In this document: piece by piece, positions 1 through 64,000 of the stretch | How the letters are laid out: each line of letters starts with the position of its first letter | How positions within the stretch are numbered: position 1 is the first letter of the stretch | Source of the DNA: Sphyrna mokarran | Taxonomy: Eukaryota | Direction of reading: 5' to 3' | Assembly: GCA_024679065.1 (NCBI GenBank) | Contig: JAGIQG010000017.1 | Coordinates: forward strand, 50,220,001 to 50,284,000 | DNA: 64,000 nucleotides | Program-made: the position numbers and the translations under genes | The notes under the pieces: generated by a model | Databases searched by the model: none | The model's input: only the letters and a program-made list of their open reading frames with translations | Told to the model about the DNA's origin: nothing

Positions 1-45
1 ATACTAGCCAGCCACTGATGCCCATGTCCCATGAGTTAATTTTTA
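1..45 (+). mobile_element. 3' tail of tRNA-derived SINE ('family C' here)
   Basis: ccagccactgatgcccatgtcccatga matches the tail of the copy at 7350-7693. Confidence 0.6.
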
Positions 46-46
46 A

Positions 47-140
47 AAATCTGACGATAGGTCAATTTGATCTGAAATGTTAACTCAGCTTCTCTGAAAG
101 AATGCTGTCTGATCTGCTGGGTATTTCCAGAATTTTTTTT
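47..140 (+). mobile_element. Penelope-like element terminal (pLTR-derived) fragment with hammerhead-like core
   Basis: CTGACGA-t-AGGTCA-att-TGATCT-GAAA-tgtt followed by gctgtctgatctgctgggtatttccag, same family as 47085-47207. Confidence 0.65.
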
Positions 141-576
141 AAATTTGCAAACATGAGTTTCTTGACAGATTCTACAAGTCTGAAGGAGAGCAACTATATC
201 AAACAGAGATTATAAATTAGTCACGTGGATTACAGAATCAAAGAGTTCTACTGAGGGTAAAACATAATTTGCTTTCATTTCTGTTTTGGAACATGCCAAA
301 ACGTATCAATTAGTTGTAACAATAAGCTGTGGGGAGGGGTGTTAATTTGTCTGGATGCTTCTCACAGAAGGCAACAACAGCTCATCCAGAATAGCTCAAT
401 CAAATCTCATCTCAAACTTCCCTTCTCAAAAGAGACGCTCTCCCTGAAAATTGCATTGCAATGTAATCTCACGGTGAAGTGCGAGGGAAAATGAATCACA
501 CAGAGGGGGTGCAGGAAAGATTTATAAGAATTGCTCCAGTGATGAGCCACTTCGGTTATGAGGACAGATTAGAAAA

Positions 577-962
577 ACCTTCTCTAAACTGCTTCTACAG
601 CAATAAGTTATTTTTTCAAATAAAAATTTCAAAACCAAGTACAGTATTCCAGATGTGGTCTCACTAAGGCTCTATACAGTTGCAGTAAAATTTCCCCATT
701 TTTATATTTTATTTCCTTTGCCTTCACAATCGCTTGCTGTACCTGCGTACCAGATTTATGGGAATCATGCATCAGGTCACCCAGATCATCCTGTACCAGA
801 ATCCTACAATCTCTCTCTATTTAAATAATACTTCTCCATCCTTCTTGCGAGAGTTCATATCTACCCACGTTATAATCCATCTGCCACATTTTTGCCCACT
901 CACTTAATCTATCTACATCCCTTTATAGATCTTCTAACCTCTTCCTGACAGCTTGCTTTCTT
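577..962 (-). mobile_element. Old CR1 LINE ORF2 fragment (with a short + strand CR1 piece at ~495-575)
   Basis: Reverse strand encodes degenerate [13 protein letters not shown] motif; adjacent + ORF gives VQERFIRI..GYEDRLE. Confidence 0.7.
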
Positions 963-963
963 A

Positions 964-1380
964 ACTCTGACAAAAGGTCATCTAGACTCAAAACATTGTT
1001 CTATTCTCTCCCCAAGGGCGGCATGGTAGCACAGTGGTTAGCACTGCTGCTTCACAGCTCTGGGGACCTGGGTTCGATTCCCAGCTTGGGTTACTGTCTG
1101 TGTGGAGTTTGCAAATTCTCCTCGTGTCTGCATGGGTTTCTTCCCACAGTCCAAAGTTGTGCAGGTTAGGTTGATTGGCCATGCTAAAATTGCCCCTTAG
1201 TATCCTGAGATGCGTTAGTTAGAGGGTAATGGGTAAAGTATGTAGGGATATGGGGGTAGGGCCTGGGTGGGATTGTGGTTGGTGCGGACTGAATGGCCTC
1301 TTTCTGTACTGTAGGGTTTCTATTACTTTTATGATACTGTCAGACTTGCTGAGATTTTCCAGCATTTTCTGTTTTTGTGC
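964..1380 (+). mobile_element. Penelope-derived terminal fragment split by an HE1 SINE (parts 964-1015 and 1333-1380)
   Basis: ctgacaaaaggtcatctagactcaaaac...ctctcccc resumes as gatactgtcagacttgctgagattttccagc after the SINE; contiguous in the 47085-47207 copy. Confidence 0.7.
1016..1334 (+). mobile_element. HE1-type V-SINE (tRNA head, V domain, CR1 tail)
   Basis: A-box-like tagcacagtgg, B-box ggttcgattcc, V domain gtgtctgcatgggtttc..cccacagtccaaag, CR1-type tail gaatggcctctttctgtactgta. Confidence 0.9.
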
Positions 1381-2035
1381 GTTTCCTACCCAATGTCATC
1401 AGCTACCACACACTCGGTCTCTTCATCCAAATCACCAACCTTTCAGACCCAAGTCATTCGCTATCATTGACGAGAGATAAGAGATTTCACAGCAATGAGG
1501 CAATAATTAGCTTGTCTGTTAAGTGAGAAAATTTACTCCCTGGATTTAGACACCAATGTCACATCTAGAAACTTTGCAGACAAACAATGCCATAAAGCGT
1601 CAGACAGGGTTTCACTTTGGAGAGCTTTCTGATTTTTAGCAGTTTGCTGCACTAATTCACTTCTTGGTGAGCTGACAGGACACATTCACTGACCAGTATG
1701 CCAACAAACATGTCTATATACGCTGGTACGTCCCCTTCACCATCCTTTCAGGAAAAGGCCGGGGGAATTTAGAGTCCTGTGCTCAGACACACACACTAAA
1801 TTGCCCACCTGTAGCACAAGTAGCTCATCTGGCAGCTTCCTCTTTGGACATACACCAACCAATTTCACTGTGCTCACTCACATGGTCCAGTAAGGCCAGG
1901 TGCAGGATCAGATAGATCCACACGGCCAGTCTCAAAAGAAGAGATACGTGGAGCAATCACCAGCGTGAACACCAAAGACGTCAATTCACAATCATTTCAA
2001 TTCACCAGTTTAAAACTAGAGTTTCCATGTCTTTT

Positions 2036-2320
2036 AAGTTTGAGTTTATTACTAGGTGTGACGAGTAAGCTTATATTAACATTGCAACAAAGTTACTGTA
2101 AAAACTTCCTAATCGCCACATTCTGGCGCCTGTTTGGATACACTGAGGTCAATCTAGCACAGCTAATGCACCTCACCAGCATGTCTGTCAGACTGTGGAA
2201 GGAAACTGGAACACTCAGAAGAAACCCATGCAGACATGGGGAGAACATACAAACAATGACCCAACCAGGAATTGAACCTGGCCATTGTGAGGCATCGGTG
2301 CTAACCACTGTGCCACCAAA
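2036..2320 (-). mobile_element. V-SINE with non-CR1 tail ('family B')
   Basis: Reverse complement of tRNA head and V domain, with tail ..cagtaact..gttaatataagcttactcgtcacacctagtaataaact. Confidence 0.85.
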
Positions 2321-2894
2321 TTAATCCATTTCATGCTGTCAATCAGAGAATTTTTCCTGTTTTTCAGAGCCAGGGGATTTCCACCTAGCTGCCCAAACAT
2401 GTTTCCCCTACTCCTTTTCCTTTAGAAAATTGTTTTAAAACATTAACTATCACTTTAATATATACATCCTCCTTCATTCAGTGCAATTAGGTTAGAATGG
2501 TTCCACCCTCCTTGTAAAGCGGACCTGGCACAACTCTCAGCTCATTCTGTAGAACTAAAGACCGACCGGAAGCTAATTGGGCGCCCTTGCAATGTGAACA
2601 AGCGGTTAGAATTAAAGCAATTATTATTTCCGATATCTACTGAATGACTTCACAGCAGGAAACTGGAAGGTCAACTCTCAAGTTTCCAAGGATGGAATTC
2701 AGGAAGTATCAGGATTCCCTCAGCTCTATATTTACTTCGGGAACAATAACCTCTTCACCTACTTACTCTCCAAAAGGCTCCTCTACTTGAACCAGTTCCA
2801 GTAATCTCTCAACAAACTTCACACTTTCCTCTCATACTAGAGGTTCAGCTAATCAGACTTGCAGTGAGGAGCATTACTGTCACATCAATGTGGG

Positions 2895-3425
2895 GATCAT
2901 ATTCTCAGAAGGCCAAGGAAATTTGGCATGTCAGCTACAACTCTCACCAACTTTTATAGATGCACCATAGAAAGCATTCTGGCCGGTTGTATCACAGCTT
3001 GGTATGGTTCCTGCTCTGCCCAAGACCACAAGGAACTATAAAACGTTGTGAATGTAGCCCAGTCCATCATTCAAACCAGCCTCCCATTCATTGACTCTGT
3101 CTACACTCACCACTGCCTCGGAAAAGCAGCCAGTATAATTAAGAATCCCATGCATTCTCTTCCACTTACCGTTGGGAAAAAGATACAAAAGTCTGAAGTC
3201 ACATACCAACCAATCTAAGAACAGCTTCTTCCCTGCTGCCATCAGACTTCTGAATGGACCTACTTTGCATTAAGTTGATCTTTCTCTACACCCTAGCTAT
3301 AAATGTAACATTATATTCTGCACTCTGTCCTTTCCTTCTCCATGAACGGTATGCTTTGTCCATTTAGCACCCAAGAAGCAATACTTTTCACTGTACTAAT
3401 ACATGTAACAATAATAAATCAAATC
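2895..3425 (+). mobile_element. Rex1/Babar-type LINE 3' fragment
   Basis: Encodes KFGMSATTLTNFYRCTIESILAGCITAWYGSCSAQD; ends aataataaatcaaatc. Confidence 0.8.
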
Positions 3426-3929
3426 GTATTTTTTGATTTTTGCACTTGTTGGCCAAAGATGGTGGAAGAGACTGGGTAAGCACAATGTCCTTTCTCTGTA
3501 ATCATCCCAGCACTTACATAGCCAATTTTATTCAAGTTATGGTCACATTCTTCCAAACATAGCAGTGGGGACTTGTTAACGAGTTTGAGTGCTATCATTA
3601 TTTCTATCAGTAGATGCATGAGTCTATTCAGGCTGTTACTTCAGGACACTGTTTAATCTTCACCTTTTCAATCACTGGTGAGGATGCATGCATCTAACCC
3701 AGCTTCTCACAGGTGCTGTGACTGACCTACACACACTCTGCATGCAGTTATAGCCCATCCATTTCTCCAGAATCATTCCCCAGGACAGACAAACTTCCAT
3801 GCAGTTGAGGTCCCGAGAAATGCTCAACTGCTTTCCTTATAAAAGCAGGGCCAAAATGACATCTTTCAATTCCAGCAGACTCTGGATTGCAAATTTACAG
3901 ATGTGCCTCAAATTCTTGAACAATCTTGC

Positions 3930-4135
3930 GGTACTATTCGAGAAGCAAAGAGCTCACCCAGTGCATTGGCAAATATTTCCCCTCAAAGACATCACACTCC
4001 TGTGAATGAATCTGTTGTTGCCTTCCATACACTGCACCAATTACACTTCAAACCAAGTTCATTAAATGAAGCGTTTGGAGAGTTTCCAAGGTCATTAAGA
4101 TTGTTATATAAACGTAGTTCCTTTCTTTTCTCTTT
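3930..4135 (+). mobile_element. Degenerate DeuSINE (SacSINE1-like) 3' part
   Basis: ttggcaaatatttcccctcaa...acacttcaaa..gttcatt..aagcgtttgg..tatataaacgtagttcctttc resembles the 52555-52910 copy. Confidence 0.5.
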
Positions 4136-4810
4136 ATTTCACCAAAAGGTGTTGTGTTTTATTTTGTAGATGTTTGCAGACACTGAGATAAACCCAACTC
4201 CCAGTACTGAATGGAGAAGGTATGGCCAGCTGCATTTTTCAAAAGTTCCTTTAATGTGACGGCTGATTACATGAATAACGGAAAGATTTCATGAACTGAT
4301 GATAGAATGAGCCATCTCACCACTTGTTTTTGATGCATTATGATAAACCTTATTAATTCTTCATGCCACCACAGCATGATGTTAGTGTACCTTTAAATCA
4401 CGTTCTCTGCAGTTCTCACAGCCTCAGCATTTTCCATTGTTGCTGAGCTGTCTGGGGAAGTCCTTTTATTGCTACTTCAATGGCTTAAATGGGGTTTTAT
4501 TTATTTTTACTATGGGCCTCAGGTGCTTTCTGGGATTGTTTTATGATCCTGAACTGTTAGAAGGAAGACAGTTTTTTTTTTCATAGTGAATTCAAGGTTT
4601 CATTTTCTGTTTCGCTGTTGGCTGGCGTTTTTGTTTAGAAGGGGTGGATGTCAGACTAAAAACAGTGTCTTTCTCTCTCTCTCCCTGGTACTGGAAATTC
4701 TGCTGGTTAATTGATAGTAAGGCTTTTTGCGTTTCTGAAGTGGAAAATCTGCTTTTGATGGTTGGCTTGTCGAGAGTCTCTCTCTCTCTCCCTGGCGTTC
4801 TGGGAAGCTG

Positions 4811-5016
4811 GCAGAGTAAGGCATCTCACAACACTAGATTAAAGTCCAACTGGTTTATTTGAAATCATGAGCTTTCAGCGTACTGCTGTTCACTCACCTG
4901 ATGAAGGAGCAGGACTCCGAAAGTTTGTAATTCAAATAAACCTGTTGGGCTTGAACCTGCTGTTATGAGACTTCTTGCTGTGTCCCCCTCCCCAGTCCAA
5001 TGCTGGCATCTCCACA
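4811..5016 (+). mobile_element. Palindromic Penelope-derived non-autonomous element
   Basis: Arms ~4811-4895 and ~4900-4985 are imperfect reverse complements; flanked by ttctgggaa(g/a)ctg at 4798-4810 and 5017-5029. Confidence 0.8.
4894..4930 (+). ncRNA. Minimal hammerhead ribozyme motif (degenerate)
   Basis: tcac-CTGATGA-a-GGAG-cagga-CTCC-GAAA-gttt-gtaa. Confidence 0.6.
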
Positions 5017-6289
5017 TTCTGGGAAACTGCTCTGACTTCAAACTGTTCTGGGTGTATCCAGAGGGCTGCCAGAAGTTACAAGGTTGAGAAGTCAGAGCTT
5101 TAATTCTCAACCAAAGGATTGAAGCTTGTTCTGACTCCAAGTATGTGTGTGTGTGCCTCAAGAGAATTGCAAAATTCAAGCCAATGCTTAAATTCCAGTA
5201 TCCAATGAGCATTAGTCTTTGCTGTGTTAAACCTGTGGCAATGGTTTTGTTTATGAGATTCATTTCATTGGAATGGTGTTTAGCTTGTAAAGTTGATACT
5301 ATAATCGCGATTTATTTTCCCTCGTTTATAATTGGTAAAAGTTATTGCTAATTTTCTTTCTATGCATGTTAACTGTATTTTAAATAAACTTTGTTCGATA
5401 AAAGCTCCCTAGTGGGTCATTTGAATCAGTCCATCCAGTGAAATTTCTTTTGCTCAACCTTGCCAAATTCAAATTGCAAAATATGATCCAGGCAGACTTC
5501 ATAAAACACTTTGGGGTTTTTGATCTGAATTATAACAACAGCAAAGTTTTTTTCTTAAATGAGTGAAGTGTTTGCTTAATGCACACATTAAGAAAATAAG
5601 GATTACGTGCAAGTTTTCAGCAAATTGCCAAACTGCCATTTTTCTTCCTCTCAATATTTCTCCCTCTCTACAGCTTATATATTTTAGGTAATTAGATATA
5701 TTATTCTCATATGATGTTTACATCTGCAGAACACGAGATCAAAAATCAGAACCCAAAACCAGATTCCCGTCCAAAGTGTTTGCTGCGCTTACAAAGCAAC
5801 AAAATATGAGACCATTTACCCTAGTGATAAAGTCTATTTGCTGTTAAACAGGCAAGACATTTTCGAATCACCGTTACAAATTATGCCAGAAGATCTTCAA
5901 CGTATGTGAACTAGTTTTCCTTAACGCTGCAGTAAACAGAATGGTGTCCCAATTCTTGATGGGAATACCTCCAGCTGAATCTCATCCATGAATTTCCAAT
6001 CCGATAATGCAATGCACCAAAAGGCTGCTGCACATCTCACAACCTCCCCGTCTACCCATTAGATAAGAAATTATTTTTCTGTCATTCACATTGCAAGAGT
6101 CAAGTACAGAAATGAGAATATAGCAGATAACCGACCGATCCCAAAAGAAACACCAAAATCTCAGAATAATCTAATCCATTCATTTAGTTAAATGGCCAAT
6201 CCTTCTATTAAATGTTGCACATTTTGTGCAATCTTCCCCCAATCCACTCATAAAAGGGTTAACATCCCATACCACAAACCCCCACCACT

Positions 6290-6535
6290 GAAAACCCCCT
6301 ATTGCCACACTCGGCACCTGCTCGGGTACACTGAGGGAGAATTTAGTACAGCTAATCCATCTGGCCAGCATGTCTTTTGGACTGCAGGAGAAACTGGAGC
6401 ACCTGGAGGAAACCTGCACAGATATGGGGAGAATGTGCAGGCTCCACACAGATAGTGACCCAAAACTGGGAATTGAACCCAGGTTCCTGGCACTGTGAGG
6501 CAGTAGTGCTAACTACTGTGCCACCATGCCTCCCA
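6290..6535 (-). mobile_element. V-SINE family B
   Basis: Reverse complement head ggcatggtggcacagtagttagc, V domain, start of family-B tail. Confidence 0.85.
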
Positions 6536-6963
6536 CTCATTATTCATTTTCTTGTGAAATAGAGACAGGGCAAAATGCTGAGAGAGATGGAGTGAAATTT
6601 CACACCATTAGAGATTGCTGATTTCAAACCAAAACACTAACAGTTAAAGGATATTCTGTTGGCAAACTTGCCGATTACATTTGGTGTTTCATGATGATTT
6701 CTGACTGATTCACTGCGAAGTGAATCAATTCATTCCTGATATAATATCTATTTGTACATATTATCTATGAAGATTCTTATTGTGCAGATTACTGATTGTA
6801 TCCAAGTAAAACCAGATTGATTTCTGCCAAGTCCCAGGAAAGTGATTGTTGCACTAATAGCCAAAGCATTTGCTGTACTGATACCTTCTGTACTTCTTGC
6901 CACTTTATATATCTTGCAAGGAACAAGGATGGACTCAAACTGCGCACAATCTAGGATGTATGA

Positions 6964-7200
6964 CATGGAAACAGGCCATTCAGCCCAACTAGCCTATGCT
7001 GACCTAAACGTAAAATTGTAACCATCTACTCACTTCTCCCTCAAATGTCTGTCTACCTTTCCTTCGAGTAATTTATATTATTTACTTCAACCACTCCCAG
7101 TGGTAGAGAGTTCCAGAATTCTGATCGCTCTTTGGGTAAAGAAGCATCTTCTGAATTTCCTGTTGGCGTGTTTGGTGACTATCTTCTACTGATATCTTCT
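6964..7200 (-). mobile_element. Old CR1 3' end
   Basis: catggaaacaggccattcagccc tail and ttcaaccactcc..agagttcca 3' ORF2 motif. Confidence 0.6.
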
Positions 7201-7349
7201 TGAAGAAGCTACTCTCTTATCCCCAGGAGGAACTATTGTGTATGATTTATTCCTTCACTCTTGGCATGTCTCCCATATTTGACCCTCCGTGAATTTGGTG
7301 TTATCCAAAATCTGCAGCTAGTTCCATTCTTCGATCATCCCTGGCCTGG

Positions 7350-7693
7350 AAAGGTGATGGAGGAGTGGTATCGCCACTGGACTAGTAACCCAGAGACCAA
7401 GGTTAATGCTCTGGGGATTTGGATTCGGATTCCAGCATCACAGATTGTGAAATTTGAATTCAATAAAAGTCTGCAATTAAAAGGCTACTGAACATGAAAT
7501 CATTGTTGATTGTTGTAAAAAAACTCATCTGGTTCACTGTGTCCTTTAGGGAAGGAAATCTGTCTCTCTCACCTGGTCTGGCGTACATGTGACTCCAGAT
7601 CTGTAACAACGTGGTTGACTCTTAAATGCCCAGAGGAATGGGCAATAAATGCTGGCCCAACCAGCAATGCCCACATCCCATGAATAAATAAAA
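7350..7693 (+). mobile_element. tRNA-derived SINE family C (full length)
   Basis: gtggtatcgccactggactagtaacccagag head, ggaaggaaatctg..catgtgactccag body, gggcaataaatgctggcc..cccacatcccatgaat tail. Confidence 0.85.
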
Positions 7694-7719
7694 ACCTACA
7701 CTGGCTCTAAGGCAGGCAA

Positions 7720-8030
7720 TGCCTTGATTTTAAATCTCTCATCCTTGTTTTCAAATCCTTCCATATCCTCATCTCTCCCACCTCTGTAATCTCCTCAAAC
7801 CCTACGATCCTCAGAGATACCCATACTTTGATTCAGGCCTCGTATGAATTCCAAGTTTAATTGCCTCACCTTTGCTATGCCTTCAGTTGCCTGAGACCCA
7901 ACGCTGCAACTCCCTCCCTACACCACTCTTCCTTGCTTTCCTCTTTTCATTTCTTAAAACCTACCTATTTGACTAAGCTTTTGGTCATCTGATTAATATC
8001 TTTGCGATTTAGTTTCACGCATTTTTTTTT
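7720..8030 (+). mobile_element. L2-like LINE 3' fragment (tail appears to resume at ~8960-9040)
   Basis: ttgattttaaatctctcatccttgttttcaaatcc..gccttcagttgcct..cttaaaacctacctatttgac, typical of an L2 3' end. Confidence 0.6.
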
Positions 8031-8061
8031 TTATAAACAGTCGTTTAATGCAGAACATGAT

Positions 8062-8960
8062 TATTGCTCAAAAAGAGACACGTTGAAGTTTTTCATCTTA
8101 CATTCATCAGGACACTTCGCAAGAACACCAGTACAAGAAGAAAACTACTCTATGAGAAGAAAATGCTAATTGATTGGCAAATAGACTCAGTGATAGAACT
8201 ATTTCCATGGAGGATGCACCAGGTTTGAAATTTAATCATGGCACTTTGACCTGGATTGGTCATTGCCCTGAGGAATGAACCAGCGAATGGCTGTCACTTA
8301 TTTTGTTTAGCCGAGACAGGCACAATGTGCATAACAGTCCTTTCTGTCTGCAAAGGACTGGGCCCTATGTATTCATAGATTTAGTTTCCAGTACACACAA
8401 ATGCACCACACTGCAAGCCCAACTAATAATGTTAAATTGGTTGTGGCATAAATTTTATCACACAGAGGGTTAATTAGCAAATGTTGTCCTGTTGTGGAAT
8501 CATATCGAATGTTGGAAAAACTGTTTTAAATTTTGTAAGCACTGGCTGATTGAGCCTTGTATCTTGTTTGTATCTTGCCCTGTTGAGAGTAGTGGAAGAG
8601 ACATGTGGTTTGATACAATCGGCCAGTCTTTGGGATGCACGGCCTACGCACACTGCATCACATTGGCACTGAAATTTAAATGCCACATTACTCATTTGTG
8701 AGATAGGCAGAATGCCTTTTTTGGTTTGATGGCAGCATTGTGTTAGTAGGGAATACCACTCATATTGCTACTGCAGCATGATATAGCTGGCTTCACCTGG
8801 TGCTTCAATATTTGAGATACTTTGCCTTCCAGGGTAATCAGAGGTAGACAGGGCACTTTTTGGGCTGGGAAATAAAGGCCTTCAGACTGTCCAAGGGTTT
8901 GCATGATATAAAATATGAAGAAACATGATCAGGGTAATCATTGTCCCACAGGATGCCTGA
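8062..8960 (-). mobile_element. Penelope-like element 3' fragment with decayed GIY-YIG endonuclease
   Basis: ORF 8474-8695 SNVAFKFQCQCDAVCVGRASQRLADCIKPHV fits the NVVY..C.C...YVG.T...L..R...H pattern; upstream KKCPVYL*LPWK; stop codons and frameshifts present. Confidence 0.8.
8082..8113 (-). ncRNA. Hammerhead-like core at the Penelope 3' terminus
   Basis: Minus strand gtc-CTGATGA-at-gtaag-at-GAAA-aacttc-aac. Confidence 0.45.
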
Positions 8961-9489
8961 TTCCTTTTTTGTGCCATTTTCATATAATGCTTCTGTGAAA
9001 TCCCTTGGACATTGTATTATGTTACAGGCACTGTATCACTTGTTGATTCTAGGGTCATCTTTGAAAATTTTCTCTGCATCCTCCCTCGTACCTCTTTATC
9101 CTTTCTATAACATAGCAAGCAGAATTGCACGCACTATTGTCATGTGTCTAACCAAGGTTTAGCGCAAGCTCTGTGTAAATTATTTTCAATGCGATCTCTC
9201 TAGAAATAAAGCCCTGTGCTTGCTTTGCTTCATAAATGGCCTTGCCAATCACTGACACAATTTCTATCTGTACTCAGATTTCTTTGCTGAGTCATAAGCT
9301 GCCTTGAGTTATGAAGAGGGGCTGAGGAACAAGAGCTTTTCAGTTTGGCTGGAAGATGTCTGAAAATGTTCAATATTTCTGCAGGGCAGAGTTGGCAAGA
9401 ATGCAGCACAGATGGACTTGGGTGAGGCTGGAAAAACAGTGGCAGCAGAGGATTGGAGCGGGAGGAGGGGGGACCGTGATGAGCATCTG

Positions 9490-10290
9490 AACATACGAAC
9501 CAAGAGTGGGAATAGGCCATTCAGCACCTCTATTCGATATCCTGATTACAATCTCAAGTTCACATTCCCACCTACTATGACAATCATTCACCTCCTCACT
9601 TATCAAGAATCATCTACCTACATCTGCCTTCAAAACATTCAAATACTTTTCTTCATTGCCTTGTGAGGAAGAGAGCTCTCAACTCTCAGAGAAAAAGGTT
9701 CCCTTCATTTCTATCTTAAATGAGTGGCTCCTTATTTTTAAACAATGTGCCTAGTTCTGGATTCTCCCATAACAGGAAACATTCTCTCCTCATCCACTTT
9801 GTCAATAACCCTCAGGATCTTGTATATTTCACTCAAGTCACCTCTTACTCCTCTAAGCTCCAGCACATATAAACCTAACTTGCCCAACCTTTCCTCAGAA
9901 GACAATCTGCTCATTCTTGGTATTAGTCTATTACAGCACCTCTAAACTGCTTCCAATGCATTTGCATATTTTCTTGAATAAGGAGACCGACAGTGCTTCA
10001 GATGTGTTCTCACTAATGTCCTGTAAAATTGAAGCATAACCTCCCGACTTTGTTGTATTCAATTCCTCTCACAATAAATGATAGCCTTCTATTTGCTTTC
10101 CTGATTACATGTTGTACCTGTGATTCATGCACTAGGATAATCATAACTCTCTGCACCTCTCACCATTTGGGTAATAGGCTTCTTTTTTATTCTTCCTGTC
10201 AAAATGGACAATTTCACATTTTCCCACATCATAATCCATTTGTCGGATCTTTGCCCGTTCGCTCAACCTCTTTATATCCTTCTGTACCCT
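9490..10290 (-). mobile_element. Old CR1 3' fragment
   Basis: aacatacgaac..ggaataggccattcagc tail and degenerate ORF2 C-terminus on the reverse strand. Confidence 0.75.
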
Positions 10291-10559
10291 CTAGTGCTGA
10301 ACCGAATGTCACTGTCTTTTCCTGGTATCCATAGCTTCGCTCTCAAGTCCTGCAGTGTGGGTCACTAATGCACCAGGCTGTTTTTGCAAAAATGGTGATA
10401 ATAACTGCAAAGATCATATTTTGAACTACTTGCTTTAATTGCTTCCACAATTCAGGATCCAAAACTGGTCCCAGGTCTCCATTCTTTAACCCACTAGGGT
10501 ATCAGGGTCCTTCAGCGAGCTATTGAGCTGGGAGATAAGGAACTGTTCAAAGATTCAAC

Positions 10560-11260
10560 ATTAAAGGACAAAGCACGGTTGTTGAATCTCGAAGACATTA
10601 CTAATTCAGTCATTAGCATACTGGACATCGTCTAATAATGCTGTCAACATGATCTCCCAAGATATATGTTAAGGTTCCGCACAAAAAAATCATGTGCAAG
10701 AACTAGAGCGTGGAATTGGCTTTCCCCTGTGACATGTTATTAATTAGTGGAAGAAAGGAGATAGAGAGTGGAAATAAATGTTTTGTCCTCTGTTAAGTGG
10801 ATGTGTCAAGTGGTGTTTGGTATGGAACTGGGCAGCACAGTGACACAATGGTTAACACTGCTGCCTCACAGAACTGGGGATTCCATTCCCGGCTTGAGTC
10901 ACTGTCTGTGTGGAGTCTGCATGTTCTCCCCGTGTCTGCATGAGTTTCCCCCGGGTACTCCAGTTTCCTCCCACAGTCTGAAAGACGAGCTGGTTAAGTG
11001 CATTGGCCATGCTAAGTCCCCCCTCAGTGTGTCCAAATAGGTGCCACGGTGTGGCAACTAGGGGATTTTCACAATAACTTCAATGCACTGTTAATGTAAT
11101 GCCTACTTGTGACACTAATAAATAAACTTAAACTTACTAGGGGCTGAGTTGTTCACCATATACATGAATGACTTAGATTAAGAAATATGGAGCAACATAT
11201 CAATGCTGGCACCAAGTTAAAATTTGTGCAGATGGGAGATTGGAAGCTACAAAAATCATT
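10560..11260 (+). mobile_element. Very old CR1 RT fragment interrupted by a SINE
   Basis: Degenerate KVPH..L..K and TIYMNDL motifs on either side of the SINE. Confidence 0.5.
10830..11136 (+). mobile_element. V-SINE family B (full length)
   Basis: gggcagcacagtgacacaatgg head to ..gtgacactaataaataaacttaaactt tail. Confidence 0.9.
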
Positions 11261-11729
11261 TGGGTTGAGCATTGCGGGGGGTGCTGGAGTGCTTTAACAC
11301 TCGACACTCATGCTGGTTTTTACACTGGCTATGAAAATCTCTGGGTAAAGTGAATAACGGCAGGGTAAGGATGAGGCAAACTGCCATCTCATTCAACCAG
11401 AAGAACCACCAAGCAACCCATATAGGGTAAAACTGGCAACTGGAAGTTTAAATCTCCTACACAGGTACTGTGGATGTATGAGAATTGGGACTTTGTCAGA
11501 ATTGTGCATTTATTGTACTAATTGTGATTGTTTGACAGTAGCATTGAAGCTGAACAATCTTAGCTGAACAACTGAGACCTGAAGGCTCTCAGTTTGTTGA
11601 ACCTCCGTGGCCTTTTAGCCTCAATCCTACAATCACCATGCACTAAAGTCAAGGTCTCAACACACATCAGTGACATAAGTTGCATCAGACGCCTCTCTCC
11701 ATATCAGAAGATTTGTGCCATAATATACA

Positions 11730-11780
11730 CGTGTGTGTGTGTGTCTCATTCGTGTTAAAAGAATATATATATATATATAC
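11730..11780. repeat. (TG)n and (TA)n microsatellites
   Basis: gtgtgtgtgtgtgt and atatatatatatatata. Confidence 0.8.
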
Positions 11781-12499
11781 TAGATAGAATGAAAAGACTG
11801 CTTATTTGGGTTGGGATTACCTGCAACTTGACCCTTATGCAGTTAGAGAAAGGCATGGCTAATGGCAAAATCAAATTCAGATAAAATGGGGCTTCAACTC
11901 TGCTAATTTTTATTTTGTTCTTCATCTGTAATTTGCAATTTTAGAGTACCACTATTGATCTGTTGACACAATCCAATACATGCTACGCAAATAAAATTTA
12001 ATCCAGTGTCATCCATACTGCAGAGTGCAGTGCATATGCTGCAGACATCCAATTAACACAGACGGTAAATGAAAGCCTGAAGCTTTGGGGGAAAAAAAAT
12101 ACAGGAAAGACAATTTTGGTTTTCAGGCACCTTTCCAGCGGCTGAAACTCTTGCTTTGATACATCACATTTTGAGTAAGAGTAATTTCAGTAATAACTGT
12201 GTGGGCTGCGAACATAGATTTTCCAGAACTGATAAAGATAGGTCATGAGGCAGCTTCTTAATGTCTATAATGCATTCAAATTAACTTTAACTATCTTCTC
12301 TCCTTTAAGACATATCAATTTTAAGACAGGTGTGAGCATGAAAGTTAAACAACCCACAGTGACATGGTGAACAGACCAGCAGGTAGTAATTTGCACATTT
12401 TAATTCAGTTCAGGTCTCAGTGGAGGAGGCTATCTGAGCAACAAATGGTATGGAGGTCTGCAACACAGATGGAAATTCCAAAGCCATCATCCAACATGC

Positions 12500-12805
12500 T
12501 CGGCATGGTGGCACAATGGTTAACACTGTTACCTCACAGAGCGAGGTTCTGGTTCAGTGTTCAATTCCAACCTTGTCTGTGTGAGGTCTGTGTGGATTTC
12601 CTCCAGTTTCTTCCCACAGTCCAAGGATGTACAGGTTAGGTGGACAGACCAAACTATCCCTTTGTGTCCAAAGGTGAGTAGGTTAGGGGGTAATGGCATG
12701 ATAAACATGTGGGGTTACAGGAATTGGGGCCAGATGTCTGTCAGAGACTTGGTGTAGACTCAATGGGCTGAATGGCTTCCTCCTTCACTGTAGCGATTCT
12801 ATAAT
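12500..12805 (+). mobile_element. HE1-type V-SINE
   Basis: Head, V domain and CR1 tail gggctgaatggcttcctccttcactgtag. Confidence 0.85.
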
Positions 12806-12821
12806 TCCAACAGGACGAAGG

Positions 12822-13113
12822 ACAGAGGTGGTGGCATTGTGTCGCTGGATTAGAAACTCGGAGAGCCAGGGTAACACTCTGGGGATGAGGGTTCCAATTC
12901 CACCATAGCTGATGATGGAATTTGAATTCAACAGGAATCTGGAAACTATAGTCAATTTTAACAATCCATTGATGTCCTTCAGGGAAGTTCAGGTCTACAT
13001 TTAAGTCCAGATCCACAACAATGTGGCTGATTCTGAAGTAACCAAACAAGCCACCCAGTTAGTTCACCACCACTTTCTCAATTAGGAATGGCAATAAATT
13101 TTGACTCTCCAGC
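12822..13113 (+). mobile_element. SINE family C (degenerate)
   Basis: gggttccaattccaccatagctgatgatggaatttgaattc body matches 7350-7693. Confidence 0.75.
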
Positions 13114-13812
13114 CTGTTTAAAACAATTAAACACCTTCCAGCTTCCAGTAGATTTTCAGTCATTTCAATCTCAACAAACCTTTCCTCCTTCCATCTCCAG
13201 AATATGGGAAAAGTTCTCTTAGGAATAGAACACCATTCCCCCGAAATATGTCCACATTCTCGGATTAGTTCTCCATTCTTTCCATTTTCCAGAATGTTGG
13301 AATAACTTCCGTTGCAGTGGAAATTTGTGATTTTTTTTTAAAACTTATTGAACCCGGGGAGATTTTGGTTTAAAACAGAAAGTATAGGTAAATTCAGGGA
13401 TTACCTGTTTGTGCCCCAAGTGACAAGATAGAGTGAGATACTGTTATTTTCCATGGAGAACAAAAATGCTAAACAGATGCAATCCACTGGAAAATTACGT
13501 TCTGTTCAGTCAGGCATTTCACATAAAATAAAGCAGTTTGTTGGTTTACAATTAGCCACATCTCAGTACATACAGTGCTAATCTGTCTGCCTTCCAAAGG
13601 ACAGCAGAAATACATGCACCAACACAAGCAAGATCACAGGGCGCAGTACAGACAACGTGAGGACTTGTTACAGCCTGTGAGCGACACTACCAATTTATCT
13701 GATGTTGAGCGACAGCAGCAATCATAAGCAATTCACAAACTGACTGACCAGAGACAGAAATACACAGCGTGGATCCAAAAAACAGAGATGGAAGGTAGAA
13801 AAAAAAACTTAC

Positions 13813-13817
13813 CAGGG
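13813..13817 (-). other. Candidate 5-nt microexon (CCCTG) of an unidentified minus-strand gene
   Basis: Minus strand cactgAt..ttgtttcttcctttag|CCCTG|gtaagt, with TGCATG motifs at 13853-13858 and 13613-13618 in repeat-free flanks. Confidence 0.4.
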
Positions 13818-14199
13818 CTAAAGGAAGAAACAACCAACCAAAATCAGTGGAACATGCAATCAAACTTTCAAAGGTGATCTCGAGAATGTTTGTTTGCGCA
13901 CAAGGAAAGCACCAATGCACTGGCTAACATATCTTTCTTCAGCTAAATTAACTAAACAAAAATGACCATTCAGTAGATCAAAGCTACTAAATGAGAAAAT
14001 GCAGTGCCCACAAAGTTTGAGCATATGTCTTACAGAAAGTTCACCCCAGGGTGGGGTGGCTTTATTGACTCAGTTTGAGAGAGATTGCAATATGCTGCTA
14101 TTGCATCCAGCTTTATACCACATTGGACCTGGGAGCTCTTCATGTTAGCATAGAGTACAGAAGTCAGCAAAATTCTTAACTTTGATCTCTTCAATTTGA

Positions 14200-14550
14200 T
14201 TTTTTTTATTCATTCGTGGGACGTGGACATCACTGGCTGACCAGCATTTATTGGCCATCCCTTGAAACTGAGCGACTTGCTCGGCCATTTCAGAGCAGCC
14301 AACAGTACTGTGGTTCTGGATTCACATATAGGCCGGGCCGAGTAAAGATGACAGATTTCCTTTCCTAAGGTGAATGAAATAAGTATTTCCGACAATGGGT
14401 TTGTGGTCATCAGTTGATTCTTAATTTCAGATTTTTTTTATATTGAATACAAATTCCACCATCTGCCGTGGCGGGATTCGAACCCGGGTCCACATAACAT
14501 TAGCTAGATTAACAATCTAGCAATCGTACTACTAGGCTGTCGCTTCCCCA
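14200..14550 (-). mobile_element. SINE family C (full length)
   Basis: Reverse complement with B-box gggttcgaatccc and tail cccacgaatgaataaaaaa. Confidence 0.85.
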
Positions 14551-15659
14551 ATATTGTAGGACACAAGAAAAATTGTTCCAGTGGACAAAGACAAATACTA
14601 ATCATTGGACTGATTAATACCAATCAGGGCTTTAACCAACAACTTTCAGGTGTGCAGTCACATCAAGACAAGCACATACCAATTCACAAAAAATGTAGTG
14701 AATTCTCTTTTGAGCATCTCAATAGTCATCTAAAATATTGCCATACTCTGGTTGCAATTATTGTGTCAATACATTAGACTCGATCCTCGAGCATAGAATC
14801 CTTGTGGGATTACCTTATAGAATAACGAGAAATTTTCCTGTATTATAAAAGATATTGGTATATCCTCATCGGTTATCTTCTTGTGTAAATAATTCAGACT
14901 TAAAACAAAAACTACTTCGATAACACAGAACACGAATTCCATTTTGAAAGCACACTACAAGAATCCATAACGCTTGATATAGCAGAACTGGAGCTGATGT
15001 CAGATTTGCAATTTTTCATAATTACTTTAATTCTTTTCAATACATGCCCTGTGATCTGCTAACACCATGGTCAAAGTTGCGCTGTTAGTGGTACTGGTTG
15101 TAAGAGGAAAGAAAATGTTTCCCTTGAATATAAATGTTTCAAAGCAGCACTGTCTAATTCTCAATCTGAAATCTTTTGCAACCGCACAAAATTAAAGAGG
15201 AGAATTTTTTTTTAAAAAAAAACATTAAGCACGAATATGTGACGCGGATAGGTGTTTGGTTTGCACACGGATCACAGTGCACGCAAACCTCGCGAAGACA
15301 ATTGAAGAAATACTCCAGGGCGAGTCCGGAACAGATTTATCCTTAAGCAATCATCCCAAAATAAATCACCATCCAATTAAAGGAATAGTTATTTACAATA
15401 ATTATCTAGTTAACTTAAAAGGAGAGATTCCCCACGAGGTCAGACAAACTCTAATTGATGGAGTCCGAATCCCCTGGTGCCCTTGAGTAAATGCAGCGTG
15501 TAATGTGGTACAAATGTTCTGATCTGCACATCCAAAAATGCAGAATTTTCTTTTTAAAATGATATATATCAGAATGGTCTGAATTAACAATTCTAATTCA
15601 TTATTTCATGACAAACTCTCCCCAACTGTTGTTCTTCATAGACACTCCCTTGTTTCCCT

Positions 15660-15932
15660 CCCCTCGCAGCACCAGGGATTCAGGTTTGATTCCCAGCTTG
15701 GGTTATTGTCTGTGCAGATCTGAACATTCCCCTTGTGTCTGCACAGGTTTCCTCTGGGTGCTCCGGTTTCCCTTCACAGTCTGAAAGGCATGCTCGCTAG
15801 GTGCATTGGCCATGCTAAATTCTCCCCTTAGTGTACACAAACAGGCGCCAGAGAATGACAACTAGGGATTTTCACAGTAATTTCATTGCAGTGTTTACGT
15901 AAGCCTACTTGTGACACTAATGAATAAACTTC
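15660..15932 (+). mobile_element. V-SINE family B
   Basis: V domain plus tail gtgacactaatgaataaactt. Confidence 0.85.
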
Positions 15933-15999
15933 AAACACAGGCATTCCCACTGGTATCCACAGAGATGCGTCTGAACCCAGTGATGCAACTTGCTTTTCT

Positions 16000-16345
16000 G
16001 TTTTCTCTCTCATCTCTTTTGGCCAGTATTTGTTGTCCATCTCTTATTGTTGTTGAACAAACTGGCTTGCTTGGCCAGCGGCAGTTAAGAGTCAACCACA
16101 TTCCTGTGGGTTTGGAGTCACATGTAGAACAGACCAGTGAAGGAAGTCTACCATCTTTGCATTAGCTAATTAAATAAGTTTGTAGTCTCATGGTCACCAT
16201 TACTGAGACAAGCTTCCAGTTCAAAATTTTGTTAACTGAATTCCAATTTAGCCATCTTCCATTGTGAGGTTTGAATCTATGATCCCAGAGTTTAACCTAG
16301 ACCTCTGATTACTAGTTCACTGCTACACCACCTCTACCTCCTTTG
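16000..16345 (-). mobile_element. SINE family C (degenerate)
   Basis: gcagttaagagtcaaccacatt..tggagtcacatgtag motif. Confidence 0.75.
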
Positions 16346-16879
16346 GGTGCTTTCATTACAAGGTGCGAGAATCACTGCAAACGGAAACTTGACCATCTCT
16401 TGTCTGAGGTAGCAAATGGAAGTTGTATGTGTTTGTAGATAACACGTGGCCCAATGATCTCCTGGACTGAATTCAGTTCTCTGAAAAGTGGAGAAAAATT
16501 TTCCAGAGTATTTTTCCCATTGTTGGTATGGGAGCCTTCACAGTTTTATTGCCAGGAGCTTGCATGGCTGTGGGGAGAGAAAGGGGAGGTAGGAAGTGTT
16601 CACATGTGATGCTCCAGTGTGGCACTGGCTTTATGGAGCAGCTGGTCTTTTCCATCTGTTCATTGCGGCGAGAATCTCCAATCTGCTTTTTCCCTATCAT
16701 AGACTGCTCTTGATGCAATGTGGCTTCAGAATGGGAGATGAGAAAGGGCAGGGACAATCAATCAGCTGACTTATAGCAACAAACAGGGAAAGGCACAGAC
16801 TCTGTATTGATTAGTCTGTGCCATCATAAGATATGAAGACTACGTATATATTCAAGATAGAATCACTGGAATAAATTGA

Positions 16880-17570
16880 TGTACTGCCTTTTACAACACA
16901 TTCCAAGACTCTTTACAGAGAATTAGGGAAATGGATGTTAGCAATGCAGAAGAGGCAAGAAGTCTAAGAGCTCAGTCAAAATTGTAGCTTTGGAGGAGAT
17001 TTTGAAATTAAGGTGCAGGGAAATTGAGGGATTTGGACAGGAAGTCTGAGTATCTGTCATCATGAAGGAGCATGAAATGGTGCAGGAGCTGCAGAATGGG
17101 AAGTCAGGAGAAAGGCTACTTCGGAGAAGCTTCGCCGGATTGATCCCTGGGATAAAGGGGTCATCTTGCGAGGAAAGCTTGAGCTCACATTCGAGTTTAG
17201 GAAAACAAGTGATGATATTATCAAAACACAAAGGATTTTGAGGAGGGGCTTGCTGGGAATGTGTTCCCCCTCACAGGGAATCTAGAACAAGGGAGCACAA
17301 TTTCATTTTGAATGCTCTTAAGATAAAAACAACAGACATGGGTGGGTTTTAGGAGGATAGAGGTGAATAACTGGGGAGAAACGTTGAAATGAAAGAAGGG
17401 GTTTAAATTGGATGCATTGAGTGCTGTGTGCCATCAAGATTTAGTGCAAGATTGGATGAAGAGAATTGCAGAGAGCAGTAAAGTCAAGAGATGGTGGCCA
17501 GAAAACAAAATGTTGCAGGGTTGGTAGATGGGAAGGATTTGGGATATGAAGCTGAGTGGAGACTCAGTTT
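16880..17570 (-). mobile_element. Old L2-like fragments with an internal CR1 piece (+, ~17110-17300)
   Basis: Purine-rich decayed L2 antisense pattern; internal tgatccctgggataaaggggtcatcttgcgaggaaag CR1 motif. Confidence 0.4.
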
Positions 17571-17862
17571 ATGCTTATTTATTTATGTCACAAGTCAGCT
17601 TAAATTAACAGTGCAATGAAGTTACTGTGAAAATCCCCTGGTCGCCTCACTCTGGCACCTGTTCAGGTACATGGAGGGAGAATTTAACATGGTCAACCCA
17701 TCTAATCAGCATGTCTTTTGGACTATGGGAGAAAACCAGAGCATCCAGAAGAAACCCATGCATACATGGAGAGAAAGTGCCACCTCCACACAGACAGTGA
17801 CCAAACTGGGAATCAAACTGGACTGCTGATGCTGTGAGGCAGCAGTGCTAACCACTGCTGAT
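17565..17862 (-). mobile_element. V-SINE family B
   Basis: Tail, V domain and head on the reverse strand. Confidence 0.85.
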
Positions 17863-18199
17863 CCATCCTGATACCAGAAATTAAGGAATTTTGTATAGCC
17901 TGAGGGAGAGGCTAGAGAGGGAGGATGGCCTAATTAGGTGAACAGACAAGATTAAGGCAGATGTTGAATAGGGTGGTCTTGTTGTCTCAATCTATACGAA
18001 GCAGCGCTGCAAATTGGTACATGGGAATGGGGGATCTAGCAACCTCAGCAGAGTATTTATTGCATATCAGTTGTCAAATCTATGGGCTTGCTTCTGATGC
18101 CTACAATTTTTGTCTGGGCAAAACCTCGTCAATAGTCACTCGGGAGCAGGTAATGCAACAAAGTTGGTCGTTATGGGATTATACCCTTCAGAACGCAAA

Positions 18200-19175
18200 G
18201 GAAGAGAAATGGCAGAATTAACTTTTCAAATTAATAGAATTTGGTTTGAAATGTGTGCACTTTTTTCCAAATGATTTTTTTTTAAATGGGGAGAGTTTAG
18301 ACGGAGGTAACTGCAGGAGCAAGTCATTTTATTTGTTCAGTGTGCTACTGAGGTACACTTCACCTGGGCATTGCATTCAGTTGTGAGCACCACACCTTAG
18401 GGGCATACACTAGCCCTGGAGCAGCTGCAGCCAAAATTCACCAGCATCACACGAGGGAGCAAAGGGAAAATTCATGAGAAATGTTTGCATGGACGAGGCT
18501 GATGTTCCCTTGAGTATAAATAGATTAAGAATGATCTAATTAAAACGCTTAAGATGATTAAAGGAATCGACAGCGTAGGTAAAGAGAAATTATTTCCTCT
18601 GGTACACAATGGGAAGAGAGAGAGGGTAGACGAGGGAAACATTAAAATTAGTGCTGGCCCATTCAGAGACAGTACAAAGGGTACTGGAAATCTGCAATTG
18701 TTTCTCTCACAAAGCTGAGACCAAGTCAATTAATACTTTTGTTTTGTTAGACAGGGGTATTGAGGGATGTGGAAGCAAGCAGGGTGGATGGAAGATATGG
18801 TGGCAGAGTGGTTTAGACTGCTGCCTTATAGCTTCAGGGACCTGGGTTTGATTCCCGGCTTGGGCCACTGTCCGTGTGTAGTTTGCACATTCTCCTTGTG
18901 TCTGCGTGGGTTTCCTCCCACACTCCAAAGATGTGCAAGTTAGGTTGATTGGCCATGCTAAATTGTCCTTTTGTTTCAGGCGATTAGCGTGGTAAATGGA
19001 TGGGATTAAGGGTATGTGGCCTGAGTGGGATTGTGGTTGGTGCAGACTCGATGGGCCAAATGGCCACCTTCTGCACTGTAGAGTTCTATGGAGTTAAAAT
19101 ACAGGCCAATCAAATCTAATTGAATGATGAAAAAGGTTCAAGGGTCTAAATGACCGACTATTGTTCCCTTGGTTC
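18200..19175 (+). mobile_element. Old CR1 3' region interrupted by an HE1 SINE
   Basis: cacctgggcattgcattcagttgtgagcaccacac (HLEYC.QFW.PH-like) motif; tail resumes at ~19092-19175. Confidence 0.65.
18795..19090 (+). mobile_element. HE1-type V-SINE
   Basis: Head, V domain and CR1 tail. Confidence 0.88.
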
Positions 19176-19334
19176 CCAATTACTTTGAGGAAAGTTTCTT
19201 AGATCTCTTTAACAGTTGAAGATGCTTGCTTAACCATAGTCAGGGCCAGATCAGTTTTCCTCTAAGATCACCTCCATTGCTGTTACCTGCTTGACATTCC
19301 ATTCAAGCCATTTAGCACAAGCTCTCCTTTAAAA

Positions 19335-19520
19335 TTCATTTGGATTTATTATTGTCACATGTATTAACACACAGTATAACAAACTATACAGACAAAACTT
19401 GTCGCTCATAAAGTCCATAGCAGAGAAGGAAAGGAAAAGGTGCAGAATATTGGGTTACAGTCATAGCTCGGGTGTAGATGAAGTTCATTATGAGAGAGTT
19501 TAAGAGTCAGAGAACAGTTT
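19335..19520 (-). mobile_element. Rex1/Babar tail fragment
   Basis: gatttattattgtcacatgtatta..gaaggaaaggaaaaggtgcagaatat is the reverse complement of the tail at ~3300-3425. Confidence 0.75.
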
Positions 19521-19645
19521 TTAAAAGTACAGAACAAGAGTAAAATGCATTTTTCAGAAAAGACTAAATCTTCCTCCCAAAAAAACTTCAACCTACACGT
19601 TTACATTCTGCCGAAGTCAAACAATTGGTTAGAATGAATTGCTTA

Positions 19646-19790
19646 CATAGAACATAGAACATTACAGCACAGAACAGGCCCTTCAGCCTTATATATACCT
19701 TATCCATATTTACCACATCAACTGCCATACCCCCATCCACCTCTTTGGTCACTTTTTCAAAAAACTCAATGAGGTTAGTAAGGCACGAAA
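19646..19790 (-). mobile_element. Internally deleted CR1 (3' tail fused to RT N-terminal segment)
   Basis: catagaacatagaac tail adjacent to sequence encoding SCLTNLIEFFEKVTKEVDGGMAVDVVNMD. Confidence 0.75.
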
Positions 19791-20014
19791 ATATAAAGGA
19801 TACAGACAACTCTTCCTGTTAATTCAGTGACATCACACCATTACATCATCCGTATATGCAAAAGCTACTGCCCAGATTTAGAATATTATCTAAAATTATA
19901 CCACTGAAGCAATACAATATTCAACATTTGTCTTAAGGACCATGACACAAAACAAAGACAAAACATGCTTTGCAGGTCAGTCAGTGACTATGGAGAAAAC
20001 AGACACATTAACAC

Positions 20015-20470
20015 AGAAGGATGTGCTGGCCTTGGACAAGATCCAGAAGAGGTTCATGAGAATGATCCCAAGAATGGAACTGAGAAGGATGAGAGGATCT
20101 CATTAAAACTGACAGAATACTGAAAGGCCTAGATGGAGAGGACGTGGGGAAAATGTTTCCATTAGTCGAAGAGACTGGAGTCCAAGGGCACAGCCTCAGA
20201 GTGAAGAGGCAACCCTTTAGAACCGAGGTGAGGAGGAATTTCTTCGGCCAGAATGGTGAATCTATGGAATTCATCGCCACAGAAAACTGCAGAATACAAC
20301 TCACGGAGTGTATTTGAGACAAAGAAAGATAGGTTCTTGATTGGTAAGAAGATCACAAGTTACAGAGAAAAGACAGGAGAATGGGGTTGTGAAATCTATT
20401 AGCCAAGACTGAATGGTGGAGCAGGCTCAATGGGCCAATGGCCTAAATCTGTTCCTATATCTTGTGATCT
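20015..20470 (+). mobile_element. CR1 3' fragment
   Basis: KDVLALDKIQKRFMRMIP-type coding remnant with tail gggccaatggcctaaatctgttcctatatcttgtga. Confidence 0.8.
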
Positions 20471-20569
20471 TAACATTGCAGTTCTAGATCCTCAACCAGA
20501 ATAGAACTTTGTCGCTGATATTCTCTTTCCGTTCTGATGAAGGGGCTTTGGCTCAAAAGGATTAAATAA

Positions 20570-20965
20570 CGAATGCAAGTTGCATATATCGGGCTGTATT
20601 TCCTTGAATGTGCAACAGTAAGGGGCGTTTAAGATGACTAAACGATTTGAGAAAGTAGATCAAGAGAAACCATTTCCCCTGGTGGCTGGGACCAGCACAA
20701 TGAGGCAAATATGTTAAAATCTGAGCCAGGTCATTCAGAGACAATGCCACAAAACACTTTTTCACACTAAGAGGCTGTGGAAATCTGGAGAAATCAAAAA
20801 GCTCTGTCAATTGAAAATGTCAAAACTGAGATTCGCAGGCTGTTATTAAGAGCTAAGGAACCAAGGTAGGCAAATGGTGTTGTGATGTAAATTAGCCATT
20901 ATCTAATTGAATGGTGGCACCAGGCTCGAGGGGTGAACTGACCTCCTTCTGTCCCTGTGTTCTGA
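20570..20965 (+). mobile_element. Older CR1 3' fragment
   Basis: gccattatctaattgaatggtggcaccaggctcgaggggtgaactgacctccttctgtccctgtgttc tail. Confidence 0.65.
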
Positions 20966-21789
20966 AACAGGATCCATCCACAAGGCAATAACATATGTTC
21001 TTTTTCGAAAAATCACCTCAAGTATTCTTTACAACGTCTTAAGATAAAGCCTCAGGTGAATCAGATGTGTACAGTATGGTTTATTATAATGGTCTGCAGT
21101 CTCCAAGTTTTTATTTCAGGGAGACATGTCACAAAAAGAAGGTTAATCTCAAATACCACACTGTGTTCTGTGTCCTTTAGGCTGCCGATCACTAAAATAT
21201 CTGTATCTTTTTATTCTTGTGCTGTCAATCAATATGATCAAAAACACAATCACAGCTAGATCGCTGTCATTTAAAAAAAACACAACATATTATGTTTTGT
21301 CGTTGAGTCCACAGTGTTTCAAGACTCCAATACGCACCCTAAAAACACACAATTCACCTCATTCCAAAAGCAGCATCTTAAATTCCTGATCAACAGGAAT
21401 GTGCCCTTTACCTTCTCCTCATTGTTAGCTTTCATTTTGTGCTATGTAGAACGAGCAGTTTCCATTTCAAAGCCGAGCTTTCTTATCAACAATAAACTAA
21501 AGCTAACAATGTGTTTTTATCACTGTCCCAGCAAAGAGCTGGCACCTAAAGGAGATTCAGTACAGGACAAAAATGGCACTCATGCAAGCAGCACTAAAGA
21601 CTTGGAGTGTTCAACTGATCTGTGTTTGATTTTGAAGACTGATCTACACTCACTGTGCTTCCCTGGGTGTGGATTCTGAGCAAAGTGAACATGCATCACA
21701 GAAGCTATTAGAAGCTGCATGGTAAACATGAGTGCAGATATTTGGTGACTGCAGAAATATTTTAAAAACTCTTGTTAATAAGATGTATG

Positions 21790-22075
21790 GCATTGTCTCT
21801 TCATTTCTCTCAAATGTATGAAACATACATTTTTCACGTGGTTGCGTGGGTTTTCTCCGGGCACTCCGGTTTCCTCCCACAACCCAAAAATTCGCTCTTA
21901 GGCTGATTGGGAAACAATTTGTCCCTGTGGTGAGAATTTTCCATATTAGGAATAATATATATATTATTATATAGGAATATTAAAATAGGATAATGGATTT
22001 GGTACTATATAGTATGACGGCGGCGCGGGCTCGTTGGGCCGAAGGGCCTGTTTCCCGTGCTGTGTTGCTTAATAA
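21790..22075 (+). mobile_element. V-domain plus CR1-tail fragment related to the composite CR1 3' UTR
   Basis: gcgtgggttttctccgggcactccggtttcctcccaca..gctcttaggctgattgg and tail ggcggcgcgggctcgttgggccgaagggcctgtttcccgtgctgt, as at 30210-30420. Confidence 0.7.
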
Positions 22076-22439
22076 TAAAACAAAAATACACTAAAGGCCA
22101 TTGACATTTCTGTTGCCTTCCCCTCAAGTTTTTGTTGTCATCAGCTGAGTCAAGTGTGGTACTCGATGGTGACAGTTGTTGTACATACTGGTGTTTTTTC
22201 CTTACAGCCTCTCCACTTCCAACTCAATATTATGAACTTCTGTTTAACCAAATGTATTGACCATTAAAAATGGATTTCATTGCCACTTGGCGGGAGGCAA
22301 TTGTAACATAATCTGCCAGGAAGGAAGAGAATAGGTTCAGGTCAGAAATCCATTTTACATCCTACGGCATCCATCTTCAACCCACCTCATTGACGTTGGG
22401 CAGACTAATTACACCAATGGGAATGAAGCATACAGCCAC

Positions 22440-22805
22440 AGAATTCCTGTCGTGCAGAAGAAGCCATTCAGCCCATCCAATCTGCACCTATTCTCCAAAA
22501 GCGGACCTTAGTTAGACCCACCCTCCCATCCAATCCCCTAACCCCACGTATTTGCCATGGCTAATCCATCTAACCTCCAAATCTTTAGACACCAAAAGGC
22601 AAGTTAACATGGCTATTCCACCTAACCTACACATCTTCAGAGTGTGGGAGGAAGTCAAAGCATCCGCAGGAAACTCAAGCAGACATGGAGAGAGCGAACA
22701 GATTCTACACAGTTCGGGAGAACATGCAATTGCCGCACAGACGGACAGTGACTCAAGGCTGTGAATGAAGCTGGGTCCTTGGTGCTGTGAGGTAACTGTG
22801 TCGCC
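22440..22805 (-). mobile_element. HE1-type V-SINE with a duplicated internal subunit
   Basis: Tail agaagccattcagccc, two atggc.a.tcca.ctaacct units, head end gctgtgaggtaactgtg. Confidence 0.75.
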
Positions 22806-24526
22806 CCAGGTTGGAGCAAATTACAGATTCATTGAAGGGACAGTTTGATATGCATATGAAGTAGAAAGGTTTCTGAAGTATAGACACTAGACCAGCTGTT
22901 TCTGTGCAGTAGAGTCATTGCAATTCTATGAAAAGAACAATCATGCACAAGTCATATTGTGTGTCAGGAAAGCAGACGGTGATAAAAGGCCATATGATTC
23001 AGCAAACCTCTTCCATCCATCCATCAATTAAATCTAACCTCCACCATCATGGAAACTTTTCTCCCTGATTCCCAATTAAGGTAAATGGAGCCAGATCTCT
23101 ATCCAGCCCTATCCTGTCTGTGCCCAATGGCTGACTCCATAGTCCCAAATGCGTGGGGTGCAGGGCGGCAGAGGGAGATTGCATGGGAGGAGGGCAGAGG
23201 GAGATGGGAGCAAGGGGGCTGTAGGTTCACAATCAGTCATTGCACTCAACATGTGCTGTATGTGACCCCCATGAATCAAAGACAGAGAAATTCTGAGCAA
23301 GTTCATGAATAGGAAATCAGAAGTTAAAAGTGTGATATTAGTAGCCAGTTTGGCATTAGCTATTGGTGAAATCCCTATGTAAAGATGATGTTAACACATC
23401 ACTTTTCAACAGGTTTTCAACAACTTAGTTAGCAGAGAACTATCCAAAAACTTGTAAGCTTGGAGTCACAGTGATCACACCCTTAGATATGAGAAGATTC
23501 TCCGCGACTGTCTAACCAAAAGTGGTCATCATTCCTTGCGGCACTGCGAGTCCAGAATGTTCCTTGTGGCTCTGAAAAGAAATATTGTTCTGCTGCAGAA
23601 TATTGGCAAAGGCCCAGAATTTTGATCATAATCGTGCTGCATTAATCTACAATATTCCAAAAGGAAATCACAGATAGGAAATGAAATAAAATCTTTTGTG
23701 ACAAATTACAGTTCTCAAGGGGTTAAGAAAAAAGGACCATAATACAAAGACCACACCCAACACTCGGCACAACAGATGGGGAGTTGTCCCTACATTATTA
23801 TCTACCTGTAAACACGAAGTATATTGATCAAAGGCAACTTTACTGGCAATCCAAGGTCATTATCTGAGTCATCCCTCTCTAAAGGAACACTTGAATTCCC
23901 TTGAACATGAGGTAAGTTTATACCTGTGGATTGGGTTCGTTAGCAGACTGAAGATCTTAGTTAGATCTCAAAAGCCAGACTGCACAGCAAGGAATACCAA
24001 AAGGGGTAAAAGGCCATCAGTTCCTCCCCACCAGCCCCTACCCACCTCAAATAAGATCGTTACAATACTGAATAGTCGTTAACCCATTAAATGCCAGGAA
24101 AACCACTTCCAATTTTCAAAATCTCCATCTTTTTTCCTTTGCACAGCATTTCATCACACCATTTTCCCCCCAGTTCAGCTTTAATAACAAAAATACTGCA
24201 GGAAATAATAACCAGCAAAAAAAGGTGATGAGAGAGAATGGAATAGTGACAGAGGCTGGAGAACAATATCCAGATTTGCTGGATTCTACACTGCTTTAAG
24301 TAATCAGTTAACAATTTTACCTTGTTTAAAAAAATAACATTACTGCCTTTGCCAGATCAATTTTTTTTAAAAAATCCAACAAAATCACAAATACATCTCC
24401 CCAGATTTAGATAGAGGGTTTTAACTCTTGGGTGACTTGAATATTTGCAAATCACAATCAAAGACAAAGACAGTTTAAGGCATTTTGGTTCCTCTGGTTT
24501 TTCTTCACAATAGCTCTCAAAGATGC

Positions 24527-24555
24527 GTGTGTGTGTGAGAGAGAGAGAGAGAGAA
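24527..24555. repeat. (TG)n(AG)n microsatellite
   Basis: gtgtgtgtgtgagagagagagagagaga. Confidence 0.8.
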
Positions 24556-25355
24556 ATGTTAGACAAAGGAAATACCGAAAGCTTTTAAAAATTGCGATGA
24601 TATTCTGGTGCTCTCAGGGTTAAGGAGCATTAGGAATTGTAATAATCATCTCCAAATCCGCCTGATTTAACAGGAAGCCTGGTTCAGACACCCATGCACC
24701 GAACCCAGGCAGACAGAGAACAAACACGAAGGGCGAATTTTCCTGTCTTTCCACCTTTGTCTCCCATTATCATTAACCCCCGATGCACAGCCTGTGCCCT
24801 GTATCATACACCAATAGATAATGCTCTCAAACATCATTCTGACCGGGAAATGGGAGCGCCCCTCACAGATATTCCCATCAAACAGCTTCAGTCTGAACAC
24901 TCCCTTTAAGCATCATGAGCGAGGAAAACGAATCGTTCCTCCAATTCTGGTCCACTTTTCTCCTATCTGTGAGTCTAACAATCATACCGATTTCCCCAAT
25001 ATCAACATGAATCGCGCACACTTAAAAGAACAGAGAAATGCCAAGAAGGAAAAGCACTAACAACATGTGGAGCCTTTATAACACTGTTGCTCCTAGCCAA
25101 TTCGCTCGCTAGCTGGGGATTTTAGCCTGATCTTCAATGTTGGATACAAATGCTATTGAAGTCTCATTCCACAGCCTGACACAAAACACACCCAGCAGTA
25201 CCAAGCGGAAACACAACCAGCTCCCATTCTAGCAAGTTCTTTCTTCTCTATTCCAATTGTACTGTCTCCTGGAAGCAGGAAACTTTGTTTTATGGACTAT
25301 TTAAGCAGCAATAAACAGACAAATGTATTGGAAAATAAAATACTCATTCCTTTAC

Positions 25356-25396
25356 CTTTTTGCCCCTCTTCTTCCTATGAGCTGTTTTTGAACCAT
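25356..25396 (-). CDS. Candidate short first coding exon, MVQKQLIGRRGAK + AG (phase 2)
   Basis: Strong Kozak context aaaATGG and donor AAG|gtaaag inside a ~3.5-kb repeat-poor island; protein not recognised. Confidence 0.25.
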
Positions 25397-26444
25397 TTTT
25401 CTTTGGTTCCTCACTCATTGTGTTTTTTTTAAATGTTTATCAAATAAAAGACAGCACTCCAATTATTCCGACATCCAGGGCTGTTTGCATATCAGCGAGA
25501 TCCCATCAAAGGTTCAATCCATGTGGCGATGTCTCAGAGACAGGTACAATGCATGAATGCTGGTTAAACACAAGTCCAGTCCAACTGGTGCAGCTAGTCC
25601 AGGTCTCAGCCTTATCTCTTCCAGTATGCTCCAAATTCAAATTTATTCCCCCATTTTCCAAGAGACAGAGAGAAAAAAAAATCAATATCTTCTTATTATG
25701 CTACTTGTACCTTTCTTATCTCTCCAATTCTCCTTAAATACCCACAGTGGAATTGAACTGGAGACTGATGAAGAGCTCTTTCTCTCTCCCCAGTCAATGA
25801 ATTTCCCCTATCTACAGCCAAGAGCAGAGAAAATAATAATAATATTCCGCTGCAATTTGCTCGCCTCGCCACTAGGTAGGGTCTAACCAAAACACAGGTT
25901 AAAGCTCTGGCAGGAATGACTGGTCTGAGATCGGGTTCCACTCATCTCCTGGGAGGCCACTCCCATCTGTGCGTATGAGCCGAGGAGCAATAGCAAGCAT
26001 TAAATGTAATCCAAAAACACAGGAAGGGAAATATTGTTCGAAAACTCGATTTAAAAAGGTGCCTTTTAAAAAAATCAAACATGCCTCAAGACTTTGGACA
26101 TTACACAGAGCAGACAGAAGACTAATAAACACAAGTTATTTCAGTGTAAGCCTGAATTGGACTATATTTCAACCTAATCATACTAAACCAACGCCATCAG
26201 CTAATGTGTTCCAGTAAATCGATACAAGCAATTAACCATTTAATACTGTAAAAGCAGAAACTACTCTGCTGATGCATATTGAACCACTTGTCATCAATAC
26301 TTGTCCACCATCTGCCTGTATTCATATACAAATCATCAAGAACTAGTTTTTTTTAAAGAAAGATCCCTTCAAATTCCTAGCTGGATAGAGCAGCAGTCTG
26401 GTTAGCAAATAGCACTCTCTTGGATATTTGCTGCCAGTCGGTTT

Positions 26445-26665
26445 AAAGTTCACTTATTAGCATCACAAGTAGACTTACGTTATTACAGTAATGAAGTTAC
26501 TGTGAGAATCCCCTGAGTCGCCACACTTCAGCATCTGGGTACACTGAGGGTACACAGGTACTGATGGGTGAATTTAGCGTGGCTAATGCACCTAACTAGC
26601 ACATCTTTTGGACTGTGGGAGGAAACTGGGACACCCAGAGGAAACCCAAGCAGACACGGGGAGAC
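26445..26665 (-). mobile_element. V-SINE family B (5'-truncated)
   Basis: Tail and V domain on the reverse strand; short internal duplication gggtacac. Confidence 0.8.
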
Positions 26666-27227
26666 CCACCTCAAAAAGTGATCTATGCATCTACTTTTCC
26701 GTATCTCATCTTTTAAGTAAAGATACATCTTATAATCAGCTACAGGGATTGTAAAATATAGATCATTTCAGATACCTGGAGGACATCGCCTGTTGCACGT
26801 TAACATGAAGGATGCTGCATAACACCACTGCCTGTTCGACAGCTCACAGTGTGCATTTCATGGCTACATTTCATTCTGATGGAACACAGCAAGTCAAATC
26901 TACAAATAACATTCTGGGGGCGAGGCTTTGGAGCAAATAGTTCACGTGAAATGTAGTAAGGAAATGAAGGTTTTGTAACAAAATAAATATCATTTGAATG
27001 CACAGCCCAGTTTGGAGGTCAAATCATGTATCCCCTTTTGACAATTCTTATATTCCTAAGGCAAATGATGCACTTAATTATTCTTGAAAAGAGGCTCGTA
27101 CAAACAGGTAAAGATACCCAAAATTCAGATTTCAGACTCCTGGGTGTTATTCTCAGTGTTCATGGCATTACCTCATTTTCTGACAATTGAACAATCTTAA
27201 TAGCAATGACTATTATTAAGTGGTTAC

Positions 27228-27645
27228 TGAGTGACACAGTGGTTAGCACTACTGCCTCACAGCACCAGTGAACTGGGATCGATTCCCGGTTTGGGTCACT
27301 GTCTGTGTGAGGTTTGCACATTCTCCCTGTCTCTGCGAGGGCTTCCTCTGGGTGCTCTGGTTTCCTCCCACAATCCAAAGATGTGTGGGTTAGGTGGATT
27401 GGCCATGCTAAATTGACACTTAGGGCAGGATTTTATGGCTTCACTTGGGCAAGGTCACAAAATCCCACTCACGGCCAATGGAAATTTCCATTCTGGGAAT
27501 CTCGCTTACCCGATTCCGGTAGGGTTAGTGTCAGGGAGATTAGCAGGATAAGTGCATGGGACTATGGGGGCTGGTTAGGATTGTGATTGGTGCAGACTCA
27601 ATGGGCCAAACGGCCTCCTTTTGCACTGTAGGGATTCTACGATTC
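27228..27645 (+). mobile_element. HE1-type V-SINE interrupted by a MITE-like insert
   Basis: Head and V domain to 27423, tail resumes at ~27525. Confidence 0.85.
27424..27524 (+). mobile_element. ~120-bp MITE-like family (GGCAGGATTTTA... terminus)
   Basis: Similar to 40976-41099; ttag duplicated on both sides. Confidence 0.6.
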
Positions 27646-28524
27646 CACGTGCTGACGTTTTATCTGCTTCGTTATTTATTCACATACTTGTGGACCAGGG
27701 ACTCAGCTTAAACTATGGGAAATTTTAGTTCACTTTTCTAAAACATTAAGTACAGTGTTATTTTCCTGACTCATTTTTGAAGCAAACATTTGCAATTATG
27801 TAGCTTTGAATTCTGACTTCTTAAATTTTCCTCTGACCTGACCAGATGTTGCCGAAAATTTATCTGTCAGAAAATTCAAATCTTAATTTGTTGCAGCTTC
27901 TGTGGTTTGTTAACTAATTCCTTTACCACAAGAAAAAATAAATATTACAAGAATAATCTATTGCTGTTCCATTTATTAGAGCCAACCCATTCTAAAAGAT
28001 GAGGCAACCAGATGAATAAACAACTAAAAGAACATTTCTAACACATCAATACAGACACCTGAAACAATTCCCCAGAGGGTAAGTGGGGGAGAGTGGGAGG
28101 GGAAAGTGTATTAACTGCACTCAATACTCACTGGTTTGGGAAGAATGGATGAGTAAGACGATTAATCTCTCATTCCAACACAAGGAGGTCAACAGTTCAG
28201 CTTTATAATTTACAGTGAAGAAATCTGCCATATTTTACATGATGATGCTATTAATACTGATTGCTAATGCACCTAGAAGCTTCAATCTTCCGATTGAATA
28301 CCTCCTGAACAAGCCAAATAAAATTTGCCAACTTTTTCTGCATCCAAAGACTATGCATCAGTCACTCCAGCTGATGATTTAGACAAGGATACACACGGCT
28401 CCGCTCTGCCGTATGAAGCGAACACAATTGATTTGAAGTGACCTTGTGCTATCCATGCAAATCATTCTACTCACATCCTTTGTGAAAACATTTACTTTTC
28501 CTCTTCTATTAGTTAACACACTTG

Positions 28525-28790
28525 GTGACATGTTCACCTCTGATCCAGAATGTTGTGGGTTGAAGAGCCCCTCTGAATTTGAGCAGTAATTTAAGGCATC
28601 AATTCATTTATTTACTAAGGGGATTTTGTGCTGTTAGAAGGCCACCTTACTCATGAGAGGTTAACCAGAGGGCTGGTTGGTGTGCCTACTTAAGAGCACA
28701 TGAAAGGGCACTTTTTGAAGATGAGCTGGGCAATTGTAATCCAGTCATTCAGTTGCTGGTTGTGGCTCCTTAAAGTAAGTACTATCAACC
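28525..28790 (+). mobile_element. Degenerate DeuSINE-like element
   Basis: cacctctgatccagaatgttgtgggttgaag head, atgagaggttaaccagagg body. Confidence 0.45.
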
Positions 28791-28957
28791 ACATCATCCT
28801 CTCCCGCTGCCTCTCAAACCCAGCACAACTAGTTTCATTTAGTTATGCATTTACCTATCATAATCATTAGATTAGATATATATGCACAGAAACAGGCTGT
28901 TTGGCCCTCCCAGCCCATGGTCATGTTTATGTATCATGTCTTTTTAGATCTAAATCG

Positions 28958-29192
28958 AGGGGGGTGGCACAGTGGTTAGCGCTGCTGCCTCACTGCGCCA
29001 GGGACTCTATCCTCAGTTTGGGTCACTGCATGTACGGAGTTTGTGCATTCTCCCCATGTCTGCGTGGGTTTCCTCTGGGTGCTTCAGTTCCGTTCCACAG
29101 TCTGAAAGACGTGCTGGTTAGATGCATTGGCTGTGTAAATTTTCCCTCCGTGTATCCAAAAGGTAGCGACTAGGGGGATTTTCATGTAACTT
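28958..29192 (+). mobile_element. V-SINE family B split by a CR1 insertion (remainder at 30422-30468)
   Basis: Tail breaks at ..ggattttcatgtaactt and resumes cagtgcagtgttattgtaagcctacttgt. Confidence 0.85.
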
Positions 29193-30421
29193 ATCCTGAT
29201 AAATGTGAGGTGATGCATTTCGGGAGAAAGAATGTAGTGGGGAGGTATATGATAAAGGGTAGACCTATTAAGAGTATAGAAACGCAAAGGGACCTGGGGA
29301 TGCAGGTGAACAAGTCTCTGAAGGTGGCAGAGCAAGTGGAGAAGGTTGTGAAGAAAGCATATAGTATGCCAGCCTTTATAGGAAGGGGTATAGAGTACAA
29401 GAGCTGGCCTTTAATGTTGCAGTTGTATAAACATTGGTTAGACCTCATTTGGAATACTGCATCCAGTTCTGGTCGCCTTACTACCGGAAGGACGTGGGGA
29501 CTCTGGAGAGAGTGCAGAGGAGGTTTACCAGGATGCTGCCTGGTATGGAAGGTCTGAGTTACGAGGAGAGGTTAGGCAAATTGGGACTGTTTTCCTTAGA
29601 AAGACATAGACTTAGAGGAGATCTAATAGAGTGTACAAGATTATGAGGGGTATAGATAGAGTAAACAGGGTTAAGCTTTTTCCTAGGATGGACTCAAATA
29701 GCACGAGGGGTCACGGGTTTAGGGTGAGGGGGGTAAGGTATAATTTGGATGCTAGAGGGAGTTTTTTCACACACAGGGTGGTGGGGGTATGGAATGCGCT
29801 GCCAAGTAAAGTGGTGGAGGCAGGTACTCTGGAGTTATTTAAGAAATACTTAGATGGGTACATGAACAGAATGGGAATGGAGGGGGATAGAAAACTGATT
29901 TAAAATAGGGATCATGAGCCTTGGGAGTCCCTGGGAAGTGTGTAAATAGATGATGATATTGATGTGCTTGTTTTTATCCTACAGGTGCTTTGGTCCACCT
30001 TGTTGTCTAACGAGGGGGCATACACTCGATGGGTCGTGAGAGGTCTGCTCTTGGATCTTTTGAGAGTATCCTACTGCTTCACGTTGTTAGCATATGCTTG
30101 ACCTGGACCATCTGATGGGCAACACGACAGCTCAGTGACTATCGCTGTGCTGTGCAGATACATGGATTTGGGCCTGTGTCTGTGGGAGTTTGCGCATTCT
30201 CCCCGTGCTTGCGTGGGTTTTCTCCGGGAGCTCCGGTTTCCTCCCACATCTCAAAGATGTGCTCTTAGGCTAATTGGCAAAACAAATTCTCCCTAAATTG
30301 TCTCAAATTTGGTTGTTAATCCATAGATCTATAAACATAGACAGGGATCACGGGTAGAGGTGGGAACATCAGGGTGGCGGCGCAGGCTTGTTGGGCCAAA
30401 GGGCCTGTTTCGTTCTTTGTT
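29193..30421 (+). mobile_element. Young 5'-truncated CR1 with long 3' UTR containing a V domain
   Basis: Frameshifted ORFs 29210-29903 ([33 protein letters not shown]); 3' UTR nearly identical to 57061-57591. Confidence 0.92.
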
Positions 30422-30579
30422 CAGTGCAGTGTTATTGTAAGCCTACTTGTAACATAAATAAATAAATCTAGCATCAAAACTATGTATTCCTTCTCCCTTA
30501 AATACTTAGCCAGCTTCCCTTTAAATGCATCTATACTTTGCTTCAACTATTCTCTGTGGTGGTGAGTTCCTGATACGAA

Positions 30580-31440
30580 TCAGGGCATTGTCCACCATCA
30601 GCTTCTCATCCAAGTTCACATCACAGTAACTCAAGTCTCTGAGGATCTGTGCTTAGCCTCTCAAATCCTGGTTACATAATGAGGTCTGAAGTGCATCATT
30701 TTTCTGATGAATGTTGTCACTATTGAAAGGGAGTCCCTGACTCAGCCTGAGCTGTATTTAGAAACCACGCATCCAAATGACATTTATTTGTTGGAAAACC
30801 TTGATTTTCTTCACATGAGCCACGCACTGCAAAGCCTGGCTGGGATCTCATTTCTGGACTTGACTTGCTGTGTTCCATCAGAAACATGGCTGCAAGATGC
30901 ACTGTATGAACTGCCCACTACAGGCTGTCCCTTGACAGCATCATCTGAAAATACAGGGTCAGATTCCACTTGTAAGCCGACAACACATCCCTACCTCTTC
31001 ACCAACACCACTGCTGCCTCTTGTGCTGTCTGTCCAATCTAGAGTCTTGGATGAGCTGCGATTGAACACTGAGAAAACGGAAGCCATCACAAAAATCAAA
31101 CCATTCCTCACTGATTTCATCTGGTTCCACAAGCCACCATCTCAGGGAGGACAAGACAGTTGCTACAACAGTATCCTCTTTCGTATCCCTTCCATACAAA
31201 GGCTATCTGCCTCTATCTAATAGCACCCAGTGGTAATAACTCCTCAGAAGCCAGCATCCCGTCACCAGACTCCCTTTATTTACAAACTCAATTTCACTCC
31301 TATGAGTGTTTCAGGTACAAAGTCAGAATCCAAAGTGTCAATAACTCTAACACTTCCTGATTGGGCATCATCTCAAGAACCCAACATCAGTGATCTCACT
31401 GAGATCATAGTACCAGTTCTGCTCTTGCTTCAGTCCATCT
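30580..31440 (+). mobile_element. Highly decayed L2-like RT fragment
   Basis: LRLNTEKTEAI resembles the L2 motif L.LN..KTE; otherwise degenerate. Confidence 0.35.
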
Positions 31441-31469
31441 TGCCAACTATATCTTTAATCTAGCATGAA

Positions 31470-31670
31470 ATGGTGCACAGGCAGCTATTGGTCTGATTAT
31501 TCCTGTAATGGTACAACTACCCAGTACATAGCAGTCCCTTCTTCCTCTCCCTATAGTACTGAATTTTATTCCATTCAAGCAGATATCCAATTCCTTTTTG
31601 AATATTACGATTGAATATGTTTCCTTGACTCTTTCTTGCATTGCATTCCAGATAATAACTTTCATTTATA
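31470..31670 (-). mobile_element. Old CR1 3' end
   Basis: ORF remnant VIIWNAMQERVKETYSIVIFKKELD. Confidence 0.65.
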
Positions 31671-31989
31671 TAACATTTCCATGTTTAAAGACTTTCCAAA
31701 AATTTTCATAGAAGTATTAAACAGAATTTGACACCGAGCCCTTAGATCAGATTTCTAAAACCTTGGTCAAAGAGGCAAGTATTTTAAAGAACACTTTAGA
31801 GAGAGAGGCAGAGATGTTAAGGGAGGGAACTGCAAAGTTCAAGGATCTCAGCATTAGAAGGCACAGCCAACAACGTGGAGCAATTCATTTTAGGATTTCT
31901 TTACAGGCCAGGAATGAAGGAGCACAGAGACAGGAGGCTGTTGAGCCAGAGGAAATGACAAAGATGAGGAACATCAAGACATTGATTTC

Positions 31990-32185
31990 TTTCGGGTGCT
32001 CCAGTTTCCTCACACAGCCCATAGATGCGCAGGTTTGGCAGATCGGCCGTGCTAAATTGCCCTTAGTATCAGAAAGGCTAGCTAGGATAAAAACATGAGG
32101 CAATGAGAATAGGACCTGTGTGGGGTTGTGGCTGGTGCAGATTCAATGGGTTGAATGACCTCCTTCTGCACTGTAGGATTCTTTG
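31990..32185 (+). mobile_element. HE1 V-SINE 3' half within a decayed L2 tail
   Basis: gggtgctccagtttcctcacacag..gaatgacctccttctgcactgtagg. Confidence 0.75.
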
Positions 32186-32579
32186 GCCAAGGAAGGATTT
32201 CAAAATAAGAATGAGTTTTCAAATACGCGTCCCTCAGTACTTCCCCACACTGATCTCTGAGCTTGAAATAGGGTATAGGCAGAAAGCAGAAATGTGGCAT
32301 TGAGGTGGAGCATCAGCCATGATCATACTGCGAGGCAGAGCAGATTTGAAGGGGCAAATGGCTTAGTCTTGCTCCTAATTCCTTTGTTTCTAACCGAGGA
32401 TGCATCTAACCTGGACTGATTTTTTTTTAAACTAATGACCGGCCATCTCTTTAAAAAAGTTCTGATTCACTGACACCCCATCCAATATCAGCACTGATTC
32501 TCCTTTATGACGGAATCGGCTGCATCTTCTTGTCGAGTGAAGATGTGAAGAGCTCATTTGTTTATTCAAAAAGGGAGGG

Positions 32580-34060
32580 AGACAAAGCAGGAAACCACAA
32601 ACCAGTTAGCTGAACATCTGCCATGGGGAAAATATGAGAAGCCATTACTAAAGATGTTCCAGTAGGGCGCCTGAAAAAATTCACAGCAATCAGGCAGACT
32701 CAACATTGTTTTAAGAGAAGGAAATCACCAATTTCTCCTTTGAAGGAGAAATGTGAACAAGTGGATATATGGGCAGCACAGTAGTTAGCACTGCTGCTTC
32801 ACAGCTCCAGGGACCAGGGTTTGATTCCCAGTTTGGGTTACTGTCTGTGCACATTCTCCTCATGTCTGCATGGGTTTCCTCCGGGTGCTTCGGTTTCCCT
32901 CCTACAGTCCAAAGATGTGCAGGTTAAGTTGATTGACCATGCTAAAAATTGACTTTAAATATGTAGATTAGCGGGATTAGTGGGTAAAATATGTAGACAT
33001 ATGGGGCTAGAGTCTGGATGGGATTGGGGTCGGTTCAGACTCGATGGCCAAATGGCCTCTTTCTGTACTAGACCGTTTCTATGATATTGTGCTTAGATAT
33101 TTGATAAGGTGCCATATCAAAAGTTATTGTATAAAATTAAAGCTCTTGGTATAGGGGTAACATATTGGCATGGAATGAAGACTTTCCTGTTTGCTGGCCA
33201 AAGAGTTGGCACAAATGGGTCATTTTTTGGCAGTCGGGATGTGACAAGTGGTGTGCCACAGGGATCAGTGCTGGGGGTCTCACTTTGTACAATTTATATG
33301 AATAATTTGGGTGAAGGGACTCATAGTGTGGTTGCTAAATTCGCTGATGACACAAAGATAAGCAGTAAAGTAAATTGCAAAAAGGGATGCAGAGAGGCCA
33401 CAGAGGGATATAGATATGTTAAGTGAGTGGGCCAAATTTTAGCAAATGGGCTATTATGTGAGCAAATGTGAAACTGTCCATTTTGACAGGAAGAATTAAA
33501 AAACTCATTATCTAAATGGTGCAAGATTGCAGGGCTCCAGTATTTCAGAGGGATCCGCGTGTCTGAGTGCATGAATCACAAAAGGCTAATAATATAGATA
33601 CAGTATGTAATTAGAAAATTCATGGAATTGAATACATAAATAGGGAGATTTACCTCAGTGGTACAGGGGATTGGTGAGATCTCATTTGTGTACACCATTG
33701 TGTACAGTATTGATCTCCTTATTTAAGATGTAAATATATTAGAAGCTGTTCAGAGAAGATTTACTGGGCTAATACTGGGGATGGGCAGGTTGTCTTCTTA
33801 TGAGGAAAGGTTAAACAGGTTAGGCGTGTATCCAGTAGTTTTTTTACGAGAGTAAGAAGTGATTTAATTGAAATCTTTAAGACTCTGAGGGACATTGAAA
33901 GGGTGGACGTGAAGAGGAATGTTTCCTCTCGTCAGAGAAGTTAGAACTAGTAGTTGCTCATTTGAGATGGTAATGAGGAGAATTTTTTCTCTGAGGGTCA
34001 TGCGACTTTGAAATTCTCTTCCTTAAAAGGCAGTGGAAGTTCCTAATTTATATGTTCTGG
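32580..34060 (+). mobile_element. Old CR1 ORF2 RT region interrupted by an HE1 SINE
   Basis: ORF 33109-33426 [19 protein letters not shown]; multiple frameshifts. Confidence 0.85.
32771..33085 (+). mobile_element. HE1-type V-SINE
   Basis: Same subtype as 1016-1334. Confidence 0.88.
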
Positions 34061-34369
34061 GTTCAACCTTAGCCTTCCTCTGACCATTTCTGCATGACAG
34101 AAATGTCAAAATGTCTTTAAAAAGACATTTGGATCCTTGGTTACATTAGTCAGAAATCTATTTTCATGTTGTGACTTTTATTCCCTTTCAGATCTCCTCT
34201 GTACTTTTTATATTTAACTTGGCGCTCTGTTGTATTACAAAGATTACCATCATCATTAATCTTTTTTTCTATCTGATTTTAATCTTTGCATCTGCAGTCA
34301 TAAACAAAGAACAAACTTTGAGATGCAGTTCCTTCTCCCTCTCAGAAACGTGTCTGCTCTGGACCAGAT

Positions 34370-35632
34370 CATAGAACATAGAACACTACAGCACAAACAG
34401 GCCCTTCGGCCCACAAGTTGTGCCGAACACATCAAAACCTACCCAGCCATAGACCTATCTATAACCCCCAATCCCATTGGATCCCATATACTCATCCAGA
34501 AGTCTTTTAAAAGACCCCAGCGAGGTCGCCTCGACCACCACCGACGGCAGCCGATTCCATTCACTCACCACCCTCTGAGTGAAAAACTTTCCCCTAGCAT
34601 CCCCTCTGTACTTGCTTCCCTGCACCTTTAATCTGTGCCCTCTCGTCGCGACCATTTCAGCCCTGGGAAATAGTCTCTGAGAGTCCACCCTATCTATTCC
34701 TCTCAACAGCTTGTAAACCTCTATCAGGTCGCCTCTCAACCTTCGTCTCTCCAGGGAGAACAGCCCCAGCTCCCTCAACCTGTCTTCATAAGGCATGCCT
34801 CCCAATCCAGGCAACATCCTTGTAAATCTCCTCTGCACCCTTTCAATAGCTTTCACGTCCTTCCTATAGTGAGGCGACCAGAACTGCGCACAGTACTCCA
34901 AGTGTGGTCTGACAAGGGTCCTATAAAGCTGCAGCATTACCTCCTGACTCGTGAACTCAATCCCTCGATGAATGAAGGCCAGTACACCGTAAGCTTTCTT
35001 AACCACATCCTCCACCTGGGAGGCCGATTTGAGAGTCTTATGGACCCGGACCCCAAGATCCCTTTGCTCTTCCACACAGCTAAGACTCCTACCTTTGATA
35101 GTGTACTCATTCATCCCGTTGGATCTGCCAAAATGGACCAAAACACATTTATCCGCGTTGAAGTCCATCTGCCACTTCTCCGCCCAGTCTTGCATCCGGT
35201 CGATGTCCTGCTGCAACTTTTGACATCCCTCCAGACCATCCACAACACCACCGACCTTCGTGTCATCGGCGAACTTACTCACCCATCCCTCCACTTCCTC
35301 ATCAGGTCATTTATGAAAATGACAAACAGCAAGGGTCCTAGAACAGATCCCTGGGGTACTCCACTGGTGACTGACCTCCATGCAGAAAAAGAGCCATCCA
35401 CAACCACCCTCTGCCTTCTGCAGGCAAGCCAGTTCTGGATCCACAAGGCCAAAGCCCCTTGGATCCCAGGGCCTCTCACCTTCTCAAGAAGTCTTGCATG
35501 TGGGACCTTGTCAAATGCCTTGTTGAAGTCCATGTACACCACATCCACTGCTCTTCCTTCGTCAATGTGTTCAGTCACATTTTCGAAGAACTCAATTAAG
35601 CTTGTAAGGCACGACCTGCCTTTTACAAAACC
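34370..35632 (-). mobile_element. Young 5'-truncated CR1 (RT domain, one frameshift near 35300)
   Basis: ORFs 35279-35578 ([21 protein letters not shown]) and 34455-35294 ([14 protein letters not shown]); (atagaac)n tail; many CpGs retained. Confidence 0.95.
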
Positions 35633-36044
35633 TAATCATCCCCTCCATTGTTCAGCTATTGATTCTGCTTGTGAATTTTTGCATTCCAACTGATTTAGGC
35701 CTGGTCTCCATTTCGACTCCCTGAAGTTAGTCCTTTACCAGTTAAATATTTTTACACTTGCCCTTTTCCAAAGACATTCTCGACCTGCTCATTTTGTCAC
35801 TGTTTCCCAATGACTGCTCCCTCAGCCCACCCTGAAACTTGCTCAATTACTTCATTTCCCAGAAGGGGTTCCTTTCTCATTCAAAACACACTGATCTCTT
35901 GTACACATTTCAGGGATTCTTCTCTGTGTCCTTCACACAGTTGCTAACCCCAATCTATCCGAGGATAATTAAACTAAGGGAGAGGTGTTGGTATTGTGGT
36001 AATGTCACTGAATTTGGGAAGCTGAAACCCAGATTAATGCATTA

Positions 36045-36535
36045 TGCTTTATGCTCGTCTAAAATGCTGTTGCCCATTTCCTAACAAGTACCAAGTACTG
36101 CTCAACAAACACTCCTGTCTTGACTTATCCCCATTAGCTGATAGCTCCACAATCCTCCACCTAAAATTCTCAGCCATATTTGAATTCCCCCCATTTGCCT
36201 CACCCCTCCCTGTCTCACCTCCCTCAGCACTGCAACCCCTTCCATCCAACACTCAGCATTCTGCTGATTTGAGATTGTTGGTGTGCATTGTTCCCTCTCT
36301 TCGTCAATGGTCGTGCTTACTGCCACCCAACAGCTATTGGCCATCCCACATAAAACCATTGTGTCTCAGCCGCTCCTTCTCCTCCACAAAGACACATCCC
36401 GTTCCCTTAAAAACCGACCCCAAGATTTCCATTCGTTCTGATATTTCCTTTTTTGTCTCTGGATCATTTTGTCTCATTACGCTTTCTGCGAATGTGTTGG
36501 GACTTGATTTTAAATATTAGTGGCACTATGTGAAT
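36045..36535 (+). mobile_element. Old L2 3' fragment (preceded by a SINE family C head at ~35982-36045)
   Basis: Pyrimidine-rich L2 tail pattern similar to 7720-8030. Confidence 0.5.
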
Positions 36536-36999
36536 TGGCTGACCTCATCCCCCAACAAAACAATAACTTCAAAAAATAATCCTGAGGTTACAAAGTGCTT
36601 TGGACAATCTTGCTAATATAATACGGTGCATTCCAAGAACAAACTCTAAACCATTTATGAACCGACTGGTTTTCCAGTTAGAGGTTGCGACAAAGGAGAA
36701 TTGAGGACAGGGAACCTCTTTATTACAGGGTTCAATAGAACTTCATCTACACTGCAACTCCAGCCTGTTGTTTCTTTTCATTAATTTCACAATATAAAAT
36801 TACTTGCTCACATTTTAATTTCTAGAAGCTGTATTCAAATGTCAATAGCTCTCCATTTCCTGCAAAACCACTTGCTGGATCAAATAATTGTATTTATATC
36901 GCCCGAATAGTACATGGTCAAGGCAAATGAAATGTAAATGGAGACTGGAATCTAAAAAATTCTGATGTACACAAGGGTTCTTTAGTACTTCAGGATTCT

Positions 37000-39230
37000 C
37001 TTGTAAATACTGACACACTCCACAACAAGTTCAGAAAAGATAGGGAAATAAGGAAAGGAGATGGGAATTGGAGGGGTGGTGTGGGGGGGCGGTGGTAAGA
37101 GTAGATATTAAAGAGAACAATACAGTGCTGGAGAGAGCAGTATTCTGGGCCCATCAAGTACAGAATCAATTTGGGTTGGAGTTAAGAGAAAGTGTTCAAC
37201 TACATGATCTTATTTTTTAAAATAAGGCCAACTCAACAAAAGAGCAAATCTGCTGGGAAATTACAGAGAGGTGCAAGAATTTTACAGTCATGATAATAAG
37301 AGAATTAAGTTATCCTAATTTAAACTCAGATAGTATTTGTATAAAGGGCAGCAAGGAGAAAGTTCTTAAGTGTGCTCAGGTGAATTTTCTCAGTGAGGTA
37401 TAAGGTCTGCATCTGGTGTCTGGGGAATGAGGTGGGTCAAATAGACCATGCAGGGGGAGCACTTAGGAAACATTGATCCAAATATAAGGCTAGCTATCGC
37501 TAAAGACAAGAAGGATTATAGGGTAACAATAAATAACTGAGAGCCAATTTTAGTTCATCAAGAAGGAATCTACTCCAGGTAAACTAGAATCCAAGATTGG
37601 CAGACAAAACTGTAATAGTTTGTATGTCAGATGTAAGGTTAATAATGAGTAATAGGTTGCCCACGGAAAGTTCAGCGGGACAGTGAAAACAGAAATGAGC
37701 CACAAAGAGAGAGCATGAGCAGCAACTAACACAATGGAAAATTCAAACAATCTTCTATATGTCTATAAATGCTAAGACAATTATGAGGGCAGAAAGTCTG
37801 GTTGAGATTTAAAATGTGTACTTCACAGCTGTCTTTATCAAGGAAGATGCCGGAAAATGAAAATAAAAGAGGGGTTGATGGAGATCCTGGTTGGATTGAT
37901 TGTCGGGTAGCATGGTGGCACAGTGAGTGATTGGCACTGATGCCTCACAATACCAAAGACGCAGGTTTGGTTAGTAATAAATGGTTTTTCAGATTGGAGA
38001 AAGACTTGCAGTGGAGTTCCCCAGGGGTCAATGTTGGGACCCTTGCTCTTCCTAATTTCTATTAATGACCAAGACTGTGTGATCACAGTGTGATTTCAAA
38101 ATTTGCAGATAATAGAAAGACTGGAAATACTGCCATATGTGATGAGGATAGTCTTGAACTTCAAATGGATGTAGACACGTTGGTGGTTTGGCAGACAACT
38201 GGCAGGTGAAGTTTAACACAGAAGTGCAAGATGGTTAATTTTGTCATTTTCATATAAAGAGACAGTACAGAATAGAATTAGATGGTCTAAAAGAGGTGCA
38301 GGAATGATGTGTATATACATAAGTCTTTAAAGAAAGAGCAATTAATAAAGCATATAGTCTTTTGGGCTCTTTTAATAGGAACAGTGGGTAGACGAGTGAA
38401 GAAATAATGTTGAACTTGTAAAAAAACACTAACTCGTTACATCTTGTCTGGAGTACCATATCCAGTTCTGGGCAGCATACTTGAGGAAGGATATGAATAC
38501 ATTGTAAGAAGGAGATTCACAAGAATGATTCCAGGGATAAAGAATTATGGGAATAGATTGGTGAGGTTGGGACTGTTTCTCTTGCTGAAAAGAAGGCCAA
38601 GAGGAGACCTGATAGAGATATTCAAGATACTGAGGAGTATGGGGGTAAATAGTAAGAAACTGTTCCCATTCAGATCCATCAAGAATTTTAAGTTTATTTA
38701 TTAGTGTCACAGGTAGGTTGACATTAACAGTGCAATGAAGTTACTGTGAAAATCCCCTATTTGCAACACTCCTGTGCCTGTTTGGTTATACAGAGGGATA
38801 ATTTAGCATGGCCAATGAATCTCACCAGCAAGTCTGTGGGAGGAAACCCATGCAGACACATGGAGGATGTGCAGACTCCACACAGATAGTGACTCAAGCC
38901 AGGAATCAAACCTGGATCCCTGGTGCTGTGAGCAGCAATGCTAGCCACTCTGCTATCCCATTTAATGGGCAAAAAGAGCAAAACTGATGAAGGGGGGAGA
39001 GGGGGAACAATTTTCACCCAGAGAGTGATTGGAGTCTGAAACAAACTTCCTGAGAGGGTGGTGGAGGCAGGCTCGATCAAAGTATTCAAAGGGGAATTGG
39101 ATTGCTATCTGAAAAGCGAAAATATGCAAGGGATAAGGCACGGGAGTGGATTAGGTACGATATTCTTTCAGACCAAGGGCAGATCCAATGGGCTGAATGG
39201 TCTCCTTCTGCATTGTAAAGGTTCTGCAAT
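37000..39230 (+). mobile_element. Old long CR1 ORF2 remnant with SINE insertions
   Basis: gcagtggagttccccaggggtcaatgttgggaccc (SGVPQGS.LGP), RRFTRMIPG, RGDLIEIFKI and a CR1 tail at ~39190-39230. Confidence 0.8.
38686..38958 (-). mobile_element. V-SINE family B
   Basis: aagtttatttattagtgtcacag tail through to head, reverse strand. Confidence 0.85.
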
Positions 39231-39281
39231 TCTCACATTCTCACGTAACTATTCTAACCCGACTGAAATCAAGAAACATTT

Positions 39282-39960
39282 CATAGAAACATAGAAGATA
39301 GAAGCAGGAGGCGGCCATTTGGCCCTTCGAGCCTGCTCTGCCATTCATTGCGATCATGGCTATTCATCCAACACAATAGCCTAATCCTGCTTTTTCCCCA
39401 TAACTTTTGATCCCATTTGCCCCAAGTGCTGTATCCAGCCACCCCTTGAGTACATTCAATGCTTTGTCATCAACTATTTCTTGTGATAATGAATTCCACA
39501 ATTTTTTGGGTGAAGAAATTAAAAAGTTAGAAGTTTTATTTATTAATTACAAATAAGGCTGACATGAACACTGCAGTTAAATTACTGTGAAATTCCTCTA
39601 GTCGCCACAATCTGGAACCTGTTTGGGTCAACGTACTTAACTCGCATGTCTTTCAGAATGTGGGAGGAAATCCATGCAGACGTGAAGAATGTGCAGACAC
39701 CACGCCATCCAAATGTCTCCTCATCTCTGTCCTAAATAGTCTATCCCAAATTTTCAGACTGTGACCCCTGGTTCTGGACTCCCCCACCATTGGGAACATC
39801 CTTCCTGAATCTATCCTGTCTAGTCCTGTTAGAATTTATGAGATTTCCCCCTCATTCACCTGAACCCTGCAAAAACGATCTTAACCTAGTCAACCTCTCC
39901 TCATACATCAGTCCCACCCATCCCCGGAATCAGCTTGGTAAACCTTCGGTGCACTCTCTC
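39282..39960 (-). mobile_element. CR1 3' fragment containing a family-B SINE piece (~39522-39700)
   Basis: catagaaacatagaagatagaagcaggaggcggccatttggccc tail. Confidence 0.8.
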
Positions 39961-39968
39961 GAGAACAA

Positions 39969-40095
39969 TATGGAGATGCTGGCGTTGGACTGGGGTTTCA
40001 CCTGATGAAGAGGGAAACCTCGAAAGCTCATGAATTTACTTTCAAATAAATCGGTTGGACTTAAACCTGGTGTTGTCAGACTTCTTACTGTGTTT
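39969..40095 (+). mobile_element. Penelope-derived short element with TSD
   Basis: Same family as 4811-5016; flanked by actc(t/c)ctcgagaacaa at 39953-39968 and 40096-40111. Confidence 0.8.
39997..40034 (+). ncRNA. Minimal hammerhead ribozyme motif, core intact
   Basis: ttcac-CTGATGA-a-GAGG-gaaa-CCTC-GAAA-gctc-atgaa. Confidence 0.7.
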
Positions 40096-40975
40096 ACTCC
40101 CTCGAGAACAACTGATAGTAGAGAAGATGGAGGTACCGTCATCTATTGGAATTAAGGTTGTCAGTTCTGAATAGGAGGTTTCATTGCGTGGCCTCCTGCC
40201 TATACAGTCCCGCCCAAACAAACAGCCTTTTTACCCACTTCCACCAAAGAACTGCAATTAAAGTAAATTTTAAAAAAATACAAAATCCTCTTATATTTCT
40301 CCTGAAATGCTTGCACCAGTTCCCAGGCATTTAATCTTCAATGTTAACAAACTCCAGAGCAATCCAAGCTGGGCAACAACTCAAACTAGGATACCAAACA
40401 AAAGTTGGCCCAAGGTCCATTACAAATTGTAGAGCTATTCATCATTTTAAAAGGTTTCTTTCTAATAGTTTGAGGTAAGTAACTTGCCCTAAATGGAATC
40501 CAAAGAGGCTTGCAGCTCACAATACTTGGTGTTAATTACACACCAATCTAATTCTAACTGCTGTTTATATTTTTTGTTGCTATAAATAAGGTTTTGTTTC
40601 ACACAAAGCACTGCCTAAACTTTACAAGTTGTTTTCAGCTGCATAATAGGAATTTTGTAGAAACAAAAAAGCTCTTGGGCGAATTACAGCCCTTCAAAAC
40701 AAAGCTGGGCTCAGAATTTTTGGTACAGTCCCAAACCTCCAATAGTATCACTTTTCACAATCACTCTGCCAGCCTCTTCAAACAAGGGGAAGCAAACGCT
40801 CAGTCACAATGATGCATGTAGCATCTAAATGATTGCAAGTTCTTGCCAAGTTAATGGCTTCAATTTATTTTAACCTTCTGAATGCTAATAAGGCTATTGG
40901 AATAGGGGTAGACGGTTCAGCCCTCAGAGCCTGCTACGCTATTTAATAAGATCATGGCTGATCTAAAATTCACCA

Positions 40976-41099
40976 GGCAGGATTTTACAGCTTTGCTCGA
41001 GCGAGACTGGAAATTCCCACCCAAAGTCAACGGACATTTCCATTGTCCGCCCCTCATCCGCTCCGATTTCATGGCAGGGTGGGCCAGTAGAATTCCGAC
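40976..41099 (+). mobile_element. MITE-like ~120-bp element
   Basis: Imperfect inverted termini ggcaggattttac / gtagaattccgac. Confidence 0.6.
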
Positions 41100-41189
41100 G
41101 ACTACATTCACTTTCCTGTTTTCTCTCCGTAACCCTTAATCCCCAACTGATTAAAAACTTATCCATCGCAGAATTGAAAATGTTCAAGG

Positions 41190-41492
41190 AGCGGCATGAT
41201 GGCAGTGGTTAGCACTGCTACCTCAGTGCCAGGGACCTGGTTCGATTCCTGGTTTGGGTCACTGTCTGTGTGAAGTTTGCATGTTCTCCCCATGTCTGGC
41301 ATGGGTTTCTTCCCATAGCCCAAAGATGTGCGGGTTAGGTTGAGTGGCCACACTGAATTGCTCCCAAGTGACAGGGAACTAGCTAGAGTAAATGCATGCA
41401 GTTATGGGGATAGGGTCTTGGTGGGATTGTGGTTGATGCAAACTTGATGGGTCAAATGGCCTCCTTCAACACCGTAGGATTTTACGGATTCC
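41190..41492 (+). mobile_element. HE1-type V-SINE
   Basis: Head, V domain and CR1 tail. Confidence 0.88.
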
Positions 41493-41928
41493 ACAGCTTC
41501 CTGGGATAAAGAATTCCAAAGATTCACCACTCAGAGAGTGAATTTTTCCTCAAACCTATCTTAAAAGAACACCCTTTATTCTGCGATTGTGCCATCTGGT
41601 CCTACACTCTCCCATAAGTGGAAATGTCCGCCCAACACTTAGCCTGCCTAACCCACTAAGAATCTCATATGTTCCAATCATGCCACCTCTCATTCTTCCG
41701 AGCTCTAAGGAGTACAGAGCCATCCTGCTTACGCTCTGATGCACACACACAGAAGTGACTTGTGAAGTGTGAGAGCTTCATACTAGAAGCAAGATTACAA
41801 TTCGAGATCAGTCTTTCAAAGAAACACTTATACACGCAAAGGATGGTGAAATGAACTCTTTTCCACAAATGACAACTGATAAGAAGTTAGTTGATTTTTT
41901 TTTTATATTTTGAGATCGACAAGAGAAA

Positions 41929-42110
41929 GAATTCTACTGCCCCGCCCACCATGGAATTGGAGCGAGCGAGGGGTGGACAACGGAAATGTCCACCAACTTC
42001 GGGCCGGAATTTCGCTCAAGCGAGGCTGTAAAATCCCGCTCAATGAATTTTAGATCAGCCAAGATCTTGTTAAATAGTGGAGCAAGTTCGAAGGGCTGAA
42101 TGGCCTAATA
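41929..42110 (-). mobile_element. MITE-like element plus CR1 tail, inverted counterpart of ~40908-41099
   Basis: Reverse complement shares the ggctgatctaaaattca..ggattttacagc junction. Confidence 0.7.
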
Positions 42111-43512
42111 TAAGGCAAAGCAGGGATCTGGAGTCAGGTCAATAATGAACAGCAGAATCTCAAGGAGGTGAACAACCTTCTCCCATTCCCACTTCTACAA
42201 CCTTTCTTGGGCAGTTTTCTACTCCATAAAGGCAGATGGAGATGAACCTATAGTGCACACCACAATGATCAAGCGCACATCACAGTAAACAGCTAGCGGA
42301 ATTTCATATTTTAGTGATTGCCAACATTCTGCATCAGTTCCTTTCCAGTTTCGTAGAAGCCTTTCTTAACTGTTATATAATGAAGCGGAGAGAGTGATTT
42401 TTGTTATAGTTTGACACTGCACACCTAGACACTTCAATCTCATGGTTCACCCTCCAGCCAATTGCCCTTTCTGGCAAAGTCAATGTTTGCTAATGAATTA
42501 ACCCATGCAGCATTCCATTCCCCACATTGGAAAATGTAGACATTCACAGAATTTGGTTCAATTTGCCAAGCATCCTGGAATGTCCCAAAGTTTCCAGGAA
42601 TTGAAGATTTATCTCCCAGCTGTGAACAAGAATTTTTTTTAAAAATCCCATTTTTGGTGAAGATTTTGATTTCAGTTTTGGAAATGGCTCTTTCAGTTAC
42701 AACAATCATACAGTTGAGCAAGAGTTTGTTGGCGTGAGAAGGGAGTGTCTTTAGAAGATAGATTGTCAGGTGATCAAAGGTGACAGAGTGGGGTGAGCAG
42801 TTGGAGTGGAGAGATTGTGTATCAAAGTGTTACAATGTTAGATCCATTTTGCTCTGTTGTGCTCCCATTGCTATGTGTTTGTCAGAGCAAAGAGGGACAG
42901 GGCTTCATAAAGTCTCTTCTCCGATTCTCTCTGTCCCAGTAAGGCCAAATCCCAATCCAAGGTCTAGGCCCAACAAAATTAGATCCCTGCACTTTCTCAA
43001 TTGATCATTATAAGTTGTGGGAAAATAGTTCCTGCTGATAAAGACAAGAGGGTTCAAATTAAATCTAAAACAGGCAAGTTTAGATCCGAATGCCTCACTC
43101 AAAATTATCATCAAGGGATTCTACACAATAGGAAACATTGTGCTTGGTCACCAAAAGGAGCTGAGATATCTGTAGAGGTTCCAGGGCCACTAGAGAAGCC
43201 CTGAATCTGGAGTTTCTCAATTTCATTAAGCAGCTGGGCTTTCTAGCTGGGCTGACGACTGCCTTGACCCTGTTTGAGGGAGGAAGCATTCTCAGCTTCT
43301 GCCTAACACAAACAGAGAACTTTCTTCTCCTGACCAGACCTTTGGTTTTCCAGTCCAATAAAATTGACCAGGTTCAGCCATGGTCAAGTTGGGTTTGGCA
43401 AAAAACCCAACACAAGAAGTTATACAAGGAAGCAAGTTAGCTAATGTCACAGACTTAGTCCTCATTTGTGGTGATTCTGCAATAAAGATGCCGCTGCAAA
43501 AATACACACTAG

Positions 43513-43812
43513 GGGTGGCATGATGGCACAGTAGTGAGCACTGCTGCCTCATAGTCCCAGGGACCTGGGTTCAATTCCTGGCTTGAGGGATCACCATCTG
43601 CGCGGAGTCTGCACGTTCTCCTCATGTTTGCATGGGTTTCCTCCGGATGCCGTGGTTTCCTCCCACAGTCCAAAAGATGTACTGGTTAGCTGCATTGGCC
43701 ACACTAAATTCTCCATTAGTGTACCCCAACAGGCACTAGAGTGTGGCAATTAGGGGATTTTCACAGTAACTTCATTGCAGTGTTCATGTAAGCTTACTAA
43801 TAAATAAACTTT
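43513..43812 (+). mobile_element. V-SINE family B
   Basis: Full head, V domain and tail. Confidence 0.88.
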
Positions 43813-44723
43813 TTTTTAAAAACTTGTTTCATCCCCCATCCCAAACGATATACACCACGATTTATATTCCTTTGTTTACCATAGATCGACATTGCAAAAT
43901 ATTCATCTCTCAAAAATATGTCACAAATGGATGAGAAAAATACATCCTGGTTTTAAAACGCATAATCATGAATGATTTATGTCCAACAAATTTATTTAAT
44001 ACCCTCCTATCACTCAGACCTAGTATATGATTAACATAAATATATACCTTACCTGAACTTATCATTTGGAAGAATTATTTATTCATGAAGGGCCGAATGG
44101 CTTAGCTCCACTCCTACTTTCTATAAGGAACGTAACAAATTTCATTCCGACATGGGTGAGTTTGTAACTCCACTGTCAAGTCATTCCTGGAAACTGAACC
44201 TTTGTGTAGATTCACACAGGCCAAATCCTACTCATACAGTCATGCCAAGCCATACAGCAGTAGCAATATAGACTTGTGACCCAGACCCACATCTTTCTCA
44301 TCCGTTCCCATGGGGAAGGCAGAAAGGAAAGAGGTCAGGGTGCGCGTTGATAGTTGCTTAGAGGATAATAGATGTGATCCAATTCCACTAATTCAAGCAG
44401 TACTTGTTTTCATGTTGTAATACAAAATAATACATGCACTGCTTCCCCACATCAGTGAATCATTTTGCGTGACAAACCAAATAACGCCTACTATTTTCTT
44501 TCATTCTCCTGAAACTAGCCAGAGATTTTGTCCCCAAGAGCTTTCCATTTTGAAAAAATAATAATGGGCCACATTTGCCTCTTGTTTTAAAATTCCTTGT
44601 GCACACAACTTGATTGGAGTACTTATAGCAAACAGTTTCTGCTGAGGACTAAGACTCTTGGAATATAAATGGGTGCGAGGTTTATCAATTGCTGGCTAAT
44701 TTATTATTCCCTTTAAATTTTTC

Positions 44724-44865
44724 CATAGAATCATAGAATCCTGAAATGCAGAAGAAAGCCATTTGGCCCATCGAGTCTGCCCCGGGCACAATCCCATCCA
44801 GGCCCTATCCCCATAACCCTTTGCATTTACTCTTCCAATCTCAACACAAAGGGTCAATTTGAGGG
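44724..44865 (-). mobile_element. HE1 SINE 3' tail
   Basis: catagaatcatagaatcc..gccatttggcccatcgagtctg. Confidence 0.8.
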
Positions 44866-45859
44866 AAAATACCAACACTCATTTTAAACATTTTAAAAAA
44901 TGCAAATAATTCAGTTCTGAATTGTAATTCCTTGGTCCCAAAACCTTTTTGCAAGAATGATCAAATAAAGCTCATACTGAGACAATCATGCAGAATAACT
45001 CTAATCTAATGAAAATTGAAGTTTTGTGACACAGTGGCAGCTTCTCTGCCTCTGAGCCAGAAGCTCTGGGTTTAAGTTCCACTCCAGAACTTGATGGTCA
45101 AGTAACATGTATTAATAACAATTTAAGAGTATTAACCAGCAAAATCCACTTAACACGTGCCAATGACAGGTGTCACAGAGTCTTACAGCACTGAAAAAGA
45201 GCATTTGATCGTCAAGCCCCTGAAATAGAGCAGGAATATTTCTGCTCAGCTATGTGATGGGAAAAAGCTTGACCTTCTGCCATTATTATCCATAGCTAAA
45301 GACTGTAGCATGCTTGGAAAACCTTATGTAGCCATAGCAGCTCTAACTTCTTTCAGCGTTGGCAGTTGGTATGGATTAGATGGGTGCCACCAGCACAGAG
45401 TTTTATCCCTGTGCCAGCTAGAATGGATTCAGGATCTGCTGCCTAATCAGGGGGGCAGATGGGTCAGCCCTGCTTTCAGACCAAGAACTGAAGGAAAAGA
45501 ATGAAATTTAGAGGGACAAACAGTCCATCCTCTCCATCTCAAACCTGGCGTGCTTCAAACTGAAGGTGCCGACTCCGAAGACAACAAACGATACCAGGTC
45601 AAGGAGCAGTGAGTGAATGAAGATGGCATGTGTCAGTGCCAGTTACTGGCATATGGCGGTCTCTTCAGTATACCTGCTGCAGTGCTGCTCAAGTTGAGAA
45701 AGGGATCATGCTGTTTTACAGCAGTACAAGTGCCAACATCAAAAACCATTGAGGAAATAAGTGATAGGCAGTTGTTGCTAATATTTTTTGTACGTAGCAT
45801 TGAGAAGTTTCGAAGAACAAAGGAACTTTGGCATGTCTGTCCATGTATTATAAAGATGA

Positions 45860-46505
45860 AAAGGTAGATTAATAGAGTGGTGAAAAAGGCATATAGTACA
45901 ATTGGGCTATCAAAAAAAGAGAGGTCATGTTGGAAATGTATAGAACTTAGGCGAGGCCATAACTGGAGTACTGTGGCCAGTTCTCAAGACCACATCATAG
46001 GAAGGATGTAATGCAATGGATGGGGTGCAGAGAAGGTTCACCAGGATGTTGCTTAGGATAGAACATTCAGGAAATGAAGAGAGGTTGGGGTAGGTTTGGG
46101 TTATTTTCTCCAGAGCACAGAAGACTGAGGAGTGACCCGATCAAGGTATTCAAGATTATGAGGCATGGACAGGGTGGATAGGGAGTAGCTGTTCCTCTTT
46201 GCTTAAGGGTTACTTGCGAGGGGACACAAGTTAAAAGTGAGGGGTAGGGGGTTTAGGGAGATTTGAGGAAAAACCTTTTTCCCAGAGGGTGGTCACAGTC
46301 TGGAATGCACTGCCTAGGAAGGAAGGAGGAGGCAGGATACTTCATATCTTTTAAAAAGTACCTGGATGAATACTTGGCACATCATAATATTCAAAGATAT
46401 GTGCCAAGAGCTAGTAAATGGGATGAGGAAAGCAGATCATGCATCTGTGCAGATTCAATGAGCCAAAGAGCCTCTTCTGCACTGTAGTATTCTGTGATTC
46501 TGTGA
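45860..46505 (+). mobile_element. CR1 3' fragment
   Basis: Degenerate [21 protein letters not shown] motifs; tail (ttctgtga)2. Confidence 0.85.
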
Positions 46506-47084
46506 CATGGACTATACTCTAAAGTTTAAATATATTATATCAATGATCTGTTTTGAAACCTTAACTTGGCTGTTGGTGATATTAACAAGTGCTAAAGATA
46601 CTCCAATGACATTCCTCCGCCTATGATTCTGTCAGCTCTGTGAATCTATTTAACATAACTTCACACCTGTCTCCAAACACTGACTGCTCATTGCTACTAT
46701 GATCTGTCATTATTTTCTGGGCTCTCCAAAGTACAACTTAATTAACGGAGCTGCATATGTTGCTGGAGAAATAGCTCAAGTCAAACAAGGTTATTTTGTC
46801 GGTAAGATTATCACAAGATGCATTGTAAGAGAGCCATTTTCTGCCCAGTTTAATAGCTCGAATGAAGTCATTCATCCACTAGAAAACGTCAATATAGGGA
46901 AGGTGTTGGAAAACTGGTAACATCGAGACAAAAATCATTCTGGATCTCGGTGGCCTTGGATCTCACCAGATTTTGCGAGGGGTGCCTCGAGATAAGATAG
47001 GTGGGAAGAGACTGATATACAAACCACAAAGTGGTTAACTGTCACACCACCCCTTAGTCGAATTGCCCAGCTTTAGATTTTTTT

Positions 47085-47207
47085 AAAAGCAAATTACTGT
47101 GAATGCTGGAATCAGAAACCAAAAGAGAAAATGCTGGAAAATCTCAGTGGTCCGTAAGGAGAGAAAAGAGCTGACGTTTTGAGTCCAGATGACCCTTTGT
47201 CAAAGCT
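47085..47207 (-). mobile_element. Penelope-derived terminal fragment with CpG-decayed hammerhead core
   Basis: Minus strand agct-TTGACAA-a-GGGTC-atctg-GACTC-AAAA-cgtc-agct..gattttccagcattttctc. Confidence 0.7.
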
Positions 47208-47526
47208 GATTAAAATGAAGAATGTATGGAAGAGCAGAATTGGAAGGGCATTAGATCCTAAAGGGCTAAAGATTGCAGACATAGAGGAAGAGTGAGGCCA
47301 TGGAGGAATTTGCAAATATGAATAAGGATTTTAAAATGAAGATTGTTGGGCCAAGAGTGTATAGAGTGAGAGATGAACAAGTCAGTGCAAATTAAGATAC
47401 CACCACCAAGTTGATGTAGGTGGGAGCTGGGAAGTCACAGCACAGCAATGGAATAGTCAAATCTGTCAGGGTAACAAACAAATGTTTCAGACCTGGATGA
47501 GGCAGGGTCGCAGTGAGACAATGGAT

Positions 47527-47645
47527 GGGAATTTACAACCTCGGCTGAGCAAAACCAGAAGTTCTCACCCCGAGGTCAACGTCCATTCCCACCGTCCATC
47601 CTTGCCTGCTCCGAATCCATGGCAGGCGTGGTGTTAGAATTCCGG
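47527..47645 (+). mobile_element. MITE-like ~120-bp element
   Basis: gggaatttacaacctc..cccgaggtcaacg..gttagaattccgg. Confidence 0.6.
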
Positions 47646-48114
47646 TGAATATTATACAGGTGAACAGTCTTGGTGATGGAGTGGACACATGATTGGAAGT
47701 TCATCTCTGGATCAAACACAACACAGCCAACACCAAACACAAGAGCAAAGTGCAGAAAATACACAACAGGTCATGAAAGAAAAATAATTAATGGCCCAAA
47801 TCTTCCCATGAGGATGGGAGTTAATGTGCCCAATACTGATCAGATTGGAAACTACCCATATCTCTGGAAACATTGAAAAGGGTCCAATATCTGATATATG
47901 ATGCAGAATTCCTTCAGCACAGGAATCCTCACAGAGAGCAATAAAGAGAATCAATGCCGACATCACTTCCTCTTACTAATGGCACTAGCTGTCTTCAGCT
48001 AAGTTGAAATGAGCCACAGCCATCCTAGCCGCTTATTCTGAGATGCAATACTTCTTAAGCAAGACAGAGGAACACTGTGGCTACAAGAGGCCAGAGATTT
48101 GAAATCCTAGAATT

Positions 48115-48620
48115 CAACTCTTTGCCTCCCTAAAGCCTGTCCACCATCTACAAGGCACAAGTCAGGAGCATGATGGAATACTCTCCATTTGCCTGAATGA
48201 GTGCAGCTCCAACAACACTCAAGAAACTTGACACCTTCCAGGTCAAAGCAACCCGCTTGATTGCTGGTCTATCCACAAACATTCACTCCCTCTAACACAG
48301 TGACAGCCATGTGTACAATCTACAAGATGCACTGCAGGAATTCGCCAAGGTTCCTTAGGCAGCACCTTCCAAACTCTGAAGGGACAATGGCAGCAGACAC
48401 CCATGACCACCTGGAAATTCCCCTCTAAGCTATCCTGACATGAAAATATATTGCCATTCCTCCACTGTCACTGAGTCAATATCCTGGAACTCCCTTCTTA
48501 AGAAGCACTGTCAGTGTACCTCCCCATGGATTGCAACGGTTCAAGAAGACAGTCTACCTTTTCAATGGTAACTAGGGATGCATGGGATGGCAACACCCAC
48601 ATTCTATTAATTAATTTTTT
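48115..48620 (+). mobile_element. LINE 3' fragment (CR1/L2 group) sharing its tail with SINE family C
   Basis: Encodes LSTIYKAQVRSMMEYSPFA*MSAAPTTLKKLDT; ends actagggatg..cacccacattc. Confidence 0.75.
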
Positions 48621-48621
48621 T

Positions 48622-48968
48622 TAATCCATTCATGGGTTTTGCTGGCTGGCCAGCATTTATTGTCCATCCCTAGCTATCCGCAGGCAGTTGAGAGTCAACT
48701 ACATTGCTGTGACTCTGGAATCACATGTAGCCAGACTCGGTAAGGACAGCAGATTTCCTTTCCTACAGACATTAGCGAAACAAATGGGTTTTTCCAACAA
48801 TCAACAATGATTTCATGGTCATCAGTAGATTCTTAATTCCAAATTTGTTTTTATTGAATTCAAATTCCACCACCTGCTGTGGTGGGATTCAAACTCGGGT
48901 CCCCAGAACATTGGCTAAGTCTCTGGATTAATAGTCTAATGATAATACCACTAGGCCATTACCTTCCC
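48622..48968 (-). mobile_element. SINE family C (full length)
   Basis: Closely similar to 14200-14550. Confidence 0.85.
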
Positions 48969-49557
48969 CTGAAATACAAAAGCAGGCAAACACTATATTG
49001 GTTAAAGTAGATAGAGTTTGTGCGCACAGGACTGGATATGATTTACTTCTGGTGGTTTGCCGATTCTGCTTGTTTTGATGATTATTTATTGCATAATTGA
49101 AGTTTTTGTCACTTAAATCACCATTTATCCTTAATTATTGTAAATTACAAACGACTCAACCATTTTTAAACAGCTCGATGCTTTCAGTGGAGATAAAATG
49201 CAGTAAACATGTCTCTGGGATCACACCGATATAATTACTCAAGGATCAGATTCCCTCCCAGATACTTTTTATAGCGTTCAAAGTTTTTTTAAATCCGAGC
49301 TGGATTAGTACCAATGATTCAAGCTGGGGAGTGGTGTCCCATCAGGTGTGATACCTCAGAGATAGCAACCCCAAGTCCAGAGATGTTACTTCATAATCGT
49401 CAAGTTAGAACCTTCTCAAATTAAGACTGATTGTTCCAATTTCATGTATTCCAACACAATTTCTTCCTGCAAACCAGTTAGCAAGTCTCAAAATTGCAGT
49501 GTGTCCATCTTTTGCTGAGTGGACTCTAGCCTGGGTCACAGTTCATGCAGGATATGT

Positions 49558-49960
49558 GCTCCTGCTCTGCTCAAGACTGCAAGAAATTAGAAAAGGTTGT
49601 GAATGTAGCTCAGTGCATCATGCAAACCCCCAGCCTCCCATCTATTGTCTCTGTCTACTCTTCCCACTGCCTCGACAAAGCAGCCAGCATTAATAAGGAT
49701 CCCATGCACTCTGGACGTTTCTCTCTTCCATCTTTTTCCATCAGGTCATGTAACAACTGACTCAAGAACAGCTTCTTGCCTGCTGTCATCAACTTTTGAA
49801 TGGACCCACCTCGCATTAAGTTGATCTTCCCAGTTATGATTGTAACACCAGAATCTGTACTTTCTCCTTTCCTTCTCAATGAACATATGCTTTGTCTGTC
49901 TAGCACTCAAGAAACAATACTGTTTCCCAATACACTTGGCAATAATAAATCAAATCAAAC
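49558..49960 (+). mobile_element. Rex1/Babar LINE 3' fragment
   Basis: SCSAQDCKKLEKVVNVAQ; ends aataataaatcaaatcaaa; matches ~3008-3425. Confidence 0.8.
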
Positions 49961-50093
49961 ATCCTGCTAAATCTGAAATTACTTGTGTAGTGATATGCTC
50001 ATCAAATTTATCTATAAATAGATCATTTACAGAAGAATACATTCCCTGCAAAATATTATCTAATACAAATAACAGTTCATGATACATCCAGAT

Positions 50094-50170
50094 TCAAAGA
50101 ACAAAGAACAAAGAACAACACAGCACGGGAAACAGGCCCTTCAGCCCAACGAGCCCACGCTGCTGTCTTA
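50094..50170 (-). mobile_element. Tail-only copy of the composite-CR1 lineage
   Basis: (caaagaa)3 followed by cagcacgggaaacaggcccttcagcccaacgagccc. Confidence 0.75.
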
Positions 50171-50784
50171 ACATCTTTATAACATAACCATGACCTTAGG
50201 CTATGCCTATTGTGGAAGATTCAAATTACTGTTGAAAGTCATCTCACACCATTCAGGGGAATCCTTGAAATGACATGATCTTTGCCTTGAGTATTTGCTT
50301 ATAGAATGCTGTGTGCTCCTAAATATAGTCTGGGCAGCAGTAGCCCTGATGGTGGGGCTGTAAAGCTGGATGCAACTTCCACCTCTGCCACTTCTGAACA
50401 GAATCCGTGACAAACAGGCAACTAATCGCCCCTCCAAAGAGCTGCCAGCCATCATTGTCACCCCAAGTTGTGGCTGCTGCTGTTGCTGAGAATGCACCCT
50501 ACCCAGAGAAGCAGCATGATCTTCATCCTGGGAAGATAAGTGGGGTCACGTTCTCCAGGGAAAGGCAGGTTGGCTCCCAGCTACCTTCTTCCACCTAAAG
50601 CTGAGAGATGAGGTCCTTCACTGGGCAGAAAGGACTTCCTCCACCTTCCCCTCCACTGATAAATCTGGCATCAGAAGGGCAAAGAGTACTCCATCCTCTG
50701 CCCTCTCATGGTTCCTCCCCACCTGCAACTCCTTTCCCCATCCACTCAGTCCATTCCTTAAGGTAGGTACAACTTTGTCTTTTA

Positions 50785-50935
50785 AAAAACGTTTAGACAT
50801 TAACATAAGTAAGATGGGTATATGGGTCAAATGTGAGCAATAGAGACTGGCTTAGGGGTTTAAAATAGAAAAGGTGGCATGGACAACTTGGGCCAAAAGG
50901 CCTATTTCCATGCTATAGAGCTCTATGACTCTATA
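50785..50935 (+). mobile_element. CR1 tail
   Basis: ttgggccaaaaggcctatttccatgctatagagctctatgactctat. Confidence 0.7.
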
Positions 50936-51606
50936 TGACTGTAATTTAGTTCCTAGTACACATGAACAGAATGGTAGAAGTATAAACTATCGGCTTGTTT
51001 ACCCACTAGCTTTGCTTTGATGCAGATACAATCTTTCTGAAAGACAACCTCCCTTGGCCAGCTGTGATCCCAGTGGGTTCAGGAGAATGACCAGGGGCCA
51101 CATCTGGGGAGAGGCCAGAGACTTATATGGGAGGAGACTATGATTCCTATACACAAATAGACCCATTGGCTACAACAGGTCTGTTCCTCTTCAAATCAAA
51201 TCCCCTTTTCACCTTCCCAAATCCTATCCTTCTACTCCTTTCCCCCTCATTGTGTTCACCTAGCTTCCCTTTAATACATTAATGCCATTTACCTCAAGCC
51301 CTCCTTGTGCAGGGAGCCTTAAGATTATATCAGTCGCAGTTGCCAGGAAGAAACAAATCCCCAACAGACTTCAAACCATTAACCATTTTTCTATGAACAA
51401 ACAGTAGCTATGATAGGATTAAAAATTCATATTACCAAGTGGGTTTGGTTTTTAAATTCATTCAAAATAAATCAGAACAAAATAACCAAAGGTGCAATAA
51501 GTTCATTCTGACTCAAATCATTGGCTATTGTCTCTCCACAGATGCTGTCAAAACTGCTGACATTCTCCAGTATTTTCTGTTTTTGTGTGTGCTCTTCTCT
51601 CATGCC

Positions 51607-51880
51607 CAGCATGGTGGCACAGTGGTTAGCACTGCTACCCTATAGCGGCAGGGATCTGGGTTCGATTCTGGCTTGGGTCACAAGTCTGTGTGGAGTCTGC
51701 GTGCTCTCTCCATGTATTTCCACCGGATGCTCCGGCTTCCTCTGAAAGACGTGCTGGTTAGGTACATTGGCCATGCTAAGTTCTCCCTCTGTGTACCCGA
51801 ACAGGTGCAGCAGTGTGATTTTCACAGCAACTTCATTACAGTATTAACGTAAACCTACTTGTGTCTAATAAATAAACTGT
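51607..51880 (+). mobile_element. V-SINE family B (preceded by a Penelope terminal fragment at ~51525-51590)
   Basis: Head, V domain and taataaataaac tail. Confidence 0.85.
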
Positions 51881-52554
51881 TTATGGAAAGTCATAGTTAA
51901 CAGAAAGAGCATCTTCTGGCTTTTTGTGATTTGAGGATGCAACGAGAAAACTCTAGTCTCTGGATTCAAAGAAAGTAAATTAACTTTTAATTATGCTGTG
52001 GAAATCCAGCTGAAACAGAGAATTGCAGATCATTAAGAAGACACCTCCTCCGCAAAGTGGTTCCTTGTGCCTGTTATAGTCTAGTTGATTTCAACAAGGG
52101 CAGATAAAGCTAATGAATGCAGCCTTCCACTGCCAGAACGCACACACATCGGAATATCTGACCCCACTGCTGATGACTTTAGCTGCTGCTTTCTTCAACA
52201 AATATTTCTCTTGCTGCAAATGGTAATACATCAGTCTTACATTTCAGTCATCTGACAGGCCAGTAAATACCACAGCTCCAGCTTCTAATATTAATCCAAG
52301 ATCCCCACACGGACCTATGGGCAGTGATTCTGCAAAAAGCATCTTGCACAGAAAGCAATTTCAATTTCAGCTCCAGAAATGATTGAGAGTATTAACTGGC
52401 AAGTCAGCATAAAAATCTTACTCCTCTGACTTACCTACGCTCTTACCAAGATCTCTACTCATTCTGTACACCAGAGTTCGGTACAGTTATATTTTCCCAT
52501 TCACACATTTGAAGTTCCCTACTCAGGTCATTTTGTAACTCAAGGTTCAGTCAT

Positions 52555-52910
52555 GATGCAGTGAGAGCGCTCTCACTTCTGTCTGGGGCTGTAGGATTTC
52601 AAGCTTCGCTCCACAGACCTCGACGCGTCATCCCAGTTGACGTTCAATGCCGTACTGAATGAACTGTGCTGTTCTTTGGACTAGGTGTTAAACAGTCTGC
52701 CCTCTCACCTGGTACAGCCCCAGAAGCATGGGAGTCTTTCCATGTGTTATGGCCAATCTTTCAACCAACATTATTGGAAAGAGATTATTTGGCCAATTAA
52801 CCACGACCATCTCTGCGAATTTGCAATGTGCAAATTTGCTGCCTGTTTCCTACATTACACCACTGACTACTTTTCAAATACATCAATGCTTGTCAAGTGC
52901 TTTGACTGAG
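52555..52910 (+). mobile_element. DeuSINE (SacSINE1-like)
   Basis: gtgcaaatttgctgcctgtttcctacattacaccactgactacttttcaaa tail and tggccaat..caaccaaca Deu-like domain. Confidence 0.65.
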
Positions 52911-53292
52911 GGTTTTAGGGAATAAGGGAGTGTTAACACCTCTCACAGGCAGGTTCGCCACACTCCGATTACCTTAACCAGTATTGGTCCTTATCTTCAC
53001 CCATTTCTCACCTGTGGCTCCAAGTCACAGGTTGTTAGTGACAGAGGTCACACTACTTCAACAAACAGAGCACTTTAATCACATCCTCATTCAGCCTTAG
53101 TTATCTAGGGTATCCTCAATCTTTGACACAGAATTTTCCAGATGCAGATTGACTTTAGCATCTGTAATGACTGGAACTCCATCAAAATGCCCCAGATGAT
53201 GAACATGGTTATCTTCCCTTCAAAGGATAACAAAGCTGGTAATAAAAACACCATGATAATTGCTTTTCCGTACTTTTTTGGTGTAACTGAAA

Positions 53293-53630
53293 ACAGTGGT
53301 GTAGTGGTCAGCAGTGCTGCCTCACAGCACCAGAATCCAGGTTCAATTCCGACCCTGGGTCACTCCCTGTCACGCATTTGCACATTCTCCCCATGTCTGC
53401 AATGGTTTCCTCCAGGTGCTCTGGTTTATTCCCACAGTCCAAAGATGTGCAGGTTAGGTTGATTGGCTGCGCTAAATTGACCCTAGTATCAGGGGGATTA
53501 GCAGGGTCAATAATTGGATTAGAGGTTACAATAATTGGGTTACAGTTATTGATAATGATGGGATCATTAACAGTACAAGCTTGATGGGCTGAATGGTCTC
53601 CTTCTGCACTGTAAGGCTTCTATGATTCTC
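53293..53630 (+). mobile_element. HE1-type V-SINE
   Basis: Head, V domain and CR1 tail. Confidence 0.85.
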
Positions 53631-54057
53631 TTGCGAATGAGCTACCATCAATTTCGGGTTGCAAGCAAATTTGTGAAAACAATAGCTGGTAACTTTAGTT
53701 TGTTTAGCACCTAATTACATATCCTTCGTGGTAGGAACTAATAGTTAGCAGCCAGGACTTGCCCTGTTTAAATGCTTGTTTACGGTTCCTACGGGCTTCT
53801 GTGGGAGAGATCTCTGTGTTAAACACTCACCATGCAGGGAAAACAAAATGTTTGGACAGAATGGGTTGTTCACAACTCCCAGTGTGTTCAAAAAAAACAC
53901 TTCTCCCCACTAGCCACATAAAAAAGTTGACTATCAGCATCCCTTCGAGAACCAGATCAAGCAGAAGATGCCTGATTTCTATTTTGCTGCTTAGAAGTTT
54001 TAAATTTTAAACACACACTCAACATGTTTTAAATGATATTTGTTAGGAGTTGGTCAA

Positions 54058-54789
54058 CGGTAACGACCATATTTCACATGGGGGAAGACATGTTGATGAA
54101 CAGAGGGATCTTGGTGTATATGTGCATAGATCCCTGAAAGTTGGCAATCAAGTCGATAAAGTTGTTAAGAAGGCATATGGAGTCTTAGCTTTTATTGGCA
54201 GGGGGATTGAATTTAGGAGCCGCAGCATCATGTTGCAATTGTACAAAACTCTAGTGCGGCCGCACTTGGAGTATTGTGTGCAGTTCTGGTCCCCGCATTA
54301 TAAGAAAGATGTGGAGGCTTTGGAGAGGGTACAGAGGAGGGTTACCAGGATGTTGCCTGGTATGGAGGGCATGTCTTATGAGGAGAGGCTGAGGGATTTG
54401 AGGTTGTTTTCGTTAGAAAGAAGGCGGCTAAGAGGAGACCTTATTGCAACATATAAGATGATTAGAGGTTTAGATAGGGTGGACAGTGATAGCCTTTTTC
54501 CTAGGATGGATAAAGCTAGCACGAGGGGACACAGCTTTAAATTAAGGGGTGATAGTTATAGGACGGATATCAGAGTAGGTTCTTTACCCAAAGGGTGGTT
54601 CGGGAGTGGAATGCCCTGCCTGCAGCAGTTGTAGATGCGCCAAGTTTGGTGGCGTTTAAGAGGTTAGTAGATAAGTTTATGGACGAAAAGGGAATGGTTT
54701 AGTTTGGAGGGTCATGGCTTTTTCCTAATTGGTCGGCGCAACATCGAAGGCCGAAGGGCCTGTTCTGCACTGTAATGTTCTATGTTCTA
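54058..54789 (+). mobile_element. Young CR1 3' fragment
   Basis: ORF 54050-54634 ([29 protein letters not shown]); tail tgttctatgttcta. Confidence 0.92.
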
Positions 54790-54926
54790 AACACTGGTTT
54801 CTGGTTGGCCAACACGAATCAGATCACATAATCTTCAAATTCCAACAGAATCATTGAAATTGGCCATTAGTTTAACATTTAGTTTGAAGGACATCACTTT
54901 CCAACTGTGCAGTGCTCCTTTAACCC

Positions 54927-55205
54927 TGATTTTGATTTGATTTATTATTGTCGCATGTATTAGCATACAGTGAAAAGTATTGTTTCTTGCACGCTACACA
55001 GACAAAGCATATCGTTCATCAAGAAGGAAATGAGAGAGTGCAGAAGGTACTGTTACAGTCAGAGCTAGGATGCTGAGAAAGATCAACTTAATGTGAGGTA
55101 GGTCCATTCAAAAGTCTGACAGCAGCAGGGAAGAAGCTGTTCTTGAGTTGGCTGGTACGTGACCTAGACTTATTTATCTTTTTCCAGACGGAGTAAGGTG
55201 GAAGA
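54927..55205 (-). mobile_element. Rex1/Babar tail
   Basis: gattttgatttgatttattattgtc..cagcagggaagaagctgttcttgag. Confidence 0.8.
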
Positions 55206-55909
55206 CAGAACGTCTGCTCTGAAGAGTTGGCTGAGCTCGTGCACTCAAAGCCCAGGGGAGATCTAACGCTGCTTATGACCTAGGAATAAAAAGTGCCATC
55301 AAGCTGCCACTGCCCATATATTCCTTCCAAGATTTTATTGAGGGATTTATTTCTCCATTACAAAATCAGGTAACAATTTACATATAACTTAAGACAACAT
55401 CGTTATTGGTTGAGGAGTGAAATGCTGATTGCCCACCTCCAGTTGATATCAAGTCATAAATTCTTTTGAAATGTGGAAGCAGTGAACAGTTTTCAGCTAA
55501 CTGGAACACTTACTGCAGCAGCTTGAAACAGTTTCCTTCCTCTAAACAAAGGAAAACTGTCTCTTTACACAGTTTAGTCCATACCAGAGCATCATGTAGG
55601 CCCACATAAGGTGGTGTTGTTGCCATGGTATCACTAGCTGTAAGCATCTGGTCACAAACAGGCTACTGGACTTGAGTGTTAGCTGATGAAGCAACCATTA
55701 CTTTCACATTGTAAATCAGAACCCTCTGATAGAACATGCAGTAGAAACATTGAGGGAGGAAATATTGTGATGTTAGGAACTCTTGAAAGAGGATAAATGA
55801 CTAGATCTACGGAAAACATATCCTAGGTTGCTGAGGAAAGCAAGGGAATAGCCTAACCATCCTTTTCCAGCCATTTCTGGTTTTAGGTGTGGTGCTGGAG
55901 CATTGCTCA

Positions 55910-56230
55910 TCATAGAATAGAAATTCCTACAGTGCAGAAGGAGGCCATTCAGCCACTGAGTCTGCACCAACCACAATCCCATCCAGGTCCTCTTCTTGTA
56001 ATCCCTCAAATTTATCCTGCTCATTCCCCTGAAACAAGGGCTAATTTAGCATGGTCAATCAACCTAACCTGCACATCTTTGTAATGTGGAAGGAAACCAG
56101 AGCATCCGGAGGTAACCCACACGGAGATGGGGAAGAATGTTCAAACTCCACCGAGACAATCACCTGAGGCCAAATTGAATCTGGGTCCCTGACTCTGAGA
56201 GGCTGCAACGCTAACCATTGTGCCACTGTG
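55910..56230 (-). mobile_element. HE1-type V-SINE
   Basis: Tail, V domain and head on the reverse strand. Confidence 0.85.
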
Positions 56231-57060
56231 TAGCTATTGTTGTTTATCAAGGGAGAGAGAGAAATGCCCAAGTAATCACTGACCAGTCCTCTCAAACTGG
56301 TAGTGGGAAAATGATTGAAAAGAATTCTGATGCACAGTCCAAACTGCCATTTGGAAAGCACAAGTCAAAGATGGATAGCATGATAGAGTCATGCGAGGTG
56401 AACATGATTGAATTTTTTTGCTTGAGGAGATAACAAGAAAGACTTTTGCCAAATGGCAGAAAGGGATCAGGAAATTGACTGAGTCTCCATGGGCCCTTGG
56501 CAAAAGGTGTCACCCTATTCTCTTTCCATCTGGTCATCTCTCTACAAGAGCTCTTTCCTAGATTGTGCAGCCATCAGCTCTTGGAAAGAGTTGTTCTCCT
56601 TTGCCCCATCCTCCTCGTGTCCACTCTTGGTCTTTCAGGGTTGTTTTCCTCATATTTATACAATTCTCATTTAAACGTTTTAACAAATTGTGCTATCATC
56701 ACTGCTTCCATAGGAATTCCACTTCCTTACATCTCTCCTTTTAGTTGTTTTGATGACCTTCAATTTCTTTCCTTCAGCCTGTGAACAACAATCTGCATTT
56801 GTATAGCACCTTCAACCACACACTATCTCATGGTGCTACATAGGAGTCTCAGCAAACACGATTTGACACTAAGCAATATAAGGGGATACTCGGACAGATG
56901 ATCAAAAGCTTAGTCAAAGTAGAATGTTTCAAGAAGCCTCTTCGGAGGCAGAGTGAAAGGTAAAGGGAAATGAGGGGTTAGGAATTAGAATGTGCTCAGG
57001 GTGTGGTGGAGGCAGGGTCAAGTGAGGCTTTCAAAAGTGAATTGGATCATTAATTGAAAA

Positions 57061-58748
57061 GAACAAAGAACAAAACAGCACGGGAAACAGGCCCTTCGGC
57101 CCAATGAGCCCGTGCCGCCACCCCGATGTTCCCACGTCTACCCGCGATCCCTGTCCATGTTTATAGATCTATGGATTAACAACCAAATTTGAGACAATTT
57201 AGGGAGAATCTGTTTTGCCAATTAGCCTAAGAGCACATCTTTGGGATGTGGGAGGAAACCGGAGCTCCCGGAGAAAACCCACGCAAGCACGGGGAGAATG
57301 CGCAAACTCCCACAGATACAGGCCCAAATCCATGTATCTGCACAGCCCAGCGATAGTCACTGAGCTGTCGCGTTGCCCATCAAATGGTCCAGGTCAAGCA
57401 TACACTAACAGCGTGAAGCACTAGGATACTCTCGAAAAAAATCCAAGAGCAGCCCTCTCACAACCATTGCGTGTATACACCTTGTTAGACAACAAGGTGG
57501 ACTAAAGCACCTGTAGGATAAAAACAAGTACATCAATATCATCATCTATTTACATACTTCCCAGGGACTCCCAAGACTCATGATCCCTATTTTAAATCAG
57601 TTTTCTATACCCCTCCATTCCCATTCTGTTCATGCGCCCATCTAAGTATTTCTTAAATAACTCCAGAGTACCTGCCTCCACCACTTTACTTGGCAGCGCA
57701 TTCCATACCCGCACCACCCTCTGTGTGAAGAAACTCCCTCTAGCATCCAAATTATACCTTACCCCCCTCACCCTAAACCCGTGACCCCTTGTGCTATTTG
57801 AGTCCATCCTAGGAAAAAGCTTAACCCTGTTTACTCTATCTATACCCTTCATAATCTTGTACACCTCTATTAGATCACCTCTAAGTCTACGTCTTTCTAA
57901 GGAAAACAGTCCCAATTTGCCTAACCTCTCCTCATAACTCAGACCTCCTATATCAGGCAGCATCCTGGTAAACCTCCTCTGCACTCTCTCCAGAATCTCC
58001 ACATCCTTCCGGTAGTAGGGTAACCAGAACTGGACACAGTATTCTATATGAGGTCTAACCAACATTTTATACAACTGCAACATTAAAGGCCAGCTCTTGT
58101 ACTCTATATCCCTTCCTATAAAGGCTAACATACTATATGCTTTCTTCACAACCTTCTCCACTTGCTCTGCCACCTTCAGAGATTTGTTCACCTGCACCCC
58201 TAGGTCCCTCTGCGTTTCTATACTCTTAATAGGTCTACCCTTTATCATATACCTCCCCCCTACATTCTTTCTCCCAAAATGCATCACCTCACATTTATCA
58301 GGATTGAATTCCATCTGCCATCTATCTGCCCAAGCTACCACCTATGTCCTGCTGCATCCCTGACAATGCCCTCACTATCCGCAAGTCCAGCCATCTTTGT
58401 ATCGTCTGCAAACTTGCTGATCACTCCACTTACTCCCTCTTCCAAGTCATTTATATATATTACAAATAGAAGAGGTCCCAGTACCGAGCCCTGCGGCACA
58501 CCACTAGTGACCGACCTCCAGCTAGAAAAACACCCTTCCACTATTACTCTCTGTCTCCTATTACTAAGCCAGTTACTTATCCATCTAGCTACCTGTCCTT
58601 GTATCCCATTAGCCTTGACCTTCTCAACTAACCTCCCATGAGGGACTTTGTCAAACGCTTTACTAAAATCCATATAGACGACATCAACAACTCGCCCGTC
58701 GTCCACTGTTTTCGTCACCTCCTCAAAAAATTCTACCAGATTCGTAAG
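57061..58748 (-). mobile_element. Young 5'-truncated CR1 with V domain in the 3' UTR
   Basis: ORFs 58335-58718 ([27 protein letters not shown]) and 57592-58341; tail (gaacaaa)n; inserted in an older CR1 tail (57001-57060 and 58749-58855). Confidence 0.95.
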
Positions 58749-59076
58749 GGCAAAAGGGCAAACGTTGCAGGGACATAAGGAAAGGATAGTGCTCAGGTAC
58801 TAGGAGAAATGCTCAAGTACAATGGGCCGAATGGGCTCCTTCTGTGCTGCAACCACAGGGCCTGGATAGCTGAAAGCATGGTCACCAATGATGGCGATGG
58901 AAAGAGACCAGAATTAAAGGAACACAGAGTTGAATGGCTGAGGAGATTATCGAGAGACAGGGAGAGAAGGGTAAAGTCAGGGAAGGATTTGAAACCAAGT
59001 TGAGAATTTGTAATTCAATCTCCAATATAGTCTGATGAGCATAGGAGTGATGGGAAAATGGTGTAATAAGGTCAAA

Positions 59077-59167
59077 GTGATTCCAAATATACCCGTTGGA
59101 CTTTAACCTGGTGTTGTGAGACTTCTTACTATGCCCGCCCCAATCCAACCCCGGCATCTCCACATCT
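59077..59167 (+). mobile_element. Penelope-derived short element, 3' half only
   Basis: gtgattccaaat..gttggactttaacctggtgttgtgagacttcttac..ggcatctccacatc; tcaaagtg repeated at 59072-59079 and 59172-59179. Confidence 0.8.
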
Positions 59168-59469
59168 AACATCAAAGTGTAACAAGGTTGAAAGGACCCG
59201 AACAAAAATTGAGACGTCAAGAAGCAGGACTTGAGTTTTAAAAGTGTGGGAGGCTGAGTGGGTTAAGGAGGCAAGTGATGACTCAATTCAGATGCACTAG
59301 TGCATTAAACAGCTCTCCCAGACCTTGGTGCCATTGTCTCATATTCTTCTTAGATTACACATATATTGCAGTCATAAAAATGTAGTACAAATTATAATAG
59401 CAAGCTGCAGCTCCAGAAAAGCTTTTAACATGTCAAAATGTAACACCTCCTTTTAGTGCTACAATCGAG

Positions 59470-60300
59470 CATCATCTGATAATTGTGTGGGAGCCCAATA
59501 TCAAAGCCAAGATTGCTGTCGCTTCCTGGTGAAATCTTATTGTTTTCTGACGCTTGGAGTGCCATCCCCGACTGTCACTGTGGTCATGGTTACGGGAGCT
59601 AACATCAGGCCAGGGCACGGAGCGGGTGCAGAGCAGGAATCGTACCACACCAGCGTGACTCACCGGAACTTTCCGGGCACCTGACAATCGCTTGCTCACT
59701 GTTGAGACACTACTTTCGCCTCTTGGTCTCTGCCAATCAACTGCTGCCCCGGCAATGCCTTGTTCACCGGAGTTTCCATGGTGACTGCTACATTGAGTGA
59801 TGTTATTTTAAAGCCACTGCCAGGGCAACAAGACCCAAAGGGAGAGGAGAAAATAAACACCCACACATCTAAATATAGCAGCAGCGTCTAACTAGGGAGA
59901 TTGCTAAAACCTGCTTCTGCATAATGCCCGAAACAGTTTGAATCTGTGGACGTTTACACATGCACACCCCTGCGCAAGGCGATCTTTGTTTTCCGAAATG
60001 TATACACACACAGCCTGGTACGGTGAGAAGACCCCCTCGCAAAATACGGCTGCCTCGTCCTTCTCAAAGATCACCAGGACACCATCCTCCGAGGCAGCTA
60101 TTTCACTAGATATAAAGGTCGACAGCTCCCTAACAACCAAAGGATTAGATGAAGCACCTGGCTGAAAGAAGTTACCAAAGCAATTTATGGTTTATTATAT
60201 CAAATCATAATATAATAAACCCATACCTGTAAAGACCGGAAAAAAGAGACCGACTCAACATCTCTCTTGGAACAGATTTGGTGTTACTCCCTGTCCGTTC
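59470..60300. promoter_or_regulatory. Repeat-free, CpG-retaining island (candidate regulatory element or alternative promoter region)
   Basis: Visibly more CpG than flanks, no recognisable repeat, adjacent to a minus-strand splice signal. Confidence 0.35.
60227..60261 (-). CDS. Candidate short first exon MLSRSLFSGLY + AG (phase 2), or an AG|GT recursive splice site
   Basis: Minus strand ATGTTGAGTCGGTCTCTTTTTTCCGGTCTTTACAG|gtatgg. Confidence 0.2.
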
Positions 60301-60359
60301 TAATGCCAATGCAATGCAATGTTTATTTAGATCAGATTTCATCACTATAAACTCAAAAT

Positions 60360-60862
60360 TAGAACCATGGAATACAATCCCAGCCGTTCAAAAAGAGGCC
60401 ACTCAGTCCATCAAATCTGCAGTGATTCCCTAAAAGGGCATCCTAACCAAGCTCCCCGCTTTCCTCCATCCCCATAACTTCACACATTTACCATGGCCAA
60501 TCCACCTAACTTGCACATCTTAGAACACTAAGGCGCAATTTACTATGGCCAATCCACCTAACCTGTATATCTTGGGACACTAAGGAGCAATTTATCATGG
60601 CCAATACACCTCACCTGTACATCCTGGGACACTAAGGGGCAATTTAGCATGGCCAAACCACCTTAACCTGTACATCTCAGGACACTAAGGTGCAATTTAG
60701 CACGGCCAATCCGCCTAACCTGTATATCTTTGGACTGTGGGAGGAAATCCAAGCACCAGAGGAAACACAGGCAAACTTCACACAGTCACCCAAGGCTGGA
60801 ACTGAACCCAGGTCCCTGGCACAGTGAGGCAGCAGTGTTAGTCACTCTGCCACCGTGTTGCG
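60360..60862 (-). mobile_element. HE1-type V-SINE with internal tandem expansion
   Basis: Tail at 60360-60490, array at 60491-60732, V domain and head to 60862. Confidence 0.88.
60491..60732. repeat. 52-bp tandem repeat, ~4.6 copies
   Basis: a(t/c)ggccaa unit starts at 60493, 60545, 60597, 60649 and 60702. Confidence 0.9.
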
Positions 60863-61279
60863 CATCTGGGGTTTTAAAAAAAAAGTTCACCGTGTTCCCC
60901 CACCTCTTAGCAGAACAGACACTTTCTCACAGGATGGTGCTGATGCACCAGATTTAGATTAACTTTCTTTGCAAGCTGACCCACTCAAACACAAAGTAAA
61001 AACTGCAACATTAGGAATAATCAATAGTGCCAGAACCCAATTAGTGTCGGCTATTTACATGGGTCACAGCAATCCACTTTCCAACAGCCCTTCACAATAA
61101 ATGGACAAGTTGCTATAATTGCATCATTATTCTTTTCGAGTAATTCACAGGCTGGGAGTGTCGCTAATGAAGCCAGCATTCCTTTGTCCATCCCTGGTTA
61201 CCCTTGCGGCAGTGATGAACTGGTGAACTTCATGTAGGGAGGGTACTTTGCACTGTTGCTGAGCAGGGAGCTTTGCAAA

Positions 61280-61545
61280 GTCAGGGACCCAGGTTTAATT
61301 CCCGGCTCGAGTGACAGTGTGGAATCTGCATGTTCTCCCCGTGTCTGTGTGGGTTTCCTCCAGGTGCTCTGGTTTCCTCCCTCATGCCAAGATGAGCAGA
61401 TTAAGTAGGTTGGCCATGCACAATTGCCCGATAGTGTCAGGGATTACTGTGGTAAATATGAGGTTATGAGGCTAAGGTCTTGTTGGGATGTTGCTGGTGC
61501 AGGCTCGATGAGCCAAGTAGCCTGCTTCTGCACTGTCGGGATTTT
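61280..61545 (+). mobile_element. HE1-type V-SINE (5' clipped), after a family-C-type LINE tail on the minus strand (~61145-61275)
   Basis: cagggacccaggtttaattcccgg, V domain and CR1 tail. Confidence 0.8.
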
Positions 61546-61606
61546 ATTTTGTGGTATTACTAAGATGGCATAAGTACAGAAAATACCACGCAATGTGGAT
61601 AGAGAT

Positions 61607-61985
61607 TGTACCCAAACAGGTGCCCAAGTGTGGCGACTTGGGGATTTTTGCAGTAACTTCATTGCAGTGTTAATGTAAGCCTACTTGTGACACTTTGTTT
61701 TTTTATAAGTTTATTTGTTAGTTACAAGTAAGCTTACATTAACACTGCAATTAAGTTACTGTGAAAATCCCATAGTTGCCACACCCCAGCATCTGTTAGG
61801 GTACAGTGAAGGAGAATTTAGCATGGCCAATCCAGCACATCTTTGCACTGTGCGAGGAAACCGGAGCATCCGGAAGAAACCCACACAGACACAGGGAGAA
61901 CCTGCAAAAGTGACCCAAGCCGGGAATCAAATCCGGGTCCCTGGCGCTGTGAGATAGCGGTGCTACCCACTGTGCCATCATGCTG
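61607..61985. mobile_element. Two family-B SINEs tail-to-tail (+ tail 61607-61694; minus copy ~61705-61985)
   Basis: cagtaacttcattgcagtgttaatgtaagc faces its reverse complement gcttacattaacactgcaattaagttactg. Confidence 0.85.
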
Positions 61986-63322
61986 TCCAGTTAATAATCA
62001 ATCAGAACCCTGACCCAGTGACTGTGAAGAGACAGTAATACATGGCCACATTGGAGGATAACCCGCATATGATTGCAGACGGATCCTTGTCTCTCTCTGT
62101 GTTAGAAGTCATGGGTCTGACCTGAAAAACAGCTGCATTAACTAAAATAACAATTAATGCTGGCCCTTCAGATTGCACCACGATGTGACGGACTGAGCGA
62201 ATTCTCTGGGAGAAATGATGAACATGAGAAAAATCAAAGACTCTGCCTTCATTTTCCCCTCATGGCAAAAATAATTCCATTACATAAACTACACAAAACC
62301 CCACAGCTTCCACTTTGTTACCCATCAAGATCCGACTCCCACTCCATTTCATAATGGAATAAAAATTTTCTGGCAGGATTTGAAGGGGCCGAGAGGCAGC
62401 GAGTTATAAATGAGAATATCACACCTTTCAAAACAATTGATTTATACAGAGTTTCCTCTCAATTGTGTATTTAATTTTGCAGTGAGTCATATCCTACGTA
62501 GTGACTTGCTGCAAGGTACAACACAGGAGGAAGACCAGCTTCATTGCCATAGCAACCAGCCATTCCAATTCACATCTGTGTATGAGATGTCCCCAGCGGC
62601 ATTTTGTATAAATAGGTTTCTTTTTCTTTAAGCTTTAACAAGGCTCCTTATATATTAATTTTTTTGGGTACCAGAATAAGCATTTGGATGTAAATTATGC
62701 AAATTTGCAATGATTTTGATACTGGGTGTTCAGCAGTGAATGAATAACCACACGTGAAGAATTACTACAAATTAAACCTTAGCCTTTCCTCAAACACCAT
62801 TTCTGTTTTCAATTCAAAGGATCAAAAGAAAGGAATCAAAAATATTCCAGATGTCGTGTTTTATTGACAATGATTTAAAGATTCAACGACGTTCTTTCTC
62901 ATCATTAAAAATGTCACGTGGGCGAAGAACACACATTTGCTGAACCACCATTAATCCCAGAACTGTGACCTTTCACGCTCACAGACAGAAATTATTCCTC
63001 AACCATTTTAAATCAAGCCGACAGTTCTCTCTGTCAGAGTGCGAGCTTAGGATGATTGGAACAGAATGGATCTTTAGCTGGTCATGAAACTGCAAAACAC
63101 AAAAGGTGCAGGGTTCAAACCCCATTCTCAGAACTGCTGGCAAGTGGAGTGCAGAGGTTGTCTCTGGACCAGCATCCAGCATGAATACATATGTCCAGTG
63201 GGGTGGGTGGATGGGCACCACTTTCTCCTCCTCTCCACCCACTCCCACCTCACCAACAAATAGATGAAGATCCCATTAAACTCTCCTGTGATGTAGGATT
63301 AACCATCCTATCAGCTATTATT

Positions 63323-63600
63323 GGGGCAGCACAGTGGCACAATGGTTAACACTGCTGCCTCACAGCACCAGGGGCTCAGGTTCAATTCCCGCTTTGGGTG
63401 ACTGTCTGCATGGGTTTCCTCTGGATGCTCTGGTTTCCTCCCACATGTCAAAAATGTGTGGGTTAGATTGATTGGCCGTGCTAAATTACCACCGAGGTCA
63501 GGGAGATTAGCAGGACAAATATGTGAGAATAGGGCCTGGGTGGGATTGTGGTTGGTGCAGGTTCAATGGGCTGTACTGGAGGGATCTATTCTACGATATT
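63323..63600 (+). mobile_element. HE1-type V-SINE
   Basis: Head, V domain and partial tail. Confidence 0.85.
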
Positions 63601-63619
63601 ATTAAGACAGCAGCAATAA

Positions 63620-63860
63620 GAACAGAAAATGCTGGAAAATACTGAGCAGGTCGGGCAGCTGGTGTGGATAAAGAGACTTAATAACCTCCTCAATAATCTT
63701 CCATCAGGTTTTGAGCAAATGATATCAGTCGAGGGAGGGGAGAAAGCCTTGAAGAACAGAAGGAGAAAGGACAGTGAGGAGGTGAAGGCTAGGACAGATG
63801 AAGGTTTGATGGTACAAACACCAAAGGGAGTGGAAATAGGAGAAGTAAAGAAAGAAAACA
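63620..63860 (-). mobile_element. Penelope-derived terminal fragment (decayed)
   Basis: aacagaaaatgctggaaaatactgagcaggtcgggcagc matches the 47110-47150 family. Confidence 0.55.
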
Positions 63861-63864
63861 TTGA

Positions 63865-63995
63865 CTGAAATATTCCCATCCCACTGCCACGGGAATCGTA
63901 GCGGGTTTGGTGGTGGGGGGCTGGACCATACTAAGGTCCATTGACCTCAGGCAGGATTTTCTGGCTTTGGGGCAAGCACAGCTGGAAAATCCCAG
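63865..63995 (-). mobile_element. MITE-like ~120-bp element
   Basis: gccacgggaatc..ccattgacctcaggcaggattttc..gctggaaaatcccag. Confidence 0.55.
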
Positions 63996-64000
63996 CTGTT

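What the first reader, a model, noticed from the sequence alone, without database searches (positions are those of the whole stretch)
29904..30421. CR1 LINE family with a V-SINE domain embedded in its 3' UTR
Seen: after the ORF2 stop come ~270 nt of non-SINE sequence, then a V domain (tgtctgtgggagtttgcgcattctccccgtgcttgcgtgggttttctccggg..ccggtttcctcccaca, ~30178-30275) without a recognisable B box, then a CR1 tail. The same arrangement occurs at 57061-57591 on the minus strand, so it was amplified as one unit rather than being a chance nesting. A diverged relative at 21790-22075 and a tail at 50094-50170 suggest a lineage. Inference: a LINE captured and kept the conserved SINE central domain, whose function is unresolved, or shows how that domain moves between elements.
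Basis: partly seen in the sequence, partly recalled or inferred. Interest (0 to 1): 0.7.

Follow-up and report, generated by a model that had tools for sequence, protein, structure and literature searches.

The report
CR1 LINE carrying a captured V-SINE
A shark-type CR1 retrotransposon, present here as two separate insertions, carries the remains of a small parasitic element (a V-SINE with a broken promoter but a well-kept V domain) in its 3' untranslated end, which would likely allow a direct test of what that deeply conserved domain does.

Summary
The composite is real. Two CR1 copies (29193-30421 +; about 57058-58760 -) are 94% identical over 1223 nt. They have unrelated flanks, opposite orientation and different 5' truncations, so they are separate insertions. 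Both carry a 518-534-nt 3' UTR; two other CR1s here have about 85 nt.

Upstream of V lies a decayed tRNA-derived SINE head (30117-30166) whose B-box hairpin (18 nt) is deleted. So a V-SINE head plus V domain was taken in, not a bare domain. The head has drifted (33/50 like the local SINE consensus) while V has not (74/83; Fisher p=0.002). The donor was probably a third V-SINE lineage, since its V resembles MER6/Ac1 as much as the local families. The terminal stem-loop is CR1-type.

Likely mechanism: one SINE capture ahead of the LINE's recognition tail, loss of the Pol III promoter, then amplification by target-primed reverse transcription. Selection on V inside the LINE is suggested, not shown. 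Ten paper searches found no such CR1. Dfam, Repbase and shark genomes could not be checked. New variant of a known kind; interest 0.5.

The parts
29193..29903 (+). Copy A: 5'-truncated CR1 ORF2, C-terminal part, two frameshifts, stop TAA 29901-29903
29904..30114 (+). Copy A: 211-nt UTR segment of unknown origin, found only in copies A and B; holds a splice-acceptor-like motif at 29971-29986
30117..30166 (+). Copy A: decayed tRNA-derived V-SINE head with mutated A box; the 18-nt B-box hairpin is deleted at 30166/30167
30167..30295 (+). Copy A: V domain (30167-30250) and its 3' extension; homology ends where the published ~120-nt V consensus ends
   Evidence: by eye
30296..30365 (+). Copy A: spacer, shared only with copy B
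30366..30421 (+). Copy A: CR1-type stem-loop tail and short TTCTTTG-type repeat; about 12 nt of the lower stem missing relative to copy B
28954..29192 (+). Host V-SINE (free family 2), 5' part, into which copy A inserted
30422..30470 (+). Host V-SINE, 3' tail resuming after copy A; rejoins the 5' part without a duplication
57592..58760 (-). Copy B: 5'-truncated CR1 ORF2 with part of the RT domain (PF00078) and an open 249-codon C-terminus
57058..57591 (-). Copy B: 534-nt 3' UTR (head remnant 57378-57329, V and extension 57328-57200, tail about 57130-57058)
21835..22075 (+). Element C: 5'-truncated relative; 3' half of V plus extension 83% like copy B, spacer not alignable, tail 84% like copy B
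50094..50170 (-). Element D: tail of the same type with TTCTTTG repeats; no V domain found upstream

Best explanation
A CR1 LINE of a cartilaginous fish carries a promoter-broken V-SINE head and its V domain inside a ~520-nt 3' UTR, likely taken in by one capture ahead of the LINE's own stem-loop tail, and the composite was likely copied as one RNA by the LINE's reverse transcriptase. Shown: the anatomy, two separate insertions, the SINE origin of the insert, the B-box deletion, a CR1-type tail, and protein-level constraint on this ORF2 lineage. Inferred: the reverse transcriptase reads only the terminal stem-loop, so upstream sequence rides along. An intact head would likely have made a Pol III transcript (head + V + CR1 tail), that is a ready-made SINE competing for the LINE's enzyme, so loss of the B box was probably tolerated or favoured. 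The V domain was probably kept under some RNA-level constraint while the head decayed (about 40% likely). The donor was probably a V-SINE lineage other than the two abundant in this window.
For: Separate insertions. Head remnant: (8 of 10 differences in the first 31 nt are transitions). B-box deletion in 0 of 19 free copies. Tail: the 18-nt upper stem-loop of copy B is identical to that of the short-UTR CR1 at 34412. It differs by 4-6 nt from 13 of the 14 other-type (HE-like) tail matches listed; the 14th differs by 2. The lower stem differs between families while still pairing. ORF2 changes specific to this lineage: 27 of 74 third positions versus 36 of 307 first and second positions. Head versus V: 33/50 versus 74/83, p=0.0016. 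Over head columns 11-53 copy A (26/42) is below all 19 free copies (0.74-0.93), while its V (0.89) lies within their range (0.78-0.92). By eye against the Ac1-family alignment of PMC6887750, about 5 of 15 invariant head columns are broken versus about 3 of 57 invariant V columns, p=0.008. Five of five V-core CpG sites are intact in A and B versus 15 of 78 in free copies, which argues against capture of a long-dead methylated copy.
Against: Only two copies span the ORF2-UTR-V junction, both truncated and broken; no full-length element was seen. A versus B: V plus extension 3/129 differences versus 28/377 in the rest of the UTR (p=0.035), but p=0.31 without CpG sites and p=0.25 against ORF2. The V segment folds no better than shuffles (z -0.2 to -1.0). 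No significant target duplication around the insert (182 and 569 of 3000 shuffles as good). The 211-nt segment before the head is unexplained by a simple SINE insertion. The tail could have come with the SINE (rival 1). Several states shared by A, B and C also occur in bony-fish Ac1 families and MER6, so their clade (100/99) may predate capture.
Confidence: 0.55

Rival explanations
1. Tail adoption: a complete V-SINE of a third family (head + V + CR1-derived tail, 305 nt) landed downstream of a CR1 that had lost its own tail, and the LINE adopted the whole SINE as its new 3' end. Elements C and D would be truncated copies of that SINE family.
For: 30117-30421 is SINE-sized. No native stem-loop tail follows the stop codon. 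C and D share the tail type and have no ORF2. The V variant is not one of the two abundant local families.
Against: None of the 25 free V-bearing hits shows this tail, by reading their printed sequences and the tail list. The spacer of C does not align with that of A/B (47 of 500 shuffles as good). The upper stem is the same as in an ordinary CR1 of the window.
Confidence: 0.25
2. Passive hitch-hiking: read-through from one CR1 source locus into flanking DNA that held an old V-SINE and a short CR1 tail fragment gave a low-copy 3' transduction, with no function for V.
For: 211 nt of non-repetitive DNA with a splice-acceptor-like motif precede the head. Only two copies were seen. A and B diverge almost neutrally (11 synonymous, 19 non-synonymous codons).
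Against: Two copies in 64 kb suggest many in the genome (inference). CpG sites in V are intact (5/5 versus 15/78). The head decayed much more than V. C is a second lineage with the same V-then-tail order.
Confidence: 0.13
3. Reverse direction: V is an old part of some CR1 3' UTRs and V-SINEs got it from such a LINE.
For: Kojima 2018 (PMC5786205) proposes that SINE bodies derive from LINEs.
Against: A tRNA-derived SINE head lies directly upstream of V in the LINE. Two other CR1s of the window and L001 have short UTRs without V. V occurs from cnidarians to vertebrates.
Confidence: 0.03
4. Local segmental duplication or gene conversion of one chance SINE-in-LINE nesting.
For: Both copies lie within 30 kb and are 94% identical.
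Against: Homology stops at the element ends, the 5' ends differ by about 450 nt, and copy A alone sits inside a host SINE that rejoins cleanly.
Confidence: 0.02

Closest known systems
Canonical CR1 LINEs of elasmobranchs (HER1 of sharks and rays is the named example; PMC3747384 table)
   Same: RT-bearing ORF2 whose nearest named relatives are shark and ray proteins (69% Stegostoma, 61-62% Leucoraja, Mobula, Mustelus); 5' truncation; stem-loop tail with a short repeat; no target duplication at copy A.
   Different: 3' UTR of 518-534 nt holding a SINE head and V domain, against about 85 nt in the two other CR1s examined here. ORF2 forms a long separate branch. The HER1 sequence itself was not available for comparison.
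V-SINEs (HE1 of sharks and rays, Ac1, DANA; PMC4824008, PMC6887750)
   Same: tRNA-type head followed by the V domain, colinear over about 200 consensus positions. V core about 84-85% like the published V consensus by eye.
   Different: B box deleted, A box mutated, no separate SINE tail of either local family, and fused downstream of an ORF2: not an independent Pol III unit.
MER6/MER6A (PMC6887750)
   Same: A V-SINE body carried by another class of mobile element. The V core here is about 77/85 like MER6 by eye, as close as to the local consensus (76/85).
   Different: MER6 is a non-autonomous Mariner DNA element and lacks the tRNA head per that paper. Here the carrier is a LINE that moves through RNA, so V lies in the transposing transcript.
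LINE families that absorbed other repeats at their ends (BovB/RTE, some rodent L1 3' UTRs; recalled, papers not held; one search gave nothing on it). Also Ingi-3_AC with a Ceph/RTE-like stretch (PMC5786205)
   Same: A LINE lineage carrying SINE-related sequence in an untranslated end.
   Different: None recalled involves the V domain or a CR1. The Ingi case is in the 5' UTR and concerns an RTE-derived segment.

Membership tests
CR1 clade LINE | ORF2 with reverse transcriptase related to CR1 | tested here: met
   PF00078 E=1.2e-16; groups with shark and ray proteins in a 19-row tree. The hits are named RT or uncharacterised, so the label CR1 rests on my knowledge of the family.
CR1 clade LINE | 3' stem-loop followed by a short tandem repeat, no poly(A) | tested here: met
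   Predicted hairpin, z -1.9 (B) and -2.4 (C), TTCTTTG repeats
CR1 clade LINE | 5'-truncated copies, little or no target duplication | tested here: met
   Host SINE of copy A rejoins without duplication; A and B truncated at different points
CR1 clade LINE | APE endonuclease domain and esterase-type ORF1 | not testable with these tools
   Both copies are truncated before these parts; no eukaryote genome collection available
V-SINE | V domain | tested here: met
   74/83 to the local consensus; matches the published V consensus by eye
V-SINE | tRNA-derived head with intact A and B boxes | tested here: not met
   Head remnant present but B box deleted and A box altered; ARAGORN and Rfam find nothing here
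V-SINE | Stand-alone short non-coding element | tested here: not met
   Fused to ORF2 in both copies that reach that far; open for elements C and D
HE1/HER1 pair | Sequence identity with published HE1 and HER1 | not testable with these tools
   The original V-SINE paper is not held, and a search for HER1 with HE1 gave 0 papers. The name HE1-type for one local family is recalled. The tail differs from that family's tail.

The most novel reading that the evidence does not exclude
An autonomous CR1 family has domesticated the V domain as a cis-acting RNA element: it shed the SINE promoter and tail but kept exactly the ~120-nt conserved domain across at least two diverged lineages. It is also the missing intermediate through which V-SINEs acquire new LINE tails. 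It would be the first LINE known to me that carries a conserved SINE domain in its 3' UTR, and a native assay system for what V does.
Probability: 0.25. Interest if true: 0.75.

Novelty: new variant of a known kind. Interest (0 to 1): 0.5.

Why it matters
Why SINE central domains such as V stay conserved for hundreds of millions of years is an open question. [quoted passage not shown] Kojima's 2018 Repbase-wide SINE/LINE comparison (PMC5786205) also reports no sequence similar to the conserved bodies, apart from the RTE-derived half of Ceph. A LINE that carries V in its own transposing RNA would be a counter-example. It separates V from the Pol III promoter and allows a plus/minus-V retrotransposition assay in an element that encodes its own enzyme. 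If V is only a passenger, the case is still a clean record of SINE capture and promoter loss, but of specialist interest only.

Tried and rejected
Looking for copies outside the window: a pattern scan of GTDB genomes gave 0 matches. An ORF2 scan gave 1 locus among 174 candidate stretches, a 547-nt short-UTR CR1 fragment without V. Searches with chance reading frames across the head/V junction gave nothing, or 18 weak hits, none at E<=1e-10 and mostly over the V part (unnamed, not examined). These collections hold little shark non-coding DNA, so the blanks mean little.

Rfam: 0 matches in the window at gathering score and 0 in either UTR at E<=5.

A decayed target duplication (AGGGATC at 29907 and 30343) was not significant. 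A special fold for V was not supported. Homology of D's upstream DNA to C's spacer was borderline (50 of 1000 shuffles; E=0.92) and is not claimed.

I first read ten states shared by A, B and C as changes made after capture. Three are CpG artefacts or common in free copies, and others recur in Ac1 families and MER6, so that argument was dropped. In the V tree (20 of 25 free V-bearing hits used) the automatic tail label of s61271 is wrong (HE-type), and the placement of the A/B/C clade among free families is unsupported.

The 2026 CR1 survey (PMC13343379) lists shark CR1 consensus sequences, but cells are cut at 400 characters, so their 3' UTRs could not be seen. It may already hold this family. 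One supplementary file of PMC4824008 was not searched.

Full report
Setting. The window is repeat-rich animal DNA (42% GC) with many SINE and CR1 fragments. The C-terminal 249 aa of the element's ORF2 has its nearest named relatives in sharks and rays: Stegostoma 69%, Mustelus 62%, Leucoraja and Mobula 61%, birds 39-55%. Another CR1 of the window is 85% identical to a Mustelus protein. The host is therefore most likely an elasmobranch (inference).

The observation. Copy A (29193-30421, +) and copy B (about 57058-58760, -) align at 94.1% over 1223 nt and not beyond. B runs about 450 nt further 5' and includes part of the RT domain. A sits inside a free V-SINE whose halves (28954-29192, 30422-30470) rejoin without a duplication. 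These are two separate insertions of one composite, not a segmental duplication. After the stop (29901-29903) the UTR is 518 nt in A and 534 nt in B. The CR1s at 34372-35611 and 54086-54789 have about 85 nt and no V.

What the insert is. A profile search found 33 hits: the two composites, element C, four internal tandem repeats of one SINE, one head-only hit and 25 free V-bearing copies. A consensus of the 19 free copies that keep a head aligns colinearly with 30115-30295, with one 18-nt gap covering the B-box hairpin. None of the 19 has that deletion. A 31-column head matrix scores the LINE segments 21.7 and 19.5 bits; the best other non-training position among 127,940 scores 10.5, and 0 of 2000 shuffles reached either score. 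The 23-column A-box core alone is weaker, 7 and 8 of 2000. Eight of ten differences in the first 31 nt are transitions. So the LINE holds a SINE head plus V, not a bare domain. Homology ends near 30295, about where the published V consensus ends (by eye) and close to where the two local SINE families diverge into different tails. The 211 nt before the head and the 70-nt spacer after V match nothing else in the window or in Rfam.

The tail. The 18-nt upper stem-loop of B is identical to that of the CR1 at 34412 and of element C. It differs by 4-6 nt from 13 of 14 HE-like tail matches ('HE1-type' is a recalled label). The lower stem differs between families but still pairs in the predicted folds. 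Copy A lacks about 12 nt of the lower stem. ORF2 changes specific to the A/B lineage fall mainly at third positions (27/74 versus 36/307), so the source lineage was under protein-level selection. A and B themselves differ almost neutrally (11 synonymous, 19 non-synonymous among 234 codons).

Was V kept by selection? For: head 33/50 versus V 74/83 against the CpG-restored consensus (p=0.0016), with the head below all 19 free copies and V within their range. In the Ac1-family alignment of PMC6887750, heads of 17 fish families keep invariant A-box columns. By eye the LINE breaks about 5 of 15 invariant head columns but about 3 of 57 invariant V columns (p=0.008; hand counts). All five V-core CpG sites are intact against 15 of 78 in free copies. 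Element C keeps V plus extension (79/95) and tail (47/56) while its spacer does not align. Against: A versus B shows no significant V conservation without CpG sites (p=0.31). V has no unusual folding energy. C may be a SINE. And selection against the promoter alone could explain part of the head/V contrast.

Donor. A, B and C form a clade against 20 free copies (100/99). However, several of their shared states also occur in MER6 and bony-fish Ac1 families, and B's V core is as close to MER6 (about 77/85 by eye) as to the local consensus (76/85). The donor was probably a third V-SINE lineage, or these sites recur by homoplasy.

Mechanism. Shown: anatomy, independent insertion, SINE origin, promoter loss, CR1-type tail. 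From established knowledge of stringent LINEs (PMC3747384): the enzyme recognises the 3' end of its RNA. Inferred: one capture placed a V-SINE upstream of that signal, and the composite spread as a unit (0.55). An intact head would have spawned a competing SINE, so the B box was lost. V was probably constrained (about 0.4). Rivals: adoption of a whole SINE as the new tail (0.25), low-copy transduction (0.13), LINE as source of V (0.03), local duplication (0.02).

Prior knowledge. Ten full-text searches (listings seen, one search was noise) showed no report of a CR1 with V in its UTR. Read: PMC4824008 passages and one of two supplement files searched. PMC5786205 abstract, passages, parts 3-4 of 5. 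PMC5499810 part 1 of 6. PMC6887750 parts 1-2 of 5 and supplement parts 12-13 of 17. PMC11481361, PMC4758252, PMC5804259, PMC3747384 and PMC8620236 passages. PMC13343379 passages and a truncated supplement. PMC5804259 states that no such conserved domains had been found in LINEs. MER6 is the known case of V in another element class. LINEs absorbing SINEs (BovB, rodent L1) is recalled, not read. The original V-SINE paper was not held. Dfam, Repbase and shark assemblies could not be searched, so prior cataloguing, for instance as an unremarked consensus in PMC13343379, remains possible.

Verdict. A real composite, better described as a CR1 that captured a V-SINE and lost its promoter. New variant of a known kind. 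Interest 0.5, or 0.75 if constraint on V within an autonomous family is confirmed (probability about 0.25).

Noticed in passing
window 60486-60866 (-): A V-SINE with about four extra tandem copies (~52 nt) of the segment just after V.
   Followed up: no
window, free V-SINE copies (e.g. 1016, 18790, 38960, 41188): Several copies carry a ~19-nt deletion between the short GGTTT-type repeats inside V, either recurrent slippage or a subfamily.
   Followed up: no
window-wide: Two abundant free V-SINE families share head and V but have different tails, one CR1-like and one ending in an A-rich run; they separate in the V tree.
   Followed up: partly
window 29971-29986 and 57524-57509: Splice-acceptor-like motif (T run, then CAG/G) in the unexplained 211-nt UTR segment of both copies.
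   Followed up: no
window 29907 and 30343: The motif AGGGATC occurs just after the stop and again before the tail; a similar motif opens the UTR of the CR1 at 54.7 kb. Not significant in shuffles.
   Followed up: yes
L001 1-547: A CR1 3' end of elasmobranch type in an Aeromonas cavernicola assembly, probably contamination; CR1-like RT hits labelled Proteus mirabilis and Clostridioides difficile likewise.
   Followed up: partly
window 1010-1092: The head of one free V-SINE is called as a tRNA-like gene by ARAGORN.
   Followed up: no
window 3009-3425, 49560-49959, 54931-55205; 7348-7694, 14196-14537, 48611-48968: Two further interspersed repeat families, not identified.
   Followed up: no

Follow-up and report, generated by a model that had tools for sequence, protein, structure and literature searches.

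The insert and its hammerhead motif

The window, i.e., the whole 64-kb stretch of DNA analysed here, contains a short insert of 127 bp (39969-40095) that is enclosed by a 16-bp direct repeat and carries a minimal hammerhead ribozyme motif with its core at 40002. Three copies of the family were found in the window, including this one. The annotated features are as follows.

39953-39968, plus strand: left copy of the 16-bp repeat, a likely target-site duplication, inside the end of an older LINE-like fragment (repeat search)
39969-39996, minus strand: 3' tail of the family (about 28 bp) in inverted orientation, forming the 5' part of the insert (opposite-strand matches, contig joints)
39997-40095, plus strand: direct arm, a 5'-cut, pLTR-like terminal repeat with the tail-less end (window comparisons, contigs)
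39997-40001, plus strand: 5' strand of hammerhead stem I, TTCA (39997-40000) followed by C40001 at position 2.1 (sequence, folding)
40002-40009, plus strand: core C3 to A9 (CUGAUGA; CTGATGA at 40002-40008, read from the window sequence) with the extra base A40009 directly after it, between 9 and 10.1 (sequence; consensus in Fig. S3 of PMC4209133)
40010-40021, plus strand: stem II of 4 bp, GAGG (40010-40013) with CCTC (40018-40021), closing a 4-nt GAAA loop, with G10.1-C11.1 present (sequence, folding)
40022-40029, plus strand: G12 to A15.1 (GAAA, 40022-40025), then G-C-T-C (40026-40029), with self-complementary AGCU at 40025-40028 and C40029 as H17 (sequence; PMC4209133)
40030-40034, plus strand: 3' strand of stem I, A40030 (mismatched with C40001; G in most relatives) followed by TGAA (40031-40034) (contig letter shares)
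40046-40051, plus strand: AATAAA 3' of the ribozyme, common to the family copies, a possible polyadenylation signal (sequence)
40096-40111, plus strand: right copy of the 16-bp repeat (repeat search)
4811-5016, plus strand: second family copy, with an inverted tail-less arm (about 4811-4885), a direct arm with the core at 4898 and the tail at 4990-5016 (window comparisons)
59080-59167, plus strand: third family copy, a tail-bearing 3' piece whose cut lies downstream of the ribozyme (window comparisons)

The letters and coordinates of the motif had been given correctly in the preliminary description of this DNA, as had an insert of about 127 bp with a 16-bp direct repeat containing one mismatch (15 of 16 positions are identical) and the GGAG/CUCC stem II of the copy at 4898, found as GGAG/CTCC in the sequence. 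Position by position, the motif at 40002 agrees with the published consensus (Fig. S3 of PMC4209133): CUGANGA, the extra base before 10.1, the GAAA and U-H at 16.1-17 are all present, which bears out its assignment in the preliminary description to the minimal type-I hammerheads carried by Penelope-like elements. Stem II reaches the length of at least four base pairs closed by G10.1-C11.1, stem III is absent and positions 15.2-16.2 are palindromic. The AGCU at 40025-40028 would be a vestigial stem III that would pair in a dimer, and C40029 is the predicted cut site. The copy at 4898 has a non-palindromic AGUU at the place of the palindrome and U at position 17.

A minimal-hammerhead descriptor matched the window at two places (40002 and 4898) and none of 300 equally long order-2 Markov windows; as the descriptor was composed with both motifs already known, this result speaks for the rarity of the motif and not for its function. 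A CTGATGA...GAAA arrangement at 59032-59057, about 20 bases upstream of the left repeat of the third copy, fails the descriptor and is probably due to chance. Rfam gave no match at the gathering score in the whole window and no hammerhead match at E<=10 in 39900-40200, where the only match (mir-593, E 3.9) was taken as chance.

Structure of the insert and of the other copies in the window

A direct repeat scoring as high as the one around the insert was found at only one of 1500 random window places with like geometry and a tolerance of six bases. The first part of the insert (39969-39996) matches 4990-5014 and 59138-59162 on the opposite strand, with 88% identity over 25 bp in each case, and the tail has three matches within the window against none in 100 shuffles. 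The insert does not read as a single linear unit. What is new here is that its first 28 bases are shown by these matches to correspond to the reversed 3' tail of the family and that they precede a tail-less, 5'-cut direct arm. Across 39953-40111, the first copy of the duplication is thus followed by the inverted tail, by the direct arm, which runs from the ribozyme to the tail-less end, and by the second copy of the duplication.

The left flank shows LINE-like homology, with 39892-39965 corresponding to 57923-57995 and to 29573-29502; it represents a minus-strand fragment of a related LINE. Since the left repeat copy lies inside the end of this LINE-like fragment, the insert landed in an older repeat.

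The second copy (4811-5016) is flanked by a 13-bp direct repeat (4798-4810 and 5017-5029, 12 of 13 identical), with one of 1500 random places scoring as high. The third copy (59080-59167) has an 8/8 direct repeat (59072-59079 and 59172-59179) that is weak, being matched by 12 of 1500 random places; a 13-bp duplication considered for this copy was rejected, with three of 13 positions agreeing as placed and 8/8 being the best there. Both the insert and the second copy are two-armed, each has the tail once, on one arm only, and their tail-less arms end within a few bases of one family position. The two ribozyme-bearing copies (n=2) begin 4-8 bases upstream of the CUGAUGA core. Their cores are 35,104 bp apart and no other core was found in the window. 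A 34-bp direct repeat (4664-4697 and 4773-4806, 74%) with a CT run is located just upstream of the second, palindromic copy.

Search for a coding parent

The window has a G+C content of 38-46% and a CpG observed/expected ratio of 0.30, and 27% of its length is similar to other parts of the same DNA. About 20 copies of an abundant SINE-like repeat were observed, two of them inverted and close together at 61276-61998 (inverted match 61607-61805, 76%). The Pfam scan covered 26 of the 29 frames of at least 110 aa (all except those at 34260-34631, 35279-35635 and 58204-58641) and yielded RVT_1 at 58338-58799 (E 1.5e-16) plus one weak, unrelated match below the cut-off. By its motifs, the RVT_1 match is taken to be LINE-type. 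LINE-type reverse-transcriptase fragments were observed at 57592-58799 and also near 33250, 35362 and 38013, and presumably belong to CR1/L2. Base composition, internal repeats and these fragments indicate a vertebrate genome, possibly that of a cartilaginous fish. A six-frame scan with four short motifs gave four LINE-type matches and no Penelope-type match, the GVPQG motif being located at four window places.

Neither the Pfam scan of these 26 of 29 frames nor the six-frame scan with the four motifs revealed a Penelope-type reverse transcriptase or GIY-YIG domain. As no frame combining the two was found in the copy or in the window, the insert is not classed as a full, autonomous Penelope-like element. 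The tie to an autonomous element is one that we infer from the architecture, since Penelope coding sequence was not found in the window.

The family in sequencing contigs of four organisms

Contigs from four of 24 sequencing runs (X1, X2, X7 and X12, representing four organisms) were aligned to 39850-40450 at 80% likeness. Between 5,980 and 24,307 contigs per run were aligned on this 601-bp stretch, a count that takes the element and the LINE-like flank together. The summed contig depth, which is not a copy number, reaches 1.6 to 5.0 million at 40060-40080 compared with 5 to 18 on the unique right flank, i.e., up to 10^5 times the unique flank. The repeat family is very abundant. The preliminary description of a retroposed element is in keeping with this, as the repeat around the motif is retroposed, has a high copy number and is bounded by a target-site-like duplication.

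Opposite-strand joints leading from 39994 or 39996 to 40096 or 40095 were found in all four runs, one joint in 6, 4, 2 and 6 contigs and the other in 10, 5, 0 and 6 contigs (X1, X2, X7 and X12, respectively), and from these joints it follows that the tail directly follows the body in other copies. In ten of the 15 joints listed (there are 22 further ones), the inverted tail meets a 5' cut point that differs from joint to joint and lies between 40035 and 40078, and the intervening letters frequently form a longer inverted arm. Flipping of the tail, combined with variable 5' cutting, is a habit of the family. Two types of 3' end were observed. Contigs either exit into unrelated flanks at 40089-40091 (69-278 records per row, agreement 0.33-0.35, in all four runs) or run on into the tail at 40097 (101 to 416 records). 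Two 3' ends about 30 bases apart together with many 5' cut points read as the published signature of Penelope-like elements.

One X1 contig has zero differences over 40071-40450 and may come from the very source of the window. In X7, where 39997-40038 has hardly any cover, an 858-base contig (record 32) fits from exactly 40096, the first base of the right repeat copy, and its 14 preceding letters do not fit; this hints at a possible empty insertion site in that organism. In X1, C to T at 40060 was observed in about half of the depth compared with at most 1% in the other runs, and more of the letters at 40030 are non-G; these shares possibly reflect a subfamily that expanded only in that organism. 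Scans of sequence collections for the family body, for the ribozyme with AATAAA and for the tail revealed no family copy; three loci from these scans (one match and two matches) have no BLAST similarity to the window and were discarded as chance.

Conservation of the ribozyme letters

At the family level, stem I is paired from 1.1-2.1, where the majority letter G40030 pairs with C40001 (X1, X2 and X12). Position 40030 is G in 77% (X1), 98% (X2) and 99% (X12) of the aligned depth, with X7 having no cover there. As the majority G would close stem I, the C40001-A40030 mismatch of the insert, directly beside the cut site, sets this copy apart from most of the family. CA is likewise read in the inverted arm of the 4.9-kb copy and about a quarter of the X1 depth is non-G at 40030, so the mismatch may be a subfamily inheritance and not private decay. 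Private CpG decay as its origin was found not to be secure, as T40029 is the majority letter while A40030 is rare in X2 and X12. On present comparisons either CpG decay or inheritance within a subfamily may lie behind the mismatch. At 40029 (H17), T makes up 57-66% of the depth.

Among the rows listed, the only core position with variation of 10% or more is 40006, which corresponds to the free position N7; the change there is possibly CpG-related. This is a weak sign of core conservation. At least nine gap-free contig pieces (X1, X2 and X12) have the same length variant as the insert. The loose-end consensus in all four runs revealed a second subfamily with a GGAGC...GCTCC-type stem II resembling that of the copy at 4898. 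Stem II is GAGG/CCUC in the insert and GGAG/CUCC at 4898, the pairing being kept between the subfamilies, and the change looks like compensation. A one-base register shift explains the difference between the two copies equally well, the comparison being one of two copies and one further consensus and not of a phased alignment.

Predicted folding and activity

Folding predictions, whose energies exclude hammerhead tertiary core contacts and protein help, gave stem II a probability of 0.996 in the isolated 38-nt motif, with three to four stem I pairs. When 12 extra upstream bases are included, GGGGUUUC from the inversion junction pairs with the stem II loop and the 3' strand (0.99), and the probability of stem II together with an open core is 2e-5. 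For the 127-nt insert the same probability amounts to 3e-5, and for a 261-nt context to 1e-3, with the rival hairpin at 0.8-0.99. The folding z-score of the 127-bp insert is -0.96. In the 4.9-kb copy, a long palindrome is predicted to bury the core in a single hairpin of -77 kcal/mol, with a probability of 2e-8 for stem II and an open core.

The lone copy at 40002 is predicted to be inactive. The mismatch beside the cut site, the flipped tail that traps stem II and the lack of a near partner make the copy a likely passenger relic. The word intact, which the preliminary description had applied to the ribozyme, cannot be kept for this copy: beside the cut site, stem I has a mismatch where most relatives have a pair, and the predicted rival hairpin and the lack of a nearby dimer partner also speak against it.

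Comparison with known systems

Minimal hammerheads (min-HHRs) were described in the pLTRs of metazoan Penelope-like elements by Cervera and De la Pena in 2014 (PMC4209133). According to that paper they number thousands per genome in fish, amphibians and reptiles, most of them being single dispersed motifs that probably represent truncated elements, and monomers do not cleave whereas dimers cleave slowly. The dimer model is summarised in PMC6765202 and the minimal hammerhead form is covered in PMC6155905. Like the min-HHRs of PMC4209133, the motif at 40002 has CUGANGA, the extra base, G10.1-C11.1, a short stem II, GAAA, a G-C palindrome, U-H and a short stem I, and has no stem III. By layout, the nearest of the motifs listed in Fig. 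S3 is that of Chrysemys picta bellii, with which it shares GAAA-G-C-U-H and the downstream AAUAAA. It differs from the Fig. S3 examples in its stem sequences and in the 1.1-2.1 mismatch of the insert, and no cartilaginous fish is named in that figure.

Insertions of Penelope-like elements are reported to have often an inverted, 5'-cut pLTR arm and a tail of 30-40 bp on one end (PMC3846280, PMC8557442, PMC8969392). In the anole element Poseidon PAc, two reverse-transcription start sites delimit the tail, cleavage and extension affect both strands of the DNA, and the hammerhead cuts only with protein (PMC11167929). The family resembles Pen2a/Pen3a of Adineta vaga (PMC3846280), the elements of PMC8557442 and Poseidon PAc (PMC11167929) in its inverted, head-to-head 5'-cut arm, in a 30-base tail confined to one arm, in having two 3' ends and a target-site duplication, and in the hammerhead located in its terminal repeat. 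Unlike in these elements, the arms enclose no frame, and in the insert the inverted arm is just the tail. The duplications of the two-armed copies are 13-16 bp long as opposed to 8-10 bp in published Penelope-like insertions (PMC3846280).

A third comparison concerns the non-LTR retrozymes of animals, which consist of tandem units with canonical hammerheads and form circular RNAs (Cervera and De la Pena 2020, PMC7229834). Li, Clavereau and Pollet (2026 preprint, 10.64898/2026.07.22.740005; Li et al. below) define a retrozyme by at least two ribozyme-bearing tandem units; they sampled one cartilaginous fish and report that vertebrate retrozymes derive from pLTRs, have solo monomers and form families of 51 to 972 bp. 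The insert resembles these elements (PMC7229834; Li et al.) in being non-coding and pLTR-related, in its type-I hammerhead and in that solo monomers are possible. It differs from the plant LTR retrozyme, which has a type-III hammerhead in its LTRs and a 4-bp duplication, in its type-I layout, the lack of an LTR pair and the 16-bp repeat. Among the papers searched, none was found to describe this particular family, which may have an entry in Repbase or Dfam; the supplementary tables of Li et al. may also list it.

By its layout the family may belong to the Neptune clade of Penelope-like elements.

Interpretation

We favour, as the probable reading, that the insert is a 5'-cut copy of the end of a very abundant minimal-hammerhead repeat with its 3' tail flipped to the front, that this repeat is most likely a Penelope-like pLTR and that the lone copy is predicted not to cut. 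Features of Penelope-like terminal fragments were observed throughout, namely an inverted 5'-cut arm head to head with a direct arm, a tail of the 30-40 bp kind at one end only with two 3' termini, and variable 5' truncation with a target-site duplication. The many distinct 5' cut points favour a truncated longer Penelope-like element over a dedicated non-autonomous family. Against such an end-piece stand the two ribozyme-bearing copies (n=2) that both start 4-8 bases 5' of the core, which is unexpected from random 5' cutting, and the duplication of 16 bp, which exceeds the 8-10 bp given in the rotifer paper (PMC3846280).

This shared start just 5' of the core keeps alive a dedicated non-autonomous family, i.e., a mini-element of about 130 bases with a hammerhead head and a Penelope tail that has its own transcription and borrows the enzymes of Penelope, a reading that we consider possible but rather unlikely. 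Apart from the term retrozyme, it corresponds to the inference drawn in the preliminary description. All three window copies are shorter than 210 bp and none adjoins a Penelope frame, and gap-free relatives of the length variant of the insert are present in X1, X2 and X12 (at least nine). A pLTR alone can be mobilised in trans (PMC3846280) and non-autonomous pLTR-forming elements have been reported (PMC8557442). However, the shared start is a matter of two copies, the 5' ends otherwise vary with at least ten cut points between 40035 and 40078, the 59-kb copy has no ribozyme, and heavy 5' truncation alone yields many solo end-pieces (PMC4209133; Li et al.).

That the insert is a dispersed monomer of a non-LTR retrozyme, produced when a tandem-repeat RNA was cut by its hammerhead, circularised and re-inserted, is improbable. 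Vertebrate retrozymes do derive from pLTRs and do have solo monomers (Li et al.), but a search of 38000-42000 found no tandem array, and the window has just the two widely spaced cores. The motif is minimal and not canonical (PMC7229834), the 6-bp helix I and the contacts between loop 1 and loop 2 of the canonical retrozyme hammerhead (PMC4209133, PMC7229834) being absent, and the copies end at the tail and at varied 5' points and not at the cut site. With neither tandem units nor a canonical hammerhead, the insert is not classed as a retrozyme, and the term retrozyme-like used in the preliminary description finds no support.

That the host has retained this copy as a functional ribozyme or RNA element is still more improbable: the core and stem II are letter-perfect, but at the pair beside the cut site the copy differs from most of the family, the predictions favour the rival hairpin, and the X7 contig that fits exactly from 40096 hints that the insert is absent there. 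A chance motif within an unrelated short repeat can largely be dismissed, since the lack of an Rfam hammerhead match and the modest folding z-score are outweighed by two observed motifs versus none in 300 simulated windows, both in the same family and at the same place, by stem II variants that stay paired and by the full fit to the published consensus (PMC4209133).

Proposed origin and significance

If the insert is the end-piece of a Penelope-like element, its origin may be sketched from published work on such elements. A GIY-YIG endonuclease would have made a staggered cut, giving rise to the 16-bp duplication, and the reverse transcriptase, with both DNA ends as primers, would have started on the element RNA at two sites about 30 bases from each other. 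One cDNA, begun at the outer start site, would have copied the 28-base tail only, while a second cDNA of about 100 bases, begun at the inner site, would have halted just past the hammerhead; the two would then have been joined head to head. The ribozyme would have been carried along because it is located in the last 130 bases of the element. In the parent element it may cut slowly after position 17, either as a tandem-copy dimer through the AGCU palindrome or with the help of the element protein.

The locus holds a genuine minimal hammerhead motif within what is likely the end-piece of a Penelope-like element, and this copy is probably inert. The kind is already known from the minimal hammerheads of Penelope-like elements described in 2014 (PMC4209133) and the single copy is ordinary; it matters little by itself, as min-HHRs at Penelope ends occur in thousands per genome (PMC4209133). 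The family as such may be of more use, since it is unsettled what these ribozymes do, the hammerhead being dispensable for insertion of the anole element in vitro, where hammerhead mutants still insert (PMC11167929). A comparison of subfamily consensus sequences would reveal whether selection acts on the core and stem II among copies that jumped, and the two-armed insertions are relevant to the unsettled second-strand step of Penelope transposition.

A bolder proposal, which we hold only tentatively and consider unlikely as it stands, is that of a hammerhead-headed mini-retroelement of about 130 bases that was amplified by Penelope across several related vertebrates, with the ribozyme fold as its 5' limit and with a stem II that was swapped yet stayed paired. 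If it were true, the two-armed insertions with duplications of 13-16 bp would be a genome-scale record of double priming at a staggered cut, and the family would provide a natural test of the importance of the ribozyme for mobilisation.
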